This document shows, in pieces, positions 1-64,000 of a DNA stretch of 64,000 nucleotides. This DNA is from Candidatus Latescibacterota bacterium. Lineage in GTDB: Bacteria; Latescibacterota; UBA2968. The notes beneath the pieces are model-generated. The model did not search any database. It was not told where the DNA came from and saw only the letters and a list, made by a program, of their open reading frames with translations. Both the position numbers and the translations under genes were made by a program. Every line of letters starts with the position of its first letter. Within the stretch, counting starts at the first letter, position 1. Location: positions 4,992,001 to 5,056,000 of the forward strand of contig OZ242311.1 in NCBI GenBank assembly GCA_965207885.1, in the 5' to 3' direction.

Positions 1-1
1 A

Positions 2-1030
2 CGGCAAAATCCGAAATCCAGCTCTAACTACAACGAATATGTGATCTGCGAATTCGGGACCTGGAAGAGTGAGGTTTTGGGGCAGGGACTGCGGGCACCG
101 GGGATGAGCCACACCGGGATCTTTTACTACCGCCACGTACAGGAGGGAAAATGCCTGGAACTGCGGCGGGTGGATCTCGCCACGGGCGAATGGGAGGTAA
201 TTTTCGAATTTCCCGAAGATTTTCAGCACCGGGGGATGGACACAGTGTCTCCCGACGAGCGCTACTACGCCTATGGCGTCACCCTCAGCCTGGAACCCCA
301 GATGTTTGGAATCGAACTGCTGGATTTGAAGACCGGCACGCGGGATCTCATCCACACCGATCCGGATATTTGCAACCCCCACACCCAGTTCGAGCCCACC
401 TGGGGCAAGCAAATTATGGTACAGCACAACCGGGGATGCAAGGTGCTGCCCGACGGTACCAGGGCGGTAATTTTCGGAGAACAGGGTGCCACGGAATTTC
501 TCCTGGACATCCCGAGCGGAAAGGTGACGCGGTTGCAGGTAGGGGAACCTTATACGCCCAGCATCGTAGGACACGAAGCCTGGATTGCAGGAACGAACGA
601 GATCTTACTCACAGTCCGAGCCCCAAACGCCCGGGGGCTACACAGCCCCGAAGAATGGTATTTTGCAGAAGGCGACTACACCCCCGAAAAGGGCAATCTG
701 CTGGGCGTAAAAGCCGGGGAACCGCCACGGAGCGTCTCGCGCGGATACCGGTTTAATCACCTGGGGACATCGCCGTGCGGCCGGTACTTTTTTGCCGATG
801 ACTGGCAGGGATCCGGCAAGCTCATACTGGGATCCATCCAGACGGGAAAAAATGCGGTCGTATGCGACGCCCGCACCTCAATCCTCGTCAAAAAAGCGCA
901 TCCACACGCCTACGCCACTCCGGATATGCAGTGGATGGTGTTCACATCCGACCTGAGCGGACAGCCCCAAATTCACGTGGCCTCCATACCGTCGGATCTG
1001 GTGAGCGGACTAAACGGCACAGCGTCTTAA
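2..1030 (+). CDS. Oligogalacturonate lyase-like / TolB-like beta-propeller protein (5' end probably outside window)
   Basis: Frame is open from position 2; C-terminal HPHAYATPD..VFTSD..GQPQI and internal GHEAW/NPHTQF motifs resemble Ogl-type propellers. Confidence 0.6.
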   Translation, partial: RQNPKSSSNYNEYVICEFGTWKSEVLGQGLRAPGMSHTGIFYYRHVQEGKCLELRRVDLATGEWEVIFEFPEDFQHRGMDTVSPDERYYAYGVTLSLEPQMFGIELLDLKTGTRDLIHTDPDICNPHTQFEPTWGKQIMVQHNRGCKVLPDGTRAVIFGEQGATEFLLDIPSGKVTRLQVGEPYTPSIVGHEAWIAGTNEILLTVRAPNARGLHSPEEWYFAEGDYTPEKGNLLGVKAGEPPRSVSRGYRFNHLGTSPCGRYFFADDWQGSGKLILGSIQTGKNAVVCDARTSILVKKAHPHAYATPDMQWMVFTSDLSGQPQIHVASIPSDLVSGLNGTAS

Positions 1031-1060
1031 AAAATCTACTTTAAGCGAAAGGAGCGAATT

Positions 1061-2260
1061 TTGAACAGTGATCCAGGGCTTCCCACCGTTGCACCAGAAG
1101 ATGTGGGACTATCAGCTACGCGTCTGCACCGCATCAATCACCTGATGCAACGCTATATCGACGAAGGCAAACTCGTCAGCATTATAACGATGGTCTGTCG
1201 GCAGGGCAAAATCGCGCATTTTTCTTGTTACGGAACACAAGACACAAAAGTACCCACAACGCGCGATACGATCTTTCGGATTTATTCAATGACCAAACCC
1301 ATCACAACTGTCGCGGCCATGATGCTCTATGAAGAGGGACTTTTTCAACTGGATGATCCCGTATCGGATTTTATTCCAGAATTGAATGATGTAAAAGTCT
1401 TCGCCGGTACAGGCGTACCCCCAGAGGACCTGGAGCGAGAAATCACGATTCGCCATTTGATGACCCACACATCGGGGATGACCTATGGCTTTATGGGCAA
1501 TTCGCCCGTCGAACAAATGTATAATGAGGCAAAAATTAATCGGCCAGACCATTCGACAAAAGAAATGGTACAAACACTGGCAACGCTACCCCTGGCAAAC
1601 CAACCGGGTACAGCCTGGCGCTACAGCGTATCGACCGATGTACTCGGGCATTTTGTCGAAGTTGTTTCCGGCATGCCCCTCAATGCGTTTTTCAGAGAGC
1701 GAATTTTAGATCCCCTGGGCATGGAAGACACGGAATTTTGGGTGCGCGAAGGACAGGGCCATCGGTTTGCGACAAATTACGCCCCGGCACAAGAAGGTGG
1801 GATTCGAGTAATTGACGACCCGGCAACCAGCAAATTTTCCAGTCCGCAAAAATTCTATTCCGGCGGTGGCGGATTGGTCTCCACAGCCTCTGATTATATT
1901 CGCTTCTGCCACCTGATGCTCAATGGAGGTGTGTTTCAAGGCGTGCGGCTACTGGGGCGCAAAACCGTCGAACTGATGACAATGAACCACTTGCCCGACG
2001 AACTGATGCCCATCTCTCTGGGACTGACAAATCTATCGGGTGAAGGTTTTGGATTGGGAGGCGCGATCTTGCTCGATGCAGCCGCTGGCGGTCTCGGCAG
2101 TGTGGGGACATTTCGCTGGGGCGGTGCGGCAACAACTGCGTTTTGGATCGATTATGAAGAAGAACTCGTCGGATTATTGCTCACGCAATTTATGCCCGCA
2201 AATTACTATCGCATTCGCGCTGAATTTAAGACACTGGTGTACCAGGCATTGATTGGGTAA
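1061..2260 (+). CDS. Serine hydrolase, beta-lactamase class C-like family
   Basis: FRIYSMTK (SxxK), LMTHTSG, WRYS, GGGGLVST motifs; AAAGGAG RBS before TTG start. Confidence 0.9.
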   Translation: MNSDPGLPTVAPEDVGLSATRLHRINHLMQRYIDEGKLVSIITMVCRQGKIAHFSCYGTQDTKVPTTRDTIFRIYSMTKPITTVAAMMLYEEGLFQLDDPVSDFIPELNDVKVFAGTGVPPEDLEREITIRHLMTHTSGMTYGFMGNSPVEQMYNEAKINRPDHSTKEMVQTLATLPLANQPGTAWRYSVSTDVLGHFVEVVSGMPLNAFFRERILDPLGMEDTEFWVREGQGHRFATNYAPAQEGGIRVIDDPATSKFSSPQKFYSGGGGLVSTASDYIRFCHLMLNGGVFQGVRLLGRKTVELMTMNHLPDELMPISLGLTNLSGEGFGLGGAILLDAAAGGLGSVGTFRWGGAATTAFWIDYEEELVGLLLTQFMPANYYRIRAEFKTLVYQALIG

Positions 2261-2781
2261 TGATTTTTTTACATCAGAGACTATTCATATTGATCGAGAT
2301 ATTTATTATTTTCCTTCTATTAACACCCGTTTTGGGTGAGCAAATACCCAATGTAGATCGCGTAGTCGTGTACAAAAAAAAACGCGTGTTGCAATTGTGC
2401 CGGGGCGACAGCGTGCTCAAACAATATCCAATTGCACTGGGCAAATCGCCCGAGGGCCATAAAACACGAGAAGGCGACTCGCGGACGCCAGAAGGCCGCT
2501 ACATATTGGACTGGCGCAATCCCAATAGCAAATACTATCTATCTATACACATATCCTATCCAAACAAAGCCGACAAACAACGCGCAGACTCCCTTGGTGT
2601 AAACCCAGGCGGAGCTATCATGGTTCACGGATACCCAACGGGGAAATCGGCATCGCTGTGGAATAGATACTGGTTCTTGGGACGCGATTGGACGGATGGA
2701 TGTATAGCCGTATCAAACGAAGCCATGGATGAAATTTGGACTACTGTAAAAGATGGAACGCCAATTGACATCCATCCATAG
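2260..2781 (+). CDS. L,D-transpeptidase (YkuD family)
   Basis: EGDSRTPEG, ISYPN, IMVHG...WTDGCIA catalytic His/Cys motif; N-terminal signal-like segment. Confidence 0.9.
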   Translation: MIFLHQRLFILIEIFIIFLLLTPVLGEQIPNVDRVVVYKKKRVLQLCRGDSVLKQYPIALGKSPEGHKTREGDSRTPEGRYILDWRNPNSKYYLSIHISYPNKADKQRADSLGVNPGGAIMVHGYPTGKSASLWNRYWFLGRDWTDGCIAVSNEAMDEIWTTVKDGTPIDIHP

Positions 2782-2792
2782 TCACAATCAAC

Positions 2793-3605
2793 TTGATGGA
2801 GACAATAATGAGCGGACGATTTGGATACAACATGGACAAATCCACACCCCTTGAAGAAGGCATTGTATGGGGTGCAGAAAATGGATTTCGCTATATCGAC
2901 TTTCAGGCCGATATGCCCCCAAATAATCTAACTTCTTTTGACAATGCGCGCGTAAAACGCATTCGAGATTTGTGCGAGAAACACGCAGTGCAAATCGGCG
3001 TACATCCCTCTTCTGCCATTAACAATGCCGAATATGTCCCAATCTTATCCGAAGCAGTCGATGACTATGTGAACGCCAATTTTGACCTCGCAGTTCGGTT
3101 GGGATGCGGCTGGATCGTCGGCCATGGGGGCTATCACTTTGGCGATACAGGTCTGCGCCGAGATGCTGCCATAGAACGCATGAAGCGGCTGGTACATCGA
3201 GCGGAAAAAACCGATGTATTGATCTATTTTGAAAACCACAATTTGGAACCCGAACACGCCGAAATTCACTATTTGCCGCACAATGTTGAAGAGACGCAAT
3301 GGTTTTTTGATGCCATTCAATCCGATCACTTCAAGTGGGCATTCAACGTCGCGCACGGACATCTCGTACCCGAAGGCTGGGATGGATTTCTCGATACCTT
3401 TGGCGTAGATAACATCGGCCAGGTACGCATAAATGATAACAATGGCGATTACGAAATACACCTGGTACCGGGAGAAGGCACAATCGATTTTGACGCGCTC
3501 TTCAAACGCTTAAACGCCATGGGCTACGAGGGATGGTTCAGCCTGGGCTTTGGAAATGCAGCCGACAAAATTCGCATAAAAAACGAGTTTGAAAAAAATC
3601 TATAA
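2793..3605 (+). CDS. Sugar phosphate isomerase/epimerase (AP endonuclease 2 TIM barrel)
   Basis: FENHN, NVAHGHL, INDNNG..IHLVPGEGTIDF motifs; start may be ATG 2808. Confidence 0.85.
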   Translation: MMETIMSGRFGYNMDKSTPLEEGIVWGAENGFRYIDFQADMPPNNLTSFDNARVKRIRDLCEKHAVQIGVHPSSAINNAEYVPILSEAVDDYVNANFDLAVRLGCGWIVGHGGYHFGDTGLRRDAAIERMKRLVHRAEKTDVLIYFENHNLEPEHAEIHYLPHNVEETQWFFDAIQSDHFKWAFNVAHGHLVPEGWDGFLDTFGVDNIGQVRINDNNGDYEIHLVPGEGTIDFDALFKRLNAMGYEGWFSLGFGNAADKIRIKNEFEKNL

Positions 3606-3615
3606 GGAGGAAACA

Positions 3616-4338
3616 TTGTCGTTAGTCACAGTTATCGGACGTGGGCATTCGGGCACGCGCTTGATCTCCCACACGCTCTATGCCAGCGGTATGTACATGG
3701 GACGCTTGATCAATGCATCGGGCGATAAAATGCCTCCCCAGGCGCTGTACGATGCGTGTCGCGTAATGGCAAAATACGTGAAATGGAATGGCGGATTATC
3801 GTGGGATTTTGATGACCTGCACACCATGGACATCGACCCCGAATTTATCCACCTCGTCGAAACCTATTTGCAAGACGTGCTTCCCCCCAGAAATCGGTAC
3901 GAGAACTACGGATGGAAATTACCCGAGACCACACTCGTCTATCCGTGGATCGTGCGCATGTTTCCCGATGCAAAATACATTCACTAGGTGCGCGACCCGC
4001 GCGATTGTATTTTGAGTGGGCATAAAACAGATGATTTGAGCGATTTCGATATTCAATATCCACAAACAGATGACATACGCAAACGGCGGGCGATTTCCTG
4101 GTTATATCAGTATGAAATCATGAAATCCACGCCCGTGCCCAAACACTGTATCACCGTGCGATTTGAGGATGCGATATTAAATCAGGAAGAGACATTTGCG
4201 CGAGTAGAGGCATTCCTCGGATTTCCATTGGGCAAAGTGATCGTGCGTCCCGATTCCGTAGGCAGATGGAAAACCGATGATGGCGTCCATGATTTTGAGT
4301 TTTTGCATCCCGCGATGAAAGCGTATCAATACATCTAA
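3616..4338 (+). pseudogene. Sulfotransferase interrupted by in-frame TAG at 3985-3987
   Basis: GRGHSGT 5'-PSB loop, GWKLP, then YIH*VRDPRD 3'-PB motif continuing in the same frame; AAGGAGG RBS before TTG 3616. Confidence 0.8.
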
Positions 4339-4349
4339 AAATCCCAAAC

Positions 4350-5309
4350 ATGCCCTACAAAACCTTCGACCGCTCCAAACTCAAACTCCGCCCGCTCGAC
4401 CAGCGGGAACACGACCTCTCTGTCGATCAAATTCCCGACCTCGACGCGCCAATACCTCCCTTTGACAACCCCAACCTTCCCATCGTCGCAGATCGAATAG
4501 TACGCGCCAGGCAAAACAATCGCGCGGTCATCTTCATGATCGGCGCCCACGTCATTCGCGCCGGCGCCGCGCGCTATCTCATCGACCTGATGGAACGCGG
4601 CCTCATCACCCATATTGCGGGCAATGGGGCCTGCGCCATACACGACTACGAATTTGCCCGCATCGGCGCAACCACCGAAAGCGTGGGCAGATATATCCGC
4701 ACCGGAGAATTTGGACTGTGGACAGAAACAGGCGACCTCAACCTCATTGCCCAAACAGCGGCGCAAAAAGGCATTGGACTGGGCGAAGCCGTCGGGCGCG
4801 ACATCCTCGAAAGCAATTACCCACACAAAGACATCAGCATTTTTGCCGCTGCTATCCGACTCAACATCCCCATCACCACACACGTCAGCATCGGTTATGA
4901 CATCGTCCACGAACACCCCAACTGCGACGGTGCCGCAATTGGCGCGAGCACCTACACCGACTTCTTAATTTTCACAGAATCCATCTCCCACCTCGAAGGC
5001 GGCGTCCTCCTCAACATCGGCACAGCCATCATGGGACCTGAAGTCTATCTCAAAGCCCTCGCCATGGCCCGCAATGTCGCCCGCCAGGAAAATCGCAGCA
5101 TCGCCAAATTTACCACAGCAGTCTTCGACCTCATCTCCCTCGGCGACGACCTCGACACCGAAGCCCCCAAAACCGACCCCCGCTACTACTACCGCCCCTT
5201 CAAAACCATCCTCGTTCGCACCGTGCGCGATGGCGGCGAAAGCTATTATATCCAGGGCGACCACCGGGAGACAATTCCAAATTTATATCGGCTAATAAGA
5301 GCAAAGTAA
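4350..5309 (+). CDS. Deoxyhypusine synthase-like (DHS-fold) protein of unknown function
   Basis: IGAHVIRAG, NGACAIHDYE, IGYDIVHEHP, NIGTAIMGPEVYLKAL motifs. Confidence 0.65.
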   Translation: MPYKTFDRSKLKLRPLDQREHDLSVDQIPDLDAPIPPFDNPNLPIVADRIVRARQNNRAVIFMIGAHVIRAGAARYLIDLMERGLITHIAGNGACAIHDYEFARIGATTESVGRYIRTGEFGLWTETGDLNLIAQTAAQKGIGLGEAVGRDILESNYPHKDISIFAAAIRLNIPITTHVSIGYDIVHEHPNCDGAAIGASTYTDFLIFTESISHLEGGVLLNIGTAIMGPEVYLKALAMARNVARQENRSIAKFTTAVFDLISLGDDLDTEAPKTDPRYYYRPFKTILVRTVRDGGESYYIQGDHRETIPNLYRLIRAK

Positions 5310-5315
5310 GCCCAC

Positions 5316-7310
5316 TCACCACGCAACATGGATCATATGCCCCTGCCCGTGGAACCATATCCAATCCACGACAACACCGATTGCCGTGCCCGCCATATAA
5401 GCGACCATCATACCCAGAAAAAGCGGTGTCAACCTGCGATAGCGCTCCAGGCCGCCAAGCCGCAACACAATCGTCTTCAAAGCCCAAACAAGAAAAATCG
5501 TCAGCGTTGTATTGCGAAGCGGTGCAGAAGCTGAAATCGTAAACCCAATCGGATGAAGCGGAAACCCCGGAAACCGATACCGCAAGAAAAACAACAAACC
5601 CGTAAATGCGGCGCCAATTCCCAAAAAACCGATACGATCCCAACTCGTACCCATTGTCCCGGCTTGAATGCGCCCCGCAGTGAGCTGGTTAAACCCCGCC
5701 AGATTCAGCGCCCCAATACCCCTGAAACTCACAGTCCCAAAATTGTAACTCCCCATCACATAATAGCCGTAATACAAAATAAATCCCACAGCCGTCGCAG
5801 CCCCAATCAACGCCCCCAACATCACACCCGGCGCGAGCACTTTGCGCAACCTGCGATTTATCGCCATCCCCAACCTCGGCACATGCGCCATAGGCGTCAT
5901 CGCAAACGTCTTGGCATCGCAGGCAAACGCATTGGTCAGCGTCAAAATCACCGCACTGCCCGGTCCCATGCCCAAAACGCCGAACAAATGCCAGGTAAAA
6001 GCCTGCGCCGTGATCGGTCCCCGCAAAAAAATAAGCCCGCTCTCCACCATAATCCGCGCCAATCCCAAATACAAGACCAGCGTGGCAAAATAAAATGCCA
6101 GAATGGGACCCCAGGCCATACCCGCGCTTTTCAACCACAACAAAAGATATACAGAACAGCCCAGCATCATCCACACAGAGGTCCGATACGACATCAACTC
6201 CTCGGTATCATCCACGCGATCATCGCCCCAGAACGCTTTGCGAAAAACATCCCGCAAATGCGACCGCGCAATCCACAAACCCCAGCCGACAAAGACGACC
6301 ATCCCCCCAAAACTCTGCCACCCCACCGCCGCGTGAAAAGACCCCCACGGATCCACATTGCCTACTTCCAGACCAATGCGATTAAACACCCCTGCCTGCA
6401 CAATAGCCAGCACAGAAAAAAACCAGATTGAAAACAGCACTTCCAGATTCGTAAAATAGCCAAACACCAGTGTCAAAAGACTGAACCGAAACTGAAAAGG
6501 CGGAAAACCCCGCGCAAGTGGCAACAATTTAGACGCAAAATTTCCACTCAAAATAGGCGGTGGCGGCACAGCCACATAAAACCAGGTAACCATAAACCAG
6601 CAAATAATCAGAAAGGTGACTGCAAATCCCACCAGAAAAAATCGCGACCGCACCAGAGATGAAAGCGTGCCGTGCGTTCCAGACACACCCGTCAGTTCCA
6701 AAAGCGCGCGTGCCACGGGAAAAGCCAGCCGTTCATGCGCCATCCACTGCTTTCGCAAAATCACGCTCAAGCAGAGATTGACACCCAGTATAGCACCCAA
6801 AAAAGTGCCCCACCAGAACAGTGGGGCAATCCACAAACGCCACGGAAACCCTTCCCCGGGCGGAAGTCCCTCGTAAAAATGCGTCACAGCCGCACGATCA
6901 TTTACCACAGCCCATCCCGGCAAATGCGGCAACAGCAATTCTCCCCATCGGTTCTCTGCCGACGCAAAATAGTGCGGCATAGTGAGCGCTTCGAGAAAAT
7001 AATTCGACAGCCACTCACCCTGCATACACGCAGCCACTATGCCTATGCAACACACGACCAGCAGCTCAGAAGGCGATAAGCTGCGTCCTTTCAAAAACAG
7101 ATTGCCCACCAGCAAAAACAAATACGGAATGAGCAGAGCCACGGACAAATGCGCGTGATCTGCACGCGTAGAATGCAGCACCAGACTCGCGTACACAGGC
7201 CAAAAATTGACCCACGCTGCCATGACCAGACCGATTACAAGCGACCGCCGCGTCACTTTTGATAGAACAGTACTCTTCAAAATCAATTTTTCCATGGGAG
7301 CAGGGATCAC
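5316..7310 (-). CDS. Multi-pass membrane protein, DUF6785/DUF6784-type putative peptide transporter
   Basis: Many hydrophobic helices; RKQW..HERLAFP, LARIMVESG, PGFPLHPIG motifs. Confidence 0.75.
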   Translation of the reverse strand: MIPAPMEKLILKSTVLSKVTRRSLVIGLVMAAWVNFWPVYASLVLHSTRADHAHLSVALLIPYLFLLVGNLFLKGRSLSPSELLVVCCIGIVAACMQGEWLSNYFLEALTMPHYFASAENRWGELLLPHLPGWAVVNDRAAVTHFYEGLPPGEGFPWRLWIAPLFWWGTFLGAILGVNLCLSVILRKQWMAHERLAFPVARALLELTGVSGTHGTLSSLVRSRFFLVGFAVTFLIICWFMVTWFYVAVPPPPILSGNFASKLLPLARGFPPFQFRFSLLTLVFGYFTNLEVLFSIWFFSVLAIVQAGVFNRIGLEVGNVDPWGSFHAAVGWQSFGGMVVFVGWGLWIARSHLRDVFRKAFWGDDRVDDTEELMSYRTSVWMMLGCSVYLLLWLKSAGMAWGPILAFYFATLVLYLGLARIMVESGLIFLRGPITAQAFTWHLFGVLGMGPGSAVILTLTNAFACDAKTFAMTPMAHVPRLGMAINRRLRKVLAPGVMLGALIGAATAVGFILYYGYYVMGSYNFGTVSFRGIGALNLAGFNQLTAGRIQAGTMGTSWDRIGFLGIGAAFTGLLFFLRYRFPGFPLHPIGFTISASAPLRNTTLTIFLVWALKTIVLRLGGLERYRRLTPLFLGMMVAYMAGTAIGVVVDWIWFHGQGHMIHVAW

Positions 7311-7508
7311 ACAGAGACACTAAGACACAAAGGGGACATGGAGCAGAGTTTAAATTTATACATAGGAAATAGCAAGGGATATTTCTAAAAATCCTTGTAA
7401 TCCCTCCAATCAGTGACTATATTTCTCATAGTCTGAACAAATAAATTTGCTGAAATTTCTATAACGTACTCCAAACATTGACCACCAAAATCCCAAAGGA
7501 AAACCATA

Positions 7509-7715
7509 ATGCAGATTCCGACACCTCAAGACAAGTTGGCAGAGTTTGATGCCCGCTTGTCTCGCATTGAAGGCATTAATGAACAGATGAACACGCGCTT
7601 GACAAGCGTTGAGCAAGGTCAGCGTGATTTGAGAACCGATATTCGTTGGGTTATCGGCATTCAAATCACAACCTTGTTGACTCTTGGAACGCTCATTCTG
7701 TTCAAGGTCGGATAA
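7509..7715 (+). CDS. Small coiled-coil protein with C-terminal TM helix (DUF1640/XhlA-like)
   Basis: AAAGGA RBS; heptad segment RLSRIEG..QMNTRLTSVE then hydrophobic WVIGIQITTLLTLGTLILF. Confidence 0.65.
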   Translation: MQIPTPQDKLAEFDARLSRIEGINEQMNTRLTSVEQGQRDLRTDIRWVIGIQITTLLTLGTLILFKVG

Positions 7716-7803
7716 TTTTATTTAAAACAATAAGACGTTGGTTCACAAACGACTGGTGAGATGTTGGCATCTACACAACAGATATAGCTCACAAACACAT
7801 GGC

Positions 7804-7842
7804 ACAGAAAAGGGCTTGCGAGATCGAATCGCAAGCCCTTTT
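7804..7842. terminator. Bidirectional intrinsic terminator, duplicated at 14233-14268
   Basis: AAAAGGGCTTGCGA-gatcgaa-TCGCAAGCCCTTTT hairpin between convergent genes. Confidence 0.8.
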
Positions 7843-7859
7843 ACATTTATATGAGACTT

Positions 7860-10800
7860 TCAAGACTGCCCAAAATCCTGTGTGAAGATCAAAAAATCTC
7901 CAATACCAATCTGTCCATCACCATCCAGATCATATCGTGCATCGTAGTTTGCGTGACCAACCGCGTAACCAAAATGAGATGTGAAAAGGAGAAAATCACT
8001 GATCCCCACTGAGCCATCGCCATCAAAGTCTGCTCTTAGTGCCCCCTGTTGAGAAAACCTTAAGACCACAGGATTGGCAAAGGATTCAAATTGTCCAGAC
8101 CGTCGAATACGTGCATATCGCAGGCGTATTTGACCTGTCTGAAAAGTATCCGAAACGCTAAACCGTATCGTGCCAAGCCTCGCGGACTCCTGTGCAATTT
8201 TCCCGCCAAATGACGCTGCCATCACTTCAACAGAAGAAGGATTGGGAGGATAATAAGGTCCTGGCGAATGTCCATTTGGAATACCATCTCCAATATCAAA
8301 ACCCTCGTAAGCTAACGATGGTATATCAAAATCAAACAAAGCGCGAAATCCTATCGCGTCCATAACCTGCTGCCCGTGAATTTCAACGGCAATCACACCA
8401 TCCGAAGGCGTGACATACACACCCTGATTCTCCGACGCATTTGTTACAAGAGATAATGTAAAGGAAGTGGTTTGAGAATGAAGCCCCTTTCCAGCAACAG
8501 GGAAACCGACAGCAGGCGTTTTGGAATCGTTGCTATAAATAGTCACACGCGCTGACAAATCCCCAGTTCTGTTTGGCTCAAAACGAAGCGTAAAAAAGCC
8601 ATTTTGCTTTGCGGGAATCACAAACTGTTTGGGAGTAACACTCACTTGCCCATCACTGGCAATAATATCTGTAATTGACAGAGAAGCGTCTCCAAAATTG
8701 GTGACAGTCACAGTCATAGACTTTGAACTACCGACCTCAACACTACCAAAATCGCGCAGAGAAGCATTGACCGATATTTGCGGAACGGGAACAACGGGTT
8801 GTCGAACGCCTTGCGCTCGCAGTGTCACAGTGGCCTGCGGTAAATTGCTCAAAATGGTCATGTTGCCAGATTTATCCCCCACACTTTGCGGAGAAAAAGT
8901 GACAGAGATCTGTTTGCTACGACCTGGTGCAACGATATAAGAAGATTGGGAAAGACTGTAATCACTGGACGGCAATAGAATATTTGTAATAACCAATGAC
9001 GCCTGACCCGTGTTGACAATCCCAAGATTCAAGGTTTGGGATGACCCCAATAAGACCGCCCCAAAATCGAGCGTAGTACGCGAAAGATTCATGACGGGTG
9101 TACCAACGGAAAGCAAAGACAACTCCAACCTTCCATAGCCATATACATTATCCCGTCCAGCAACCCCCATATCGACTGCAGATTGCGTAAGTGCGTCCTT
9201 CAGCCTTCGCGCATTATAATGGACGGGATCGGCAGATTTTAAGAGTGCTGCTGCACCAGCGACATGGGGCGTCGCCGCCGATGTTCCAAAGTATAGCTCG
9301 GGGCTATAGCTTATGGTACTAACACCAGCAGGTGCAACCAAATCGGGTTTAGTTCGCCCATCAAAAGTAGGACCTTGCGAACTATAAACCGCAACAGGCC
9401 CTGTTGTCCATTGCCAATGATGCAAGGCCCCACAGTTAGCGCACCACGCGCATCCCCCGGTATTCCCACTGATCCTCTAATGGATACAGGCCCATCGAGA
9501 TCGTGATTTTCACTGATCAATTTGAAAAGGGTCACCTTGGCGTCTGATGCTCGCCAAATCGCAAAACCATAGTTTCCCGATTCTCGAATAGTATAAACGA
9601 GATGTTCTACGGGAGGTGACTGAAGTTGTTTGGTATCTGCACGCTCAACAATCTCGGTACTGCCATCTGCCTCAATTTTTACGAGCAAAAGATCGTAGTC
9701 GTGAGACGTGAGAGGCCATTCATTCCAGGTCAACCACGCTTCTACTTCCTCTCCTTTTTGCAGGAACATATTTCCCGTTTGGCGATTTTCCAAGTTGACG
9801 ATTTCATTTTCTCCAGCAAAGTTGTGATATCCATCGCCATCCGGGTCGCTTAACAGCGCAGAGATTTGGCTTTGGGCATAATTCCCTGCAGCATTCACCC
9901 ACAACACATTATTCTGAAAAGCATCATCTACAATTTCGCATGCGCGGCCTGTTCCATCGCCAAAGCCAGTACCCCATCGCCATCCCAAAGATACGGTGAC
10001 AATATCCAGGCCCTCCTGAATAGCCGCATCCTTAGCGTTTTCCAAACTCACCATACCGCTTACTTTATAAAGATAAATTTCAGCATCTGGGGCGATGTCG
10101 TGAACAATCTCAGCACAGGCCGATCCATGCACCCTCGCGCTTTCAGAAAGATGACCTTGTTGAAAAATCCCTTCTCCAGTAAAATCCCGATAAGACAAAT
10201 TGGGCAGTTCTCCTCTATTCTGAAGTGCTGGAACCCCTACAAAACCGACATCAATGACCCCCACTTTTATACCTCGTCCAGTAAACCCCCTATTTGAATA
10301 AACTGACGCCTTAATGTTTGCCACTCCCTCGCTGACAACGAGTGGTTTGGGCTTTATGGGCAATCGCACAAATTGCACACCATCCACATGTGTCAGCCTT
10401 TCAAGAGCAGATATGGGTACAGACACCTCAACCAAATGCCGAGATTGGGCGACAACTCTGACCCCCAAACTGGACAATGCCCCCAAATCAATGCTATCCG
10501 AAAGCCGCCCATAGCGCGGTTCCAATACGACCGTGATATTTTCACCATCGATATCTGCTGCGCCATATTGTCTCGCCGTCGCCTTGGCCAACGCCCGTTT
10601 TTGCGCCACCCAACTCTTTTGAATCCGAGCCAGCACGCCCTCCAATTTTGGAGGATGATCTACCTTTTCGTACTCAATTGGAGCCGCACCAAAAACCACA
10701 GTGCTACAAAAAAACAGTATGATCACAGAGGGAACTAATGCTACATGGCAAAAGAAGTTAGCCAAGCCAGTCTTGCTTGCGGTTGTCATTGCGGCATGCT

Positions 10801-10933
10801 TAAAGCCGCAATCCACAGGCGAACCTCTCAGACTGGACTCCTGCCTCCGCAGGAGTGACGACAATCTATATGGAGTAAGACTTACACCGCGATGCACTAA
10901 TCGCTTTCCCCAAAATTTCAGATAGATAAACAT
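7860..10933 (-). CDS. Secreted S8 subtilisin-like peptidase with Ig-like (choice-of-anchor D/ASH) repeats, cohesin-like domain and dockerin-like tail; -1 frameshift at about 9428-9431
   Basis: VGVIDVG (Asp), HGSACA (His), NAAGN in ORF 9311-10933; KPDLVAP and FGTSAATPH (Ser) in ORF 7860-9425; adding one G restores LTVGALHHW; C-terminal DFDGDG..DFLLF..FG..YDLDGDG. Confidence 0.85.
10785..10859. repeat. Palindromic REP/RPE-like element (GTCA...TGAC double hairpin)
   Basis: GTCATTGCGGC..GCCGCAATCC and GGACTCCTGC..GCAGGAGTGAC; related copy at 62368-62428. Confidence 0.7.
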
Positions 10934-10936
10934 TGC

Positions 10937-12067
10937 TCACCGTTTTTTGCCGAAGTTTTCAGAAAAAATGAGAAAATCATCGCCATCAATATCGCCATCA
11001 TTATCCATATCACCCCTTAAGGATGAACCCGTGTTGACTTGAACAGCATCGCTCGACCAGGTCGTAATACTCTGTGGTGACAACGTGCGAACAAGCCCAT
11101 TCCCGCCTACTGTCGCTGTCATTTCTGCAAGAGTCCTATCCTGTGTATTCTTTATCACTATGTGCCCATGTTCGTTTGCTCCAACGATTCCAACACCCAG
11201 GGTGCCATAGCTATTGCTTACCCTGATTAATCCATTATCGGCTGTGTTTGAACCTGCCGTAATAAGTTCCGTACCTGTTTCGGATTTGAGCCTCAAGACC
11301 CCTCTTCCCTCACCCTCCCATCCCAAATACGCAATCGTCTTATCGTTATTATTCGATAGCCATAGATTGCCAGCGGTCTCATCTGCATACATTGACACCA
11401 GGCTTTTTCCCGATTTATTACTCAGACTCAAAAGCCCATTGCTCAAACTTTCACCCAGAAAAGCCAAATTTTCATTTCCGGTTTTGTTGATTGTTATCCA
11501 ACCAGACCTTTCGGCTACAACCAAACCAATCAAGGCCTCTTCGTTTCTGTTTTTAATCAAGATTCTTCCATATCCTGTTCCCTGTCCTGTCTCAAAACCC
11601 GATCCCAAGGCAATCAGGTTTTTTTCTTCTGTTGAATTGATATGCACTAATCCATTGCCACTAGTGGTTGACGATCCAATGTAAACCAGATTCTTATCTT
11701 CCGCAGAATTGACAAAGATAAGACCATTGCCATTGGTACTGGGCCATAGTTCAACGACCGCCTGTCCATCGCTATTTACAATCTGCAAGCCCCTCGTGCG
11801 AATTACACCTTGTGTCTGTGCTACCATTTTTCCCGCTCTATTTATTTCTGGATACATTATGTTTTTGTCTGGCAAATCGGGAACTCCGACATTGCCTTTG
11901 GGCATTGCGATGGGATCATGGGCTGATTTCGCTTGAAATGGTGATATGCCATCCGTTGCGGCAACCGTGACAACGGACACCAGCAGGAGACACAACAGGA
12001 TATTGAAATTGCGATAGCGCGTAACGCGCATCTCTAATTGATTCAAACGTTCTTCAATTGGATTCAT
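10937..12067 (-). CDS. Exported protein with about ten 22-aa beta repeats and a C-terminal dockerin-like EF loop
   Basis: N-terminal coiled coil plus hydrophobic helix; G-x-(L/I)-x-(L/I)-x-N-x3-K-x-L repeats; GDMDNDGDIDGDDFLIFSENFG. Confidence 0.75.
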   Translation of the reverse strand: MNPIEERLNQLEMRVTRYRNFNILLCLLLVSVVTVAATDGISPFQAKSAHDPIAMPKGNVGVPDLPDKNIMYPEINRAGKMVAQTQGVIRTRGLQIVNSDGQAVVELWPSTNGNGLIFVNSAEDKNLVYIGSSTTSGNGLVHINSTEEKNLIALGSGFETGQGTGYGRILIKNRNEEALIGLVVAERSGWITINKTGNENLAFLGESLSNGLLSLSNKSGKSLVSMYADETAGNLWLSNNNDKTIAYLGWEGEGRGVLRLKSETGTELITAGSNTADNGLIRVSNSYGTLGVGIVGANEHGHIVIKNTQDRTLAEMTATVGGNGLVRTLSPQSITTWSSDAVQVNTGSSLRGDMDNDGDIDGDDFLIFSENFGKKR

Positions 12068-12196
12068 CTTCTTCCCTCCCAAATATGAATACCGACACCA
12101 GATCGATAAGGTGGTTTACAATGGCAAACGTTTCTTTTTTATTCCGTACTTAAGGTTTTATGCAAAATAAGACGGGATTTGAAAAAGGCAATAAAA

Positions 12197-12262
12197 ATGC
12201 CCCAAATCTCATCGTCCAAAGAGGTACTCTCCAATGGGTTGTTGTTATGAGACTTGGGGCAT
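12197..12262 (-). terminator. Long stem-loop downstream of the 12340-13431 gene
   Basis: ATGCCCCAAATCTCAT / ATGAGACTTGGGGCAT, 15 of 16 complementary, followed by a T-run on the minus strand. Confidence 0.55.
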
Positions 12263-12339
12263 AGACTTAAATTTCTTTATCATTCCCTATTACTGCCATC
12301 GCGTTTTTCTTCCCAATGACTCCAAGTGTCCGCCAATCC

Positions 12340-13431
12340 TTATGGCGAGTTCTGATCAGGCCACAGAACATTAAACTTGCTACCTGTTTTGTTGTAGAGG
12401 AACAACTGACCGTCTCCATCATTATTAGAACTTAGTCGAGATATGCTTCTACCATTGGTATGATACATCGTCAAATGACCACTCCGATAACCTGCCAACA
12501 GTGACACCAGACGTTTTCCTGAATTGTTAACCAATTCCAACCGTCCATTGCCATCAGGGTTTGAACCTAAATTTACAATTAGATTATCGTCAGTATCTGA
12601 AAGCACCAAATTACCTGCATCACTTGCAAATATTGTCACTAACTGTTTTCCCGATTTGTTACTCAAATTCAGTAATCCATTACCCAATTTATTTGATCCA
12701 AGACCTGCCAAATTTTTGCCATCTTTTGAATTGACAAAAACCAAACCATTGCCAGAATCATCACTTGTCAATTCAACAACGGCCTTTTCCTCGTCATTCA
12801 CAACTTCCAATTTCTCTGTGACCCACAACTCATCTGTGAGAATCATTTTGCTCTTTATTGTGGTAATTTCATCTATATTTAGATGACTGGTAGTTCCAGT
12901 GGTACCTATGATTGCCGCACCTTCTCCATCCTTAGTGTAAAGATTGATAAGACTTCCAGAAGTGCTTGAACCAGCAAAGAATCTACTTTTTCCTTCAGAA
13001 GAATTGACCCAAATACGACCATCACCATTTTCGTCACTTGTCAATTGCACAACTTGTTTTCCTTTATCATTCTGAACGCTTAGGTAACCGCTTGTTTCAC
13101 CTGCAACAAAAGATAGCATAGGTATTCCGGTCTCATTATGAAGCCTGATAAAACCATATTTCCCGTTCCTACTTGAACCAGCATAGATTCGGTGTTCTCC
13201 TTTTTTTGAATTGACAAACAGGGCTCCATCGTTGGCTACGGATGTCAATTCAACAACGGTCTCTCCTAAATCATTTACAATTTCCAGTTTCTTTGTGCGA
13301 ATCACATCTACAAAGCCTGTCTGTGCTACTGTGACAATTGCCACCAGCAAGAGACACAACAGGATATTGAAATTGCGGTAGCGCGTAACGCGCATCTCTA
13401 ATTGATTCAAACGTTCTTCCAGTGGATTCAT
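12340..13431 (-). CDS. Paralog of the 10937 gene: 22-aa beta-repeat exported protein lacking the dockerin-like tail
   Basis: Near-identical N-terminus MNP(L/I)EERLNQLEMRVTRYRNFNILLCLLLV; same repeat pattern. Confidence 0.75.
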   Translation of the reverse strand: MNPLEERLNQLEMRVTRYRNFNILLCLLLVAIVTVAQTGFVDVIRTKKLEIVNDLGETVVELTSVANDGALFVNSKKGEHRIYAGSSRNGKYGFIRLHNETGIPMLSFVAGETSGYLSVQNDKGKQVVQLTSDENGDGRIWVNSSEGKSRFFAGSSTSGSLINLYTKDGEGAAIIGTTGTTSHLNIDEITTIKSKMILTDELWVTEKLEVVNDEEKAVVELTSDDSGNGLVFVNSKDGKNLAGLGSNKLGNGLLNLSNKSGKQLVTIFASDAGNLVLSDTDDNLIVNLGSNPDGNGRLELVNNSGKRLVSLLAGYRSGHLTMYHTNGRSISRLSSNNDGDGQLFLYNKTGSKFNVLWPDQNSP

Positions 13432-13722
13432 CTTCTCCCTCCGAAATATGAATATCGACACCAGGTCGATAAGATGGTTTACAAATGCACACGATTTCTT
13501 TTTTGCGTTTGAGGTTTACCAAAATAAGACGGGATTTGAAAAAGGCAAGACTACTCTTTCAAAATGTGGGTATATTATGTTGGATCGCGGATTTGGCAGA
13601 TTACGCAGAGGACACGGATTAGAGATTGGAGATAGTGCAGAGACTGGAGATTGTGGGAAGAATGAGGTTTTAATCCGCGTCATCCTTTCATCCGCGACAA
13701 TCCGCGATCAAAAAGGAGATAA

Positions 13723-14121
13723 ATGACCAACAATCTAAAATACAGTGATATAACCGAAAAAATTATCGGATCGGCATTTGAGGTGCATAAGTTTTTGGGT
13801 AACGGCTTTCAGGAAGTGATTTATCAGCGTGCATTGGCATTTGAAATGGCACAGGCAGGTTTGACATTTGCGCGCGAAATTGAGCAACATATTTTCTACA
13901 AAGATTTGCCAAAGCCAATTGGCACGCGCAGAGCAGATTTTGTGGTGGAAGGAAAAGTATTGGTAGAACTGAAGGCAGTCTCTGCATTGGAAGATGCACA
14001 CAGGGCGCAGGCGTTAAATTATTTGAAAGCATATCGGCTGGAAGTGGGCTTGTTAATCAATTTTGGGTCGCAAAGTTTGAAATTCCACAGACTGATCTTA
14101 TCGCAACGAAATCGGAGATAA
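13723..14121 (+). CDS. GxxExxY protein (PD-(D/E)xK nuclease-like)
   Basis: LGNGFQEVIY, RADFVVEGKVLVELKA, NYLKA..GLLINFG; AAGGAG RBS. Confidence 0.92.
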   Translation: MTNNLKYSDITEKIIGSAFEVHKFLGNGFQEVIYQRALAFEMAQAGLTFAREIEQHIFYKDLPKPIGTRRADFVVEGKVLVELKAVSALEDAHRAQALNYLKAYRLEVGLLINFGSQSLKFHRLILSQRNRR

Positions 14122-14186
14122 CGCAGATTTTTTGATCCATGTAATTATTTCGTCGATTTTATTTTACCTGCTCAGGGACAGATCAG

Positions 14187-14211
14187 ATTTCTTACACGCT
14201 GTGTAAGAAAT
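14187..14211. promoter_or_regulatory. Perfect 11-bp inverted repeat, candidate operator
   Basis: ATTTCTTACAC-gct-GTGTAAGAAAT about 90 bp upstream of the XRE gene. Confidence 0.5.
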
Positions 14212-14298
14212 TGAAAATAAACTCTAAATAGGACAGAAAAAGGCTTGCGAGATCGAATCGCAAGCCCTAAACACGCCACCAAAACGGGAGAACTCCAA

Positions 14299-14619
14299 AT
14301 GGCAGACTATACCCGCAGTTCGGGAAACGTTTTTAAAGATTTGGGGCTTCCTTCCTCCGATGAAAGATTGGCAAAAGCGAAACTGGCCTATAAGATCAAC
14401 CGCTTGATTGCCGATCAGGGAATGAATCAAAAGAAAGCTGCGGATTTTTTAGGAATCAGTCGATCCAAAATGACGGAACTGAGAAATGGTCGATTAAAGG
14501 GTTTTACCATCGACTGCCTGTTCTCGCTATTGGGAAAACTGGATCACCATATAGAAATCCGAGTACGTCCAAAATTAAGCCACAAAACAGAGAAAACTAT
14601 CAATGTGGCTTTAATTTGA
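14299..14619 (+). CDS. XRE-family HTH protein (HigA-like antitoxin), no adjacent toxin
   Basis: SSGNVFKDLG, MNQKKAADFLGISRSKMTEL..GRLKGFTID; GGGAG RBS. Confidence 0.85.
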   Translation: MADYTRSSGNVFKDLGLPSSDERLAKAKLAYKINRLIADQGMNQKKAADFLGISRSKMTELRNGRLKGFTIDCLFSLLGKLDHHIEIRVRPKLSHKTEKTINVALI

Positions 14620-14775
14620 CAGTGTATAATTTGCAGAAAGGCCTGGTCCCTGATCAAGGAGGAGATTGGGCTGTGAATCATCACCGATACACACTTGAAT
14701 CACTTCCGAGAAAAGTCGAAAATTTTATCAAGTGGCGATATTTATTTAGACAAGTGTTTTAATCCGTACAATCCC

Positions 14776-17700
14776 TTAATCCGCGTCAATCCGCGATCCC
14801 ACCGCGACAACGCGCCTGGCAAATTGGGAGAGGTCATCCATCAGGGAATACATCGTGGGCAGGAGAACAAGCGTCAGAATGGTAGAAATGGACAATCCCG
14901 ATACAACGACCAGACCGATGGGACCCCAGCGGCGGGCTGTGCCTTCGGCATGGCCGAAAAGCATTGGAATAACCAGCGGCATCAGGCCAATAATGGTGGT
15001 CGTGGCAGTCATCATAATCGGACGCAGGCGATCTTGCCCTCCGCGAATAATGGCATCGCGGCGAACAAGTCCCTGTTTTCGGTATCTGTTGATGTGATCG
15101 ACCAGAACAATGCCATTATTCACCACAATACCAAAAAGCACCAGAAGGCCGTACTTCGCATTGCTATCCATAGCGATCTTAAAAGTGTAGAGACCGAGCG
15201 CGACGCCGATGAAAGCAAAGAAAATGCAGAACATAATGGTAAGCGGATGGACATAGGATTCAAAGAGCGAAGCCATAATAATATAAATGAGAATCAGTGC
15301 GAAAATCATCGTCTCAAAATCCTGATCCCGTTTTGCATCCATAGACTTGAATCGGCGGTCCATCTGATACGTATATCCCTCAGGCAGAGGCACATCTTCC
15401 ATACGCGCTTTCATAATCTGTCCCACGCTGAACACTGCTTTTTGCTCTGTACTGGCAAAAACAGTTAGCGTGGGCATGCGGTCTTCGCGGGAAATGGCAT
15501 TGGGGCCCTGTATGAGATTGAAATCCGCCAAACTCGAGAACGTGACCATACCACCCTTATCGCTTTCAAACGCCGTTGTTTTGAGCTGCTCGAGATTAGC
15601 GCGATCTTCTTCGCGGAGTTGAACGGTAATATCGAGCTCGCCATGGGGTGTTTTGAAGTGTGAAGCCCCGCGCGACCCGAGTGCCGAAGCGATATTCGTA
15701 GCAATATCGCGCGGAGAAATGCCATACCGCTGTGCCCGTTCGCGATTTACAACCACGCGAATCTCTTCCATACCCGTCTCCAGGCTGGTTTCAATCTCGT
15801 GAACGCCGGGCATCCCCTGCATACTCATTTCAATATCCTCTGCCAGAACCTCCAGAATTTCCTGCTTGCGTCCTTTGAGTTCAACACCCACCCCCGCAGT
15901 CCCGCCTGACTTGCCCCCGCGAGGCCTGAAACGCACACCGGGAATATCCTTTGGAAGAAGCGCGATTATCCTGTACTGGACTTCGTCTGTCGTCAACTTG
16001 CTTTCTTCTGCAGGCGTGAGATAAATAGTCAAAAGTGCATTTCTCTTTCCCTGGCGATTACCCGTATTGAACTTCGTCGCAATAGCCTCTATGTCCAGTT
16101 CCTCCTTCAGTGGAATAAGGATATCTTCGGCTATTTTGAACGTATTACTCGCCTGCGCCAAATCGTACGTGCGGGGCATCTCCACCGTCAGCCTGATCGC
16201 GCGGGTGGGTTGATAGCGGAAGGGTTCTTGTTCTATTTTGCCGTAGATGTGATTGCCCAAAAAGAGAAGAACGCACGCAACGGATAGCGTTGCCCAGCGA
16301 TAGTGCAAAGTATTGGCGACCACCCTCGCGTACAGTGCTCTGGCACCAATGGCGCGGTAACGAAAATACAGAAAAATTACCAGTGCAATTGCCGCGGGAA
16401 AACCAATTTTGGCAAATAAAGGCAGGGCAGCGATAGTACGCGCAAATGCGTCCCACATATCCCCGTAATCAATTTTACTGAAATCCGTATAATATATATA
16501 CGCGCCCACCCCGACACTTGCCGCGAGTACAAAAATGCTTTTGAGAACGCGGTCAAAGGTCTGACCACCTTTATCAAAGGCGCGAGATGCGGCCAATGGA
16601 ATCAGAGAAAGCGCGACACAAAACGATGCAATAACAGACACGACAACTGTCACAGAGAATTGCCGCATAAAGAGCGAAGTACCCGAATCAGTCACAAAAA
16701 TGACCGGAACAAATACACACACAGTGGTGAGCGTAGCAGCCAGAACCGGGAGACCAATCTCCTCACTGCCCTCAAGCGCTGCCTGTGTTGCACTCTGACC
16801 CTCATCAAAACATTTGCGAAAAATATTCTCCAGAGCCACAACAGCGGGATCCACGAGCATCCCAATAGCGACCATCAGCCCCATCATCGAAATCAAGTTC
16901 AAGGTGATATCAGCGCCCGATTGCCGCAAAAAATACATGATGAGAAACACCGTAAGCGCGCTAATTGGAATAGCGGAGCCAATGATGAGCGTACTGCGGA
17001 AGTTGCGGAGAAAAATAAAAATGGCAATAACGGCTAAAAGTCCCCCCATAATCGCCGAATGGCTGAGGCTGGTTATGCTGGCAATAACATCCGTTGACTG
17101 ATCTCGCACCAGAAGCATTCGAAATTTATCTTTGCCAACCACCTCGTTGATGCGGACGAGTTCTGCACGGGCACGCTTGCAAACATCGACCATATTTGCC
17201 GTTGACGATTTATGCACAGAAAGATAAAGAGAAGGGATGCCATCAAGACGATCAAATCGACGAGCGGGGGGATAATCGTAGGTAACCGCTGCAACATCGG
17301 ACAGCGCCAGGTTTGGGCGAATGGGCAGATTGCGAATCTGGTCAACGGTCTCAAACTCGCCCACACTCCGCACAGCAAATCGCCTGTCGCCATCGGTGAC
17401 ATAACCCGCCGAGATATTGATATTATTTCTGCGAAGCGCGCGATTGATGGTGCGAAAATCCAATTTGTGCGCAGTCATAGCCCGCTGATCAACCTCGACG
17501 AGGAGATCCTTTTGCTGTAAACCCCTCAATTCAACACTTGCCACGCCATCGAGCCGCTGCAATCGCGGCAACAGGTGCTGGTTATAAAACGCGATGAGAT
17601 CTTCGGGATCTTCACCGAGCCACGAAACCGTATATTCAAGAGCCGGAATATCTTCGGTATCAAAACTTTTAATCCCAATATAATCCACGTCTTCTGGCAA

Positions 17701-18054
17701 ATCTGCGCGGACTTGATCGAGCCTGTCGCGCAAATGAATGCCAACGAGATCCATATCCGCATCCATTGCAAATTCCAGGCGAATGGTTGAAGAAGACGCA
17801 TTGGATGTGGATCCCATATTTTCAATACCGGGCATAGTGCCCAATATCTCTTCAATCGGTCGCGTGATAAACCGTTCAATTTCCTCGGGAGACGAAGAGG
17901 GATACCGGATAGACACAAAAAGAACCGGAAACGTCACGCTGGGCAAATATTCGAGCGGCAACTTGAACAGGGAAATAAAACCCATCACCACGAGACTAAG
18001 TGCAATCATAATAGTACTGATGGGCTTAAAAATGGCAAAGCGACTGAGCTTCAT
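14776..18054 (-). CDS. RND efflux permease (AcrB/AcrD/AcrF family)
   Basis: 1092 aa; YPSSSPEEIE..ITRPIEE, FLRNFRST..AIPIS, RLRPIMMTATTT motifs. Confidence 0.92.
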   Translation of the reverse strand: MKLSRFAIFKPISTIMIALSLVVMGFISLFKLPLEYLPSVTFPVLFVSIRYPSSSPEEIERFITRPIEEILGTMPGIENMGSTSNASSSTIRLEFAMDADMDLVGIHLRDRLDQVRADLPEDVDYIGIKSFDTEDIPALEYTVSWLGEDPEDLIAFYNQHLLPRLQRLDGVASVELRGLQQKDLLVEVDQRAMTAHKLDFRTINRALRRNNINISAGYVTDGDRRFAVRSVGEFETVDQIRNLPIRPNLALSDVAAVTYDYPPARRFDRLDGIPSLYLSVHKSSTANMVDVCKRARAELVRINEVVGKDKFRMLLVRDQSTDVIASITSLSHSAIMGGLLAVIAIFIFLRNFRSTLIIGSAIPISALTVFLIMYFLRQSGADITLNLISMMGLMVAIGMLVDPAVVALENIFRKCFDEGQSATQAALEGSEEIGLPVLAATLTTVCVFVPVIFVTDSGTSLFMRQFSVTVVVSVIASFCVALSLIPLAASRAFDKGGQTFDRVLKSIFVLAASVGVGAYIYYTDFSKIDYGDMWDAFARTIAALPLFAKIGFPAAIALVIFLYFRYRAIGARALYARVVANTLHYRWATLSVACVLLFLGNHIYGKIEQEPFRYQPTRAIRLTVEMPRTYDLAQASNTFKIAEDILIPLKEELDIEAIATKFNTGNRQGKRNALLTIYLTPAEESKLTTDEVQYRIIALLPKDIPGVRFRPRGGKSGGTAGVGVELKGRKQEILEVLAEDIEMSMQGMPGVHEIETSLETGMEEIRVVVNRERAQRYGISPRDIATNIASALGSRGASHFKTPHGELDITVQLREEDRANLEQLKTTAFESDKGGMVTFSSLADFNLIQGPNAISREDRMPTLTVFASTEQKAVFSVGQIMKARMEDVPLPEGYTYQMDRRFKSMDAKRDQDFETMIFALILIYIIMASLFESYVHPLTIMFCIFFAFIGVALGLYTFKIAMDSNAKYGLLVLFGIVVNNGIVLVDHINRYRKQGLVRRDAIIRGGQDRLRPIMMTATTTIIGLMPLVIPMLFGHAEGTARRWGPIGLVVVSGLSISTILTLVLLPTMYSLMDDLSQFARRVVAVGSRIDAD

Positions 18055-18075
18055 GGCTTATTTTTCATTTAGCGA

Positions 18076-19227
18076 TCAGGGCCACAGCGCATCGGTGGCC
18101 AGCAGGTTGGAAAACTGTGAAAAAGGAAGAATCTCAATACCATCTACAGTTTGCAATTCAGGCCCTCCGGGATAGACGACAATGCGTCGGCACAAACCCT
18201 TCAGGTCGGACAGTGCTCTCAATCCCTTGCACCAGGCTTCTGAAAATGTGCCGCCGGACTTGACCTCAATTGCAACAAATTCTCCCGCGCGTTTGAGCAG
18301 AAAATCGACTTCTGTTTGCGTCTGTGCAGCCGTTGCCCAGTAAAAGTACTCGTCACACAGATGACGATAATCTTTGTACGATCGAATCAACTGTGCAACC
18401 AGCCCTTCGAACAGGGCACCGCGTTCCTCTGGAGTTGGGGGCGTCGTAACCCTTTTCATAGCACGCACAATACCGGGATCACACCAGTACCATTTGGGCA
18501 ATTTGCGTTCGCGCACGCGCAATCTGGCTTCATAAGCCGGAAGTTGAAAGCAGAGAAGCGTTTCCTCCAGGATATCCAGATAACCCGTTACAGTCGTGCG
18601 TGCAACCTGAGCTTCTCTGGCAATATTGGCCACATTCAGGGTTTGCCCGTGAAAAAGCGCTGCAATCGGCAGAAAACGCGCGAATCCAGGAAGATTGCGC
18701 ACCAGAGCCTCAGCTTGAATCTCTTCTTTGAGATACATTTGCGTATAGGCAGTCAGCGTCTCTACTCTATCCTCTGAATCCCATACAATGGGTAATAAAC
18801 CGTGCTGCAAAGCATCGTCAAGTGCAAATCGTTCTCCCAATTCCTCGGGAATAAAGGGGTGCATCGCGCGATACAGGGCACGACCAGCAAGCAGGTTGAC
18901 ACCTGCTCGTTTGAGCTTTCTCGCACTCGATCCGCACAACACAAAGCGCAACCCCTTTTCCTCAATAAAACGGTGTACCTCATTGAGCAACGCAGGCAAT
19001 CTCTGTATTTCGTCTAAAACCACCCAGCGGTCACCGGGCACAGCCCGAAGTTCTGCAGACAGGAGACCTGGATTTGCAAGCAAACGCTGGTAAATATCTT
19101 CGGCGAGCAAATTGATGACGTGTGCATTGGGAAAAGCGATTCGCAAATACGTGCTTTTCCCAACACCGCGCGGACCCAAAAGAAAAAAGCTTTTTTTGGG
19201 TGCTTCAAAAATACGTGGAATTGTCAT
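18076..19227 (-). CDS. AAA+ ATPase with DUF4143 and C-terminal nuclease-like domain
   Basis: GPRGVGKS, LDEIQR, GSSARKL..LAGRA, GALFE, EVDF..AIEVK. Confidence 0.9.
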   Translation of the reverse strand: MTIPRIFEAPKKSFFLLGPRGVGKSTYLRIAFPNAHVINLLAEDIYQRLLANPGLLSAELRAVPGDRWVVLDEIQRLPALLNEVHRFIEEKGLRFVLCGSSARKLKRAGVNLLAGRALYRAMHPFIPEELGERFALDDALQHGLLPIVWDSEDRVETLTAYTQMYLKEEIQAEALVRNLPGFARFLPIAALFHGQTLNVANIAREAQVARTTVTGYLDILEETLLCFQLPAYEARLRVRERKLPKWYWCDPGIVRAMKRVTTPPTPEERGALFEGLVAQLIRSYKDYRHLCDEYFYWATAAQTQTEVDFLLKRAGEFVAIEVKSGGTFSEAWCKGLRALSDLKGLCRRIVVYPGGPELQTVDGIEILPFSQFSNLLATDALWP

Positions 19228-19390
19228 TTGACTACCTTATCGTCATTTTTCACAACAATTTGACGACAATATATACATATTTCACAGCTTGTCAAGGATT
19301 TGAGCTTCTCATTCACCATTGATTTTCGACGCACAATTGCGTATCCTGAAGTGCTCACAAATGCAAACGACACCAGAGAAAGGAAAGAAA

Positions 19391-20227
19391 ATGAAGCTCA
19401 CGTACATCATGTTCACAAAACACCTCGAAGGCATGGACGTTTCCGAAATCATCGAATCTCTCCAATCTGTCGGCGTACAGGGCGCAGATTTGTGTGTGCG
19501 AGAGGGATATCCTGTAAACCCAGACAATATCGATAAGGCACTACCCGAAGCTGCCAAACAGTTTGAAGCAGCAGGGCTGTGCATTCCACTCGTAACAGCC
19601 CCCGGCGATTTTAGTCGCCCGGACATCGATTACGCCGAGCGTTATTACGGCGCTCTCGGTGAAGCTGGCGTGGCGCACGTAAAACTGGGCTACTGGCATT
19701 GGTCAGATGCGAAACACTACTGGGATCAGCTGGATGAAATCCGGGGCTGGATGGAAAGCTTTGAGAAATTGTCGGAAAAACACGGCGTAAAAACCGTAGT
19801 ACACAACCATTCGGGCAAATCGATGGGACTAAACTCGTGTGCCGTCATGAACGTGGTCAAGGGATTCAACCCCGAACACATCGGCGTATTCTCCGACCCG
19901 GGACACCTGTCAATATGTGGCGAACCCATAGAAATGGCACTGGATATCGTGCGCGAATATCTCTCAGTCCTGGCATTTAAAGACCTGATTCGCCAGCGAC
20001 CTCTGGGACGAACTGTACAGGGGACGCCCACGGGTGGGACAATGCGACTGGGACAGGGATTTGGCGATTGGCCCGCAGTCGTAAAAACACTGGATCGATT
20101 AAACTTTGAAGGTCCCGTGAGTTTCCACAGCGAATACAGCGGTGAACCCATAGAAACCGTAATTGACCTGGCGCGCATTGATGTGCGCTTCTTCAACGCA
20201 ATGCGAGCAGAACACGAAAGCGCGTAA
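19391..20227 (+). CDS. Sugar phosphate isomerase/epimerase (TIM barrel)
   Basis: HNHSG, DPGHL, AFKD, SFHSEY motifs; AGGA RBS. Confidence 0.85.
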   Translation: MKLTYIMFTKHLEGMDVSEIIESLQSVGVQGADLCVREGYPVNPDNIDKALPEAAKQFEAAGLCIPLVTAPGDFSRPDIDYAERYYGALGEAGVAHVKLGYWHWSDAKHYWDQLDEIRGWMESFEKLSEKHGVKTVVHNHSGKSMGLNSCAVMNVVKGFNPEHIGVFSDPGHLSICGEPIEMALDIVREYLSVLAFKDLIRQRPLGRTVQGTPTGGTMRLGQGFGDWPAVVKTLDRLNFEGPVSFHSEYSGEPIETVIDLARIDVRFFNAMRAEHESA

Positions 20228-20230
20228 TCT

Positions 20231-21652
20231 GTGCCTAACCTTCTCTACATCTTCGCCGATCAACTCCGCCCGCAATCCTGTGGCTATATGGGCGACAACC
20301 GCGCCCGCACCCCCAATATCGACCGCCTATCATCTGAAGGCATCAACTTTGTCAACGCCACCTCGGTCTATCCCGTGTGCAGCCCGCATCGCGCATCCCT
20401 CTTTACGGGCTGTTATCCCACCACCAATGGCTACGTCATGAACGAATTGAGTGCCCGCACCGATTTGCCAACGCTTGCCGGCACATTGACGCAGAACGGC
20501 GTGAATTGTGCCTACATCGGCAAATGGCACATTTACGCAACCGAAGGCAAAGTTTATAAACAGGCCGGAGATTTTCACAAGAATCCCGCCAATCAATTCG
20601 TGCCCCCAGGCCCGCACCGACTGGGATTTGACCACTATTGGGCAGCCTACAACTTCAACCACACCTATTACAAGGGATTTTATTACGAAGACAAATTTGA
20701 ACGCATCGACATCCCTGCCTATGAACCCGATGCCATGACCGACCTCGCCATCTCCTATCTCGAAAACGCGCGCGAAAATCCAGAACCCTTCGCCCTCTTC
20801 GTCTCTTATGGCACACCTCATCAGCCCTGGAACTGGGACAACGTCCCCGAAGAATGGGGTATGCACTTCAAAGACATGGCCTTTGACCTGCCGCCAAATT
20901 ACCGGGACGGATCAGGAGAATACTGGCATGCATGGTTCGACCGTGATTGGTGGATGAAATCCGTCAAACCCAACCTCGTTGAATGGCAGCGAATCTATGC
21001 CGCTATGACTGCCAACCTCGACTGGAACGTGGGCCGAATTTTAGACGCGATAGACAGATTCGACCTCGCGCACGACACCCTCGTCGTCTTCACATCAGAC
21101 CACGGCGAAATGTTTGGCGCACACGGTCGCGTTCAGAAAAACATCTACTATGAAGAAGCCGCTCGCGTCCCCTTTCTCATGCGCTGGCCCAACCGAATCG
21201 CACCCAAAACCGAAAGCGATGCCTGCCTCAACACACCCGATATCATGCCCACGCTGCTCTCACTTATAGACGTCGATATCCCCGATGGTATCGATGGATT
21301 TGACCTTTCGCATTGCGCATTTGGTCAGCCTGGAAAAGAACCCGAAGTTGCATTTTTGCAGGGCATGGGTCCCAGCGTCGATTGGGACGATGGCTTTGAA
21401 TGGCGTGCCTTGCGCGACAAACAATATACCTATGCCATTGAAAAACATGGAGAATCCCTCTACAATCATCGCGAAGACCCCCTGCAATTGCACAATCTCG
21501 CCAGCAGCCCTGACCATGCCAGAACAATCCAGCATTACCGCGACCAGATTCGGACGCGCATGGACTCACTAAACGACACCTTTGAACCCACCACCTTTTA
21601 CCGCGATCACTGGATCGAAAATGGCCGCGTTATCAGAGGCGCACGCGATTGA
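20231..21652 (+). CDS. Formylglycine-dependent sulfatase
   Basis: PNLL..DQ, TPNIDRL, CSPHR (CxPxR), GKWH, SDHGE. Confidence 0.93.
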   Translation: MPNLLYIFADQLRPQSCGYMGDNRARTPNIDRLSSEGINFVNATSVYPVCSPHRASLFTGCYPTTNGYVMNELSARTDLPTLAGTLTQNGVNCAYIGKWHIYATEGKVYKQAGDFHKNPANQFVPPGPHRLGFDHYWAAYNFNHTYYKGFYYEDKFERIDIPAYEPDAMTDLAISYLENARENPEPFALFVSYGTPHQPWNWDNVPEEWGMHFKDMAFDLPPNYRDGSGEYWHAWFDRDWWMKSVKPNLVEWQRIYAAMTANLDWNVGRILDAIDRFDLAHDTLVVFTSDHGEMFGAHGRVQKNIYYEEAARVPFLMRWPNRIAPKTESDACLNTPDIMPTLLSLIDVDIPDGIDGFDLSHCAFGQPGKEPEVAFLQGMGPSVDWDDGFEWRALRDKQYTYAIEKHGESLYNHREDPLQLHNLASSPDHARTIQHYRDQIRTRMDSLNDTFEPTTFYRDHWIENGRVIRGARD

Positions 21653-23094
21653 GGAGACCACCATTGACATCAAAACGCCCCAACATCCTCTGGATCTGCA
21701 CAGATCAACAACGCTACGACACCATCCACGCCCTCGGCAATGAACACATCCAGACGCCCAACCTCGACCGCCTCTGCGCCGAAGGCGTAGCATTCACACA
21801 TGCCCACTGCCAGAGCGCGATATGCACGCCCAGTCGTTCCAGCTTTCTCACCGGGCTATATCCCAGCACCGTACACGGCAATCGCAATGGCAATGCCTAT
21901 TTCCCGGCAAATGAACGCGTACAACTCATCACCAAACGCCTCGCAGATGCCGGATACGATTGCGGCTTATCGGGAAAACTCCATCTCGCCTCTGCCTGGA
22001 ACGGCGAAGAACAACGCGTTGACGATGGGTATCGCAAATTCTGGTATAGCCACTCACACAATCAGGGTATCGGAATTGGCAACCAGTACACCGACTGGCT
22101 CACCGAACAGGGCATAGACCTCGGCGACGTCTTTCAAACAAAAAAAGATGGCACATACGGCACCTATCGTCCCGACATGAATCCCCAATACCACCAGACC
22201 ACCTGGTGTGCGGACCGCGCCATAGAATTTATCGAATCCCCCCACAATGGTCCCTGGCTCATGAGCGTCAACCCCTTTGACCCGCACGGACCTTTTGACG
22301 CCCCCGACACACACAAATACAATCCCGCCGACTTGCCACCTCCGCTATTTTGCGAAAGCGACCTGCAAACACAAACGCGGCTCAAACGCTTCTTCGCAGG
22401 GCAAGAAGGCAACCCACCCGGCGACCGCGAACAGCACAACAAAGCGTCCTACTACGGCATGATCGCCCTCATCGACGAAAACGTCGGTCGCATGCTCAAC
22501 GCACTTGAGCGCACGGAACAACGCGAAAATACCGTGGTCATCTTCACGAGCGACCACGGCGAAATGCTCGGCGATCACGGCCTCACCGGCAAAGGTTGCC
22601 GCTTCTACGAAGCCCTCGTAAGGGTTCCTCTCATCATCTCATGGCCCGGCACCTTTCTCCAGGGCCACCGCGCAGATGACCTCACCGCGCTCTTAGACAT
22701 TGCGCCCACCCTTGCCGACCTCGCTGGCATCCCTCTCGAATGGACACACGGCAAATCCCTCATTCCCATTCTCACGGGCGAATATCCCGGGCACGCGCAC
22801 CACGAATTTGTGCGCTGTGAATACTACGATGTCGTCGATAAATTCGCCCCACACGCCTCTGAAAAACACAAACCCTGTTGGGCGACCATGTTGCGCAACA
22901 ACCGCTACAAACTCGTCGTCTATCACAACGAAGACTACGGCGAACTCTACGATCTTCGAGAAGATCCCGATGAATTTCACAACCTCTGTGAAGACCCATC
23001 CCACACAGATCTGAAATACCAGCTCATCAAACAAAACTTCGACCACACCGTTATATGCGCCGACCCCGGTCCCGAACGCATAGGAAGATATTAA
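21649..23094 (+). CDS. Formylglycine-dependent sulfatase
   Basis: RPNIL..DQQR, CTPSR, GKLH, SDHGE; start may be TTG 21664. Confidence 0.93.
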   Translation: MRRPPLTSKRPNILWICTDQQRYDTIHALGNEHIQTPNLDRLCAEGVAFTHAHCQSAICTPSRSSFLTGLYPSTVHGNRNGNAYFPANERVQLITKRLADAGYDCGLSGKLHLASAWNGEEQRVDDGYRKFWYSHSHNQGIGIGNQYTDWLTEQGIDLGDVFQTKKDGTYGTYRPDMNPQYHQTTWCADRAIEFIESPHNGPWLMSVNPFDPHGPFDAPDTHKYNPADLPPPLFCESDLQTQTRLKRFFAGQEGNPPGDREQHNKASYYGMIALIDENVGRMLNALERTEQRENTVVIFTSDHGEMLGDHGLTGKGCRFYEALVRVPLIISWPGTFLQGHRADDLTALLDIAPTLADLAGIPLEWTHGKSLIPILTGEYPGHAHHEFVRCEYYDVVDKFAPHASEKHKPCWATMLRNNRYKLVVYHNEDYGELYDLREDPDEFHNLCEDPSHTDLKYQLIKQNFDHTVICADPGPERIGRY

Positions 23095-23939
23095 GCGTTT
23101 CAATGGAGAGCGCAACATGAAATTCAAAACACCGTTAGACGTCAGACTCGCTTGCAGAGCCAACGAACTCGAAGGCTTCGCATCCCGAGCCCTTCCCGGT
23201 TACCTGTGCGTCAACGTCGCTTTTCTGGACATAGACTACGCCGACGATTTCGAGGCATTCTGTCGCGCCAACCCGAAACCCTGCCCGCTGATCGCTAAAA
23301 TGGAACCCGGCCAAACAGACTGTCCCAAGTATGCACGCGCCCTCGATATCCGAACCGACCTGGGTTCATACGACATCGTACGCGATGGCGAAGTCACCGA
23401 ACGCCGACAGGACATCGTGGACCTGTTCGACGACCGAACCGTTACCTTCCTGATCGGATCGAGCGTCTCCTTCGACGGCCTCCTGACCGAAAAAGGCTAC
23501 CCCGCCGCATTCGGACCGACCATTCAACTCACGTCGCTCCCGTGCAAAACAGTCGGGATCTTCTCGGGCAACATGGCCGTCACCATCCGCTCATTTGATC
23601 CGGCTATGATCGACGATGTATGGGAATTCACAAGCCACTTTCCCGGGTGTCACGGCGCCCCAATCGGAAGAAACAATGCGGACGAACTCGGTATTGAAGA
23701 ACTGAACGTCAACATGGACGGTCACCCGTTTGAAGTACCCGAAGGAACGGACCGCTTGTATTGGGCTTGCGGCATCACACCCCGCATTGTCGCCGAACAG
23801 GCCAGGCTCCCCTTCATGATATCCTACACCCCTGGCCACGCAATGATCACCGACATCCCGACAGAGAGCCTGTACCAGGCCTGACCTGAGATACCGTTAT
23901 ATGCGCCGATCCCGGTCCCAAACGCATAGGAAGATATTA
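23047..23939 (+). repeat. 47-bp direct repeat (23047-23093 and 23893-23939) flanking the DUF1445 gene
   Basis: ACCGTTATATGCGCCGA(C/T)CCCGGTCCC(G/A)AACGCATAGGAAGATATTA, 45 of 47 identical. Confidence 0.9.
23117..23884 (+). CDS. DUF1445 / D-glutamate cyclase-like hydro-lyase
   Basis: FCRANPKPCPL, DIRTDL, HGAP, YWACGITP, PGHAMITD. Confidence 0.85.
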   Translation: MKFKTPLDVRLACRANELEGFASRALPGYLCVNVAFLDIDYADDFEAFCRANPKPCPLIAKMEPGQTDCPKYARALDIRTDLGSYDIVRDGEVTERRQDIVDLFDDRTVTFLIGSSVSFDGLLTEKGYPAAFGPTIQLTSLPCKTVGIFSGNMAVTIRSFDPAMIDDVWEFTSHFPGCHGAPIGRNNADELGIEELNVNMDGHPFEVPEGTDRLYWACGITPRIVAEQARLPFMISYTPGHAMITDIPTESLYQA

Positions 23940-23941
23940 GC

Positions 23942-25315
23942 ATGAACCAGCGCCCCAACATCCTACTCGTCATGAGCGACGAACACGACCCCGCAGTCAC
24001 CGGCTGTTACGGTCACCCCCATATCGAAACGCCACACATGGATCGCCTCGCATCCGAAGGCACCACCTTTGACAATGCCTATACCGCCTGCCCGATATGC
24101 GTACCGGCGCGCATGTCCTTTATGACTGGACAATACGTCCACCAGATCGGCACCTGGGACAACGGCTCACCCCTCGCGGGAACAATCCCCACAATGGGCA
24201 GCTACCTCGAAGCCGCGGGCTACGAAACCGCAGCCTGCGGCCGCACCCACTTCATAGGTCCCGAACGCCTGCACGGCTTTGGCGCGCGCCTCATGGACGA
24301 TGCAGAAAAATGGAAACACTGGAATATGGGTGCCCCCTCCCGCACACCCGACGCCCGGCGCGGCAGCAACAGCCACGTCACCGAATGCGGCCCCGGAGAA
24401 AACTGGCAAACCGACTACGACAGCACAGCTACCGACCTCTCCGAACGCTTTCTCAAATCTCGCGCGCAATACGCCGACCGCCCCTTTTTCCTCTACACCG
24501 GCTTCATAAATCCCCACTTCCCCCTCCTGTGCCCGCAAGAATACTTCGACCGATACTATCCCGACCGCGTCATCTTGCCACACACGAGAACCGAACCCTG
24601 CGAAACCCAGCATCCTTCCATCCAGCAACTCCGCTACTGGCTGCGCAACGAAGAACCCCTGCCCGACGCCATCTCCACCACTGCAACCGCGGCTTACTAC
24701 GGCCTCATCACTTTCACCGATTACCTCGTCGGTCGATTGCTCGACATAGTCGATAACTCATCCCTGCGCGACAACACCGTCGTCATCTACGTCAGCGACC
24801 ACGGCGAAATGGGCGGACACCACGGTATATGGCAAAAACAATGTTTCTACGAACACTCCGTGCGCGTCCCCATGATCATTCGCCACCCAAACGCTGCAGG
24901 CAACCAGCGCATCGCCGCAGGAGCCAACCTCATCGACATCCTCCCCACCCTACTCGATCTCGCCGAACAGGACCCCGCGCCATTGCCCGGCAGTAGCCTC
25001 CTGCCCGCCATCCTCGGACATCCCTTTCCCGACCGTCCCATCTTTAGCGAATACCACGCTCTCGGCGCGCTAACTGGCGGCTTCATGATCAAAAAAGGCG
25101 ATTGGAAATACATCCACTACGTAGGCCTGCCAGACCAGTTATTCAACGTCGCCAACGACCCCGACGAAACCGAAAATCGCGCCGACGACCCCACCTGTAC
25201 CGACATCCTCTCCGACCTCCGCGCCGACCTCCACAACATCGTCATACCCGAAGAAATCGACCAGCGCGCCAAAGCAAATCAAAAAATCAAAGGCATTAAC
25301 AGAGCAACCCGTTAG
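23942..25315 (+). CDS. Sulfatase (choline sulfatase-like)
   Basis: SDEH, CVPAR, HFIGPERLHGF, SDHGEM. Confidence 0.92.
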   Translation: MNQRPNILLVMSDEHDPAVTGCYGHPHIETPHMDRLASEGTTFDNAYTACPICVPARMSFMTGQYVHQIGTWDNGSPLAGTIPTMGSYLEAAGYETAACGRTHFIGPERLHGFGARLMDDAEKWKHWNMGAPSRTPDARRGSNSHVTECGPGENWQTDYDSTATDLSERFLKSRAQYADRPFFLYTGFINPHFPLLCPQEYFDRYYPDRVILPHTRTEPCETQHPSIQQLRYWLRNEEPLPDAISTTATAAYYGLITFTDYLVGRLLDIVDNSSLRDNTVVIYVSDHGEMGGHHGIWQKQCFYEHSVRVPMIIRHPNAAGNQRIAAGANLIDILPTLLDLAEQDPAPLPGSSLLPAILGHPFPDRPIFSEYHALGALTGGFMIKKGDWKYIHYVGLPDQLFNVANDPDETENRADDPTCTDILSDLRADLHNIVIPEEIDQRAKANQKIKGINRATR

Positions 25316-25326
25316 CTGTCAACTCT

Positions 25327-27495
25327 TTATGGTCCTAACACCTCGTACTCGCCTTGCGCCCATGCATCTAACCCCGACGTATAGAATTTGGAAAAACGGC
25401 GATCTGAAGCACCACCCGCGACATTTGCGTATAGCACATCCTCCCCAAAATCGCAAATCATTCGAAAAGTGGGTGCAAGCGCGCCGCCTTTGAACACGCC
25501 AGCCTGAGAAACCGTTGACCGACTCCCAATATTCGCAAGCGAATAATCAAAACCCAAAAACCTCGGCAACTTCCCCCTGAAAAAAATATGCTCAATATAA
25601 ACTTTACTCACTTTGCCGTGCGGCACGGCTTTTTTTCTTAACCCGCGTTCAATCGCCATTTGATAAAGAACCTCACGCGGCTGATCTCCAAACCAGACCG
25701 ATGCCTCGCTCAAAAGAATGCGATCAAAATATCCGTGCAGAACACTGAACAGCGTCGTACCATCCAGCAAAAACGTCACCATCTCGCGCCCCAAACCATT
25801 ATCCCCAAAAACGAGCAAAACCAATTTGCGATAAACGCGCTCAAAAAGCGTCGCACCCAGAGAATCCGCATCATAACACAAATCCCACTCCTGCAATATA
25901 TTCCCGTTTTCTGATTCGGGTAATAACGGACGTATAACCGCCATAAACTCCCTGGCCTGAAGCGCGTAAAGATCGCAGTGAATCCGCTTCATATCCTCTA
26001 CTGTCAAATCATCCTTCTCCCGCAACATCTCGCAAATTCGATCCACGCGATAAGACGAAATCGACAACTTCATTGGCGCGAACTGCCCCATAGAATTGAG
26101 ATCCTGATTTGCCGTCGCAATAAAATCGCATTCTGGATTAATCGCACGCGGATACAATATTGGATCCACCATCCCATCCCAATTCTGTTTCTCATCCCAA
26201 CCCAAATACGGAAGCAAACCCGATGAACCTTCGGGTTGTTTGGGCACCAGCCCCCCGAGTTGATATCCAATATTCCCCCCCCGATCAGCAAACACCCAAT
26301 TAAACGGCGCAAACGTCAACCCCGCAAAATAATCCCGTGCCTCTTCAACGCCTTTTGACTTTGTAATCCGCAAAACACAATCCAGCGAATCCGCACCCGT
26401 CCCCTTTTGCTGCTTACCCGTCCACGCATAACACAGGTAAAACCCATCCTCATTGACCTCACCCTCCAACAAGCCGCGTTCCGTCTCGCAAACGCGCAAC
26501 CCTATCGGATCCCGCTTCCTGGGCCGAATAACCTCTTCTCGCACGCGCAAAGGCACCCATTTATCCCCACATCTATACTTCCCATCCTTCACCTCCTCCA
26601 AAAAATAATCACACACATCGGCGGTACCATAGGTCGCTGCCCACGACAGATGGGGTGACCGTCCCATAGCCACAACCGGCAACCCTGGCAGCGTCGCACC
26701 CATCAAATAATCATCGCCCCCAGACAGAACCGCCAGATACCACACCGAAGGCAATTGCAATTGCAGATGCGGATCTCCGCACATCATCGCCCATCCAGAT
26801 GCCGTCTTTGACGGACGCACAGCCCAATTATTGCTCGCGGAAAAATCGGGCAACAAATCGCGCCACACCACAGATGATGGAATCATCGGACGCACCAGAC
26901 GCACTTTCTTTATCAGATCGATGTACTCTTCTGATACATCATCCCGAATCGCTGGAAAAAGTTCCTTCAATCGCTCTGTATCCACGCCCTTCTGAATCAA
27001 CTGAACAATCAACTTCTCCATATCGCCCTGCATTTGCGAAAGCCCAACAAAACCGATCAGCTTGACCATCAGCAAGGCATCTGCCGGCGTCCAGTCATCT
27101 GGTCGATACCCCATCAGCTTAAATTCAAAAGGCGTTCCCGTTGCGCGCACCGCCTGATTCACCCCCTTGCAATACGCATCCAGAACCGCTTGCACATCAG
27201 GTGACAAACGTCGCACTTCCCGATCCGCATCACCCGCTATATCGAGCCAGCGCATAAATCGATCTACCTCAATCAACTCGTCATCCGCTTTCAGATATGC
27301 AGACGCATTCCCGCGCCCAATGAGCTTGAGCAACCACATGTGCATCTGCCTATCCCGGCCATGTGCATACCCCAGACCGTAATACCGATCCTCCTCCTCC
27401 CCCGCCGAAATATGCGGAAACCCATGCGCCATCCGCTCAATGCACACCTCGCCTTTAATACCTGGTATCACAATTTTTTTTGCATCGCGTTTCAT
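25327..27495 (-). CDS. Penicillin acylase family Ntn-hydrolase
   Basis: GYAHGRDR, SNNWAV autocleavage site, GDPHL, ATANQ. Confidence 0.9.
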   Translation of the reverse strand: MKRDAKKIVIPGIKGEVCIERMAHGFPHISAGEEEDRYYGLGYAHGRDRQMHMWLLKLIGRGNASAYLKADDELIEVDRFMRWLDIAGDADREVRRLSPDVQAVLDAYCKGVNQAVRATGTPFEFKLMGYRPDDWTPADALLMVKLIGFVGLSQMQGDMEKLIVQLIQKGVDTERLKELFPAIRDDVSEEYIDLIKKVRLVRPMIPSSVVWRDLLPDFSASNNWAVRPSKTASGWAMMCGDPHLQLQLPSVWYLAVLSGGDDYLMGATLPGLPVVAMGRSPHLSWAATYGTADVCDYFLEEVKDGKYRCGDKWVPLRVREEVIRPRKRDPIGLRVCETERGLLEGEVNEDGFYLCYAWTGKQQKGTGADSLDCVLRITKSKGVEEARDYFAGLTFAPFNWVFADRGGNIGYQLGGLVPKQPEGSSGLLPYLGWDEKQNWDGMVDPILYPRAINPECDFIATANQDLNSMGQFAPMKLSISSYRVDRICEMLREKDDLTVEDMKRIHCDLYALQAREFMAVIRPLLPESENGNILQEWDLCYDADSLGATLFERVYRKLVLLVFGDNGLGREMVTFLLDGTTLFSVLHGYFDRILLSEASVWFGDQPREVLYQMAIERGLRKKAVPHGKVSKVYIEHIFFRGKLPRFLGFDYSLANIGSRSTVSQAGVFKGGALAPTFRMICDFGEDVLYANVAGGASDRRFSKFYTSGLDAWAQGEYEVLGP

Positions 27496-27547
27496 ATTGT
27501 AACCCAAAAAAAACGAAGCACTTGTCAATGCTCCGCTTTTTTTATTT

Positions 27548-29086
27548 TCACTCCCACAACCTTCTATCCAGACTACGGTATTGAATCGCCTCGGCAACAT
27601 GGCGCGATTGGATATCCTCTTCGCCTTCCAGATCTGCTATTGTGCGGCTCGCCTTCAGGATGCGATCATAGGCCCGCGCCGAAAGCCCCAATCGCGTAAT
27701 CGCCATCCGCAACAACTCCTCGCTCCTATCATCAATTTTACAAAACATCCGAATCTCTCGCGACCCCATGTGCGCGTTGCTAAACAAATCTCTATAATCT
27801 GCAAACCGTTCCAATTGTATTTGCCGCGCGCCTTGCACGCGCTTGCGAACCTCTGCAGAAGACTCGCCAGCGGGTTCATTGGCCAGTTCTTCATACTGCA
27901 CAGCCGGGGCTTCTACGTGAATATCAATGCGATCCATCAGCGGTCCCGAGATTCGATTGACATAGCGCTGCACCACAGGTGGCGAGCAAATACACTCGTG
28001 GTGTGGATCGCCCAAATACCCGCACGGACACGGATTCATAGCGCAAACGAGCATAAACTGCGCCGGATACGAAAGCGACATCGCTGCGCGGGCAATCGTC
28101 ACAAAACTATCCTCAATGGGCTGGCGAAGAGATTCCAAAACCTGTTTCTTAAACTCGGGAAGCTCATCCAAAAACAGCACTCCGTGATGTGCCAGCGACA
28201 CCTCTCCCGGCCGGGGATAGGGACCGCCACCGATCAATCCCGCATCTGAAATCGTGTGATGTGGCGAACGAAACGGCCTCGTCGCCACCAGTGCTGTATC
28301 GGGCGGCAACAACCCCGCTACCGAGTGAATTTTTGTCGTCTGCAGAGCCTCATCCAGCGTCAGATCGGGTAAGATAGTCGGCAATCTCCTGGCGAGCATC
28401 GTCTTACCAGATCCGGGAGGCCCCATGAGAATCGCGTTATGCGCGCCTGCCGCCGCCACCTCCAGCGCGCGCTTGGCATGCTCTTGCCCGCGCACATCCC
28501 TAAAATCCACCCGATGCATCCGCGCCTGCCGAAAAATCGCCTGGCTATTGATTTCAAAGGGCATGATATCGCAGTACCCCTCAAAAAAATCCAGTGCCTC
28601 ACTCAAATCGCGCACCGGCAAAACATCTAACCCTCCAGTAATCGCCGCCTCTTGCGCATTCTCCACAGGGACGAGCAACCCTTTTAAACCCGCCTTTTTG
28701 GCTTCCACAGCCATTGACAGCGCCCCGCGCACGGGCCGCACCGTACCATCTAAAGCCAACTCACCCAAAATGAGATATTGCGACAGCTTCTCGGGTGAAA
28801 TTGAATCGCCCATCGCGGCGATAATACCTATCGCAATCGGCAAATCAAATGCCGAGCCTTCCTTTCGAATATCTGCCGGTGCCAAATTCACCGTAATCCG
28901 ATTAGTTGGAAATGTTCGCCCGGCATTTTTAATCGCAGCCATCACCCGATCCCGGCTCTCCTTCACCGTACTATCGGGCAAACCCACCACTGAAAATGAG
29001 GGAAGCCGACGCGAAATATCCGCCTCAATATGCACGATATACGCATCAATACCCAGCGTTGCACAACTCAACACACGCGAAGTCAT
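27548..29086 (-). CDS. comM: YifB/ComM Mg-chelatase-like AAA ATPase
   Basis: VGLPD..VKESRDR, NLAPAD, GPPGSGKT, HHGVLFLDE, NPCPCG; GGAGG RBS before ATG 29086. Confidence 0.93.
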   Translation of the reverse strand: MTSRVLSCATLGIDAYIVHIEADISRRLPSFSVVGLPDSTVKESRDRVMAAIKNAGRTFPTNRITVNLAPADIRKEGSAFDLPIAIGIIAAMGDSISPEKLSQYLILGELALDGTVRPVRGALSMAVEAKKAGLKGLLVPVENAQEAAITGGLDVLPVRDLSEALDFFEGYCDIMPFEINSQAIFRQARMHRVDFRDVRGQEHAKRALEVAAAGAHNAILMGPPGSGKTMLARRLPTILPDLTLDEALQTTKIHSVAGLLPPDTALVATRPFRSPHHTISDAGLIGGGPYPRPGEVSLAHHGVLFLDELPEFKKQVLESLRQPIEDSFVTIARAAMSLSYPAQFMLVCAMNPCPCGYLGDPHHECICSPPVVQRYVNRISGPLMDRIDIHVEAPAVQYEELANEPAGESSAEVRKRVQGARQIQLERFADYRDLFSNAHMGSREIRMFCKIDDRSEELLRMAITRLGLSARAYDRILKASRTIADLEGEEDIQSRHVAEAIQYRSLDRRLWE

Positions 29087-29272
29087 CAAAACCTCCTTGC
29101 CTGAAAGAAACCAACCGAAAGAAGCAATAGAATCAGGCAAGGAGTGTGCCAGAACCACTTGAAACAATAAATTGTTGTTATAAAACAATTTACATCATAT
29201 AAAAGTAGGCCTGTATTGAACAATCTTTTCACAAAAACCATCTTCCGCAGAACAAAATGTGCAACACGCCTG

Positions 29273-30513
29273 CTACTTCATCCGATCCAGCACGGGCTGC
29301 AATTTTTGTCGCGCTACCTCGGCTTCTGCGCCCCCATCGACGACCGGGTGTTCTTCCAACTCATCTGCGACAACATCGTACAAATCGCCCGTATCGTAGA
29401 GCTTCCAGCGTTTATCCTGTGCCCACCGCTTTAAGTAATACCCCACCTTACCCCATCCGGGAAGGGGATCGTGATGGGCAAAAATCCACTCGCGCGGCGT
29501 TCCCGCCTCGCCCTTTAACTGCGGTAAAAATGACACGCCATCAAACACATCGTCCTCGGGCAAAGAAATGCCAGCCATATCCATCATAGTGGGCACAAAA
29601 TCACTACAATCGATCAAATCATCACACACAGACCCCGGGGGAATTGTACCCGGCCAACTCGCAACAAATGGCACCCGCGTACCCGCATCGGTCGAAAGGC
29701 CCTTCCCCCCCTGGAACTCGCGACCATTAATCATAGAAGTCACCTGACGGGGCGAACCATTATCGCCAATAAACAAAAGCAAAGTATTCTCTCTCAGACC
29801 GAGTTCATCCAATTTATCTACAATCCGTCCAATCACCACATCCATATACTCAACCATATCTTTAAAATACTTCACACCGCTATCGTGTCGGTTTTCAGAC
29901 CATATTTCACTATGGGGCGTGGGTTCAAACGGACCGTGTGTCAGCGCCATGGGATAATAAACAAAAAATGGCTCATCCTTGTGCCGCTCGATATAATCGC
30001 AAATATAAGCCGTATAAATATCCGGACCGTACTTGCCCTCTGTATCCTCCAAATACGCTCCATTTTGCTGAATCACCGGATCGGCATACCGCGACCCCTT
30101 ATCCTCGGTGTGTTCCGTATGCCATAAGCAATACTCGTCAAAACCCGAATCTTCCGCCAATTGCCCCTTACCGCGCCACTCGGGCTCAAAATCCGGCGGA
30201 TTATAGCTATTTGCCATTTACCCGAAATACACGTTTTGTACCCAGCCGCTTGCATCAGATGTCCAAAGGTGCGCTCCTGAGGGTCCATCACGCCAAAAGC
30301 TCTCCAATTTCGAAAATTGTATTTACCCGTCATCAACTGTAACCGAGTCGGCGTACACAGCGGCAGGACATACGCATGGTCAAAACGCATCCCCTCCTTG
30401 CTCAAACCATCCAGCACGGGAGTTCGATACGATTCACCCCCATAACACCCCAAGCATTCATATCCCAAATCATCGGACAGAATCAGAATAATATTTGGTT
30501 TATCAGAAGCCAT
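29273..30513 (-). pseudogene. Sulfatase split by a frameshift near 30205-30212
   Basis: KPNII..DDLG, CTPTR, GKWQ in ORF 30073-30513; the rest (GDNG, GGKG, RVPF) is in ORF 29273-30217. Confidence 0.85.
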
Positions 30514-30555
30514 AAAATCTCCTTTCAGTAGTCAGAGCTTCGGGACACGCCCCAT

Positions 30556-31695
30556 TTACAATTCTCCAATCCGCTTCTTCTCAAAAAATTCCCAATCCCA
30601 TTCGGCACCCCATCCGGGATCACTGGGCGGTGTAATATGGCCATTCTCGGGCAAGGGTGGATTGAGCAACCCAATCTCATGACCGCGCACATCCCGGGAC
30701 CCTCCTGGGAAAAACTCGTAATAACTCGTATTCGATATGGCACAAACCAGATGTGCATGCACCAGCCCAAACAACCCACCCGGTCCATTAAATTCAATAT
30801 TTGCACCGTACATCTCCGCCAAATGTGCTAATTTCAACGTCGGAGTTGTACCCAGCCGCGCATTGGCGCGCAGGGCATCGGTTGCCCCGGAAATAATCCA
30901 TTGCGCGCTCAAATCCACATCGTGCATCAAAGTCTCAGGTGCCAAAATGGGAATATCCAGCGCATCGCACAAACGCTGCAAGTTCTTTTGATCTCGATCT
31001 GCCAAAGGCTCTTCAAACCACCCAAACCGCAACGCCTCCAGAGTCTTACCCACCCGAATCGCATCGTGCAACGTATAATCACATCCTGCGGCATCGTGCA
31101 AAATATCGACATCCCTCCCAACCGCATCGCGCACAGCGTGAAAACACGCGATATTTTCATCTGCCGTACCCCCAAAGTGATCTTTTACAGCCAGAAATCC
31201 CATTTCCACTGCCTTTTTTGCATCCGCAGCAGCCTCTTCTTTTGAGCCACTTCTAAAATTGTAATAAGCCGCACAACGAGACCGCGCCCGACCAATCAGA
31301 CCGTGAACGGGCAGCCCCGCAACCTTGCCGGCGATATCCCACAAACAATTGTCAAAAGCGCCAAACCATCCAGGTCGCGTGAACATGCCGCGCGTTGCTT
31401 TGTGTAATTTTTGCGCGAGTCTCTCCCGATCAAATGGATCTTCGCCAATCGCCAGCAACCGCAATTGCTCCAGATCTTCAGAGCGCATCGTCGTGTACCG
31501 CGCATCCCCCACCGTACACACCCCTTCGATGTCTTCGTCTGTCTTTACATGCAAAACGTGTATATGCTCTGCCGACTTACCCGCACCCCGCTTTGCCCAT
31601 CGCTTGCGGGCACCCTGACCGGTTTGTTCCATCCGAAACCGCCCCGTATTGGCGGGCAACTCAAAAACCGAAATCGCAATCGCTCGAATCTTCAC
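30556..31695 (-). CDS. Mandelate racemase/muconate lactonizing (enolase superfamily) enzyme
   Basis: DNCLWDIAGK, KDH, LHDA, WFEEP, APE, PGWG; GGAGG RBS before GTG 31695. Confidence 0.88.
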   Translation of the reverse strand: MKIRAIAISVFELPANTGRFRMEQTGQGARKRWAKRGAGKSAEHIHVLHVKTDEDIEGVCTVGDARYTTMRSEDLEQLRLLAIGEDPFDRERLAQKLHKATRGMFTRPGWFGAFDNCLWDIAGKVAGLPVHGLIGRARSRCAAYYNFRSGSKEEAAADAKKAVEMGFLAVKDHFGGTADENIACFHAVRDAVGRDVDILHDAAGCDYTLHDAIRVGKTLEALRFGWFEEPLADRDQKNLQRLCDALDIPILAPETLMHDVDLSAQWIISGATDALRANARLGTTPTLKLAHLAEMYGANIEFNGPGGLFGLVHAHLVCAISNTSYYEFFPGGSRDVRGHEIGLLNPPLPENGHITPPSDPGWGAEWDWEFFEKKRIGEL

Positions 31696-31711
31696 TTTCA
31701 CCTCCAATCTT

Positions 31712-32362
31712 TCAAAGCAAACTCCTGCGTCCATACACGCTGCAAATGCGGCATTGATGGGGATCATGGCCTCTCGCAGGGCAATATTCTCGTCCAAAAA
31801 AAATAATCTGCAAATGCAGCTTATTCCAAATTTCCGCGGCAAAAATGCGTTTCAAATCGCGCTCGGTCTGCACCACATTTTTGCCACTGGACAATCCCCA
31901 TCGATAGGCGAGACGGTGAATATGCGTATCCACGGGAAATGCCGGCACGCCAAAAGCCTGAGCCATCACCACCGACGCCGTCTTGTGTCCCACGCCGGGC
32001 AATGCTTCCAAACCTTCATAAGATTGGGGCACCTCGCCATCGTGTTCATCCAGCAAAATACGAGACAAATCGAAAATCGCCTGCGCTTTGCGAGGCGCCA
32101 ACCCGCATGGACGAATAATGCCTTCGATTTCTTCAACCGACAGCGCAATCATTTTCTCTGGCGTATCTGCCCTGGCAAATAAAACCGGCGTCACCTGATT
32201 GACCCGCACATCGGTACACTGCGCCGACAACAACACAGCGACCAGCAAGGTATAGGCACTCCCGTGTCTCAGCGATCCTTCGGGATCGGGATACAACTCA
32301 TCTAAAATCTCAGCAATTCTTTCGGCTTTCTCGGCTTTACTAAAACGCTTTTTCAAATTCAT
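31712..32362 (-). CDS. nth: Endonuclease III
   Basis: LLSAQCTD, LPGVGHKTA HhH, VDTHIHR, C-terminal Cys cluster. Confidence 0.95.
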   Translation of the reverse strand: MNLKKRFSKAEKAERIAEILDELYPDPEGSLRHGSAYTLLVAVLLSAQCTDVRVNQVTPVLFARADTPEKMIALSVEEIEGIIRPCGLAPRKAQAIFDLSRILLDEHDGEVPQSYEGLEALPGVGHKTASVVMAQAFGVPAFPVDTHIHRLAYRWGLSSGKNVVQTERDLKRIFAAEIWNKLHLQIIFFGREYCPARGHDPHQCRICSVYGRRSLL

Positions 32363-32381
32363 TCTCCACACAAATTGAAAA

Positions 32382-33533
32382 CTAATCGCCCGTCTGCGGC
32401 ACAAAGCCGCTGGGAGCTTTCACTTTATGGATAAACAACTGAATACCAATCGTCATCAGAATAACCATACTACCCATCAAATAGGGCAATCGCGCATTAA
32501 AATACTCGGCAACAAGACCACCGAGGAGCGGACCAAATAAAAATCCACTCCCCACAATCGCTTCGTGAATACCCGTGCGACGACCTCCTGGACCTTCGGC
32601 GTACAAACTGTAAAAAATACTCGCTGTAAACGTCACCCCAATAAGCCCGCCCAGCAGCAAAAAACCACATGCAAAAACAATCGGTTTTGTACCCATCCCG
32701 ATCAAACCGAGGCCAAAAGCTCCCAAAAGCTGAGCAAAAATAATAGGTGACAGGCGAAATTGCCATCGATCTGTCCGCGACATAAAATAAAAAACCGCAA
32801 GTTGGGTCAAAGCGATCAGCGCGAGCAAAAACCCCAGCAAATCCGGTGAAATGCCGAGATCCGTCGCCAATTTTGGAAAGAGCGCACGTATAAGCCCAAT
32901 CACAAAAAACGTTGCAAAATTGGCCAGCAATGCAAGAGGAAAAAAATGTCCTGACGTCGCAACAACCGATCTTGTAGCCGCAACACCTGGCTCCGATTCC
33001 AAAATGGGAACGACGATCAGCCCCAGAAATAACAGAAACACAAAAAAGCCAGACAAAACAAATCCGCTAAACGGGTGGAACGCGAACAACACACCACCAG
33101 CGGCTGGGCCAACAAACACGCCCAATGTCCACGCCACATTGAATCGCCCCAAAGCGGGTAATAACATATCTCGCGATTTCCCGCGCCCAAGATAGGCTTG
33201 CATTGGGGGCCAATAATGTGCAATGGCAACAGCAGTAAGCACAGAAAGCACAACAAAATGCCAGATGCGATTGACGCCGATATATCCCACAAATGCCAGA
33301 AAAAGACAAAAACTCCCAATTCTCATAATCTGACGATAACCCATCCGGTCTGAAAGGCGGCCAGAAACGAGACTGGTCACAGAATAAGCCAATGCACCCC
33401 AGGCATTGATGTGCCCGAGATCGTCATAAGTCGCACCGAATTGCAGGGCGTATAATGGAACGCAAATGCCCACAATGGAAAAACAGCTATCCATTAAAAA
33501 GGCATTGACATACAAAAAAGTATCTTTTTTCAC
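32382..33533 (-). CDS. MFS transporter
   Basis: About 12 hydrophobic helices; GRLSDRMGYR motif A. Confidence 0.9.
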   Translation of the reverse strand: MKKDTFLYVNAFLMDSCFSIVGICVPLYALQFGATYDDLGHINAWGALAYSVTSLVSGRLSDRMGYRQIMRIGSFCLFLAFVGYIGVNRIWHFVVLSVLTAVAIAHYWPPMQAYLGRGKSRDMLLPALGRFNVAWTLGVFVGPAAGGVLFAFHPFSGFVLSGFFVFLLFLGLIVVPILESEPGVAATRSVVATSGHFFPLALLANFATFFVIGLIRALFPKLATDLGISPDLLGFLLALIALTQLAVFYFMSRTDRWQFRLSPIIFAQLLGAFGLGLIGMGTKPIVFACGFLLLGGLIGVTFTASIFYSLYAEGPGGRRTGIHEAIVGSGFLFGPLLGGLVAEYFNARLPYLMGSMVILMTIGIQLFIHKVKAPSGFVPQTGD

Positions 33534-33550
33534 AAAAGGAGATATCTCCT

Positions 33551-33579
33551 AAAAAAAAAGGGACTCAAAAGAGTCCCTT
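33551..33579 (-). terminator. Intrinsic terminator after the TPR gene
   Basis: GGGACTC-aaaa-GAGTCCC preceded by A9 on the plus strand (U-tract on minus). Confidence 0.8.
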
Positions 33580-33608
33580 CTAATTTTTTACAAAAAGCAT
33601 TGTGCTAC

Positions 33609-34805
33609 TTACTGTGCCTCTTCTTCTCCACCGCCCATTGGATTGAGGATGCGATCAATCTGGTCTTCGGCGTATTTCTTGTATTGGCGATTCCCAAGTG
33701 CTTTTTTGTAATGAGCAATCGCTCTTTCTTTTTGACCAAGCTCGCGATAACAATCGCCCAGAATGACATTGGCGGGCACTTTCCATTTAGACGAAGACAC
33801 GGCTTTATTGGCGTGCCTGATGGCATTTTGGTATTGCTTGAGTCCAAAATAAGGCTCAGATATCCGATAATTTGCCTCGGCTGTATTCTTAATGCCCAGT
33901 GCCCTTTTGTAGGAAGCAACAGCATTTGTGTACTGTCTGGCATCTGAATAGGCTTTGCCAAGTGCTGTGTGAACCGTTGCATTTTTGGGGTCAACCTGTG
34001 CCGCTTTTGAAAGCACGGAAATCGCTTTGCTATTTTGCTTCATCGCCTGATAGACCGCTGCCAGGCTCAAACGAGACCTTGTATCTTTTGCGTCGGCTTG
34101 AATCGCATTTAAGTACGCCCTTGCTGCACTGCTATTTTTGCCGGTCGCCTTGAAGAGATCTCCTAAACCGCGATGGGCTTTGCCATAGTTCGGATCTAAC
34201 TCAATGGCGGTTTCAAGTGCTTCGCGTGCGGCATTTACACTGCGAGCATTTCTATGAGCCAATCCCAAATTGTAAAATACGGTCGCATCCGAAGGATCGA
34301 CTTGCGTGGCACTTTCATACTGACCCGCTGCAGCCTTGTAATTGCGCCGTTTGAACAACATAGTGCCTTCTTGAAGATAAGCCACCTTTAACCTATCCCG
34401 TGCTTTGCCGTCGGCAAAACTGGGATCAATCGACAGCACCTTTTGCATGCTCGCCTGGGCACCTGTATAGTCTTTGGTCTGCAATTGCAATTCGCCCATC
34501 TCAAAATAAGCGGCTGCGTAATCCGTCTTGATTGAAGTCGCCATTTGATAAGCTTCTATGGCCTTTGTGTAATTGCGGAGCTTTCGATATGTCGTGCCTA
34601 TCGCGCGATATGCCTGCGCGTTTTTAGCATCAATTTTTACAGCCTCTTCAAAGGCTACGAGAGCTTTTTGATACTGTCTTTTTTTGTATAATTCCTGTCC
34701 AGAATTGTATTTTTCAGCCGATTCGGGACTCACAACCTGTGCAAGGGCAGAGCCAGCCATTAGCACAGACAGTGAAAGCATCGCAAGGAAGGAACGCATG
34801 GACAT
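33609..34805 (-). CDS. Exported tetratricopeptide repeat protein
   Basis: Signal peptide ending ALA-Q; multiple TPR repeats. Confidence 0.88.
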   Translation of the reverse strand: MSMRSFLAMLSLSVLMAGSALAQVVSPESAEKYNSGQELYKKRQYQKALVAFEEAVKIDAKNAQAYRAIGTTYRKLRNYTKAIEAYQMATSIKTDYAAAYFEMGELQLQTKDYTGAQASMQKVLSIDPSFADGKARDRLKVAYLQEGTMLFKRRNYKAAAGQYESATQVDPSDATVFYNLGLAHRNARSVNAAREALETAIELDPNYGKAHRGLGDLFKATGKNSSAARAYLNAIQADAKDTRSRLSLAAVYQAMKQNSKAISVLSKAAQVDPKNATVHTALGKAYSDARQYTNAVASYKRALGIKNTAEANYRISEPYFGLKQYQNAIRHANKAVSSSKWKVPANVILGDCYRELGQKERAIAHYKKALGNRQYKKYAEDQIDRILNPMGGGEEEAQ

Positions 34806-34913
34806 GGGGAATCTCCTGTATTTTGAACCTTTACAAAGACTTAAAATTCGGATTAGGCAATATATATTGTAAAATTTCGGCGTATATGTCAAGTATTGTT
34901 TACATATTTACAC

Positions 34914-34949
34914 AAAAAAGGCCATTGTACACCCTGCACAATGGCCTTT
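34914..34949 (-). terminator. Intrinsic terminator after tonB
   Basis: AAGGCCATTGT..ACAATGGCCTT stem with adjacent A-run. Confidence 0.8.
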
Positions 34950-34974
34950 CGCAAATCAAAATAGCCACCTTACC

Positions 34975-35622
34975 TTAGTTCAAGCGGAAAGACATCGGCT
35001 GTGTCATCCAAACAGAAACCGGCTTGTCATTTTGTTGGGCTGGTTCAAACCTGAATTGCAGAACAGCATCAATCGCCGCTTGACGGAAAATTTCTTGACC
35101 TCTAAGTACAGTCACATTGCTTACCCGACCATTCTTATCAACCAAAAACTTCAAAAACACTTTTCCAGTCAACCCGGCTTTGCGGGCAATTTCAGGATAT
35201 TTAGGATTTACCTGATGTTTGACTTTTGGTTTTTGCTCAACCATATAAAACTCGAGGATTTCTTCTTCTTCCTCATATGAACCCGGCGGCGGTGGCGGCG
35301 GCATATCGACCATTGCATCGTCAAAATCGAGATCAGTACTCTCAATAGTCACGTCATCGGGCACATCGTCGCTCTCTGTTTCAATTGGCACAGCAGGTCG
35401 CGGCGGCGGCGGTGGACGTTTAATCTGACGGGTTTCTGGAATATCCACATTTTCAATAATGATCTGTTTCTTCTTGCGATCACTCGCAGAGGCTTCAAAA
35501 GTTGGAAAAATCACAGCCACGGCGGTGTGCAGGACAAACGTGACCAATGTGCAATATCCAAAAACCTTATTATAAGAACGTCGCAAATCGGCTTCTGGTG
35601 CTTTTCCCCGAATCATTGCCAT
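34975..35622 (-). CDS. tonB: Energy transducer TonB
   Basis: N-terminal TM with His, Pro-rich linker, YPEIARKAG..G.V..FEPA C-terminal domain. Confidence 0.92.
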   Translation of the reverse strand: MAMIRGKAPEADLRRSYNKVFGYCTLVTFVLHTAVAVIFPTFEASASDRKKKQIIIENVDIPETRQIKRPPPPPRPAVPIETESDDVPDDVTIESTDLDFDDAMVDMPPPPPPGSYEEEEEILEFYMVEQKPKVKHQVNPKYPEIARKAGLTGKVFLKFLVDKNGRVSNVTVLRGQEIFRQAAIDAVLQFRFEPAQQNDKPVSVWMTQPMSFRLN

Positions 35623-35625
35623 AGC

Positions 35626-36033
35626 TTACCCCTCTCGGTTGGTCGCAAAGTTGATGCGCAGCGCATCGGCCTTGCGCAATTCTTCCATCACACTACTGAT
35701 CAATCCATAAGGCGCGCGGTAGTCACATTTGAGTGATACGACCATGCGGGGATCTTTGACACGGCGATCGTAAAAAATCCCGGCTATCTGATCGAGATTC
35801 GCCAGCTTGTCGTCAATATAGATTTTGCGATCAGCAGAAACCCATAGATAGTTGATGTGACGACGTTTCTTGAGTTCTTCGATTTTTTCGGCCTTGGGCA
35901 TAATAATGCCCGTCACGCGGTAGCGGACAAAAACCGTAGATACCATAAAGAAAATGAGCAGCAAAAAAGTAATGTCGGCCATAGACCCGGTGGGGATGCT
36001 GTGTGAGACACCACCTTTTTTCTTAAAATTCAT
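35626..36033 (-). CDS. exbD: Biopolymer transport ExbD
   Basis: SMADITFLLLIFFMV, LKCD..APYG. Confidence 0.92.
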   Translation of the reverse strand: MNFKKKGGVSHSIPTGSMADITFLLLIFFMVSTVFVRYRVTGIIMPKAEKIEELKKRRHINYLWVSADRKIYIDDKLANLDQIAGIFYDRRVKDPRMVVSLKCDYRAPYGLISSVMEELRKADALRINFATNREG

Positions 36034-36048
36034 GAAAACCTCCTGAAC

Positions 36049-36453
36049 TTACTCACTGGGCGAAGCGAGCGAAATTTTATCTGCCCCTGACAATTTAATC
36101 TCGTCGAGCACATCGATGAATTGCTCATAGGGCGTTTCTTCGTCTGCCTTTAATGAAATGATCAGCTTATCATTTTGCGCCAATCGCTGCTCAATATCTG
36201 CTCGAAGCATATTCAACGGGATACTCTGTTCCAAATTGATGAGAATATCCCCATTGACATTGACCCAGATGTTGCAAATATTCTTCTTCTGGATTTTCTT
36301 GGACTCGCCCGGCGGAGGCAAGTGCATACCAATACCCTTATCCTGGTTCATCGTGGTAGTCACCAGAAAAAACACCAGCAACAAAAATACGATATCAGCC
36401 ATAGACCCGGTGGGGATTTCAGGTGAAGATTTTTCGCGTCGCTGAAGGGCCAT
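36049..36453 (-). CDS. exbD: Biopolymer transport ExbD
   Basis: SMADIVFLLLVFFLV, LKADEETPY. Confidence 0.92.
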   Translation of the reverse strand: MALQRREKSSPEIPTGSMADIVFLLLVFFLVTTTMNQDKGIGMHLPPPGESKKIQKKNICNIWVNVNGDILINLEQSIPLNMLRADIEQRLAQNDKLIISLKADEETPYEQFIDVLDEIKLSGADKISLASPSE

Positions 36454-36456
36454 GTT

Positions 36457-37077
36457 TTAGTCCTCCTTGCCGTAGCCCAACTGAATCAGGTCATCGACAA
36501 ATTGATTGGAACTTTCCTGGAGATCGATGATGATCTTGTCAATCTTTGACAGGAAGAAATTGTATGCAGCCTGTACTGGAATAGCAACCACCAGGCCCGA
36601 AGCTGTTGTAATCAAAGCTTCAGAAATACCACCGGCCACAACACTGGGATCAACATCGCCAGCAGCGGCAATATCGTTAAAAGCCCGGATCATACCCGAC
36701 ACAGTGCCAAGGAAGCCGACAAGAGGTGCCAGGTTTGCGACCGTGGAAAGCCACACGAGACCACGCTCGAGAAAAGCCATTTCGATAGCGCCGGATTCCT
36801 CAATCGACTTTTCCACATGTTCAATACCGCGATCCAAACGCAACAACCCTGCGTGCAACACCGTAGCGACCGGGCCGCGCGTATTGGAACACAACTCGGC
36901 AGCACCTTCTGGCCCATTCTGCTTGAGGGCATCCTGAAGCTCTACCATAAACTCTTTGGCATTGATGTGTGCCTTAAAAAGCGTGTAAAAGCGCTCAATC
37001 ATCACCACAACACCAAAAAACAACATCACCAGCAACGGATACATAAAGTTTCCGCCTTTAATAAAAAGATCAACCAT
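36457..37077 (-). CDS. exbB: MotA/TolQ/ExbB proton channel protein
   Basis: APLVGFLGTVSGMI.AF, GISEALITTASGL.VAIP. Confidence 0.93.
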   Translation of the reverse strand: MVDLFIKGGNFMYPLLVMLFFGVVVMIERFYTLFKAHINAKEFMVELQDALKQNGPEGAAELCSNTRGPVATVLHAGLLRLDRGIEHVEKSIEESGAIEMAFLERGLVWLSTVANLAPLVGFLGTVSGMIRAFNDIAAAGDVDPSVVAGGISEALITTASGLVVAIPVQAAYNFFLSKIDKIIIDLQESSNQFVDDLIQLGYGKED

Positions 37078-37149
37078 GCCACATCTCCCAGGTTAGGTTA
37101 TGAATTACGTGTGAATGCGAAAAAAATGGATTAACAACACAAAAGCCCT

Positions 37150-38346
37150 TTACTTTTTACCTTCGGTTTCCACCTCCTCCTTTTTCTTTTTACTACCTTC
37201 AAAAAATTCTCGACGCTTCTTTTCTTCTTCTGTCAGGGGTGGATCAAGTGTCAGGATCATTGCGTTGGCATTGCCCTTCCACTGCGGGTCTTTCAACGCC
37301 CTTCGATACCATATCAAGGCATTGATCGAATCCTGTTTTGCACTTGAATTTTCCCACCTGTCAAAATAATGTTCGCCCCTCATAAAGGGGTACCTGCCAT
37401 TTTGGGGATCTTGTTTCAATCCCTTATTGACCCACTTGAGACTCTCGGTCAACACAGCCAGTTCTTCTATCACTCCCAAATTGTCGGGCTGCATAGCGTG
37501 TAATTTTTCAAGCCGACCAACCACCCAGCTTTCGGATTTACTCAACCTCTTGCCCAATTTAATGGTCTCTTCCAGAAAGAAAACACTCGAGACATCATTT
37601 TGATACAATTTTTCAAAGGCATCAAAGGCTTTATCATCATCGCCTCTCTGATCATACATACCCGCCAATTTTTCCAGCGTAGCATAATCATCGGGATTTA
37701 TCTCCAGCACTTTTTCCATTTCGGCCAGAGCTTCGTCCTCGCCGCCTGTTCGCAGATGTAATTTACCAATCATATCCCGCACTTCGGGATCATCGGGAGC
37801 CAATTCACCCCACTTTTTGGCATACTCCAATGCTTGTTCATAGTCTTCAGTTTCGACACTCAAACTGACCAGCGCGTGATAATATTTAATTTTTTCCTCT
37901 GCCGTGAGGTCAAATCCCAGCAACGCTTCATAAGCCCCAATGGCTTTATCGGGCTGTTCTTCTATAATATAGATGCGGGCCAATGCGATGTGTGCTATCT
38001 TCGTGTATTTGCTTTTGGGGTCGAGTTCAACAGCTTTGTGCAACCAGGTAATCGCATCTTCGTATTTTTCTATTTCTTCGTACAACTTACCCAGGTATCG
38101 AGCTGTTGTTGATCTTTTGGGATTAAAACCCCACGATTTCAAAAATTGCGTTTCGGCATCTTCATATTGCTTGCTCTTGAGGTATCGAGCACCAAAAGAC
38201 AGGTGTTGACTGGCCTTCTTAATAGAATCAGCCTGTGTCATCTCGGGTTCGCCATCTTCGGCAAAACAGATTGACGCTGTACCCAGAAGAAAAAAACTGC
38301 AAAACAAAGCCGAAAAACCAGATCGGAATTTCCAATTTAAAATCAT
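37150..38346 (-). CDS. Exported tetratricopeptide repeat protein
   Basis: Signal peptide plus TPR repeats; first gene of the exbBD-tonB run. Confidence 0.85.
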   Translation of the reverse strand: MILNWKFRSGFSALFCSFFLLGTASICFAEDGEPEMTQADSIKKASQHLSFGARYLKSKQYEDAETQFLKSWGFNPKRSTTARYLGKLYEEIEKYEDAITWLHKAVELDPKSKYTKIAHIALARIYIIEEQPDKAIGAYEALLGFDLTAEEKIKYYHALVSLSVETEDYEQALEYAKKWGELAPDDPEVRDMIGKLHLRTGGEDEALAEMEKVLEINPDDYATLEKLAGMYDQRGDDDKAFDAFEKLYQNDVSSVFFLEETIKLGKRLSKSESWVVGRLEKLHAMQPDNLGVIEELAVLTESLKWVNKGLKQDPQNGRYPFMRGEHYFDRWENSSAKQDSINALIWYRRALKDPQWKGNANAMILTLDPPLTEEEKKRREFFEGSKKKKEEVETEGKK

Positions 38347-38477
38347 GGTCCCAATCTCCATACTATATGGGGATGAAAAATCGCGGAAAACGACACATAA
38401 CAGGCCGTTTTCCCTCCTTGAGAACAATATACAACCCACAGCAAAGAATAATGCGATTACAGGTACCAGGGCTGAAG

Positions 38478-38506
38478 AATCTAATGAATGAAAAAAAACC
38501 TGTCAA
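38478..38506 (-). promoter_or_regulatory. Sigma70-type promoter for the TPR-exbBD-tonB operon
   Basis: TTGACA-17 bp-TAGATT on the minus strand. Confidence 0.6.
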
Positions 38507-38745
38507 GCCAAAATCTGCTTCAAATTAAACGAAATATAAATCAATAGAGTTCCCGGTATATCCAACACTGCAACAATGTTTTATGAGGAGTGTTAATTAT
38601 CTCAGTTTTGAAAATGTAAGATAGCTAATTAACTAAGAGCAATATTAGAAGTTTGGGTTAATTAAAAATAAAAATATAAGCCGTAGAGATCGCTGTCAAC
38701 CCCTTTTCCAGAGACCATTGAGAACAAAATTCTATTTCACGCATA

Positions 38746-38774
38746 TTGACAGAACAAAAGAGAAGCGGTATATT
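38746..38774 (+). promoter_or_regulatory. Sigma70-type promoter for guaB
   Basis: TTGACA-17 bp-TATATT. Confidence 0.75.
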
Positions 38775-38806
38775 TGGCAAATCCAATCGCAATTTGGAGA
38801 ACCATC

Positions 38807-38905
38807 ATGCACCAGAAGTTTTACACTTATTGTTGTCGCAAAAAACGGCGGGTTACACCGCCGCCAGGCCTCAGAGCGGAGTGTGTAACTGTGCCTGCCT
38901 CCTGA
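38807..38905 (+). CDS. Putative guaB leader peptide (32 aa, [32 protein letters not shown])
   Basis: GGAGA RBS 6 nt before ATG; stop codon abuts the terminator hairpin. Confidence 0.45.
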
Positions 38906-38940
38906 ATCCCCTTGATGTGTCTGCGTCAAGGGGATTTTTG
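38905..38940 (+). terminator. Intrinsic terminator in the guaB 5' leader (candidate attenuator)
   Basis: AATCCCCTTGA-tgtgtctgcg-TCAAGGGGATT followed by TTTG. Confidence 0.75.
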
Positions 38941-38996
38941 TATTCGACTCAAAAGAGGGAAAATAATCCTCATCAACTTTCTCGACTTCACTATAG

Positions 38997-40493
<1,497 letters not shown>

Positions 40494-40606
40494 AACGAAT
40501 AGACGAACCCCGCCCAACCACCCAAAATCAGTGCGAACTCCATTAGCAGATTCGCTGATTCGCTGACCGGATGTCCTGAATTGCCATAAGTGCTGAGGAT
40601 AACACC

Positions 40607-42265
40607 ATGCCAGACCGCCCCAACATTCTCGTCCTCATGACCGACCAGCAGCGCGCAGATGCCATGGGCTGCGCTGGAAATACAACAATCCGCACGCCCA
40701 ACCTCGACGCGCTCGCCAGTTCAGGGATTCGCTTTGCACAGGCCGTCACGCCCACCCCCGTCTGCGTTGCTGCGCGCATGAGTTTTATCACCGGTCACAG
40801 AATGTCCCGACACCACTGGACAGACAACAGTGCGCTACCTGGTCCCTTACCCGAACTTCCCACCATCATGACGCTTCTTCTGCGCGCCGGGTACTGGACA
40901 CAGGGCATTGGGAAAATGCACTTTCACGGTCGGCACTACGGCTTCCGAAATCTCCTCACAATGGAAGAAGGCATCGATTATTGGGTCAATGACGACTACA
41001 TCCGCTATCTGCGAGAAAACGGTGTTCGCACCCGTTTTCCCAAAGGCATCCGCGACCTGCTCTTCTTCCAGCCCCAAACCTGTGGCATACCTGTTGAACA
41101 CCACAAAAATACCTGGGTCGCCAACCGATCCATTGACTTTCTCCGCGAACACACGCGCTACCGCGCCAATCAACCCTTTTTCCTGTGGAGTTCCTGGATA
41201 TCACCGCATCCGCCCTTTGCACCCTGCGAACCGTACGACGACATGTACGACCCCGCCGACATGGAACTTCCGCCCTTTGCCGACCGCCCTATCGAAACCC
41301 TGCCACCCAATTTTTACGGCAGCCGCGGACGTCTGGACGGTGCCCATCGCGATCCCGACCGCCTGCGCCGCCTGCGTGCCCTTTACTATGGCCTCATCTC
41401 TCATGTTGACGACGGCATTGGTCGCATTTTGAATGAACTCGAAACCCTCGGCCTATCCGATAACACTGTCGTCCTCTTTGTCTCAGACCACGGTGAAATG
41501 ATGGGCGAACACGGCCTCTCGCAAAAAAACTGCCCTTATGAATCCTCCGTCCGCATTCCATATCTCCTCCGCTGGCCCGGCAAAACGCGAGCGGGGCAAC
41601 AACGCGATGACCTCGTCAGCCTGCTCGACTTCTTTCCCACCCTCATAGAAGAACTCGACCTCCAGTACCCAGAAGAACACGGTCCGTTATCAGGAGCGAA
41701 TCTCCTCGGCACAACAGGTGGGGGCCTGGCAGAGCCTCGAGAATCCGCGATTATAGACTATGGCAAGGGCAAAGGACGCTGGATTTCAGCGCGCAACCAG
41801 AAACACAAATACGCCTTTTTTGCCCGCGGCGGAATCGAAGAACTCTACCACCTTGAAAACGATCCACACGAACAGCACAACCTCATCGCCGAAAACCCCG
41901 CATTGGCGTCAAAATTTCGCGATCAAATCACCGTCTGGGAACGACAATATGGCCTGAGTAATTCGCTTGACGGCGATAGGCTGCGCTCGTATCCCGGTCC
42001 GGCCCGCATACCCACAGAAGAAGAATGTCGCACGGTCAACCTCAACGACGGCCCCTGGCCCAAGCGCTTACCCGATGATGAAAAAGACAGTATCGAAACC
42101 TTTGCCGAAGCATTTACCCGCGCCATCAGCAAAGAAACCACCTTATCGCCCGACAAATTGAGCATCGGAAAATATAAAGAACAAGTGCTCAAACGCGGTC
42201 CCCGAGATATCGCCGCAGAATCGCTTGAAGGCACGCCGTGGGAAGACGCCTGGCACAACGCATAA
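40607..42265 (+). CDS. Sulfatase
   Basis: RPNIL..DQQR, CVAAR (CxAxR variant), GKMH, SDHGE. Confidence 0.9.
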   Translation: MPDRPNILVLMTDQQRADAMGCAGNTTIRTPNLDALASSGIRFAQAVTPTPVCVAARMSFITGHRMSRHHWTDNSALPGPLPELPTIMTLLLRAGYWTQGIGKMHFHGRHYGFRNLLTMEEGIDYWVNDDYIRYLRENGVRTRFPKGIRDLLFFQPQTCGIPVEHHKNTWVANRSIDFLREHTRYRANQPFFLWSSWISPHPPFAPCEPYDDMYDPADMELPPFADRPIETLPPNFYGSRGRLDGAHRDPDRLRRLRALYYGLISHVDDGIGRILNELETLGLSDNTVVLFVSDHGEMMGEHGLSQKNCPYESSVRIPYLLRWPGKTRAGQQRDDLVSLLDFFPTLIEELDLQYPEEHGPLSGANLLGTTGGGLAEPRESAIIDYGKGKGRWISARNQKHKYAFFARGGIEELYHLENDPHEQHNLIAENPALASKFRDQITVWERQYGLSNSLDGDRLRSYPGPARIPTEEECRTVNLNDGPWPKRLPDDEKDSIETFAEAFTRAISKETTLSPDKLSIGKYKEQVLKRGPRDIAAESLEGTPWEDAWHNA

Positions 42266-42308
42266 GCACTGAAAAAACCCATTCATATTAGATAGTCCGA
42301 TTAATCCC

Positions 42309-43052
42309 ATGCCAGACTACGCCACTTTTGAAAACCGCTTAAAAAATATCGCGCACCCCGACATTGGCCATCACATCATTGGCCATGTTCACGGTTATGC
42401 TTTTCATTGCCTCACAATTGGCAAACCCGCGCCATCAAAACCGAATATTCTCCTCTCGGCAGGTGTACACGGCGATGAACCCGCGGGGGTCGAAGCCATC
42501 CTTCAATTTCTCGAACGCGATATCGCAGATATAATCCAGCACTTTCACATCGTCGTTTTACCCTGTGTCAACCCTTCTGGATACGTCAACAACCAGCGAG
42601 AAAATATCCAGGGTGAAGACATCAATCGCGCTTTCAAAAACGAAGTCCCCGAATCCACCCTTTTCAAACAGCAGCTTGCGGGATATCGTTTTGACATCTT
42701 TCTCGACATGCACGAAGATTACGACGCAACAGGTACTTATTTTTACGAAGGCAAACGCGATAGCGCGTGGTTGGCCCCAGCCATCGCACAACAGGCAAAA
42801 AAAATTGGTCCCCTGGATGCGGATACCGCTGAAACCGATATCCCACTCGCAGAGGGCGTCTTGCAAATCGATCCCGCCTGGGGTGAAAGCGGTTTTACCT
42901 CTTATGTCTATATCCATCATGCCGGCCACGTCATGATCACTGAAACATCATCCAACTGGCCTATGGATAGGCGAGCTAAAGTACACCTGCTCGCCCTTGA
43001 TATGATCCTCGATCACTATTCGACGGCACTCAAAGGAGAACCACGTGAATAA
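42309..43052 (+). CDS. M14-family zinc carboxypeptidase / succinylglutamate desuccinylase-like
   Basis: [25 protein letters not shown]. Confidence 0.88.
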
Positions 43053-43659
43053 CCCAGCATTCGAACCCATTGAAGATGACCCCGGCCTTCCCCGCGTACT
43101 GATCATTGGGGACTCCATCTCCATTGGCTATACCGTGCCCGTGCGCGAACTGCTCAAAGGCAAAGCCAACCTCCACCGCCCGCTCACCAACTGCGGACCG
43201 ACAAAGCGCGGCATAGAAGAAATCGAAAACTGGCTCAATGACGGTTCCTGGGATGTCATCCACTTCAACTGGGGCTTACACGACATCGTTCACATGAAAG
43301 AAAACGGAGAACGCGTTGATTCCCCGCAAGGCCAACACCAGGTGCCTGCCGACCAATACGAAGAAAACCTCGACACCCTGGTCAAACGCCTCGCACAAAC
43401 CGGTGCCAAACTAATCTGGTGCACCACCACACCGGTTCCCGAAGGCGCGTCCTTCCGCAAACCCGGCGACGAAGTTGAATACAACGCCATCGCACAAAAA
43501 GTCATGGCTGCACACGGCATTCCCACACATGACCTCTATACATACGCTATAGAACGCCTTGACGATATACAACTCCCCGCCAACGTGCATTTTTCAAAAG
43601 AAGGCTCTGCTACACTGGCTAAATCTGTTGCGCAACATATCCTGGATGTGTTGGCCTGA
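43045..43659 (+). CDS. SGNH/GDSL hydrolase
   Basis: IGDSIS, FNWGLHD, NVHF. Confidence 0.9.
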
Positions 43660-43766
43660 GCTGCCTTAAAATTATCAGTAAGTCCTTGAAAATTAAAGCT
43701 CGGATGAGCTTTTGATGAAATTTTCATTGCAAATCCGGGCTTGTATTTTATCGCATTCCAACACGT

Positions 43767-45647
43767 TTATCCAGAAGTGCCAAAGCTGGCGGTAAAGATC
43801 AGAAAATCCTCGAACCCAATCGTCCCATCGCCATCCAGATCGTACCTGGCGTCGTAACCAGAATCGCCTCGACTGGTCCCGAATTTCTCTACAAATGCCA
43901 GGAAATCTGTAAAATCGACCCGCCCATTTCTATCAAAGTCGGGCGTTTTCGCCACCCATTCAGATATATCCCACAGCTTGATCGTTCCATCATAAGACCC
44001 TGAAGCGAGCGTCTTACCATCGGGCGAAAAGACCACTGAAGTGACAGTCCCCGTATGCCCTCTAAGTGTAGAGATATTTTCTCCTGTCGAAACGTCCCAC
44101 AGCCTGATCAATCCATTCCTTCCCCCTGAAACGAGCACTGTCCCATCGGACGAAAAGACCACTGAAGCGAGATAACCTGTATGCCCTGTAAGGGTAGAGA
44201 TATTTTTTCCTGTCGAAACGTCCCACAGCCTGGTCGTTCGATCCCATCCCCCTGAAGCGAGCGTCTTACCATCGGGCGAAAAGACCACATCATAGACACG
44301 ACGATCTGGCCATGGGTGAGAAAATGTAGAGATATTTTTTCCTGTCGAAACGTCCCACAGCCTGGTCGTTCGATCCCATCCCCCTGAAGCGAGCATCCTA
44401 CCATCGGGCGAAAAGACTACTGAGTTGACATTCTCCGTATGCCCTGTAAGGGTAGAGATATTTTTTCCTGTCGAAACGTCCCACAGCTTGATCGTTCCAT
44501 CATAAGACCCTGAAGCGAGCATCCTACCATCGGGCGAAAAGACTACTGAGTTGACATCCTCCGTATGCCCTGTAAGGGTAGAGATATTTTTTCCTGTCGA
44601 AACGTCCCACAGCTTGATCGTTTTATCTCCTGACCCTGAAGCAAACATCCTGCCATCGGGCGAAAAGACCACTGAATAGGTAGACCAGTCATGCCCTATA
44701 CGGGTAAAGATATTTTTTCCTGTCGAAACGTCCCACAGCCTGATCGTTCCAAATACTGAAGCGAGTATCCTACCATCGGGGGAAAAGGCTATATCACTGA
44801 TACCACCCGCATGCCCGGGGAGAAAAAATGTAGAGATAATTTCTCCTGTCGAAACGTCCCACAGCCAGATTATTTCCTGTTCCCCTCCTGAAGCGAGCGT
44901 CTTACCATCGGGCGAATACGCCACTGATCTGATAGAACTATAACTCTCAAGTCCTGGTCCTGTAAGGGTAGAGATATTTTCTCCTGTCGAAACGTCCCAC
45001 AGCTTGATCGTTCCATCAAAAGACCCTGAAGTAAGTGTCTTACCATCGGACGAATACGCCACTGAAGTGACGACATTCGAATGTCCTGTAAGGGTAGAGA
45101 TATTTTCTCCTGTCGAAACGTCCCACAGCTTGACCGTGTCATCATGAGACCCTGAAGCAAGCGTCTTACCATCGGGCGAAAAGACTACAGACTCGATAGT
45201 ATTCGGAAACCTCCTTCTACCATAAGTATTATACCCTATAAGGGTAGAGATATTTTCTCCTGTCGAAACGTCCCACAGCTTGATCGTTCCACCCGTTGAT
45301 CCTGAAGCGAGCGTCTTACTATCGGACGAAAAGGCTACAGACCAGACACTACCCCTATACCCTTTACGATTTCTAAGATTTTCTCCTACCTTAACGTCCC
45401 ATAACTTTTCTCCTGTCGCAACGTCAAACAGCCTGATCCCTCCAGGCCATACCCCTGAAGCGAGCATTGTCCCATCGGGCGAAAAGGCCACTGATCTGAC
45501 CTTATCTGCAGTATCACGCCCTGCAAAGGTGGCAATAAGGTTATTTCCATAACAGGGTGCAGTGAAAAATAGTTGCGATAGAGCCAACGGAAACGCCAAC
45601 GTGAGAATAGCTTTGCCTGCGCGGGTAGAAATGAGTTTGAAACGCAT
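43767..45647 (-). CDS. Secreted WD40-repeat protein with C-terminal dockerin-like domain
   Basis: Signal-like N-terminus; about 12 GH..V.SVVFSPDG..LASG..D..I.LWD repeats; DFDRNG.VDFTDFL..FG..YDLDGDG. Confidence 0.92.
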   Translation of the reverse strand: MRFKLISTRAGKAILTLAFPLALSQLFFTAPCYGNNLIATFAGRDTADKVRSVAFSPDGTMLASGVWPGGIRLFDVATGEKLWDVKVGENLRNRKGYRGSVWSVAFSSDSKTLASGSTGGTIKLWDVSTGENISTLIGYNTYGRRRFPNTIESVVFSPDGKTLASGSHDDTVKLWDVSTGENISTLTGHSNVVTSVAYSSDGKTLTSGSFDGTIKLWDVSTGENISTLTGPGLESYSSIRSVAYSPDGKTLASGGEQEIIWLWDVSTGEIISTFFLPGHAGGISDIAFSPDGRILASVFGTIRLWDVSTGKNIFTRIGHDWSTYSVVFSPDGRMFASGSGDKTIKLWDVSTGKNISTLTGHTEDVNSVVFSPDGRMLASGSYDGTIKLWDVSTGKNISTLTGHTENVNSVVFSPDGRMLASGGWDRTTRLWDVSTGKNISTFSHPWPDRRVYDVVFSPDGKTLASGGWDRTTRLWDVSTGKNISTLTGHTGYLASVVFSSDGTVLVSGGRNGLIRLWDVSTGENISTLRGHTGTVTSVVFSPDGKTLASGSYDGTIKLWDISEWVAKTPDFDRNGRVDFTDFLAFVEKFGTSRGDSGYDARYDLDGDGTIGFEDFLIFTASFGTSG

Positions 45648-45785
45648 GATGGTTACTCCGTTTTAGTGTATAGTGTAGAAGGTTCTATAGGATGGGGAAG
45701 TGGTCCCATACGGTAAAAAGTTCAGTGAGTGCATCAGTCGGGCAACCACAAATCACTACTTTTGACAATATCTCGGAAGCGCGAT

Positions 45786-47723
45786 TTATGACCTTTCTTC
45801 ACCAAAGACGTTGGCGAAGAGCAGAAAATCGCTAAACCCAATCCTGCCATCCCCATCCAGATCATACCGCGCGTCATACCCTGCATCCCCCTGGCTCAAC
45901 CCGAACTGTGCCACAAATAGCAAAAAATCGCCAAAGCCAACCGTGCCATCGCCGTCGAAGTCAGACGGAAGCATTTGAGATGTGATATACAGCGTATCCC
46001 ACAGCAGAACAGTGCCGTCCGCACTTCCGCTTGCTAGGGTCTGCCCATCCGGACTAAACGAGACGCTCCTGACCCAAGCCGTATGGCCTGTGAGTGTGCG
46101 AAGAGGGCTGCCTGTCCTCATATCCCATAAACGGATGGTATTGTCAAAACTCCCGCTTGCCAAAATCTGCCCATCCGGACTAAACGAGACGCTATTGACC
46201 CAAGCCGTATGGCCTGTAAGTGTGCGAAGAGGGCTGCCCGTGCTCACTTCCCATAAACGGATGGTATTGTCCCTACTCCCGCTTGCCAAAATCTGCCCAT
46301 CCGGACTAAACGAAATGCTCAAGACCTGCCCCGTATGGCCTGTGAGTGTGCGAAGAGGGCTGCCTGTCCTCATATCCCATAAACGGATAGTATCGTCCTG
46401 ACTCCCGCCTGCCAAAATCTGTCCATCCGGACTAAACGAGACGCTCCAGACCCAAGCCGTATGGCCTGTAAGTGTGCGAAGAGGGCTGCCTGTCCTCATA
46501 TCCCATAAACCGATGGTATTGTCACTACTCCCACTTGCCAAAATCTGCCCATCCGGACTAAACGAAATGCTCAAGACATTCTCCGTATGGTCTGTGAGTG
46601 TGCGAAGATGGCTGCCCGTGCTCACTTCCCATAAACGGATGGTATTGTCAAAACTCCCGCTTGCCAAAATCTGTCCATCCGGACTAAACGAGACGCTCCA
46701 GGCATGCCCCGTATGGCCTGTGAGTGTGCGAAGATGGCTGCCCGTGCTCACTTCCCATAAACGGATGGTATTGTCAAAACTCCCGCTTGCCAAAATCTGT
46801 CCATCCGGACTAAACGAAATGCTCAAGACATTCTCCGTATGGTCTGTGAGTGTGCGAAGATGGCTGCCCGTGCTCACTTCCCATAAACGGATGGTATTGT
46901 CCCTACTCCCACTTGCCAAAATCTGTCCATCCGGACTAAACGAGACGCTCCTGACCACATGCGTATGGCCTGTGAGTGTGCGAAGATGGCTGCCCGTGCT
47001 CACTTCCCATAAACGGATGGTATCGTCACTACTCCCACTTGCCAAAATTTGTCCATCTGGGCTAAACGATACACTCCGGACACTCCCCGTATGGCCTGTG
47101 AGTGTGCGAAGATGGCTGCCCGTGTTCACTTCCCATAAATCGATGGTATTGTCAAAACTCCCGCTTGCCAAAATCTGTCCATCCGGACTAAACGAGACGC
47201 TCGTGACACTCCCCGTATGGCCTGTGAGTGTGCGAAGATGGCTGCCCGTGCTCACTTCCCATAAACGGATGGTATCGTCACTACTCCCACTTGCCAAAAT
47301 CTGTCCATCCGGACTAAACGAGACGCTCGTGACACTCCCCGTATGGCCTGTGAGTGTGCGAAGATGGCTGCCCGTGCTCACTTCCCATAAACGGATGGTA
47401 TCGTCACTACTCCCACTTGCCAAAATTTGTCCATCTGGGCTAAACGATACACTCCAGACAACCTCTGTATGGCCTGTGATCAAGGAAAGTTCTTCACCAG
47501 TCTGTGTATCGTAGAGCCAAATACCGATGCTGCTTCCAACGGCAAGACGTGTTCCATCCGGAGAGTACGCGATTTCGGATATCCGGCCTTTTCCCAGGCG
47601 TGCTTTTGCACCTTCAGGTAGATGCCACATATTCCCTACAGAGGCGGTCTGGGCAAAGCTTTCCTGCACAAACAGGGCCATAACCAACAAGATAGGGAGA
47701 TGGAACAATCGGTTCTTTTTCAT
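45786..47723 (-). CDS. Secreted WD40-repeat protein with 12 near-identical 42-aa repeats and dockerin-like domain
   Basis: Signal peptide ending SFA-Q; 126-bp tandem units; DFDGDGTVGFGDFLLF tail. Confidence 0.93.
   Translation of the reverse strand: MKKNRLFHLPILLVMALFVQESFAQTASVGNMWHLPEGAKARLGKGRISEIAYSPDGTRLAVGSSIGIWLYDTQTGEELSLITGHTEVVWSVSFSPDGQILASGSSDDTIRLWEVSTGSHLRTLTGHTGSVTSVSFSPDGQILASGSSDDTIRLWEVSTGSHLRTLTGHTGSVTSVSFSPDGQILASGSFDNTIDLWEVNTGSHLRTLTGHTGSVRSVSFSPDGQILASGSSDDTIRLWEVSTGSHLRTLTGHTHVVRSVSFSPDGQILASGSRDNTIRLWEVSTGSHLRTLTDHTENVLSISFSPDGQILASGSFDNTIRLWEVSTGSHLRTLTGHTGHAWSVSFSPDGQILASGSFDNTIRLWEVSTGSHLRTLTDHTENVLSISFSPDGQILASGSSDNTIGLWDMRTGSPLRTLTGHTAWVWSVSFSPDGQILAGGSQDDTIRLWDMRTGSPLRTLTGHTGQVLSISFSPDGQILASGSRDNTIRLWEVSTGSPLRTLTGHTAWVNSVSFSPDGQILASGSFDNTIRLWDMRTGSPLRTLTGHTAWVRSVSFSPDGQTLASGSADGTVLLWDTLYITSQMLPSDFDGDGTVGFGDFLLFVAQFGLSQGDAGYDARYDLDGDGRIGFSDFLLFANVFGEERS
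45995..47480. repeat. 126-bp tandem repeat array encoding WD40 blades
   Basis: Recurrent ...GCCAAAATCTG(T/C)CCATCCGGACTAAACGA...GTATGGCCTGTGAGTGTGCGAAGA... at 126-bp period. Confidence 0.92.
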
Positions 47724-47881
47724 CTGAACAGTTTTCCTTTCAGACGGATGTGTGGGTGACATAATGCAGTTCCTTTCTAACTACTCAGCGTGTGTCAAAA
47801 CTCCAAATGTCATCGCAGATTGGGCAGATTATCTTTTGGATGTGCAAGAGGTGAGCTTTGACAATATCTCGGAAGCGCGAT

Positions 47882-48295
47882 TTATGACCTTTCTTCACTA
47901 AAGGCGTTGGCGAAGAGCAGAAAATCGCTAAACCCAATCAGACCATCTCTATCCAGATCATACCGCGAGTCATACCCTGCATCCCCCTGGCTCAACCCGA
48001 ACTGTGCCACAAATAGCAAAAAATCGCCAAAGCCAACCGTGCCATCGCCGTCGAAGTCAGACGGAAGCATTTGAGATGTGATATACAGCGTATCCCACAG
48101 CAGAACCGTGCCATCAGCAGTTCCAGAGGCCAGCTTTGTCCCATCTGGCGAAAACGACACAGACGACGACGCAGCCGCATGCTTAAAGTTGCTCCTAGCA
48201 CGGCTATCTTGCACGATCAGAAAACTGACCAACAGGAGGGTAAGCTTGAGGCTGATTACCGGAAAAAAGACAGAATGAAGAATGAGCTTTTTCAT
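47882..48295 (-). pseudogene. Internally collapsed WD40-dockerin paralog (signal peptide, partial last blade, dockerin-like tail)
   Basis: 47857-48116 nearly identical to 45761-46020; only one partial WD40 repeat remains. Confidence 0.7.
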
Positions 48296-48429
48296 GGGAC
48301 TATCCTTATAACTCAAGTTGTGTGGTATAAAGGGGACTGTGGCCATGTTTTGACAGACAGCTCAATTTTTGGTAAAAAACTTGTGTTTCATACTGCGCAT
48401 CGTCCTGATAGGAATCCTAACATTTATCT

Positions 48430-49626
48430 TAAAGTACACGACAAAAAATAAAAGACCTGTGCAAAACGTGAAAAAGAGTTAGGTTTGAATGTGTGAAAAC
48501 GAACCTTCTCATCTCAACAAGGCACAGGTCTATGTCTCGTCAAGTTATACAACTTCACCATGTATTGCAAGGCCATTTTGGGTGGCATAAAGCACGCATC
48601 ACTTTCACAGCGGCCTTCATCTTGTCTTTGGTCAAGCTGAGCAGGGTCAACTTCGCCAAATTGGCTAATGCGCTAAATGGACAGGTCAAACCGCAATCAA
48701 ATTACCGCAGGATACAGCGTTTTTTCGCTGAGTTTGACATTCCTTATGAAGCCGTGACGCGACTGATCTTGCACTTATTACCTATAAAGACCGATTTTGC
48801 AGTCTCAATAGATCGCACTAATTGGAAGTTAGGCAAATTCAATATCAACATCCTAACCGCAGGCATTATCTATGAAGGGGTCGCCTTTCCTATGTGTTGG
48901 CACTTGTTAAAAAAACGAGGCAATTCCAATAGTGATGAGCGTATCAATTTGATGAAACAGGTGCTTACGCGCATTCCCAAGTCTCATATCCGCGTTGTAT
49001 TGGCAGATAGAGAATTCATTGGAAGAGAATGGTTTGCGTGGTTAGACACACAAAACATCCCTTTTGTCATCCGCATCAAGGAAAATGCCCTTGTCTCAAG
49101 GGCAGATAGAGAGATACCCATAAAAAAACTCTTTGAAAATTTGCACATCCATCAGCAGGTCAGCCTACAAAGACCTCGCCGCGTTTATGACCTACCTGTG
49201 TATGTGTCTGCGCTAAGATTGAAGGATCAATACCTCATTCTTGCAAGCAACCAACAACGTCAAGTCGCATTGGAGGTGTATAAAAAACGTTGGGGCATTG
49301 AAGTCCTTTTTGCAAATTTGAAAAGTCGAGGATTTAATCTGGAAGAGACCCACCTTATACATCAAGATCGCATTGAAAAACTCATCGCGCTTTTGGCTAT
49401 TGCCTGCACCTGGGCCCATATCATCGGCGAATGGATCGCCCTTACAAAACCTTTGAAGGTCAAAAACCACGGACGGATGGAAAAAAGTCTCTTCCGATAT
49501 GGGTTGGACTATTTGCAGTATGTCCTGCTCAATATACACCAACAAGCCCAGCAGTTCCTCAAATGCATTCGTTTACTGATTAATCCGCCAGATTTTAACC
49601 CGATTTAGGTTTTGTCGTGTACTATG
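48430..49626 (+). mobile_element. IS4-like insertion sequence, 1197 bp, with 9-bp TSD
   Basis: Terminal IR core AGTACACGACAAAA / TTTTGTCGTGTACT; CATTTATCT at 48421-48429 and 49627-49635. Confidence 0.92.
48493..49608 (+). CDS. IS4-family DDE transposase
   Basis: IDRTNW, LADREF, YKKRWGIE..F..LKS (YREK-like). Confidence 0.93.
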   Translation: MKTNLLISTRHRSMSRQVIQLHHVLQGHFGWHKARITFTAAFILSLVKLSRVNFAKLANALNGQVKPQSNYRRIQRFFAEFDIPYEAVTRLILHLLPIKTDFAVSIDRTNWKLGKFNINILTAGIIYEGVAFPMCWHLLKKRGNSNSDERINLMKQVLTRIPKSHIRVVLADREFIGREWFAWLDTQNIPFVIRIKENALVSRADREIPIKKLFENLHIHQQVSLQRPRRVYDLPVYVSALRLKDQYLILASNQQRQVALEVYKKRWGIEVLFANLKSRGFNLEETHLIHQDRIEKLIALLAIACTWAHIIGEWIALTKPLKVKNHGRMEKSLFRYGLDYLQYVLLNIHQQAQQFLKCIRLLINPPDFNPI

Positions 49627-49641
49627 CATTTATCTATAAAC

Positions 49642-49656
49642 GCAAAAAGTGTGCCA
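49642..49656 (-). promoter_or_regulatory. Sigma54 -24/-12 promoter facing the WD40 array
   Basis: TGGCAC-ACTTT-TTGC on the minus strand. Confidence 0.85.
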
Positions 49657-49728
49657 GTGTGAATAAATCCGAACTATTATACTCGTAAGATGTTATTTTT
49701 AATTAGGATAGAATTATTAATAAAAAAA

Positions 49729-49790
49729 GAGCCAGACTTATCTTATATTTTCGAGAACATATATGATCCCAAAAATAATCAGTCTGACTC
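49729..49790. promoter_or_regulatory. Candidate upstream activator (enhancer) inverted repeat
   Basis: GAGCCAGACT...AGTCTGACTC; homologous to 53412-53471. Confidence 0.6.
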
Positions 49791-49847
49791 TTAAGTATTT
49801 TAATAATAGTACTTTAACAATAAAAGAACATATATGGTCCTAAAAGA

Positions 49848-52800
49848 TCATATATGTTCTTTATCCGGGCGTTTGATACCCAGTTTTCTCATTTTCCCAT
49901 ATAACGTCCCAGGGTTTAGTCCCAGCAATGCTGCCGCTCCTCCGACTCCCTTTATTTTCCAATTGGTGGCTTTAAGCATTTCGAGGATATAGCGTCGATC
50001 ATGTTCATCCAAAGACACGACTTCTCGGTCTTGTGGAGTGGGTAAGGTGCTCCTCCTAGGAGGTGAGGCTGTGATTTGAGAACTAATCATTCCAAGATCA
50101 CCCACTTCGATTTGAGAACCGCTGCACACGATTACGGCGCGTTGTATAGTATGCTCTAATTCTCGCACATTGCCTGGCCAATCATAGGCTTGCAGCACTT
50201 CTATCACCTCTACTGTCAAAGGGGCAATTTGCTTATCCAGATGCGCTGCCATTCGATTCTTGAAAAACTCGGCCAGGTCTGGTATATCCTCCTTGCGCTC
50301 GCGCAGAGACGGCAAATACATCGGAAAGGCATTGAGGCGATAATAGAGATCCTCGCGGAAAGTACCTGTGCTGACCATCTCCTTCAAGTCGCGATTCGTC
50401 GCTGCCACAATCCGCGCTTGTATCCTCAGCGTCTCGCTACCCCAACGCGCTCAAACGTGCCCTCTTCCAGCAAGCGCAACATCCTGGCCTGCGTTTCCAG
50501 AATCATGTCGCCGACCTCATCCAAAAAGAGCGTGCCGCCCTTAGCCAGTTCTACCTTGCCCAGCTTGCGAGACACTGCGCTGGTAAACGCGCCCTTCTCG
50601 TGACCAAACAGTTCACTATCAATCAACGTCGCTGGCAGTGCACCGCAGTTGACCTGCATAAATGGACCATCGCACTTGGCACTCAGCGCGTGTAACACCC
50701 GTGCAGCCAATCCCTTGCCCACACCCGTCTCGCCTTTAAACAGTACTGCAAGATTAGTAGATGCGACCTGTCTAAGCTGAATTTGAAACGCGTGAAAAGC
50801 TGCACTCTGACCGATGAATTCTTTGCCAACGCCATCCGTACTGTTGATTATGGAAGTCAGTGCACTGATGCGCGGGTCCATCTCCACCGAAAGCTGCGCC
50901 TGTGCGATCTCTGAATAATTGAGGTCGCGATCTATCGCCTGGACCTGAAACGTGTACTCACCCGGCGGCAAGTCCCGGTAATGTGCCCGCATCTTTCGCG
51001 TCGCAGGCTGCCAGTCGGTATCGTATCCCTCCAAGCGATAGACATAGAGCATGTCGCGGGGATGGGTGGAAAAACTTGTGCCTTTATACTCGAAAATCAT
51101 CTGCTGAACTGTGGTAGATGCGATGATGTCCTGCGGGTTCTCATAGACCTGATCGGCTATCACTTTAAGCAGGCGAATCCGGGGAAGAACTTGTCGCAGA
51201 CGGTAGCGCACCAGAGAATTCAGAATTGTACCGAACCAGAAATTTCCATCGCGATCTTCAAGTATATGGGAAACCGGTTCTATATGCGGTGATTTGATGG
51301 TCTGAAAATGCTGGCCATCGTAGTGAACTACGCCTCCGTCTGTGCCGAGCCAGAGGTGGCCTCGAGAATCCTCGAACAAGCAATGGAGACGATTGCTCGG
51401 CAAACCGTCTTTCGTCGTGAAGGTCTGGAAGGCAACGCCATCAAAGCGACAAAGACCACTCTGAGTGGCGATCCACAGGTTGTCATCGCGGTCTAAGAGC
51501 AGGTCAGTGACACTGCCGTCTATCAGCCCGTCTTCAATCCCATAAAATTTAAGACCACCTTCGGGATGCCAGAGCGCGAAACCCTTGCCAGTACCTGAGA
51601 AATTTTCTTGAGAGAGATGAAAATAGATCTCGCCGTTGTGCCCGGCAATCACAGTGCCAATGCGGCTGAAAGGATCTTTCTTCTCCTCCTCCACAAAAAT
51701 GGTTTGAAACTCCTCGCCTTGCTGATAAATAATCTTCACGGGGCTATCAAAAAGGTCCTCTTTTCCTTTTTTAGAGCCGTTTTCCCAATACCCAAAAAGG
51801 AATCCCCCTTGCGAGTCCTGAGCAATCGCACAAACACTGCTTTCGCCTAAACCCGCGATTGTTTCTATTTTTTCAACCTTCTGCCCTTCGTAGCGGAACA
51901 GGCCATTGCGACCGCCAAACCACAGGTACCCGTCGTGATCCTCGTAGATGGCAAAACAGTTGTTGATATCAAAGTCATTACCGGTGCCTGCGAATGCAAA
52001 GTGCTCCCTATCGAAGCGAAAGACACTCTCGGTTAAACGGTTGATATTAGGAGACGCATACCCGCCCCATATATCACCTCGACAGTCTTGCACAATCTGT
52101 GAGATCTCATACACTCTATTGGATGGCTCTTCACTGGGACCGAAAACACTGATACTATACGCATCGTAAAGGCCGACGCCACCCCAGGTGGCGAACCACA
52201 ACTGATGCTCGCGATCCTGGAACACAGCTTTAACCGCGGGATGAGGCAGGCCATCAGCAGGAGTAAACTTGCTGAACCCACCTCCGTCCAGATAGAGCGC
52301 CCCATTCGCGGTGCAGAACCACATCCGACCTTCTCGATCGCTCTGAATTTTGCGCAGTGCGCCACCTAAATCTGTCTGAACAGACTGGAAGGTGCCATCG
52401 GCATAGCACCAGAGTCTATCTCCATATCCAGGCCGACCGACCCACACCTTGCCGGTATGGTCCTGCCCCACGGCATAGCTCGTCCTGCCTGGAGGAAAAC
52501 CCTCTTTCTCCTCATAGCGATAAAAGGATTCACCATCAAAGCGGATGAGGTAGTCAAAGCCAAACCACAGATGGCCTTCCATATCCTGGGCAATACCCCG
52601 ACATTTGTTGGGCCATTGAGGACAAGGTGGCTGCTCGTAGTCTTGCAGGTAGAGCGAAATCAAGTCGTGGAACACAGCGCCGTCGTAATATCCCAGAGTC
52701 CTGTGACCGCCACACCATATACGCCCTTCACTGTCTTCATAAATGAACTCCACAGCACGGCCTGCGATGCCGTCGTCCTCCAAATGGTGGAAATCTACTC

Positions 52801-53071
52801 CGTCGTACCAGCAGACGCCATTTAATGTGCCGAACCACAACCGGTTCTGACTATCCTTAAAAATAAAATAGACATGGTCGTTAATAAGACCGTCCTGCCG
52901 GGTAAAATGCTGAAACTCGTCTCCATCAAAGCGGCTGGCACCGTTGTTCCATGTAGCGAACCAGAGGTAACCTTCGCTATCTTCGGCAATGTGTTCAATG
53001 CGCACTCCGGCCAGACCATCGGCTATGGAATAAGTCCGCCAGGTGCCCGTTTGGTCAAGTGGTTTGGTCAT
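49848..53071 (-). CDS. Sigma54-dependent activator with N-terminal regulator beta-propeller and Y_Y_Y domains; -1 frameshift at about 50440-50443
   Basis: EDSEG.LWF.T repeats, [44 protein letters not shown]; then [24 protein letters not shown], Fis HTH; adding one G restores [18 protein letters not shown]. Confidence 0.88.
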
Positions 53072-53321
53072 GGAAAGAACCTTGTGATATGGAGAAAAAA
53101 CGGGTTCATAGTGTATCTCACATTTGCAAACTAAATAATAAACATGAGTGCCAAATATCCAAATACAAATTGCTCCTTAATCATTTGCCAAAATTTCCTT
53201 CTTTGTCTCCCCTTGCTTTTAACCTGGAGTAACGGCTGCAACCGATAGACAGATAGGAAATTCAGTCTCGGGTCTGCGTTATCTATTTTCAGGATAAAAT
53301 CTTTAATTTTCTCATTAGAAC

Positions 53322-53336
53322 GCAAAAAGTGTGCCA
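53322..53336 (-). promoter_or_regulatory. Sigma54 -24/-12 promoter facing the activator gene
   Basis: TGGCAC-ACTTT-TTGC, identical to the copy at 49642-49656. Confidence 0.85.
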
Positions 53337-53411
53337 CTGTGAATTGATTCGAATAATTATATTCGTAAAGTGTTACTTTTAATTGGGATAAAATTGTTAT
53401 TTTCAAAAAAA

Positions 53412-53471
53412 AGCCAGACTGAATTTTATATCAAGGGGCAATACATCGCCTCAGATATAATCAATCTGGCT
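53412..53471. promoter_or_regulatory. Candidate upstream activator inverted repeat (second copy)
   Basis: AGCCAGACTGA...TCAATCTGGCT, same 60-bp span as the first copy. Confidence 0.6.
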
Positions 53472-53688
53472 CGTATAATACTTCTTATCAAATATTTATG
53501 TAAATTGGACGAAATTTCGCCCTTAAGGGCGTTTAAGGCCCGTCTTTTTTATTTTAGTAATTGCGTTTGGGCAGCAAGGGAATCAGCTATTGCCATTGCG
53601 CTTTGGTTACATTTGTCGGATATTGCCTGTGTATTCATCGCTTCTTTTTTTTAAAAATAATTTTAAAACAGCTTCTCAGGAGTTTTAC

Positions 53689-54687
53689 ATGTCTTATCGC
53701 ATTGGAATTGTCGGTGCTGGCGGTATCTCGCGTGCTCATGGTCGGGCGGCTGCACAATCTGAACGCGCAGAAATCGTTGCAGTCTGCGATGTCTTGCCCG
53801 AAGCAGTTGAGAGATACCGCGGTGAATTTGACGTCCGAAAAGGTTATACCGATCTCGACCTGATGCTCGACAATGAAAACCTCGACATCGCCATCATCTG
53901 CACATGGGGCCGCTTTCACGCCAGCCTGAGCAATCAAATTGCAAAATCGCAAAAAGTTCGCGCCATCATCTGCGAAAAACCCATCACACAAACCGCTGCA
54001 GAATGCCGAGAAATGGTCGCCTGTGCCAAAGCCAACAATATACTCCTCGCCGAAGCCTTCAAATTTCGCCATCACCCCTTACATCTCAAAACCAAAGAAA
54101 TTCTCGACAGTGGAAAAATCGGAACCCTGGGCAACATTCGCAGCACCTTTTGCACGGGCGTTTCAGACGACCGCCGAAAACCCGAACTCAACTGGCGTTT
54201 CAACAAAGAAAAAGGCGGTGGCGCGGTCTATGATCTGGGTTGTTACAATACCCATCATGCCCGCTTCATTGCCAACGCCGACCCCATCCGCGTCTATGCC
54301 ACGGGAGAATTTGGTCGAGAAGTGGATGAAACGATTATCGCCATCTACGAATTTCCCAATCAGGTCACTGCCCAACTCACATTTAGCTTCAAAATGGCCT
54401 CCTCACAATATTTTGAAATCTCCGGCATCGATGGCATGTTGCGAACAGAACGCGCCTGGAACAACGAAAATCAGCCCACGACCCTTGAGGTCCACACCCG
54501 CGATGGCGTAGAAACCCATGAATTTGAACCCGTCTTTCAATTCCTGAACCAGCTCCATCATCTATGCGATTGCCTCGATACCGGGCAGCCGCACCGCATC
54601 CCGCCCGAAAACAGCATCGGCAATATGAAAACAATGGACGCCATTTACGAGTCCATCAGAACACAACAACCCGTGGACCTTTCTTGA
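53689..54687 (+). CDS. Gfo/Idh/MocA oxidoreductase
   Basis: IGIVGAGGI, ICEKP, GGGAVYDLGCY; AGGAG RBS. Confidence 0.92.
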   Translation: MSYRIGIVGAGGISRAHGRAAAQSERAEIVAVCDVLPEAVERYRGEFDVRKGYTDLDLMLDNENLDIAIICTWGRFHASLSNQIAKSQKVRAIICEKPITQTAAECREMVACAKANNILLAEAFKFRHHPLHLKTKEILDSGKIGTLGNIRSTFCTGVSDDRRKPELNWRFNKEKGGGAVYDLGCYNTHHARFIANADPIRVYATGEFGREVDETIIAIYEFPNQVTAQLTFSFKMASSQYFEISGIDGMLRTERAWNNENQPTTLEVHTRDGVETHEFEPVFQFLNQLHHLCDCLDTGQPHRIPPENSIGNMKTMDAIYESIRTQQPVDLS

Positions 54688-54691
54688 AATC

Positions 54692-55393
54692 ATGAAACTG
54701 CACTATCTCCAGCATGTACCTTTTGAAGGCCTCGGCAGCATTGCATCCTGGGCAAAAGCGCGTCGCGCTCAGATTTCGCGCACACGCCTCTTTGCCGGCG
54801 AGGCATTGCCATCAGCCGATGAAATTGACCTATTGATCGTCCTGGGAGGCCCCATGGGTGTCTATGACGAACGCGACTATCCCTGGCTCATACGAGAGAA
54901 GGACTTTTTGAAACAGGCAATAGATACCGGTACACATATACTCGGCGTCTGTCTGGGCGCCCAACTCATAGCCGACGTACTCGGAGCCAGAGTCTATCCC
55001 AACGACCACAAAGAAATCGGCTGGTTTCCCATTGAAGGCGTGCAAACGCATGAAAAAATCGGGCTGTTACTCGCACAGGCTGGCAAAGTCTTTCACTGGC
55101 ATGGCGATACTTATGAACTCCCCACTGGCGCAACGCACCTTGCCAAAAGCCGTGCCTGTAAGCATCAGGCATTCTCGGTAGGCAATCAGATCCTCGCATT
55201 GCAATTCCACCTGGAAACAACGCCCAACGCAGCCCGGGCATTGGTCGATAACTGTGGGCACGAAATCGTCGAAGCGCCCTATATTCAGCCCCCTCGCGAA
55301 ATACTGACAGATCAACGCGAATTTGAACGCATCAATCGCCTCATGTCAGAATGTCTCGACCTGCTGATACCAAATAAAAAAAGCGACCATTAA
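54692..55393 (+). CDS. Type 1 glutamine amidotransferase
   Basis: GGPMGV, GVCLGAQL, WHGD, QFHLE. Confidence 0.92.
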   Translation: MKLHYLQHVPFEGLGSIASWAKARRAQISRTRLFAGEALPSADEIDLLIVLGGPMGVYDERDYPWLIREKDFLKQAIDTGTHILGVCLGAQLIADVLGARVYPNDHKEIGWFPIEGVQTHEKIGLLLAQAGKVFHWHGDTYELPTGATHLAKSRACKHQAFSVGNQILALQFHLETTPNAARALVDNCGHEIVEAPYIQPPREILTDQREFERINRLMSECLDLLIPNKKSDH

Positions 55394-55428
55394 GGCCGCT
55401 TTCTCCATAGATCAAATTGCAGGTTACC

Positions 55429-56631
55429 TCACTGAGATCCCGTCATCCTCGGCACAGTCCGAAACGCGATTTCCCTCGGATAAAAGAACCCCCGTAACCG
55501 CCCGAGAATCCGCCACTCATTCAAATCCACCACCGTAAGTCCCGGTCCTCCAGCCTGTAGCACAAGCGTTGCAACATAAGCCCGAGATCCATCGGGCGAA
55601 ACCCCGAGTATCGTCGAATCATTCCCCAATCGCAATGTGCGAACAATCAAATTGTGCTCCACATCAATTTCCAACAACACGCCCACTGCGCTTACGTACA
55701 ATAACTTTTTATCGGGCGAAAACTCTGCGCCAAACGAACCCTCCTGATCAATCTGAAGCGCACCCACCACCTGATTGGTATTGAGATCTAAAACAGAAAT
55801 CACACCGCGACTATAATTTGTTACATAAGCGCGCGCACCATCCTGCGTAATTGAAATCTCTAACGGAATATCACCGATAACTATCCTCGCTGTAACCGTC
55901 ATCGTTGTCAGATCCACAACGACCACATTTCGATCGGTTTGATTTGCCACATACAACGTTGTGCCATCGGGCGAGAGCGCGACATCAATTGGTCGATTGC
56001 CCACCAGGATAGAATCTATGGTAACGCCATTCACCACATCCACCACGCGAACCAAGTCCTGCACTTGATCGGCCACATAAGCCCGCGTCTGATCGGGACT
56101 CAGCACCGCTTTCCCCCGCGATTCAACAGGCACGCTAAACTCCACCTGATGGCGCGTGTCCATCTTGAAAAATCCAAACACCTCCGCCACATAAATCGAC
56201 TGCTGATCCGCAGACACTATAACTCCACCCGGACCGCGATAGGGCAGATAATCGATTATCAGATGTGAATCGGAATCCAGTGCCATCACCGAACTATCAT
56301 CTATGTCCGCCACATAAATAATATATCGATCTCCGCTCGGCTCAGCAGGTGTCTGCGATTCACCATAAGAAGCACTAAATGCCAAAAAATCGTTAAAATT
56401 CGTGACCCCGTCTTCATTCAAATCCGTGCGAGGATCATAACTCTCAACCTCAGGGTCCGCATTAAAATTATTGACAAAATGCAAAAAATCGGTAAACGTC
56501 ACCTTGCCATCGCCATCAAAATCCGATCCCATAGGGCCGTTAGCCACCCAAAACACGCGCGTTTCAGCCCGCAGTTCCTCTCCGTTCAGGGCCATAAGCA
56601 TACACAGCACAGCGCAAAAGCGTAAATTCAT
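55429..56631 (-). CDS. Secreted YVTN/YncE beta-propeller protein with N-terminal dockerin-like domain
   Basis: Signal peptide; DFDGDGKVTFTDFL..YDPRTDLNEDG..DFLAF; SPDG..LYVAN and AYVTN repeats. Confidence 0.85.
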   Translation of the reverse strand: MNLRFCAVLCMLMALNGEELRAETRVFWVANGPMGSDFDGDGKVTFTDFLHFVNNFNADPEVESYDPRTDLNEDGVTNFNDFLAFSASYGESQTPAEPSGDRYIIYVADIDDSSVMALDSDSHLIIDYLPYRGPGGVIVSADQQSIYVAEVFGFFKMDTRHQVEFSVPVESRGKAVLSPDQTRAYVADQVQDLVRVVDVVNGVTIDSILVGNRPIDVALSPDGTTLYVANQTDRNVVVVDLTTMTVTARIVIGDIPLEISITQDGARAYVTNYSRGVISVLDLNTNQVVGALQIDQEGSFGAEFSPDKKLLYVSAVGVLLEIDVEHNLIVRTLRLGNDSTILGVSPDGSRAYVATLVLQAGGPGLTVVDLNEWRILGRLRGFFYPREIAFRTVPRMTGSQ

Positions 56632-56694
56632 CGGGATAAGTCCTTTCTCAATTGTCGGTAGCCAGTCCGCTCAACGCCACATCCCAAAAGCATA

Positions 56695-57204
56695 TCACTC
56701 CCTATCTCGTTGCCTCTCAAAAACGGACAACAACTCATAAAGCATAACCCCTGCAGCTACAGACACATTTAGAGACACTTTTGTTCCCAACATTGGAATA
56801 TGTACAACGCCGTCGCACAAACACAGTGTCTCGGGACGCACGCCCGTCACCTCATGCCCCAAAATCACAGCCACCGGCCAGCGATAGCAAAAGGTTCGAA
56901 AATCGACACTATCTGGCGTTTGCTCTAATGCAACCACCTGAACACCTTGTGAGCGCAAATCGCCAATTACCTCTTCCGTATCCCGTTCATAATGCCAGGG
57001 CACGGCCTCTTCTGCGCCCAACGCCACGCGACTGATTTCCTTGCGCGGGGGACATCCCGTAAACCCCGTCAAATAAATCCCCGATGCATTAATCCCATCT
57101 GCCGAGCGAAAAATCGCGCCCACATTAAACAGTGAACGAACATTTTCCACAACGGCATAAATGGGATAGCCATCGGGTTTGGAAAGCAAATTCATCAGAT
57201 ACAA
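56695..57204 (-). CDS. TrmH/SpoU family RNA methyltransferase
   Basis: NVRSLFNVGAIFRS, LGHE..G, IPM.G..SLNVSVA. Confidence 0.92.
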   Translation of the reverse strand: MYLMNLLSKPDGYPIYAVVENVRSLFNVGAIFRSADGINASGIYLTGFTGCPPRKEISRVALGAEEAVPWHYERDTEEVIGDLRSQGVQVVALEQTPDSVDFRTFCYRWPVAVILGHEVTGVRPETLCLCDGVVHIPMLGTKVSLNVSVAAGVMLYELLSVFERQRDRE

Positions 57205-57302
57205 AAACGCAAGAAGTAAAAACGCTCTCGCGTCTTACTTCTCGCGTCTCACCTCTCTATTCGGGTCGTTCAATCCAGAAACACACCCATCCTGAAATTC
57301 TT

Positions 57303-57521
57303 CTAATCTATATATCCCGCTTCAGCAGGTGATTCCTGAGATTTTGCGGAACCATTAAAGCGGGTGCGCACCCGTTGAACGGCCTCTCCCAGGCGCGAGC
57401 GCGTATTTCGCCCCGCTTCCGTTCCCAAAAACAATCCCAGAATAGCAAGGCCACCAAGAGCAAGGCCTACAACGAGTCCTACCCAGAAAAATTCGCGATG
57501 CACTTCTTGTCGTCGCCACAT
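57303..57521 (-). CDS. Small membrane protein (YtxH-like)
   Basis: Gly-rich TM helix followed by GRNTR amphipathic segment. Confidence 0.5.
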   Translation of the reverse strand: MWRRQEVHREFFWVGLVVGLALGGLAILGLFLGTEAGRNTRSRLGEAVQRVRTRFNGSAKSQESPAEAGYID

Positions 57522-57690
57522 AACACACTCCTTGGAAATATCTCCCGATTGTTTAACCTACAAACTTAAAATGCCCGTCTAATTTCAACCATACACGACG
57601 CGAAGTCAAGCGGAAATAGGCATTCAGGAGCAGACGAACCGACCGAAACAATTTATAGCGCAAAAAAAAATTATCCCTATTTTAAGGGAC

Positions 57691-58911
57691 ATGCCCAACA
57701 AATGGATGCAAAAACTCGACCGTGCCATTGACGCTCAACGCAAAAAAATTGTACGCGTCCGCCGCGATCTGCACATGTATCCCGAACCCAGCGGTCGCGA
57801 AGTGGAAACCACGCGCTATCTCGTCAAATTATTACAACAGACCGGATGCCATATACAGATGGGTCCCAGAGGCTGTGGCGTTATAGCCGACAACACATTG
57901 GAAAAAACGCGTATAGGCATGCGAGCCGATATCGACGCACTTCGCATACAAGATGCCAAAAACGTGCCCTACCGCAGCCGCGTACCAGGCGTGATGCACG
58001 CCTGCGGACACGATGGTCATACAGCCACCGTGCTCGGTGCTGTTCTGGGCCTTCTGGAATGCGACCGGGTATTGCCGTGGCCCGTACACTGGCGCGCCAT
58101 CTTTCAACCTGCTGAAGAAACCAATCGCGGCGCCAAAGACATGATCGCCTTTGGTGCCCTCAAAAACGTCTGTGGCCTGCTCAGTCTTCACCTCGATCCC
58201 TCGCGTCCAACAGGTACCGTGGGCACACGCAAGGGCGTGCTCACAGCCAATTGTGCCGAAATAGAAATTTGTATCCAGGGCCGAGGCGGACATGCCGCTC
58301 GCCCCCGGGAAACACGAGACCCCATCGTCGCTGCTGCTCAGATTATCACTGCGCTCTATCAATCATTGCCTCGCAATGTAGATACCTACGACCCGATTGT
58401 CATATCAATTGGGCATATCTCTGCGGGCGAAAATCCCAACGTCATACCCGGTCAGGCTCTGCTTCGCGGCACCCTTCGCACTCTCAGTGGCAGTTCTCAA
58501 GCCCATGCCATGGACCACATCCTCAAGATTGCCAATGGCATAGCCAATCTCACCGACACGGAAATCGATGTTCGCTTTCTCACCGGTCCCTCATCGGTCA
58601 ACAACGACCCCACACTCACCAAACTGATCCGCCAAAATGCCATCGATCTATTGGGCCAGACACACGTTCAAACCATCGCCAGACCGAGCATGGGGGGCGA
58701 AGACTTTGCCAATTATCTCGACCATGTGCCCGGCAGCCTGTTTCGCCTGGGATGCATGCCCGCCCGGGGGAGTGCCCCGCCCCTGCATGCACCCGACTTC
58801 GACATCGATGAACGCGCCCTCGTTATAGGTGCCAAAATACTCGCGCGCAGCGTCGTCAACTACTTCGATCCATCGCGAAAAAAGAATGGAGCTTGCCATG
58901 ACCCGACTTGA
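57691..58911 (+). CDS. M20D amidohydrolase
   Basis: LHMYPE, RADIDAL, MHACGHD, FQPAEE, GGHAA, GEDFA. Confidence 0.93.
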   Translation: MPNKWMQKLDRAIDAQRKKIVRVRRDLHMYPEPSGREVETTRYLVKLLQQTGCHIQMGPRGCGVIADNTLEKTRIGMRADIDALRIQDAKNVPYRSRVPGVMHACGHDGHTATVLGAVLGLLECDRVLPWPVHWRAIFQPAEETNRGAKDMIAFGALKNVCGLLSLHLDPSRPTGTVGTRKGVLTANCAEIEICIQGRGGHAARPRETRDPIVAAAQIITALYQSLPRNVDTYDPIVISIGHISAGENPNVIPGQALLRGTLRTLSGSSQAHAMDHILKIANGIANLTDTEIDVRFLTGPSSVNNDPTLTKLIRQNAIDLLGQTHVQTIARPSMGGEDFANYLDHVPGSLFRLGCMPARGSAPPLHAPDFDIDERALVIGAKILARSVVNYFDPSRKKNGACHDPT

Positions 58912-60013
58912 ATTTAATCCCAGTAATCAACCCACCCTCGGCGTGGAAATAGAACTGGCTCTGGTCGATGCCAACACCATGGCTTTGTGCAGCAAAAATG
59001 CCGCGATTCTCAATCGCATTCCCGACGAATATGCCGACAAAATCAAGCCCGAATTGATGCAGTGTTATGTCGAAATCAACACCGATATATGTGAAAGTGT
59101 CAGCCATGTAGAAGCCGACCTCAAGCCCAAACTCCAGACGCTATCCAGCGTGGCGGCCGCCGAGAATGTCCAACTCTACTGGTCGGGCACACACCCATTT
59201 TCCACCTGGCGCGAACAAAAAATCACCCCCAATGACCGATACATGGGCCTCGTCAACCTTCTCCAGGACACCGCCCGACAACTGGTCACATTTGGCCTCC
59301 ACGTACACGTGGGCGTCAACAGCGGCGACAAAGCCATAATGATCTGCGACCGAATACTGCGCTATTTGCCCGTCTTGCTGGCGCTTTCGTGCAACAGTCC
59401 ATTCTGGGAAGGTAGGGTCACGGGCTTGCACTCCTGGCGATCAAAAGTAATGGAGGGCCTCCCCACCGCTGGGCTGCCCCCCTTAATGCGCAACTGGAGT
59501 GAATACGTCTGGCTGATCAACCACCTCATCGACACCGGCTATATCGAATCCATCCGCGAAATCTGGTGGGACGTGCGTCCCCACCACGCATTTGGCACCG
59601 TTGAAGTCCGCATTTGCGACATTCCCGGCACCCTCGAAGACACATTGGGATTGGTCGCACTCGTACAGTGTTTAATTTGCAACCTGTCCGACGAAATCGA
59701 CCGGGGAATCTATCAACACGACAGCCACCCCATGCTCATCCGTCAAAACAAATGGCACGCCTCGCGGTACGGCATCGATGCACAACTGGTCGATTCCACC
59801 TCTCACAACCTAAAATCCGTCCCACAAATAACCGAAGAACTCGTCGAAAAACTGCTCTCCATGGCCGAACAGCTCAATTGCGTACCCTATCTCAAACACG
59901 TCCTCGACATGGCTCACCAACCCACCTGGGCGCAACGGCAAATGGATCTCCTCGCCCTCACTGGCGACCCCACCGAAGTCGTCCGCCGCCTGATTAACGA
60001 ACCATCTTCTTGA
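58898..60013 (+). CDS. YbdK-family carboxylate-amine ligase (glutamate-cysteine ligase 2)
   Basis: LGVEIE, EINT, GTHPF, GLHVHVG, WWDVRP..GTVEVRICD. Confidence 0.92.
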   Translation: MTRLEFNPSNQPTLGVEIELALVDANTMALCSKNAAILNRIPDEYADKIKPELMQCYVEINTDICESVSHVEADLKPKLQTLSSVAAAENVQLYWSGTHPFSTWREQKITPNDRYMGLVNLLQDTARQLVTFGLHVHVGVNSGDKAIMICDRILRYLPVLLALSCNSPFWEGRVTGLHSWRSKVMEGLPTAGLPPLMRNWSEYVWLINHLIDTGYIESIREIWWDVRPHHAFGTVEVRICDIPGTLEDTLGLVALVQCLICNLSDEIDRGIYQHDSHPMLIRQNKWHASRYGIDAQLVDSTSHNLKSVPQITEELVEKLLSMAEQLNCVPYLKHVLDMAHQPTWAQRQMDLLALTGDPTEVVRRLINEPSS

Positions 60014-60416
60014 CCGAATTGCCAACAGACTGCAGAAACTTCACAACTTCTGCGGCTTCCTTGCCTCCCTTTTTAGCATGGATCATCAGCGCAATCCCGT
60101 GTGGTCCCTTTTCATTTACAACCGCTGGATTGTCGTTCACCACCGCCTGTACGATTTCGAGCTTGCCCAGCATGGCCGCCGCAAACAAATCGATACGCGC
60201 ACCCTTGTTCAGCAAAAACTCGGCAATGTCCTTGCGACCCATATGTGCTGCTGCGCCCAGTCCTGTTTCCCAGTCGCCGCCTCCCCAATCCCAGGAAGAA
60301 TTGACGAGTGCCGGTTCTTTCTCAAGCAGCTTTTTTACACTGTCGAAGTCGCCGTGGGCATCTTGGACAAATTGATTGACGAGTTTCGGATCAATAGCAG
60401 AATTATTTTGTGACAT
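59994..60416 (-). CDS. Ankyrin repeat protein
   Basis: ETGLGAAAHMG..IAEFLL..GA, DLFAAAMLG. Confidence 0.85.
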   Translation of the reverse strand: MSQNNSAIDPKLVNQFVQDAHGDFDSVKKLLEKEPALVNSSWDWGGGDWETGLGAAAHMGRKDIAEFLLNKGARIDLFAAAMLGKLEIVQAVVNDNPAVVNEKGPHGIALMIHAKKGGKEAAEVVKFLQSVGNSVKKMVR

Positions 60417-60547
60417 GTTTTCCTTCCTCTCTTGTCGCAGTGCAGTAAAATATTTTGACGATCTGAAAATTCAACAAATTGTAATAACATTTAACTGAGG
60501 ATGCAACGAGAATGAAGAAGAATTTCAGAGGGAGTTGATTCCTCCTT

Positions 60548-61588
60548 TCATTTTTTTACTAATATCTCAATCGCTGTTTCAAAAATGCGATCCGTCCCAC
60601 TTTCCAAAAGCGCGTCCGGCGTCGAAACCCAAACATCGGGTGCAAGGCCAACACCTTCAAAAGGTTCAAAGTTGGAGGTAAACTCTAACCATCTCGGAAC
60701 GCGAGAAGTCCACCCATTGGGCAGTTCACGATACACGGGATTGCCAGAACCCCCTCCCGTTGTATCGCCAACAACCGTGACATGGGGCAAAGTACGCATC
60801 ATAAGCACAAAGGATTCTGCCGCGCTAAAAACGCGACGATTGGTGAGTAAGGCGATTGGTCTGGTAAATGTGATATTGCCTTTGGGTTCAAGATAATCTG
60901 CCTGAAAAGACGTAAAATCGCTGTGATCAGGTCCATTGCGCCATTGGACATGTCGATACAATCGCCTTTCATTTGTAAATCTGCCAGCAATATCCTTTGC
61001 ATTGCGATCATTGCCTCCATCATTGTTGCGGACATCGACAATGAGTCCTTGTATATTGCCCATTTCTCTCAGTGCGATTTCGATGTCGCGTCCCCAATTG
61101 CCACCACTAAAATCGAGAAAACTGCCGATATGCACATATCCAATTTGCTCATCCACCAAGCGATATTGTATCGGACTGTCCGCGACATTTATAGTGAGGT
61201 TCAAATAGTTAATGGCTAAAATCTCGCGGTCATAATTGCGCGGATATTGATCCCACCAGGCAGTGTATGAATAATTTCCCAAAGGCGTGTAAAGATTTAC
61301 ATGCCCATCTCGGAATATTGCGAGCATATTGCTCATAATGAGAAAAAGCTCCTCATCCGTTGTCTGCAATGTGACCTGTGGGCGATAGATGGCATAAACC
61401 GAATCCCAGTCAACGCCTTTGAGTTCAAATGCGGCATAGAGGCGGTCGTATTCTTGCCAGAGGTATTCAAAATTGCTTTCGGGTGTGTTTTCTGGAACAG
61501 AATTGGTAATAGTTCGACTACACCCCATGCACAAGAGAATCAAAATGAGACATATTGACAGACAAGTCTTCACCTCTAAAACCTCCAA
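60548..61588 (-). CDS. S41 family peptidase, probable lipoprotein
   Basis: LCMGC lipobox-like; DVRNNDGG, FSAAESF, VGDTTGG; exact start uncertain. Confidence 0.9.
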   Translation of the reverse strand: MEVLEVKTCLSICLILILLCMGCSRTITNSVPENTPESNFEYLWQEYDRLYAAFELKGVDWDSVYAIYRPQVTLQTTDEELFLIMSNMLAIFRDGHVNLYTPLGNYSYTAWWDQYPRNYDREILAINYLNLTINVADSPIQYRLVDEQIGYVHIGSFLDFSGGNWGRDIEIALREMGNIQGLIVDVRNNDGGNDRNAKDIAGRFTNERRLYRHVQWRNGPDHSDFTSFQADYLEPKGNITFTRPIALLTNRRVFSAAESFVLMMRTLPHVTVVGDTTGGGSGNPVYRELPNGWTSRVPRWLEFTSNFEPFEGVGLAPDVWVSTPDALLESGTDRIFETAIEILVKK

Positions 61589-62328
61589 TTGATCAACGCA
61601 CTCATTTGATCAATGCCGATTTGCACGCTACGCGGTTCGGTATAGCGATAGAGTTGCCCCCAATATTGTATCTGAAAAGACCATCTATTAGAAAGATTAT
61701 GCGTCCAGACGAGATTGTGTTCCACGCTTAAAAATTGATGCAGACTTGTTGTATCGAAGTCTCCGTTTCCACCCATGCCATGGGCATGACGCCATAAGAA
61801 TGCGAGCGCGGGTACAGACAGGCTATAAGATAAAGATGATTGAGATGTCCATTCAAATTGCAATGCGATTGAAGGTTGCACCGAACCTATGAGTTCACCA
61901 AAATATTCACGGCGAGATTGTGAGTAAAATTGTCTGCGAACATGAATAAATGCCTGTTGAACAACCCCCCAAAGCAACCGAATGCGCCCGGGCGATTCAG
62001 ACCTGAAGGATCGGTGATATGCATATCTCACTTGAATGCGCGTTAATTCAACCCTGTGATTGCGCCCTCGGGTAATAGACGATGTGAGCAGCCCAGCATC
62101 CCAAATAAAGGATATATGATGACTGCGTTTGGCATTTTGAGCGCGATATTTGATGAGCCACCCTCGACCATCTCCATTGTACGTAAATGGCGAAGCCAGA
62201 TTGTCCTTGCTACGCATCGCGAACAAACCGAGACCAATACCGAATTGCCGCATATTTTTTGTCTCAGCCTTCACAGATTGCGCGATCAACACACAACCGA
62301 CCAAGACCAAACCAATATATTTCACCAT
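61576..62328 (-). CDS. Putative outer-membrane beta-barrel protein
   Basis: Signal peptide, alternating beta strands, terminal NWRF. Confidence 0.6.
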   Translation of the reverse strand: MVKYIGLVLVGCVLIAQSVKAETKNMRQFGIGLGLFAMRSKDNLASPFTYNGDGRGWLIKYRAQNAKRSHHISFIWDAGLLTSSITRGRNHRVELTRIQVRYAYHRSFRSESPGRIRLLWGVVQQAFIHVRRQFYSQSRREYFGELIGSVQPSIALQFEWTSQSSLSYSLSVPALAFLWRHAHGMGGNGDFDTTSLHQFLSVEHNLVWTHNLSNRWSFQIQYWGQLYRYTEPRSVQIGIDQMSALINWRF

Positions 62329-62367
62329 AAAATTAGATCTCGTGTGTATTGCAAAAGGAGTGAGTTC

Positions 62368-62428
62368 TGGATCGCGGCTAAAGCATGTCCCTGCAATGGT
62401 GTTGAGCAGGGACCCAGGCTGCGATGAC
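62368..62428. repeat. REP/RPE-like palindromic element related to 10785-10814
   Basis: TGGATCGCGGCTAAAGCATG..GCGATGAC with nested GTCCCTGC/GCAGGGAC hairpin. Confidence 0.55.
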
Positions 62429-62486
62429 GGCTTTGTTGGTAGGAATGAGTTAAAGCAAAAAACTTATTCGAAAAACCTCTCACCTT

Positions 62487-64000
62487 TCATCTGCGAATAC
62501 TCTTGACCGCTCCCACATCTTTCCCCCATAAAAGACTCAAACTAAAGCTCAATTCCAGACCGCTGAAATTTTTGCGACCTCTTATTGGCTCCGCAAAATT
62601 TGCAATCAGATGATAGCCCGCGCTTGCGCCGAGCATCAAATACCTTCCGATGGCAAAATCAACACCACCACCGATATAAGCTCCCAAACTGGCTTGAATA
62701 CGACCTTCTTGAACGATCCTCGATGTAGTCAAGTCGAGATTTAGCTTTTCAAGATCAGCCTGAACGTTGACAGTTCGCCCCTCATCGTCTTCTTGCACCT
62801 TAACGCTAACGCCTTCCGCCTCAATATCGACGTTTGGTACATCTCGTCCTATACCAACTTTTTGAGAGGTGTCTGATAAAAAATAGGATCCCGCACTTGC
62901 GACAACATAAGGGCGAAAAGGGGATGGTGCCAGAGGCCAGTAGTACCTTACACCAAAAAGCAGAGGCATAACAACGACGGCATCCTCTGATATGCCTATA
63001 ACACCCACATTTTGCTCGATCTCTGCAATCAACCCAGCCCATCGAACCATCAAAGCCAGATTTTCTTTGAGCTGATAGATATAAGCGACAGCCCCCATCA
63101 CATTCTCTGCACTCTGCTGTACCAATCCGCTCCCTACACTTTGCCGCGCCAATCCGCCTGTGCTGGTAGTAGATCTTCCAACTGGATTCCAATATCCGCC
63201 GCGCAATTCGATCCGAGAGCGCTTTACGCTATATTTAATCCCGCCCCGAGTTGTGGTACGTTCTCGCGCAACAATTTCAAAATCATCTTCGTCAAGTATC
63301 TCGCGCTGTCCCATCGCCAATTCGACCGAAGCTGTAGCCGATTGAATCTCACGGGCCATGTGAACGCGATACGTGCCGGGTTCCAAACCCAACTCAACGC
63401 GCCGTCCAGCGGGCTTGAACAACTCTGCGATCAACTGTCGATTGGCATTTCGAATAAAAAATCGCCCCTGAAGCGACTCCGCCAAAACCAGTCCCGCCGA
63501 CGTTTGTCGCACATCCGTCATCACCACATCGCCCGTACCCGTCATCTTGATATCATAAGCTGGATGCTGTGCCCCTCCTCGTGTGCGTTCCGTGCCCTCC
63601 AATGTATTTTGAAACGCGAAGTGATAGGCTTCATTCAACGTGACGCGCCCATCTCCGGTCACATCTGCTGCACCGCGCAATCCCGACACCAGATAATGCG
63701 AAAAAAATGACGCCCCAATCGCATCCGACTCCTGCGCCGCTTCATCTTCCGAACTCGACGTCAAAAACGCATACCCCCGCATATCCGACGACGCATCCAC
63801 CATAAACGCTTTCTGGCGTCTCCCGCCCTTCAATCGCGTAATCGCACCAGAAGCACAGGCATCCAAAATAGCAATATGCACTTCGGCTTCCATCCTATCC
63901 ATTGCATTGCGTAGGCGTGCGTAGGAAAAAAGCGATTCACCCAGGCGAAGGCCATTTTCATCGGCGTGGCCCGAATAATAGATAATCACCTCTCTCCGCG
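62487..64000 (-). CDS. Caspase-family (C14) protease with C-terminal outer-membrane beta-barrel; 5' end outside window
   Basis: YYSGHA and LDACASG His/Cys dyad; C-terminal PFRPYV..G.Y..GGGVDF..GYH barrel-like strands. Confidence 0.85.
   Translation of the reverse strand, partial: RREVIIYYSGHADENGLRLGESLFSYARLRNAMDRMEAEVHIAILDACASGAITRLKGGRRQKAFMVDASSDMRGYAFLTSSSEDEAAQESDAIGASFFSHYLVSGLRGAADVTGDGRVTLNEAYHFAFQNTLEGTERTRGGAQHPAYDIKMTGTGDVVMTDVRQTSAGLVLAESLQGRFFIRNANRQLIAELFKPAGRRVELGLEPGTYRVHMAREIQSATASVELAMGQREILDEDDFEIVARERTTTRGGIKYSVKRSRIELRGGYWNPVGRSTTSTGGLARQSVGSGLVQQSAENVMGAVAYIYQLKENLALMVRWAGLIAEIEQNVGVIGISEDAVVVMPLLFGVRYYWPLAPSPFRPYVVASAGSYFLSDTSQKVGIGRDVPNVDIEAEGVSVKVQEDDEGRTVNVQADLEKLNLDLTTSRIVQEGRIQASLGAYIGGGVDFAIGRYLMLGASAGYHLIANFAEPIRGRKNFSGLELSFSLSLLWGKDVGAVKSIRR

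Follow-up and report, generated by a model that had tools for sequence, protein, structure and literature searches.

Two homologous blocks of about 155 bp in the window (the whole stretch of 64,000 nucleotides analysed) are probably two copies of a lineage- or genus-wide regulatory cassette found directly after the stop codons of sigma-54 activator genes that are paralogs of each other. This level of confidence applies jointly to the whole explanation, that is, to the cassette, its palindromes, the origin of the second copy and the decay of the locus.

Twin blocks and sigma-54 promoters

The blocks (block 1, 49637-49790; block 2, 53318-53471) are 76-81% alike, and each contains TGGCACACTTTTTGC, an AT-rich spacer and an inverted repeat, AGCCAGACT...AGTCTGGCT, with arms spanning 60 bp in both copies. 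This organization was given in the preliminary description and was confirmed against the sequence, as were the distances of 74 and 76 bp between the repeat and the T of TGGCAC. The identity between the blocks was 81% across the promoter-proximal 90 nt (family D8), with a mean column identity of 76% across the aligned 341-nt stretches. When the whole 6.23-Mb genome was searched, the best non-self match to copy 1 was copy 2 (E 5.4e-23).

The motif TGGCACACTTTTTGC (TGGCAC-N5-TTGC) lies on the minus strand at 49642-49656 in copy 1 and at 53322-53336 in copy 2, the latter 251 nt upstream of the activator ATG. Since strict TGGCAC-N5-TTGC sites number 69 in the genome, whereas base composition predicts about 12, and the hairpins described below are far more stable than shuffled sequences, the blocks represent more than chance. 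The consensus -24/-12 promoter is genuine in both. A gene for rpoN, whose product has all three domains, was found in the genome, together with four HU/IHF-family genes. Based on an alignment of 19 modules, a conserved AT-rich block (49657-49721 in copy 1, minus strand) is located between the hairpin and the promoter; it reads TATCyyrAnTAAAAATAA... and is followed by ATTCACA before the -24 box. This block is only a poor match to the IHF consensus.

Activator and its paralogs

The neighboring gene had been described as a propeller-sensor sigma-54 activator, and profile matches to Reg_prop (164 bits), Y_Y_Y (51), Sigma54_activat (152) and HTH_8 (27) support this. On the minus strand, the gene is split into an N-terminal frame of 881 aa (50426-53071; Reg_prop repeats, Y_Y_Y, Walker A/B and GAFTSA) and a C-terminal frame of 186 aa (49848-50408; the end of AAA+, AAA_lid_14 and HTH_8). 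The split is due to a 1-nt deletion, called relative to a paralog and a relative, in a G-run at 50440-50443, in agreement with the tblastn gap (32 nt vs 33 nt). No indel variant was found at the frameshift in read-derived contigs from four runs of one sample; these contigs are no independent proof, because they probably derive from the sample behind the genome assembly.

Eight such Reg_prop/Y_Y_Y sigma-54 activators are encoded in the genome, with N-terminal parts 67-75% identical, and the family occurs in 25 of 41 related genomes (counting G000), each having up to 12 matches. Walker A, Walker B and GAFT(S/G/T)A are present in the family, the loop being GAFTSA in most paralogs. The activators have neither a signal peptide nor a membrane segment (maximum 19-residue hydropathy <=1.18) and are therefore cytoplasmic sensors. 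The sensor region is homologous to PDB 4a2l (E 4e-38), 3v9f (E 1.9e-35) and 3ott (E 1.3e-22).

A genome scan for the module returned 14 matches, eight of which adjoin an activator paralog and two more lie within 5 kb of one; relatives carry modules too. A co-directional module was located 3' of the activator gene in 21 of 30 loci, and six loci had none. A sigma-54 consensus occurs <=390 nt past the stop codon in 43 of 69 parsed activator 3' ends and is absent from the other 26; a further 18 of the 87 ends were not parsed by the pattern and were dropped. The block is conserved at orthologous loci: in the nearest ones, homology spans exactly 49635/49641 to 53083, i.e., the activator plus the module, and ends at the predicted start site.

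Hairpins and the inverted repeat

The AGCCAGACT...AGTCTGGCT repeat forms the base of a long RNA hairpin with a U-run after it. In copy 1 (49722-49791, minus strand), the outer arms are 49730-49738 and 49781-49789 and a U7 run occupies 49722-49728; the predicted folding energy is -27.6 kcal/mol for the sense strand vs -14.4 for the antisense strand. In copy 2 (53404-53473, minus strand), the arms are 53412-53420 and 53463-53471, the U8 run is 53404-53411 and the corresponding energies are -29.3 vs -26.1 kcal/mol. Compared with shuffles, the two hairpins had z-scores of -6.8 and -6.6, and 0 of 200 shuffles folded as well. A hairpin followed by a U-run was found in nearly all full modules, and the sense strand was the more stable in 21 of 30. 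In the hairpin alignment, 10 of 16 consensus pairs showed compensatory changes, and 51 G.U vs 10 A.C combinations were counted among 304 cells. Located after the activator gene, the hairpin and U-run read as a terminator. A simple terminator scan, which allows loops of no more than 8 nt, therefore flagged neither hairpin.

These properties weigh against the role first assigned to the repeat, namely that of an enhancer through which the window's activator would act at both promoters, resulting in autoregulation and WD40-dockerin induction. We consider this reading unlikely. It is true that, among paralogs and genomes, no sequence upstream of the promoter is better conserved than the arms, that each arm includes a small CAGnCTG dyad and that the distance of the arms from the -24 box is constant (74-76 bp). 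Moreover, some of the 3' arm sequence (TTCAGACTGATTT) is retained even when a module has no 5' arm, which hints at a sequence-specific role, so a protein may also bind the arms. However, the repeat is common to paralogs of different HTH classes whose other sites differ; it is therefore incapable of giving specificity and would connect all eight sensors to all promoters. The strand-asymmetric G.U pairing and the U-run also speak against an enhancer, and in L020 and the module at 836192 both arms are changed while the pairing is largely kept. In addition, copy 2 originates from the module of another paralog (see below), and a half-site spacing of 50 bp is, to our knowledge, unlike that of activator dyads.

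Palindromes as candidate enhancer sites

Better enhancer candidates, judging from the sequence, are three 14-bp palindromes that are specific to each paralog and lie at about -107, -178 and -197 relative to the -24 box. Their sequence in copy 1 is GAnCATATATGnTC, which the genome contains at only these three places. S1 (GAACATATATGATC, 49755-49768) is at the hairpin apex, its center about -106 from the T of TGGCAC. S2 (49826-49839) and S3 (49846-49859) are 20 bp apart, and S3 overlaps the activator stop codon (49848-49850). The pattern GA.CATATATG.TC occurs three times in 6.23 Mb, all here within 105 bp, vs 0.34 expected.

Across modules the palindrome positions are fixed, at about -107/-178/-197 or at -110/-130, and there is one palindrome type per HTH class, a match that may simply reflect orthology. 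Palindromes agreed at 7.95 of 14 positions within a module vs 6.52 of 14 between clusters (permutation p ~5e-4, 11 clusters); this likeness need not reflect shared recognition, as local duplication or gene conversion could explain it. Beyond general divergence, the link between HTH and palindrome sequences was weak (partial Mantel r 0.135, p ~0.05).

This weakness leaves some room for a different explanation, which we nevertheless regard as improbable: the cassette would comprise only a terminator and a sigma-54 promoter, with the ATATAT palindromes playing a structural part in two tandem hairpins and the true enhancer lying elsewhere, e.g., in the AT-rich block or within the activator gene. 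Indeed, S2 and S3 jointly fold into a hairpin adjoined by a T-run (-17.6 kcal/mol, z -4.9), and S1 forms the tip of the long hairpin. However, independent terminators would not be expected to share a sequence within modules and differ between them, the palindromes are retained where the long hairpin is missing, in tandem pairs at -110/-130 with a spacing of 20 bp, and the motif of the window occurs nowhere else in the genome. Finally, it is very improbable that the block represents a small element of mobile or repetitive nature (MITE/REP-like) or a small RNA independent of its neighbors: there are several copies per genome and a sigma-70-like TTTACA-18-TATTAT directly upstream of the copy 2 hairpin would allow a hairpin RNA of about 75 nt, but 10 of the 14 copies are next to or close to members of one gene family in an unvarying relative orientation, no Rfam family matched (0 at E<=1), and the sigma-70-like hexamers lack conservation in the module alignment and are common (21 found vs 13.9 +/- 3.7 in shuffles).

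Origin of the second copy

Copy 2 carries 14-bp palindromes that differ from those of copy 1, namely GGCGATGTATTGCC at the hairpin apex (53437-53450, minus strand) and GGCGAAATTTCGTC (53508-53521, minus strand). Directly upstream (53523-53558, minus strand) there is a remnant encoding the last 12 codons (...TKIKKTGLKRP*) of an activator paralog. Copy 2 together with this remnant corresponds in relatives to the 3' end and module of a different paralog (identity of 84.6% over 228 nt in G015, 81.4% in G010), and the same three palindromes occur in copy 2 and in these matching modules. The HTH type of the lost paralog was found in none of the eight paralogs of the genome.

We suggest that copy 1, with the WD40-dockerin operon as its cargo, is native to the window's activator, and that copy 2 belonged to a second paralog once located upstream and now deleted except for the last 12 codons. 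Because it adjoins these codons, copy 2 would be a relic of a cascade rather than a device for autoregulation, so the window's activator would have been the second tier of that cascade and not self-activating. The positive autoregulation proposed earlier is thus not upheld.

Cargo genes and decay of the locus

Three WD40-dockerin genes had been reported. All lie on the minus strand, and dockerins and hydrophobic N-termini were found, but one gene is a stub. Gene 3 (43767-45647, 626 aa) encodes a secreted-type protein with 12 WD40 repeats (422.6 bits, 12 stretches), a hydrophobic N-terminus and a C-terminal dockerin (Dockerin_1, 25.0 bits; cut-off 22.9). Gene 2 (45786-47762, 658 aa) encodes WD40 repeats in 12 tandem 126-nt units, 85-90% alike (family D1), and a dockerin (24.9 bits). 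Gene 1 (47882-48346) encodes only 154 aa, a stub in which a hydrophobic N-terminus is combined with a single WD40 repeat and a dockerin-like end (20.0 bits, below the cut-off); over its 3' 300 nt it shares 91% identity with gene 2 (D6).

Between promoter copy 1 and these genes, at the predicted transcription start of copy 1, sits an IS4-type insertion sequence of 1197 bp (48430-49626, plus strand). Neither this element nor the split of the activator gene had been noted in the preliminary description. It has terminal inverted repeats (inverted repeat I2), a transposase gene (48493-49608; DDE_Tnp_1, 64.8 bits) and a 9-bp target duplication, CATTTATCT, at 48421-48429 and 49627-49635. The genome contains 17 copies at >=99.9% identity and 22 at 83.8%, with target duplications at 32 of 39; the sequence across the junction at this locus covers just 27 nt of the IS, so the junction is not formally bridged. 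With the upstream activator lost, the remaining one frameshifted, the start site occupied by the IS and the first cargo gene truncated, the system in the window is decayed or decaying, and a working switch, as initially envisaged, is not supported for this locus.

Elsewhere, the cargo varies between species. Its domains include WD40, LRR, cadherin, fn3, Calx-beta and glycan enzymes (GH5, chondroitinase B, FGE-sulfatase), often with Dockerin_1. Genome-wide, 40 dockerin and 2 cohesin matches were found.

Comparison with known systems

The activators share with enhancer-binding proteins of the NtrC/FleQ/PspF type the AAA+ sigma-54 interaction domain with Walker A/B and a GAFTGA-type loop (FleQ and NtrC are the best PDB matches of this domain, E ~7e-40), the C-terminal Fis-type HTH, the consensus -24/-12 promoter, the presence of rpoN and dyad sites 100-200 bp upstream, here candidate ones. 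They differ in a regulatory domain of about 740 aa (double propeller plus Y_Y_Y) in place of receiver, GAF, PAS or V4R, in the GAFTSA loop of most paralogs, in a putative enhancer site inside the terminator-hairpin apex of the activator's own gene, and in an expansion to 8-12 paralogs per genome, in which the cassette is conserved and the cargo exchanged. Among the papers listed by a literature search, none paired Reg_prop or Y_Y_Y with sigma-54. In one-component proteins of the XylR/DmpR type, a sensory domain binding small molecules gates AAA+ without phosphorylation, as may also be the case here; however, their V4R sensor fold and their targets, catabolic operons, are unlike those of the present activators.

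Homology to Bacteroides hybrid two-component systems such as BT4663 (PDB 4a2l), described as a sensor of heparan-sulfate disaccharides (PMC9067506), extends over the entire sensor region (Reg_prop propellers plus Y_Y_Y), and those systems likewise show paralog expansion with one sensor per regulon. In contrast, the present system is one-component, its activators are cytoplasmic, and the output is sigma-54 AAA+ with HTH_8 instead of histidine kinase/receiver/AraC. Clostridium thermocellum sigmaI/RsgI also comprises paralogous, signal-tuned sensor-regulator units controlling genes for secreted dockerin proteins; eight alternative sigma-I factors are described, and polysaccharide modulates cellulosome composition (PMC4711584, PMC6582324). 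There, sigma-70-family factors are combined with membrane anti-sigma proteins sensing outside the cell, whereas here sigma-54 acts with soluble activators, and the cargo consists mostly of adhesion or eukaryote-like repeats, not plant-cell-wall enzymes.

Proposed mode of action

Along the activator transcript, the elements are ordered as follows. Two 14-bp palindromes with an ATATAT core lie at the end of the gene, followed by the long hairpin with the third palindrome copy at its apex and the U-run, where the transcript would end. The conserved AT-rich block comes next, and then the consensus -24/-12 promoter, which would serve variable cargo genes. Binding of a ligand to the cytoplasmic propeller domain would free the AAA+ domain, which would oligomerize on the paralog's own three palindromes (at roughly -130, -200 and -220 relative to the start site) and open the sigma-54 closed complex by ATP hydrolysis. 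In this lineage, the cassette would drive genes for secreted, animal-like surface proteins built of repeats, many of them with dockerins.

The Activator Gene and Its Frameshift

All genes of the locus lie on the minus strand and follow one another, from high to low coordinates, as copy 2 of a block of about 155 bp (53318-53471), a sigma-54 activator gene, copy 1 of the block (49637-49790), an insertion sequence (IS), a gene for a 154-aa stub and two WD40x12-dockerin genes. The activator was read in two frames. The N-terminal frame (53071-50426, minus strand, 881 aa) carries Reg_prop (164 bits), Y_Y_Y (51.1 bits) and Sigma54_activat (PF00158, 152.5 bits), and the C-terminal frame (50408-49848, minus strand, 186 aa) carries AAA_lid_14 and HTH_8 (27.3 bits versus a cut-off of 22). 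The protein has Walker A (GETGVGK) and Walker B (LFLDEV) motifs and a GAFTGA-type loop, GAFTSA; GAFT(S/G/T)A was found in seven paralogs, and one was unmatched by the search pattern. The propeller-sensor sigma-54 activator proposed in the preliminary description is present, but its single frame is broken by a 1-nt deletion, a G missing in the run 50440-50443, which splits the AAA+ domain. In the tblastn alignments, the gap at this site is 33 nt in seven paralogs, which are contiguous, versus 32 nt in the window. The GGGG of the window is GG(A/G)GG or GGGAG in one paralog and one relative, and the activator frames of relatives are open (1062-1158 aa). Contigs from four runs of one sample span 50004-50486 without difference or gap; since the assembly was probably made from this same sample, they give no independent proof of the frameshift.

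Eight activator paralogs were found in this genome, and the family occurs in 25 of 41 related genomes (this one included), with up to 12 matches per genome. Relatives in the protein database number in the thousands and bear generic names only, the best being an intact 1067-aa protein with 91% identity. The NCBI labels of close relatives conflict (Gemmatimonadetes versus Latescibacteria MAGs). Several runs annotated as sponge, coral or marine metagenomes shared 0.10-0.19 of the words of the stretch, and we draw no habitat conclusion from these small shares. No RNA data set was listed for the stretch, a result that speaks neither for nor against its expression.

Twin Blocks and Sigma-54 Promoters

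The coordinates, promoter motif, inverted repeat and spacing previously described for the two blocks were all confirmed on the sequence. The sigma-54 promoter TGGCACACTTTTTGC is identical in both copies (49642-49656 in copy 1 and 53322-53336 in copy 2, minus strand), and the inverted repeat arms (49730-38/49781-89 and 53412-20/53463-71) lie 74 and 76 bp, respectively, from the -24 box. The copies share 81% identity across the promoter-proximal 90 nt and a mean column identity of 76% over aligned 341-nt stretches, and copy 2 is the best non-self match of copy 1 in the whole genome of 6.23 Mb (E 5.4e-23). Strict TGGCAC-N5-TTGC sites number 69 genome-wide versus about 12 expected. The expected rpoN gene was found intact (196 bits, 495 aa, all three Pfam domains).

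Several further signals were recorded. Strict sigma-54 consensus sites also occur at 51645-51659 (minus strand), within the activator coding region, and at about 29137-29151 (minus strand), upstream of another gene. The promoter string TGGCACGGATATTGC is identical at five places of the genome (C1: 814438, 836192, 1257234, 1328068 and 2028426), two of which lie behind activator paralogs. The strongest sigma-70-like match in the region (TTTACA-18-TATTAT, 10/12, 53475-53504, minus strand) immediately precedes the copy 2 hairpin and might yield a short hairpin RNA; other modules do not conserve it. HU/IHF-family genes are present in the genome. As an IHF site, the AT-rich block fitted the consensus poorly, and it is kept here only as a conserved AT-rich block.

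The Inverted Repeat as a Probable Terminator Hairpin

The inverted repeat had been taken for the enhancer of the activator. Alignment of 19 full modules (palindromes, hairpin, AT-rich block and sigma-54 promoter) revealed a long hairpin with outer arms AGCCAGnCTGA/TCAGnCTGGCT, an AT-rich middle and a GC-flanked apex, directly followed in nearly every full module by a run of T5-8. Folding of the sense RNA gave -27.6 kcal/mol for copy 1 and -29.3 kcal/mol for copy 2 (z -6.8 and -6.6), compared with -14.4 and -26.1 kcal/mol for the antisense RNA, and the sense strand was the more stable one in 21 of 30 distinct modules, including nearly all with both arms. The RNAalifold consensus contains compensatory changes in 10 of 16 pairs, and among its 304 cells, G.U outnumber A.C by 51 to 10, an asymmetry to be expected if the sense strand forms an RNA hairpin, but not for a double-stranded protein site. 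Moreover, the arms are common to paralogs with differing HTH and other sites, which likewise speaks against the enhancer reading.

A stable RNA hairpin that leads straight into a U-run behind a gene has the form of an intrinsic terminator; for copy 2, the upstream gene is a 12-codon remnant only. Neither hairpin was listed by a terminator scan with a loop limit of 3-8 nt, and this limit explains their absence from the list. An Rfam search of 43000-54500 gave no matches at E<=1. Based on the folding and the alignment, the inverted repeat is probably the terminator of the activator gene. Since 3'-arm-like sequence persists in modules without the 5' arm, the arms may have a second, sequence-specific role.

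Candidate Enhancer Palindromes

Better candidates for activator sites are 14-bp palindromes with an ATATAT-type core, whose distances from the T of TGGCAC are fixed: about -107, -178 and -197 in full modules, and -110 and -130 where the long hairpin is lacking. In copy 1, S1 (GAACATATATGATC, 49755-68) occupies the hairpin apex, and S2 (49826-39) and S3 (49846-59) have the same motif, with S3 overlapping the activator stop codon. The genome has three occurrences of the pattern GA.CATATATG.TC, all at copy 1, versus 0.34 expected. Palindromes resemble each other more within a module than between clusters (7.95 versus 6.52 of 14 positions; permutation p about 5e-4, 11 clusters), and this also holds for the flanks alone (p about 9e-4, 11 clusters).

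There is one palindrome type per HTH class: a class defined by a 10-residue string goes with GAnCATATATGnTC, the class STLYTKMKK with GACGTTATAACGTC, in two different site arrangements, and the class STLFNKIKR with GGCCATTTATGGCC. With divergence controlled, the association is marginal (partial Mantel r 0.135, p about 0.05), so the HTH-palindrome match may reflect orthology. From their geometry, uniqueness and within-module similarity, the 14-bp palindromes seem, on balance, the likeliest sites of the activator. The design would be compact, with a candidate enhancer site inside the apex of the preceding gene's terminator.

Modules Across Genomes and Cargo Exchange

A genome scan for modules and their downstream genes, proposed earlier as a check, was carried out with a profile built from five copies. 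It gave 14 promoter-containing modules, of which, by coordinate comparison, eight adjoin a paralog, two lie within 5 kb of one and four are elsewhere; the genes behind them vary. A MITE- or REP-like mobile repeat was considered for the 155-bp block, but 10 of the 14 copies adjoin or lie within 5 kb of one activator family, and this explanation was rejected. Among 30 loci from relatives and this genome, 21 have a co-directional module directly after the activator stop; in three the module is upstream and divergent, and the other six lack one. A sigma-54 consensus lies at most 390 nt after the stop, mostly at 160-240 nt, in 43 of 69 parsed 3' ends (87 ends in all, 18 unparsed and excluded).

Homology between the window and the nearest orthologous loci (G007 and G006; L047 and L048) extends from 49635/49641 to 53083 and not beyond; the G007 ortholog, an intact protein of 1064 aa, is 88% identical to the window activator at the protein level. 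The 53083 limit is 12 nt upstream of the activator ATG, and the limit on the side of the cargo, i.e., the genes driven by the cassette promoter, is the predicted transcription start. These limits define the conserved unit as the activator plus module up to the start site, with differing cargo. Synteny of the activator with WD40-dockerin genes was not borne out in these relatives, where the cassette is kept and the cargo is a dockerin-LRR protein in G007 and a 410-aa protein, whose sole match is the NCH3 family, below the cut-off, in G006. To judge from these loci, cargo is evidently swapped at the start site between species.

In a search of 26 genomes (this one included), the 280 nt of leader and N-terminal region of the first cargo gene gave matches of only 24-35 nt in genomes of the same genus, where no counterpart of the WD40 operon leader was found; hence, the WD40 cargo is not conserved with the cassette. 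A single sizeable match to the N-terminal coding part of the stub (74% over 150 nt) was found at G029:C1:2281430-2281581 (L065), in a genome of another family. Among the cargo encoded behind modules here and in relatives is a protein of 2694 aa that combines dockerin, fn3, cadherin, GH5 and LRR domains; further cargo proteins have Calx-beta with FlgD_ig, LRR, cadherin-like with Ig, chondroitinase B with LRR, or FGE-sulfatase domains. The F1 module is separated from paralog F2 by a small Imm_superinfect-family gene (59.6 bits; C1:2027840-2028163, L058:12840-13163).

The WD40-Dockerin Genes

The two WD40x12-dockerin genes encode proteins of 658 and 626 aa with Dockerin_1 scores of 24.9 and 25.0 bits, respectively. 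The third WD40-dockerin gene of the preliminary description is the 154-aa stub, which retains one WD40 repeat and scores 20.0 bits, below the cut-off of 22.9. The last 300 nt of the stub are 91% identical to the 658-aa gene. The stretch 45786-47762 contains twelve head-to-tail 126-nt WD40 units, 85-90% alike apart from two end units (62-64%). The array has recently been homogenised or expanded and is recombination-prone, and the neighbouring stub looks like a deletion product. The 120-140-nt gaps between the three WD40 genes, inspected by eye, contained no sigma-54 promoters or terminators, and these genes were therefore treated as one operon.

The genome contains 40 dockerin matches, two of them elsewhere in the window (about 56383-56523 and about 7884-8033, both on the minus strand). 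Two Cohesin matches were found (39.1 and 34.6 bits versus a cut-off of 24.1), the open frames being 1268 and 3038 aa long, and these proteins may be partners of the dockerin cargo. Both matches lie at C1:721112-728341 (L062 and L063).

Decay of the Window Unit

An IS4-type element of 1197 bp (48430-49626; DDE_Tnp_1, 64.8 bits) with 20-nt terminal inverted repeats (90%) is inserted at the predicted transcription start of the copy 1 promoter. Its target duplication of 9 bp (CATTTATCT) shows a simple insertion, before which the promoter adjoined the cargo operon without interruption. The predicted start, 11-13 nt past the GC of the -12 element, falls at 49629-49633, within this duplication. Reads do not formally bridge the junction, the read-derived contig extending just 27 nt on the IS side. 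The element is very active: the genome has 39 copies, 17 at >=99.9% identity and 22 of an 84% relative, and 32 of the 39 have 7-9-bp target duplications in AT-rich DNA. Targeting of sigma-54 promoters by the IS was considered and rejected, since a strict site is found within 200 nt of just three of the 39 copies and AT-richness is all that marks the targets. One copy of the 84% relative (C1:5393851-5395045) lies between a cargo gene and paralog C, 81 nt before the start of the latter; a target duplication was looked for around it, and none was found.

Copy 2 had been proposed to serve positive autoregulation of the activator, and the evidence speaks against this proposal. First, its palindromes (GGCGATGTATTGCC, GGCGAAATTTCGTC and CGCCCTTAAGGGCG) differ from the copy 1 set and are those found after a different paralog (HTH STLFSRIKRLGLKRP) in G015 and G010. 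Second, window positions 53556-53331 match the locus of that paralog at 84.6% over 228 nt, a match exceeding that between copies 1 and 2. Third, the match starts within the last codons of the paralog, and ...TKIKKTGLKRP* is still readable at 53523-53558. None of the eight paralogs of this genome has an HTH of type STLFSRIKRLGLKRP. Tandem paralog pairs occur in this genome (neighbours B2-B1 and F1-F2) and are many in relatives. From the foreign palindromes, the 84.6% match and the coding remnant, we infer that the window activator once stood behind another paralog, an upper tier that appears to have been deleted. Taken together with the frameshift, the stub and the IS at the cargo promoter, the loss of this tier reads, on comparison of the loci, as neutral decay of an orphaned unit. 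The unit in the window is a dead copy and is thus unsuited to functional tests. Overall, the preliminary description is supported in part: the sigma-54 activator with consensus promoters stands, but the inverted repeat as enhancer and the autoregulation are not supported.

Comparison with Known Systems and Proposed Mechanism

The sensor region is homologous over its full length to the solved periplasmic sensors of Bacteroides hybrid two-component systems (HTCS; PDB 4a2l, E 4e-38; 3v9f, E 1.9e-35), with which it shares the Reg_prop propellers and the Y_Y_Y domain. BT4663, one such Bacteroides HTCS, is described as binding heparan-sulfate disaccharides (PMC9067506). In HTCS, however, the sensor is periplasmic, between membrane segments, and the output is a histidine kinase, a receiver and AraC, whereas the paralogs here are without such segments and have a sigma-54 AAA+ and HTH output. 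No hydrophobic 19-mer above 1.18 and no signal peptide were found in any of the eight paralogs; in the window activator, histidine kinase, receiver and AraC domains were absent, Pfam giving only Reg_prop, Y_Y_Y, Sigma54_activat/Sigma54_activ_2, AAA_lid_14 and HTH_8. The missing signal peptide and membrane segments, together with the sigma-54 AAA+/HTH output, point to a soluble one-component activator. With bacterial enhancer-binding proteins, the system shares the AAA+ domain with Walker A/B motifs and GAFTGA-type loop, the C-terminal HTH, rpoN and the -24/-12 promoter; enhancer binding, for which the palindromes give positional and comparative evidence, and ATP-driven activation are predicted.

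Based on these features, we suggest the following as the most likely mechanism. An imported sugar or similar ligand would relieve the hold of the propeller on the AAA+ domain. The freed activator would assemble on its three palindromes and open the sigma-54 complex, with synthesis of a set of surface or secreted proteins as the outcome.

A tentative joint reading, to which we give rather low confidence, is that the Bacteroides glycan-sensor fold was made into a soluble one-component sigma-54 activator, with 8-12 "plug-and-play" units of sensor plus terminator-enhancer-promoter per genome, cargo exchanged exactly at the transcription start, sometimes two-tier cascades, and sugar-dependent display of dockerin-tagged proteins. 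Equally tentatively, the displayed set could comprise eukaryote-like adhesion proteins (WD40, LRR, cadherin, fn3) and matrix-degrading enzymes, differing by the imported sugar.

Biological Significance

The components, i.e., enhancer-binding proteins, sigma-54 promoters, terminators, dockerins and IS, are known. In the records listed by our literature search, the pairing of Reg_prop/Y_Y_Y with sigma-54 was not found in print. As far as these records go, the new elements are the sensor class of sigma-54 activators, the compact terminator-enhancer-promoter cassette and the swappable cargo.

Eukaryote-like repeat proteins and dockerin-tagged surface proteins have been catalogued in many uncultured bacteria; accounts of how they are switched on are, to our knowledge, few. 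The regulatory grammar described here, in which a sensor paralog is paired with three specific palindromes and a sigma-54 promoter, would tie such proteins to one sensor family and make regulons predictable by sequence throughout a genus. It also illustrates how such a unit may evolve, by cargo swap at the start site, tandem chaining and decay after loss of the upstream tier. A soluble sensor domain with solved relatives makes ligand screens feasible, as are promoter-reporter tests in a surrogate host. If the joint reading is true, uncultured bacteria would express eukaryote-like proteins conditionally, and sequence would allow this expression to be predicted.
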